Positions 1 to 10,618 of a DNA stretch of 10,618 nucleotides are shown piece by piece; within the stretch, counting starts at the first letter, position 1; each line of letters starts with the position of its first letter. The notes under the pieces were generated by a model that did not search any database, was not told the origin of the DNA, and was given only the letters and a program-made list of their open reading frames with translations. Made by a program: the position numbers and the translations under genes. The DNA is taken from assembly GCA_037381445.1 (NCBI GenBank), contig JARRQT010000146.1, positions 8,617-19,234 of the forward strand, given 5' to 3'. The stretch is from Calditrichia bacterium. Lineage in GTDB: Bacteria > Calditrichota > Calditrichia > RBG-13-44-9.

Positions 1-181
1 CATTATTTGTCAATGCGGATTTATTGGTGCCTTCCAACCTTATCAGGACTTTTGATAGCATTTCTCCGGATTCAAAGCCCTGCACTTTTCCGGATAAAGA
101 TCCGGTATTGCTTTGAGACATGCCCCTGAAGGGGATAAAGAGACTCACATGGAAAATTAGCAGCAAGATTATGTGTTTCAT
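1..181 (-). CDS. 5' fragment of an exported protein with an N-terminal carboxypeptidase-regulatory-like (CarboxypepD_reg-like) domain, probably a TonB-dependent receptor; runs off the window edge
   Basis: Not in the ORF track. Manual translation from ATG at 181 is open to position 1: MKHIILLLIFHVSLFIPFRGMSQSNTGSLSGKVQGFESGEMLSKVLIRLEGTNKSALTNN. It has a signal peptide followed by the 'TGxLxGKV...GExL..V.I.LEGT....TN' pattern typical of the N-terminal extension of SusC/TonB-dependent receptors. Confidence 0.75.
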   Translation of the reverse strand, partial: MKHIILLLIFHVSLFIPFRGMSQSNTGSLSGKVQGFESGEMLSKVLIRLEGTNKSALTNN

Positions 182-1069
182 CTAATCAAAACCCGCGCTT
201 CAAACACCAAATCGACCTGATGACATATAAATATGGATGATAGTCAACGTTGCCATCCGGCAGCTCAAATTCATCAATTTCTCAAGCAGATAGGCAACAT
301 CTTCCACGGAAAAATCTCGCCCTGTTCAACTGTTTCTTTCCGACAGAGCATCTATGGCTGAGTAACTTACATACCATCGACTATTGGACATAAAACTTAC
401 AAGCAAGGCAACATCAGGCAATTTTAGTAATTGAGTATAAAACAAGACATTGCTCATTTTGATGCTTTTTAGAGTATTATAAAATCTTTATTCATTTTAA
501 CACACTATGCAAAATAAAATCAAGCATAATATTTATTTATCACAGATCTAAAAACCGCAAAATTTGTTTCGGGCCATTTTCATCTTTATCATGTAAAAAA
601 TATTCCACCCGTTTTTGGAAATTATCGGCCATTATTTGAAAAGTTCATGAAAAATTCATTTTGGAGAGGCAAATTCACGAAGAATCAATTTTTCATACTT
701 TCGATGACAGGAGCGAATAAGCCGGAACCTGCCCGGTGCATTGAGAACAAATTTCAAGTATTCTGGTTTGATCAGATAGCGATAATAAAACTGGCTTTAT
801 TATATAAACGAGGTGAATATATAGAAAATACAATACCATCAATTTAAATCCATTCTAATCAGAATCCATCTTCGCGGCTAATGTAACGGGTACGGACATC
901 AAATTATTTATAGGAACTCCGCCCGGCGAATGCGGCTCATGCGAACCGGATCCCGAAAAGAAGGTTCGCCCATATTGGTTAATCATGATTCTTAGCCGAT
1001 TCTTTTTTAGGTGCGCGCGAGAATCCATTTTTAAAAGTTTTTCCAAACATAAAATAACTGGAGGAAACA

Positions 1070-1444
1070 ATGCGCTGGTCCTTGCTAGCCCTTTTCTTTT
1101 TTTCAATTCCTGCCCTTTTGATGACCGATTGCTCTCCCAAGTCCCGCTTAACGCCTGAGGCAAAAGCCAAGTTGGATCCATCCCTGCAAAAACTGCTCAT
1201 GACCGGAAAAGGCGATCCGAATCATTATGGCATAAACACATTGCCAGATGGTTCCAGGGTTTATAGTGTCATCATTCGAACCAATGATCCCGAAGCCCTG
1301 CGCAAGGCGGGTATAAAAGTTGGCAGTGTATTCGGCGACGTGGTGACAGCCCGGTTAACTATCAAAGAGCTGCGCAAGGTTGCTGAAATGCCCGCCGTTC
1401 GGTCCATCGAAAACAGTACAAAAAATTATCCCTCCAACCAATAA
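1070..1444 (+). CDS. Exported 124-aa protein (possible lipoprotein); stand-alone paralog of the prodomain of the downstream S8 protease
   Basis: Strong RBS GGAGG 5 nt before ATG. The hydrophobic signal MRWSLLALFFFSIPALLMTD is followed by Cys (atypical lipobox). The mature part aligns by eye with roughly residues 29-128 of the 1460..4207 protein. Only 15 nt separate it from the next gene. Confidence 0.85.
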   Translation: MRWSLLALFFFSIPALLMTDCSPKSRLTPEAKAKLDPSLQKLLMTGKGDPNHYGINTLPDGSRVYSVIIRTNDPEALRKAGIKVGSVFGDVVTARLTIKELRKVAEMPAVRSIENSTKNYPSNQ

Positions 1445-1459
1445 CTCAAAGAGGTCAAA

Positions 1460-4207
1460 ATGTTAAGAAGATCGTTCTATTCCATATTTTTGTTTTTCAC
1501 AATATTCTGTCTCACCGGTCTGGCATCCGGACCGCTGAGCTCTGAGGCACTGCAGAAACTCCATCCCTATTTCCAAAAGGTCCTGGCCCATGCTTACAGC
1601 AGCCTGAATCTGAATCTGCCTCAGCCGGAAGCCTCAATATTGGCAAATTCCGCCGGACAGCCGCTCTATCCGGCAATCATCTATCTGCAGGACAGCCGTG
1701 AGGTCCGGGAACAGGGTGTTCATTTGAATTCGGTTTATGACAATTTTGTGACCGCCCAATTAACGCCGGCGCAGATGCTAAAATTAGTTCCGCTGAAATC
1801 AGTTCGCTATATCGATCGCGGCACCCGCAACCGGCCGGTACTGAATGTGAGCGTTCCGCAGACCGGCGCTTATCTGGTGCACAACGGCGCCATCAATGGT
1901 GTGGCGTATGAGGGGGAAAGTGCCATCGTCTTTGTTTATGATTCCGGCATAGACTGGAAACATCTGGCTTTCAGAGATCCCGGTGATACTACCAAAAGCC
2001 GCATTCTTGCTATCTGGGACCAGACTCTCACTCCTCAGGGTTCGGAGCATTCTCCCACCGGATTCAATTATGGTGTTGAATACACCCAGGCCGAGATCAA
2101 TAATGAGCTCGACGGCACGCCGGCCAATTTTGTCAGAACGGAAGACATAGAAGGCCACGGCACGCATGTCACGGGGATCGCGGCCGGGAATGCGGCATAT
2201 TCGGAACTGTATATCGGTGTCGCTCCCAAGGCGGATATCATTATGGTAAAGGGCGGTGACGCCAGCTTCAGCGAGGCCCAGGCGATTGACGGCCTGACCT
2301 ACGCCCAGAACAAATCAACTGAATTCGGCGAGCCGGTAGCGGTGAACTGGAGTTTTGGTTCCCAGGTGGGCCCCCATGACGGAACCCTGCCCTACGAAAT
2401 CGCTGCGAATCAGTTCAGCCAGCAGCCGGGAAGAGTTGTGTCCATTGCCGCGGGAAATGAAGGTGCCGATAATATTCATGTTTCGGGGAGCATTGCTTCA
2501 GGCAGCTCGGTGGTTTTCCAGATGGATGTGCCCGGCTACACCCCCAGCTCGTCCGCAAACAACGACGAGTTCCTTCTGGATATCTGGTATAACGGCACCG
2601 AAACCGTCACAGCAACTGTCAAATCACCCAACAATATCAGCCTTGAGATGGGGCCGGGCAACAGCGGAACGGGACCCAACAGCTCCGACGGAACCATCGA
2701 CCTTGCGAATGTCACCAGCACAATCAACGGTCAGAAGAATATATTTTTGGATGTGTATGATGCAAATGCCAGCACGCCGCCCGCTTCGGGAACATGGACA
2801 TTAACACTTTCCGGGGCATCGGGAACAATTGCATATGATGGCTGGCTGGGACTGAACACCGTTGGAAATGCCACCGTCACAGTAGCGGGCGGAAATAACA
2901 ACAAAACCGTGGGGATGCCCGCTACCGCCCAGCAACCGGTTGCGGTGGGCTCATATGTCACCAAGTGGTACTGGTCGCCGTACAGCGGGGGCGTCGTTAC
3001 ATATGATCCCAGCACCTATGGAATTGATGCCATTTCCAACTTCAGCAGCATTGGCCCTACCCGCGACAACCGGCAGAAACCGGATATCGCGGCACCCGGC
3101 CAGGGTATCGCCGCTCCCAAATCCAATTTAAGCTCTCCAAATCCGTCTTTTGTTCTCGCTGGACAGGAGTATGTCATCGAACAGGGCACCAGTATGGCTG
3201 CTCCTCATATTACCGGGACCGCAGCGCTATTTCTGGGCAATAATCCCTCCCTCACTTCAGCGGATTTCAAAACGGCAATTACGGGAAATACCGATACGGA
3301 CCTCTTCACCGGAACGGTTCCCAATTATGTGTGGGGATACGGAAAACTGGACGTTTTTAAATCCCTCTATAAGACCGTGACCGGAAGCCAGTCGCAAAGG
3401 ACCATTCTCGCTTATGAGAAAAATCTCTCCCAGAGCTTTAATCCGGCGCCTTCCCGCCTGCTGGCGCTGCGGTTCACGCCAACTTTCTCCGGCAGAGTCA
3501 CGGGGATGTTCCTCCGCCTAGGCCAAATTACCGGCAGCGGACCGTTGCACTGCGCCGTTTATACGAATACTTCCGGCAGTCTTGCCGGCATTCCCGGCAC
3601 AATGCTGGGAAAAACCGTGGATGTGCCATTCGAGAGATTCATTCTGGGCTCCTACAATTATATTGATTTGATGGGAGCGGAAGTGGACGTTATGGGAGGT
3701 ACGGATTACCAGCTTGTGGTTTCCTGGGACAATGCCTCTGACAATCTGATTTTCATGGGTGGCAATCAGTCCGTATCTGAACACCGCTCATCCATCAACA
3801 AAAGCGGGACCTGGTATAACCTGGGTGATCCGGCTTCGGGCACTACTGCCTTGGACCTGAGCCTGCGGATTGAGGTCACCGATGCAGCGGGTCTGAATGC
3901 AATCGCTTCTTCTGTTGTGCAAAAAGCGGAAACATTTGAACTGTTCCAGAATTTCCCCAATCCGTTTAATCCGGCAACAAAAATACGATACTGGGTTCCG
4001 GAGCACGGCAAGATAACGCTGACCGTTTTTGACATTCTGGGGAAAAAGGTCAAAACCCTGGTCAATCGAGAACAGCCGGCCGGAGAATACGAGGTTAACT
4101 GGGATGGTACCGACGAGCGGCAAAACAAAGCTTCCACAGGCGTTTATTTCTACCGGCTGGGAAACGGCCAGCAGATTGTTACCAGGAAGATGCTGCTGAT
4201 CCGATAA
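1460..4207 (+). CDS. Secreted S8 (subtilisin-like) serine peptidase, CspA/CspB-like with an inserted beta domain and a C-terminal FlgD-Ig/T9SS type A sorting-like domain
   Basis: RBS GAGG and a signal peptide. Catalytic motifs are DSGID (D161, nt 1940), HGTHVTGIAAG (H233, nt 2156), oxyanion AAGNEG and GTSMAAPH (S578, nt 3191); also FSSIGP, KPDIAAPG and WGYGKLD. The C-terminal tail reads 'FELFQNFPNPFNPATKIRY...GVYFYRL...TRKMLLIR'. Confidence 0.95.
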   Translation: MLRRSFYSIFLFFTIFCLTGLASGPLSSEALQKLHPYFQKVLAHAYSSLNLNLPQPEASILANSAGQPLYPAIIYLQDSREVREQGVHLNSVYDNFVTAQLTPAQMLKLVPLKSVRYIDRGTRNRPVLNVSVPQTGAYLVHNGAINGVAYEGESAIVFVYDSGIDWKHLAFRDPGDTTKSRILAIWDQTLTPQGSEHSPTGFNYGVEYTQAEINNELDGTPANFVRTEDIEGHGTHVTGIAAGNAAYSELYIGVAPKADIIMVKGGDASFSEAQAIDGLTYAQNKSTEFGEPVAVNWSFGSQVGPHDGTLPYEIAANQFSQQPGRVVSIAAGNEGADNIHVSGSIASGSSVVFQMDVPGYTPSSSANNDEFLLDIWYNGTETVTATVKSPNNISLEMGPGNSGTGPNSSDGTIDLANVTSTINGQKNIFLDVYDANASTPPASGTWTLTLSGASGTIAYDGWLGLNTVGNATVTVAGGNNNKTVGMPATAQQPVAVGSYVTKWYWSPYSGGVVTYDPSTYGIDAISNFSSIGPTRDNRQKPDIAAPGQGIAAPKSNLSSPNPSFVLAGQEYVIEQGTSMAAPHITGTAALFLGNNPSLTSADFKTAITGNTDTDLFTGTVPNYVWGYGKLDVFKSLYKTVTGSQSQRTILAYEKNLSQSFNPAPSRLLALRFTPTFSGRVTGMFLRLGQITGSGPLHCAVYTNTSGSLAGIPGTMLGKTVDVPFERFILGSYNYIDLMGAEVDVMGGTDYQLVVSWDNASDNLIFMGGNQSVSEHRSSINKSGTWYNLGDPASGTTALDLSLRIEVTDAAGLNAIASSVVQKAETFELFQNFPNPFNPATKIRYWVPEHGKITLTVFDILGKKVKTLVNREQPAGEYEVNWDGTDERQNKASTGVYFYRLGNGQQIVTRKMLLIR

Positions 4208-4413
4208 AACACGGATGGGAGATATTCGATAGCCTTATTCTCCGGCATCCGCGTTATATGCGGAAATAACGACAGATTATTTCAAATTGCGGGTTCGATT
4301 TTTGGAGAGCTGGGGAGGAGGAATAATTTTTTCCCCCCAGGCCGGCCGGACTGCAGATGCCCCATGGCTTCCGGCAAAAATGCTGCCGTATCTGAAGAAT
4401 GCCGGAATATTTC

Positions 4414-4442
4414 TTGATTATTTTTCTTCCGACAAATATATT
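4414..4442 (+). promoter_or_regulatory. Candidate sigma70-type promoter for the 4524 radical SAM gene
   Basis: TTGATT (4414-4419), an exact 17-nt spacer, then TATATT (4437-4442), about 80 nt upstream of the ATG at 4524. Confidence 0.5.
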
Positions 4443-4523
4443 ATTTCAAATCCGGGAAATCCCGGCAGCAAATATTCCCGAACGTTTATTTTTATAGCGT
4501 CTCTCTGGTAAAGGGGATGTCCA

Positions 4524-6038
4524 ATGGGATATAAAATTGTCCTGACCTGCGACCGCACCATGGCCAGCGCCTACCACGGACTCATGTTTCTGGGTTTCAG
4601 CGCCTGCATCCCCCAGCATATTCTTCCCGATTGGCTTTATTACGCCATTTTCTCTCCCAGCGCCCCTACCGATAAAACAGGCCGGATGCTGCATGCCAAT
4701 TACGGCATGCGAAAAATTGAGGCGGCGCTGCTGGCTGACGGCTTCCGGCGGGAAGACATCATTGTGGCGCACCCCGACCAGCTTGACAAGGTGGTTGACG
4801 GTAAGACGAAGATCATCTCCATCAGCTCCAATGATCCGCTTGGTATCGGCCCGGCGACTTCCACCTTCACCGAGCTTCTGGGAGGAGAAGGGCGAATGGC
4901 TTTCAAATTGCGCGAGCTGCTGAACCACCCGGCCATCCGCGCCCATCAGCCCACCATTTTCCTGGGAGGCCCCGGGGCGTGGCAGCTGGCGGTTAACCCC
5001 GGGAAGCAGCAGGAACTGGGAGTCCACTGCGTGGTGGTGGGTGAAGGAGAAGTCACCGCGCCCCGCCTTTTCCGGCAGACCCTGAACGGAGACGGCTCCC
5101 GGATAGACACGGTTGTTGAGGGCGAATTTGCTGAAGATGATAGAATCCCGGATATTGTCGGGGGAAGCATTGTGGGCATCATCGAAGCCACCCGGGGATG
5201 TGCCCGGCATTGCGCCTTCTGCGTTCCGTCCGTAAGAAAAGTCCGCTCGCGGCCGCTGGAAAATATTCTCCATGAAACGCGGGTCAATGTGGAGGCGGGC
5301 CACGGCGGCGTGATCCTGCACGGCGAGGATATCCTGCTTTACCAGTCCGATGGTCTGAAGGTAAACGCCGACGCGGTGATCGAGCTGTTCGATAAAGTTT
5401 ATAGTCATCCCGAGATCGCGTGGGTGGGCGCCAGCCATGCTTCGCTCTCCTCGGCGCTGAGTTCCCCGCACACCGTGGAACGGATTTCCCGTATCCTTGA
5501 ACTGGGCACGGCAAAACATCCCTGCGGCTATTTCCAGATCGGCATCGAGACCGGCAGCCCCAAACTGATCGCCCGGCACATGAGGGGAAAGGTCTATCCC
5601 TACAAACCGGAAAAATGGCCGAGAGTGGTCCGCGAGGGTTTCCGCCTCTTCCACGAAAACCACATTATTGGGTGTTCCACGCTAATTCTGGGCCTGCCGG
5701 GAGAGGAGGAAGAAGATGTCGTGAAGACCACAGAGCTGATCCGCTCCCTGCGCCCCTACCAGAGCGTCATCGTGCCGCTGCTCTTCACCCCCATGCAGAC
5801 CACGCGGCTGGAATATTCCAAACCGCTTTTGAAAAAGGATCTCACAGCGCGGCATTACGAACTCATTTCTGCCTGCTGGGACCATAACCTGGACTGGTTC
5901 CCCGAACTCTGGTCGGTTTACGGGCGTTACAGCAATTTTTTCCTCAAAAACGCCATTGCATTATTCCTGAAATACGGCACCATTCCCATCCGCCATATGA
6001 TTCACCGCAATGCCCGGAAACACGGGGCACAGATATAA
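4524..6038 (+). CDS. B12-binding-domain radical SAM protein resembling the archaeal Grs/Gms (GDGT ring synthase / GMGT synthase) family
   Basis: RBS AAGGGG. The CxxxCxxC motif is RGCARHCAFC (C226/C230/C233, nt 5199-5222); also GGPGAWQ, VVVGEGE, GIETGS and LILGLPGE. The motifs 'IVLTCDRT...YHG..FLGF', 'YGMRKIEAAL', 'SHASL', 'PYKPE.W' and 'LRPY.S.IVPL.F.PM' match my recollection of Grs-like proteins. The radical SAM call is certain; the subfamily is less so. Confidence 0.85.
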   Translation: MGYKIVLTCDRTMASAYHGLMFLGFSACIPQHILPDWLYYAIFSPSAPTDKTGRMLHANYGMRKIEAALLADGFRREDIIVAHPDQLDKVVDGKTKIISISSNDPLGIGPATSTFTELLGGEGRMAFKLRELLNHPAIRAHQPTIFLGGPGAWQLAVNPGKQQELGVHCVVVGEGEVTAPRLFRQTLNGDGSRIDTVVEGEFAEDDRIPDIVGGSIVGIIEATRGCARHCAFCVPSVRKVRSRPLENILHETRVNVEAGHGGVILHGEDILLYQSDGLKVNADAVIELFDKVYSHPEIAWVGASHASLSSALSSPHTVERISRILELGTAKHPCGYFQIGIETGSPKLIARHMRGKVYPYKPEKWPRVVREGFRLFHENHIIGCSTLILGLPGEEEEDVVKTTELIRSLRPYQSVIVPLLFTPMQTTRLEYSKPLLKKDLTARHYELISACWDHNLDWFPELWSVYGRYSNFFLKNAIALFLKYGTIPIRHMIHRNARKHGAQI

Positions 6039-6104
6039 AATGAATGAGCTTTATCATTTTTGAGAGAATGGCTATCGGATAAAAATATAAATTTGAGAAG
6101 TTTC

Positions 6105-6827
6105 CTATTCATCCTCTGATGTGGAAAAAATGTAGCCTACCGAGCGCACGCTTTTAATATAAACCGGCTGGGCAGGGTCCGGCTCGAAATATTTCCGCAG
6201 CCGCATGATAAAATTATCAATGGTGCGGGTTTCGATTTCGGAGCTGGTATTCCAGACATTTTCCAGCAGATCCTTGCGGGACACAATGGTATTCCTGTGA
6301 TCGATCAGATATTTGAGCACCATGGCCTCGTGGAATGTCAATTGGAATTGCCTGCGGTCCGCCACGCAGCTGAAATCCCGGAAATCAATTTCATTCCTGC
6401 CGAATTTAAAGACCGGATTCTGATCGGCGGTATCCTTATACCACGCTTTCCGTTTCAGCATGCCCGCGACCCGCAGCAGAAGCTCCTGCAGGTGGAACGG
6501 TTTGGTCAGATAATCATCCGCTCCCAGTTCCAGACCCCGGATGCGGTCCTTGACGCCCGCCCTGGCGGATAAAATGAGGATGGGAATCCGGGGGTATTCC
6601 CTGCGGGCGATTTTAGCAATTTCGAAACCGTCCAGGTACGGCACCATAATGTCGAGGATAATAAGATCGAATTCCGCCGATCTGATAAACTGGGCTGCTT
6701 CCTTCCCGTTCTTTGCCCATATGACTTCGTAGCCTTCTTCCGTAAGATTGAATTCCAGCCCCAATCCCAGCGTTTCCTCGTCCTCCACCAGCAGAATTCT
6801 GCTTTTATCAACAAAATCATTCCCCAT
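6105..6827 (-). CDS. OmpR/PhoB-family DNA-binding response regulator
   Basis: Receiver domain: ILLVEDE, LIILDIMVPYLDG (phospho-Asp), ILILSA and GADDYLTKPF. Winged helix: VSRKDLLENVW...TRTIDNFIMRLRKYFE...IKSVRSVGY. Start ATG 6827 is preferred (AGGA 8 nt upstream, overlaps the kinase stop); the ORF track extends it to 6851. Confidence 0.95.
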   Translation of the reverse strand: MGNDFVDKSRILLVEDEETLGLGLEFNLTEEGYEVIWAKNGKEAAQFIRSAEFDLIILDIMVPYLDGFEIAKIARREYPRIPILILSARAGVKDRIRGLELGADDYLTKPFHLQELLLRVAGMLKRKAWYKDTADQNPVFKFGRNEIDFRDFSCVADRRQFQLTFHEAMVLKYLIDHRNTIVSRKDLLENVWNTSSEIETRTIDNFIMRLRKYFEPDPAQPVYIKSVRSVGYIFSTSEDE

Positions 6828-7842
6828 GACCGGCATCCTGCTCTTTCTCATATTTTTGTGTTTTCTTTAAAAGCTGTTTCAGATAACGGTTCCCGGTCCT
6901 CCCAAAAATCGGGAACTGCAGGCGGAAAGTGGTCCCCAGATTTTTCCCCTTGCTGAAAACCGATATTTTGCCGTTGTGATGTTTCATAATCTCCCTCGCC
7001 ATATAAAGCCCCAGTCCGGTGCCCTTCACATTGGGCGAATCCGCCTGATAGACGCGGAAGAACTTGTTGAATAACCGCTTCTGATATTTGGCCGGAATCC
7101 CGATTCCACGGTCGGTTAACTCCACATAAAAGAACTTTTCATTGCACCTCATCCGCACCGCCAGTTCAAATTCGCCTTCCGTATATTTGATAGCGTTGTC
7201 AATCAGGTTGTCAAAAACCGTTTTCATATTCGCCCGGTCAAAGACGCACTCACAGGATCCGTTCCCCGAAATTTTTACCGAGCTTTCCAGCAGATTAAAT
7301 TTTTCCGCAGATTCTTTGATCAAATCCGTTACCATATCTCCGGCTTCATAAACCTGATAGCGAAGTGCGGCTTTCTGCTGCTCCAGCACATTCATATCCA
7401 GAATTGAATTGATCAGGTTTTTGAGGCGATAGGTATCTTTCAGCATCAGCCGGATAAATTCTTCCTGCTTTTCGGCGGATACCTTGCGCAGATTCAAAGT
7501 TTCCAGATATAACTGGATGGTCGCCAAGGGGGATTTAAGTTCATGGGTGAAATTCGCAATAAAATTGTCATAAAAACGGGTAACATTAATCTGCCGGTTT
7601 AAAAAAATGAAGATCAGGTACATCCCCCACAAAAGCAATACCAGCATGATCAATCCAATGATTAACGCCAGGAGGTTCGCCCCTTTTGTGATGATCTGGG
7701 GAGAGAGATTATCACCCACCTGTTTAAGAATGATGTAATTTGAGACATACCAGTATATCCATAATCCCAGCAATGACAGCCAGGCCAGCTGTGCCATGAT
7801 AAACACCAGGATGGGATGCAGGAAACCGATTCGTTTTTTCAT
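6817..7842 (-). CDS. Membrane-bound sensor histidine kinase (2 TM, HisKA + HATPase_c)
   Basis: Two hydrophobic helices separated by a loop of about 22 aa. H-box FTHELKSPL (H100), N-box NLIDNAIKY, G1 DRGIGI, F-box LFNKFFR and G2 GTGLGLY. It overlaps the response regulator start. Confidence 0.95.
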   Translation of the reverse strand: MKKRIGFLHPILVFIMAQLAWLSLLGLWIYWYVSNYIILKQVGDNLSPQIITKGANLLALIIGLIMLVLLLWGMYLIFIFLNRQINVTRFYDNFIANFTHELKSPLATIQLYLETLNLRKVSAEKQEEFIRLMLKDTYRLKNLINSILDMNVLEQQKAALRYQVYEAGDMVTDLIKESAEKFNLLESSVKISGNGSCECVFDRANMKTVFDNLIDNAIKYTEGEFELAVRMRCNEKFFYVELTDRGIGIPAKYQKRLFNKFFRVYQADSPNVKGTGLGLYMAREIMKHHNGKISVFSKGKNLGTTFRLQFPIFGRTGNRYLKQLLKKTQKYEKEQDAGHGE

Positions 7843-7856
7843 GAACAGCGCTCTGG

Positions 7857-7874
7857 TTTTACACTACTTTTACA
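7857..7874. promoter_or_regulatory. Candidate OmpR-family binding site: TTTTACA-N4-TTTTACA direct repeat with 11-bp period
   Basis: TTTTACA at 7857-7863 and 7868-7874 lies in the 119-bp divergent intergenic region between the kinase and the radical SAM gene. Tandem repeats with 10-11 bp spacing are the typical OmpR/PhoB operator architecture. Confidence 0.5.
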
Positions 7875-7961
7875 ATTCTAAGTCCATTTATTTTTTATAT
7901 TAATCTGTAACTGATAGCTCTAATTTAGAAGATTTTTTTCACGATTCACAGGAAAAACACC

Positions 7962-9398
7962 ATGAATATCTTATTAATCTATCCTGAGGCCCCTGATACC
8001 TTCTGGAGTTTCCGTGCTGCCCTGAAGTTCATATCCAAAAAATCTTCCGAGCCGCCCCTGGGACTGATCACCATAGCGGGGCTTCTGCCTTCATCCTGGA
8101 ACAAAAAACTGGTGGACATGAATGTATCCGCGCTCAGCGACAGCCAGATCCGCTGGGCGGATTACGTCTTTCTGAGCGGGATGAATGTCCATTTGAAATC
8201 CATGAAAGAAGTCATCGGCCGCTGTAAAAAACTCGGGGCCAAAATTGTGCTGGGAGGGCCGTACTGCACCGTTGACAGCCAGGAATTTGAAGACGTGGAT
8301 CACCTCGTGCTCAATGAAGCCGAAATAACACTCCCCATGTTCCTGCGAGATCTGGAAAACGGCAATCCAAAGCACGTCTATCAATCCGGGGAATTCCCCG
8401 ATCTGTCACTGACGCCGCAACCGGCATGGGAGCTACTGGAAAAAGACAAGTATTCCTGTATGAGCGTTCAATATTCCCGCGGGTGCCCCTATAATTGCGA
8501 GTTCTGCGCCATCACGGTACTGAATGGACGCCGTCCGCGGACAAAAAGCAAGGAGCAGTTTATCGGCGAATTGGAATCGCTGTACCAGTTCGGCTGGACC
8601 GGCAGCGTGTTTATCGTAGACGATAATTTTATCGGCAACAAAATCAAATTGAAGAAAGAAATTCTGCCCGCTCTCATTGAATGGGGGGAATCCTGTGGTT
8701 TTCCGTTCAATTATACCACAGAAGTTTCCATCAATCTGTCGGATGACGAAGAATTGGTGGAACTAATGGCCCGGGCCGGTTTTGATCATGCCTTTGTCGG
8801 TATTGAAACGACCAATGAAGACAGCCTCACAGAGTGCGGAAAATCGCAGAACAAACAGCGCGATCTGGTGGCTTTTATTGTCGGTTTTGATAACGACCCG
8901 CCCAACATTTTCCAGCAGCAGATCCGCTTTATACAGAAAAGCGGGATTGTTACCGCCATGGTCGGCCTTCTGAATGCACCTTCCGGGACCCGGCTTTATG
9001 AACGATTGAAGCGGGAAAACCGGCTGCTCAAAGTGATGAGCGGCAACAACACGGACGGCTCCACGAATTTCATTCCTAAAATGGATTATCACAAGCTGAT
9101 TGAAGGATACCGGGAAATCATCCATACCATCTACTCCCCCGCCGCCTATTACGAGCGGGTAAAAACCTTCATCAGCGATTACCGGAAAGTAAAGCTGGCC
9201 ACCCCTATCAGAATCCAGCCGCACGATGTAAGGGCCCTCTTTAAATCCTTCTGGGTGCTGGGTGCCCGGGAAAAGGGACGGCGTTTTTTCTGGAAATTGC
9301 TGCTGTTCAGCCTTTTGAAATACCCGCAGAATTTCCCGCTGGCGGTGCGGATGGCCATCTATGGATTTCATTTCCGGCAGGTCTCCCAAACCATTTGA
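7962..9398 (+). CDS. B12-binding radical SAM protein (HpnP-like / DUF4070-containing class B methyltransferase family), with an apparent internal in-frame deletion
   Basis: RBS AGGA. N-terminal B12-binding region: TFWSF...PPLGLITIAGLLP, VLGGPY and LNEAE. CxxxCxxC is SRGCPYNCEFC (C175/C179/C182, nt 8484-8507); also FIVDDNFIGN, FVGIET and FIVGFDND, followed by a helical C-terminal DUF4070-like region (TNFIPKM...IY.P..YY.R). Confidence 0.88.
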   Translation: MNILLIYPEAPDTFWSFRAALKFISKKSSEPPLGLITIAGLLPSSWNKKLVDMNVSALSDSQIRWADYVFLSGMNVHLKSMKEVIGRCKKLGAKIVLGGPYCTVDSQEFEDVDHLVLNEAEITLPMFLRDLENGNPKHVYQSGEFPDLSLTPQPAWELLEKDKYSCMSVQYSRGCPYNCEFCAITVLNGRRPRTKSKEQFIGELESLYQFGWTGSVFIVDDNFIGNKIKLKKEILPALIEWGESCGFPFNYTTEVSINLSDDEELVELMARAGFDHAFVGIETTNEDSLTECGKSQNKQRDLVAFIVGFDNDPPNIFQQQIRFIQKSGIVTAMVGLLNAPSGTRLYERLKRENRLLKVMSGNNTDGSTNFIPKMDYHKLIEGYREIIHTIYSPAAYYERVKTFISDYRKVKLATPIRIQPHDVRALFKSFWVLGAREKGRRFFWKLLLFSLLKYPQNFPLAVRMAIYGFHFRQVSQTI

Positions 9399-9846
9399 CG
9401 GGAATGGTTTTCATAAATAAAACCTGATGTCATTGTTCAGCTTCGGGATACACTGCTTCGATATATCCTGAAATCGGGACAAAACGATTTCAGGGATGAT
9501 TCCATCCTCGACGGCTTTAATTCTGCCATCCGATAAGATTCTACTCTCCATATTGCTGCCTTTGATTAGTATTTTCTTTTTTCTATCTGTTTTCAATCCG
9601 GAACAGAAAAATTTTTTTCACTCCGCCGGAATTTCACCAACGCAGTCAGGAAACAAAGTCCGCTTTTCAGAATTTAATTCTTGATGTTTTCCGGAAGATA
9701 TAATGACAATTAGTATTGCAGGTGCGATGATTGACCCAGTGAATTTTTTGGACGGTTAGCAGGATACGATCAGCACACTTTAAAAAAATCGAAATTGTTG
9801 TCAAAATTGCTGTTTTTCAACAAAATGAGTCGGGAAGGAGAAAATC

Positions 9847-10618
9847 ATGGAGAAGGCAAAAGTATTGCTGCTGGGGGGAGGCTTTGCAGGACTTCGCGTT
9901 TTTTACCGTTTGCAGCCACTTCGCGAAAAAATTGAAATCACCCTGATCGATGCGCGGTCGACCAGCCTCGATAAACCAACGCTGCCGGAGGTCGCATTCA
10001 CGGGCAAACCGGTGGAACATGCCCATTTTCCCCTGAAAACCCTAGTCAAGCGGCATGATGCACATTTCATTCAGGCCCGCGTTGAATCCATTGATCCCCA
10101 GGCACAAAAGGTAATTCTGGAAGACGGCACGGCCCTCCCCTGGGATTATTTATTTATCACACTCGGGGCGTTGAAGGATTATGATGCCACGCCCGGTTTC
10201 CGGGAATACGGTTACTCACTGTGCGACGACACGGAAGCGCCCCGGCTGTGGAATACCCTGCAGCAATTCCGGGGCGGCCCGGTCGTTGTGGGTTCGGCCA
10301 GAAGCCGCTGGGGCACCCGGATTGAGGTCACCGATCTGGCAGCTCCCTGCGAGGGGCCGGTGGGCGAGGTGATGTTCATGCTGGCCCATGAGTTTGAAAA
10401 ACGCGGCATACGCAAGCAGAGCACTATCAGTGTTTTTACGCCCGGAGAAATATTCTTTGAAGACGTGGGTGAAAAAGTGCACGCCTCCATGGAACCGCTG
10501 ATCAAAGAGCATGACATTCGGGTTTATACCTCCAAAGAAATCGTGCGCATCACGGCAGATCGGGTGGAATTCTCGGATGGCTCCGGACTGGAAAGCGCGC
10601 TGACCATTCTCCTGCCGG
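9847..10618 (+). CDS. sqr: Sulfide:quinone oxidoreductase-like flavoprotein (type V/SqrE-like), 5' part, truncated by the window end
   Basis: Not in the ORF track because it has no stop in the window. RBS GGAAGGAG precedes ATG 9847 and the frame is open to the end. It begins MEKAKVLLLGGGFAGL (FAD GxGxxG) and contains WDYLFITLGA, GYSLCD (C126, nt 10222) and APCEGPVGEVMFML (C168, nt 10348). Both Cys motifs resemble those of Acidianus-type SQR. Confidence 0.8.
   Translation, partial: MEKAKVLLLGGGFAGLRVFYRLQPLREKIEITLIDARSTSLDKPTLPEVAFTGKPVEHAHFPLKTLVKRHDAHFIQARVESIDPQAQKVILEDGTALPWDYLFITLGALKDYDATPGFREYGYSLCDDTEAPRLWNTLQQFRGGPVVVGSARSRWGTRIEVTDLAAPCEGPVGEVMFMLAHEFEKRGIRKQSTISVFTPGEIFFEDVGEKVHASMEPLIKEHDIRVYTSKEIVRITADRVEFSDGSGLESALTILLP

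What the first reader, a model, noticed from the sequence alone, without database searches (positions are those of the whole stretch)
4524..6038. Grs/Gms-like (archaeal tetraether lipid cyclase/cross-linker family) radical SAM enzyme in an apparently bacterial genome
Seen: an intact CxxxCxxC plus a collinear series of motifs (LTCDRT, FLGF, YGMRKIEAAL, DPLGIGP, GGPGAWQ, IP.I.G.S..GIIE..RGCAR.C.FC, VNV...G.ILH.EDIL.Y, SHASL, GIETGSP.L, PYKPE, LGLP.E.EEDV.KT.EL...LRPY.S..VP..F.PM). From memory these match the family containing Sulfolobus GrsA/GrsB (cyclopentane ring formation in GDGTs) and the related GMGT synthase Gms. The flanking genes are bacterial. Inference: it may cyclise or cross-link bacterial membrane-spanning lipids such as branched GDGTs/GMGTs, whose producers and enzymes are only partly known.
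Basis: partly seen in the sequence, partly recalled or inferred. Interest (0 to 1): 0.75.

Follow-up and report, generated by a model that had tools for sequence, protein, structure and literature searches.

The report
Archaeal lipid ring enzyme in bacteria
A sediment bacterium carries an intact relative of the enzyme that archaea use to close rings in their membrane lipids, plus look-alikes of most other archaeal lipid-building genes, so it likely makes ring-bearing archaeal-type lipids, which would weaken their use as purely archaeal markers; no lipid has been measured.

Summary
The ORF 4524-6038 (504 aa) is real, intact and in the GDGT ring synthase (Grs) family: 32-33% identical to Sulfolobus GrsA and GrsB (E about 1e-79), closer to each than they are to each other. 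It is not Gms-like. It belongs to a bacterial clade (named hosts all FCB group) whose nearest kin are untested archaeal Grs homologues. Archaeal-type diether genes were found in nearly all: GGGP synthase 12, DGGGP-synthase-like 13, archaeal-type geranylgeranyl reductase 13. These are common in FCB bacteria anyway, so this shows compatibility, not co-selection. The window's own genome also has Tes, so it encodes homologues for ether bonds, saturation, tail coupling and ring closure of an isoprenoid GDGT (no G1P dehydrogenase found). Best reading (0.5): it closes cyclopentane rings on phytanyl chains. Bacterial grs homologues are already in print; I found no paper linking them to the FCB ether pathway. 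The scan noted Grs before only in two archaeal windows.

The parts
4524..6038 (+). Grs-family cobalamin-type radical SAM gene, 504 aa (P0001), single copy in the genome, no operon partner
4524..5123 (+). N-terminal alpha/beta (Rossmann-like) domain, residues 1-200, predicted cobalamin-binding; begins with a hydrophobic stretch (residues 12-38)
   Evidence: AlphaFold2 model, pLDDT 92; Foldseek matches to cobalamin-dependent MgmA, TsrM, CysS, OxsB, TokK but also to MiaB/RimO; Pfam B12-binding not hit; hydrophobicity scan
5184..5741 (+). Radical SAM core, residues 221-406
   Evidence: PF04055, 63.6 bits
5199..5222 (+). CxxxCxxC (C226, C230, C233), invariant in 40 of 40 aligned relatives
5847..6020 (+). 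Two C-terminal helices (442-469, 472-499); the second is hydrophobic then basic, a likely membrane anchor (inferred)
4510..4516 (+). Shine-Dalgarno-like AAAGGGG, 7 bases before the ATG
   Evidence: sequence
4414..4442 (+). Weak sigma-70-like site (9 of 12); not evidence of function
   Evidence: 4 sites found, 1.2 expected
1460..4207 (+). Context only: S8 peptidase with FlgD/T9SS-type tail
6105..7842 (-). Context only: OmpR-type regulator (6105-6851) and histidine kinase (6817-7842), convergent on the gene

Best explanation
The gene encodes an intact Grs-family radical SAM enzyme that likely closes cyclopentane rings in the saturated isoprenoid (phytanyl or biphytanyl) chains of archaeal-type ether lipids that the bacterium is predicted to make itself. 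Shown: family membership, an intact iron-sulfur motif, and homologues in the same genome of GGGP synthase (C6:35802-36554), DGGGP synthase (C72:6831-7667), geranylgeranyl reductase (C88:11249-12448) and tetraether synthase Tes (C100:36952-38421). Inferred: GGGPS and DGGGPS build a diether, the reductase saturates it, Tes joins tails into a tetraether or macrocycle, and this enzyme, docked on the membrane by its C-terminal helix, uses two SAM-derived radicals to join a methyl branch to a methylene four carbons away, with cobalamin holding the first radical (mechanism proposed for Grs in PMC13459092). In relatives that lack Tes the substrate would be the diether itself. The clade was probably gained from archaea and passed among FCB-group bacteria.
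For: 32% to GrsA, E 3e-79 and 33% to GrsB, E 6e-80; the two references were confirmed by accession. GrsA and GrsB are the two best matches in that genome. GrsA vs GrsB is only 31%, E 9e-63; the protein keeps 82 of 137 residues shared by both, the methylase-type Saci protein 48. Nearest archaeal relatives sit in lipid clusters: gms-like, gmm-like, grs in Alkanophaga; grs then gms-like in Baldrarchaeota. The single copy in A. liquidiphilum is what a preprint calls a GrsA homologue. Among 13 bearer genomes: GGGPS 12, DGGGPS-like 13, one reductase clade 13 (support 99/98). In L070 the reductase lies directly behind grs. Best PDB matches of the host genes are archaeal or FCB lipid enzymes: 4JEJ E 2e-54, 6M31 E 3e-36, 3OZ2 E 3e-67, 7TOL E 1e-157. 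Cloacimonetes GGGPS plus DGGGPS gave archaeol-type lipid in E. coli (PMC7852524). In the own phylum grs is in 1 of 86 genomes and Tes over cut-off in 2 of 86, and they coincide.
Against: No activity or lipid data. The diether genes are common background: GGGPS 80 of 86 in the own phylum, DGGGPS-like 66 of 67, the reductase clade 19 of 67 including 12 of 12 in the host's own family and 55 of 101 Fibrobacterota, so co-occurrence is not independent proof. The genes are not clustered; only 1 of 13 bacterial loci has a lipid gene beside grs. DGGGPS-like and reductase score below the curated archaeal cut-offs. No G1P dehydrogenase family hit. 11 of 12 other bearers showed no Tes, and I found no report of ring closure on plain archaeol (titles and abstract starts only). 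The tree backbone is unresolved: the clade is in neither the GrsA nor the GrsB subclade, and no experimentally tested member of its wider clade was obtained. Bacterial Tes is reported to act on fatty-acid lipids in Acidobacteria (passage in PMC13023045).
Confidence: 0.5

Rival explanations
1. It cyclises fatty-acid-derived membrane-spanning lipids (branched GDGTs or diabolic-acid lipids) made by Mss or Tes, as the first reader and several papers propose for bacterial grs.
For: The genome has Tes and an Mss-like gene, C124:2672-4132, with the CNxxCxGC, GGE and W-Q-P-R blocks, right behind a Gmm/Cgm-like methylase (38% to the Alkanophaga neighbour, E 2e-91). 6 of 13 bearers have Tes or an Mss-like gene. 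PF09989 was found in 3 of 5 other bearers tested. Solibacter makes ringed brGDGTs and has grs homologues.
Against: 7 of 13 bearers showed neither coupling enzyme (completeness of 12 of them not given). No PF09989 in the host. The Mss call rests on motifs, with block V partly changed (IAPC for VEPC); I had no reference Mss sequence.
Confidence: 0.2
2. It acts on the same isoprenoid lipids but does other radical chemistry (methylation, desaturation, or a ring at another position or of another size).
For: Related B12-radical SAM lipid enzymes switch between methylation and desaturation (Cgm, Pgm, Ted), and Pgm and Ted accept archaeol. Unclassified Grs clades are acknowledged. The clade's nearest relatives include Methanobacterium and Methanothrix proteins with no test that I could find.
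Against: Those methylases and Ted are Gmm homologues, only about 20% identical to this protein. The tested Grs-family members that I read of (GrsA, GrsB, TK0167) all form rings.
Confidence: 0.18
3. It is a recently gained accessory gene that works on another isoprenoid (quinone tail, squalene-derived or polyprenyl lipid) or on lipids taken up from archaea, or is barely used.
For: Stand-alone gene with no conserved neighbour; 1 of 86 in its phylum; GC3 at the 98th percentile of 2101 long ORFs. The Black Sea paper suggests a different function for Cloacimonadota copies. Squalene synthesis genes lie on the Tes contig (recognised by eye).
Against: About 100 bacterial-clade clusters keep full length and 55-80% identity, with clear purifying selection, and all 13 bearers have a phytanyl-making gene set.
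Confidence: 0.1
4. It is a Gms-type cross-linking enzyme that makes H-shaped lipids.
Against: Gms is AhbD-like with SPASM/Twitch and an N-terminal extension; similarity to a Gms-like protein is E 3.4 over 20 residues; no AhbD/SPASM model is among the 9 NCBIfam hits.
Confidence: 0.02

Closest known systems
GDGT ring synthases GrsA (Saci_1585, Q4J8I0) and GrsB (Saci_0240, Q4JC22) of Sulfolobus acidocaldarius
   Same: Full-length homology, 32-33% identity, same predicted three-part build (Rossmann-like domain, partial TIM barrel, C-terminal helices), one CxxxCxxC and no SPASM-type second motif detected
   Different: Bacterial host; a separate lineage from both subclades; single copy; most bearers show no Tes; substrate untested
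Untested Grs homologues of Bathyarchaeia, Hadarchaeota, Asgard, Methanobacterium, Methanopyrus, Alkanophaga
   Same: 41-49% identity, nearest archaeal relatives; some lie in gms-gmm-grs clusters
   Different: The bacterial clade is monophyletic (99-100 support), about 30 residues shorter at the C terminus than the Bathyarchaeia forms, and stands alone in its genomes
Bacterial grs homologues in print (Acidobacteriae, Solibacter, Planctomycetota, Cloacimonadota, Aerophobetes)
   Same: Same family in bacteria; a Cloacimonadota member is in this clade (L045, 68%)
   Different: Papers read tie them to branched GDGTs or to an unknown function; the Black Sea paper has 0 mentions of GGGP, Calditrichota, KSB1 or Fibrobacter. 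Acidobacterial and planctomycete copies were not among the 80 best loci and were not placed on my trees.
FCB-group archaeal ether lipid pathway (GGGPS, DGGGPS, GGR; Villanueva et al., PMC7852524)
   Same: The host has all three homologues and, like Cloacimonetes, no G1P dehydrogenase hit
   Different: The host adds Tes and Grs, the tail-coupling and ring steps that the paper could not assess
Gms (GMGT synthase) and Gmm/Cgm/Pgm/Ted
   Same: Radical SAM enzymes acting on tetraether tails
   Different: Gms is unrelated beyond the motif; the methylase group is about 20% identical

Membership tests
Grs (GDGT ring synthase) family | BLASTP to both GrsA and GrsB at E<=1e-40, >=20% identity, >=70% coverage (criteria in bioRxiv 2022.08.15.504015) | tested here: met
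   (E 3e-79 and 6e-80, 32-33%, 90-95% of the query)
Grs (GDGT ring synthase) family | GrsA and GrsB are the best matches in S. acidocaldarius, far above the methylase Saci_1785 | tested here: met
   4e-73, 7e-72, next 7e-7; E 2e-8 to the Saci_1785 candidate
Grs (GDGT ring synthase) family | Intact CxxxCxxC radical SAM core | tested here: met
Grs (GDGT ring synthase) family | N-terminal Rossmann-like cobalamin-binding domain and C-terminal helix | tested here: inconclusive
   Fold predicted with high confidence and matches cobalamin enzymes and also MiaB/RimO; PF02310 not hit; cobalamin binding untested
Grs (GDGT ring synthase) family | Forms cyclopentane rings in GDGT | not testable with these tools
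   needs expression and LC-MS
GrsA subclade or GrsB subclade (Sulfolobales sense) | Groups with Saci GrsA or GrsB on a tree | tested here: not met
   separate lineage, backbone unresolved
GrsA' (T. kodakarensis TK0167 type) | Groups with TK0167 | not tested
   TK0167 could not be obtained (reached no Thermococcales)
Gms (GMGT synthase) | AhbD-like SPASM/Twitch core with an N-terminal extension | tested here: not met
Gmm/Cgm/Pgm/Ted | >=31% identity and E<=1e-60 to Gmm-type proteins, as for the described members | tested here: not met
   20-26% identity, E 1e-5 to 1e-9
Complete isoprenoid GDGT pathway in the host | GGGPS, DGGGPS, reductase, Tes and Grs homologues present | tested here: met
   (GGGPS and Tes above curated cut-offs; DGGGPS-like and reductase below the archaeal equivalog cut-offs)
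Complete isoprenoid GDGT pathway in the host | G1P dehydrogenase | tested here: not met
   PF13685 not found, genome 92% complete
Complete isoprenoid GDGT pathway in the host | CDP-archaeol synthase CarS | not tested
   PMC7852524 notes that bacterial CdsA can replace it

The most novel reading that the evidence does not exclude
This bacterium makes true archaeal-type, ring-bearing isoprenoid tetraethers (GDGT-1 to -4 or ringed macrocycles) with its own GGGPS, DGGGPS, reductase, Tes and Grs, and its Tes-less relatives put cyclopentane rings on archaeol: a natural mixed membrane that reaches the tetraether and ring level, and a bacterial source of lipids used as archaeal and temperature markers in anoxic sediments.
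Probability: 0.22. Interest if true: 0.9.

Novelty: new variant of a known kind. Interest (0 to 1): 0.6.

Why it matters
Ringed isoprenoid GDGTs are treated as archaeal and underlie temperature and methane proxies; FCB bacteria were shown to have the genes for archaeal diethers, but no natural mixed membrane had been shown when that paper appeared (PMC7852524 abstract). This clade gives a concrete, clonable test of whether bacteria also tailor such lipids, and offers an answer to a puzzle in print: why Cloacimonadota have grs without tes (PMC11868695). One genome supplies all five genes for reconstitution in E. coli, where archaeol and GDGT synthesis has been engineered (PMC12042123). If the substrate is instead a fatty-acid lipid, it is a candidate for the unknown branched-GDGT ring enzyme. 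Either result is useful, but bacterial grs homologues as such are known, which caps the score.

Tried and rejected
Gms kinship: rejected. Operon or conserved neighbours: none shared among 13 bacterial loci apart from two genes in two close Fibrobacterota; the window's neighbours are unrelated by family. Tes as general partner: 1 of 12 other bearers. GGGPS as a specific co-occurrence signal: looked strong (12 of 13) until the background came back 80 of 86. Chimeric or contaminant contig: rejected by second-study contigs and by bacterial genes around Tes. The 405-codon reverse ORF 4446-5663 is taken as a shadow: codon-position divergence fits the + frame, although similar reverse frames are open in 5 GC-rich relatives. 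No solved Grs structure: best PDB sequence match is MgmA, E 3e-10. No NCBIfam model passes its cut-off. TK0167 and a reference Mss were not obtained; accession look-ups for Mss-like relatives in supplements found nothing (data S1 and the PNAS SI PDF were not readable and may hold Grs and Mss classifications). Zeng et al. 2019 was not held. No RNA holder listed. The ESM Atlas gave 30 radical SAM clusters at 0.99, the first half bacterial with Planctomycetota commonest, and no function. The second structural alignment was not run. No complex prediction was run.

Full report
Observation. The ORF at 4524-6038 encodes 504 residues without a stop. Pfam finds only Radical_SAM; 9 NCBIfam models hit, none above cut-off, the best being B12-binding radical SAM and MiaB-like models. 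It is single-copy in the genome, which is 5.1 Mb, 92% complete, 2% contaminated. Neighbours are bacterial. Contigs from a second sediment study, about 95% alike, join the gene to both flanks; the best holder is a salt marsh metagenome that may be the source itself. Earlier unchecked notes call the genome Calditrichota; I did not test that.

Family. I obtained S. acidocaldarius GrsA and GrsB as proteins whose UniRef ids (Q4J8I0, Q4JC22) match those given for GrsA and GrsB in PMC13023045. The protein is 32% identical to GrsA (E 3e-79) and 33% to GrsB (E 6e-80), which passes the published homologue criteria. In one all-against-all run it scores 5e-74 and 5e-79 to them, while they score 9e-63 to each other; it keeps 82 of 137 residues common to both, against 48 for the B12 methylase that I take to be Saci_1785 (that locus tag is inferred). 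Relatives occur in 235 of 251 Thermoproteota genomes searched. The model (pLDDT 92) shows the build described for Grs in PMC13459092; its best structural matches are MgmA, MiaB/RimO, TsrM and CysS. Gms is a different family and a Gms-like protein matches only at E 3.4.

Clade. About 100 of the best 120 hits are 50-80% identical and about 503 residues long; those with names are KSB1, Chitinivibrionales, Fibrobacterota or 'bacterium'. The bacterial rows form one clade (100 in FastTree, 171 rows; 99 in IQ-TREE quick, 66 rows chosen from them). FastTree puts it in a 59-row group (99) with Bathyarchaeia, Hadarchaeota, Asgard, Methanobacterium, Methanopyrus, Methanothrix and Alkanophaga (names); IQ-TREE gives the matching group only 88. 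Both keep it apart from the GrsA and GrsB subclades and leave the backbone open; the outgroup was not monophyletic, so there is no reliable root. Transfer from archaea is therefore inferred, from nesting among archaeal rows, from presence in 1 of 86 genomes of the own phylum and from GC3 at the 98th percentile. Archaeal members sit in lipid clusters: gms-like, gmm-like, grs in Alkanophaga and grs, gms-like in Baldrarchaeota.

What could the substrate be? The host has Tes at 613 bits against a cut-off of 450, E 1e-157 to the solved M. jannaschii enzyme, among bacterial genes; its nearest named relative is from Kryptoniota. Tes over cut-off is in 2 of 86 genomes of the phylum (4 of 86 at E<=1e-60). 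But only 1 of the 12 other bearers has Tes. An Mss-like gene (motif blocks from the supplement of PMC13159169) has relatives at E<1e-50 in 5 of 13 bearers and at E<=1e-20 in 8 of 13. Seven bearers showed neither at the stricter level; their completeness is not given. By contrast GGGP synthase is in 12 of 13, a DGGGP-synthase-like gene in 13 of 13 and one clade of geranylgeranyl reductase in 13 of 13, weakly joined (80/87) to euryarchaeal reductases; in L070 it directly follows grs. The backgrounds temper this: GGGPS 80 of 86; for I gave 67 of the 85 other phylum genomes, leaving out 18 at or below 85% completeness, and found DGGGPS-like in 66 and the reductase in 43 at E<=1e-30, 19 at E<1e-65 (two whole families, one being the host's); 8 sampled weaker hits from the phylum fell outside the clade. 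In Fibrobacterota the reductase is in 55 of 101, three bearers included. So bearers always lie within the range of the phytanyl-diether gene set, but kinship could explain much of that. Ger/PlsA (PF09989) was not found in the host but was in 3 of 5 other bearers tested. No Gms orthologue (best E 2e-25) and no G1P dehydrogenase family hit were found in the host. A methylmalonyl-CoA mutase gene indicates B12 use.

Mechanism. Shown: family, intact motif, and host homologues whose best PDB matches are GGGPS, DGGGPS, DGGGPL reductase and Tes. Inferred: diether synthesis, saturation, tail coupling, then ring closure between a methyl branch and a methylene four carbons away through two hydrogen abstractions with cobalamin holding the first radical, as proposed for Grs. 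For Tes-less relatives the substrate would be archaeol; my search for ringed plain archaeol listed 6 papers, none on that subject by title or abstract start, while macrocyclic archaeols with possible rings are reported. I give 0.5 to ring closure on isoprenoid ethers, 0.2 to fatty-acid spanning lipids, 0.18 to other chemistry, 0.1 to other substrates, 0.02 to Gms.

What is known. Bacterial grs homologues are in print for Acidobacteriae, Solibacter, Planctomycetota and Cloacimonadota and Aerophobetes, in each case untested and read as branched-GDGT enzymes or as of other function. The FCB ether pathway is in PMC7852524. In searches of the held library I saw no paper joining the two, or naming an FCB genome with all five genes; most subscription journals are missing, and the PNAS SI PDF, data S1 of PMC13159169 and bioRxiv supplements were not readable. 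What I saw: PMC11214058 parts 1-3 of 7 and supplement searches; bioRxiv 2025.10.20.683597 abstract, sections 5, 6, 16, first parts of 3 and 9, passages; PMC13159169 passages, first part of section 9, supplement passages; PMC7852524 passages and section 25; passages only of PMC11868695, PMC13459092, PMC13023045, PMC10087280, PMC12107092, PMC13109099, PMC8941075, PMC12042123, bioRxiv 2022.08.15.504015 and 2023.10.20.563219; Zeng et al. 2019 not seen.

Verdict. A real, intact, new bacterial variant of a known family. Interest 0.6; the bold reading, a bacterium making ringed isoprenoid tetraethers, has about 0.22 probability and would merit 0.9.

Noticed in passing
window 7962-9398, joint at 8872/8873: The DUF4070 B12-radical SAM gene lacks 45 in-frame bases that contigs of three runs carry at this point, so the window has an assembly gap here, not a real deletion. 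Its function was not studied.
   Followed up: yes
G000:C124:1219-4132 (L219): A Gmm/Cgm-like B12 methylase (33% to the Saci_1785 candidate, E 2e-68) directly followed by an Mss-like gene: a candidate pair for making and methylating fatty-acid spanning lipids. Two contig-end fragments (C251:4251-4826, C154:13977-14843) look like a second copy of the methylase.
   Followed up: partly
G000:C100:26455-39555 (L011): Tes lies tail to tail with a cardiolipin-synthase-like gene, and the same contig carries CdsA-like and squalene-synthesis-like (hpnCDE-like, by eye) genes about 6-10 kb away.
   Followed up: partly
G000:C88:10274-12448 (L221): The archaeal-type reductase follows a second, divergent UbiA-family gene. 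This reductase clade is in all 12 sampled genomes of the host's family and 7 of 7 of one other family, but not in the rest of the phylum sample.
   Followed up: partly
L259 (G092:C420:11199-13515): In the Melioribacteraceae bearer the reductase and the DGGGPS-like gene are adjacent and divergent; in the Cloacimonadota bearer (L176) polyprenyl synthase, DGGGPS and GGGPS are in a row.
   Followed up: no
L050 and L055: One unclassified bacterial assembly has two copies of the Grs clade, 62% identical, recalling GrsA/GrsB pairs.
   Followed up: no
P0496-P0537: The host's Tes belongs to a group of about 40 clusters at 52-76% identity, one named Kryptoniota: possibly an FCB-specific Tes clade.
   Followed up: no
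window 1070-1444: 124-aa lipoprotein-like ORF with no Pfam or NCBIfam hit just before the S8 peptidase; it resembles a protease propeptide by eye.
   Followed up: no
L080, L127, L131 (Methanobacterium MAGs): Peat Methanobacterium genomes carry two close copies of this Grs lineage; I found no lipid test for them.
   Followed up: no
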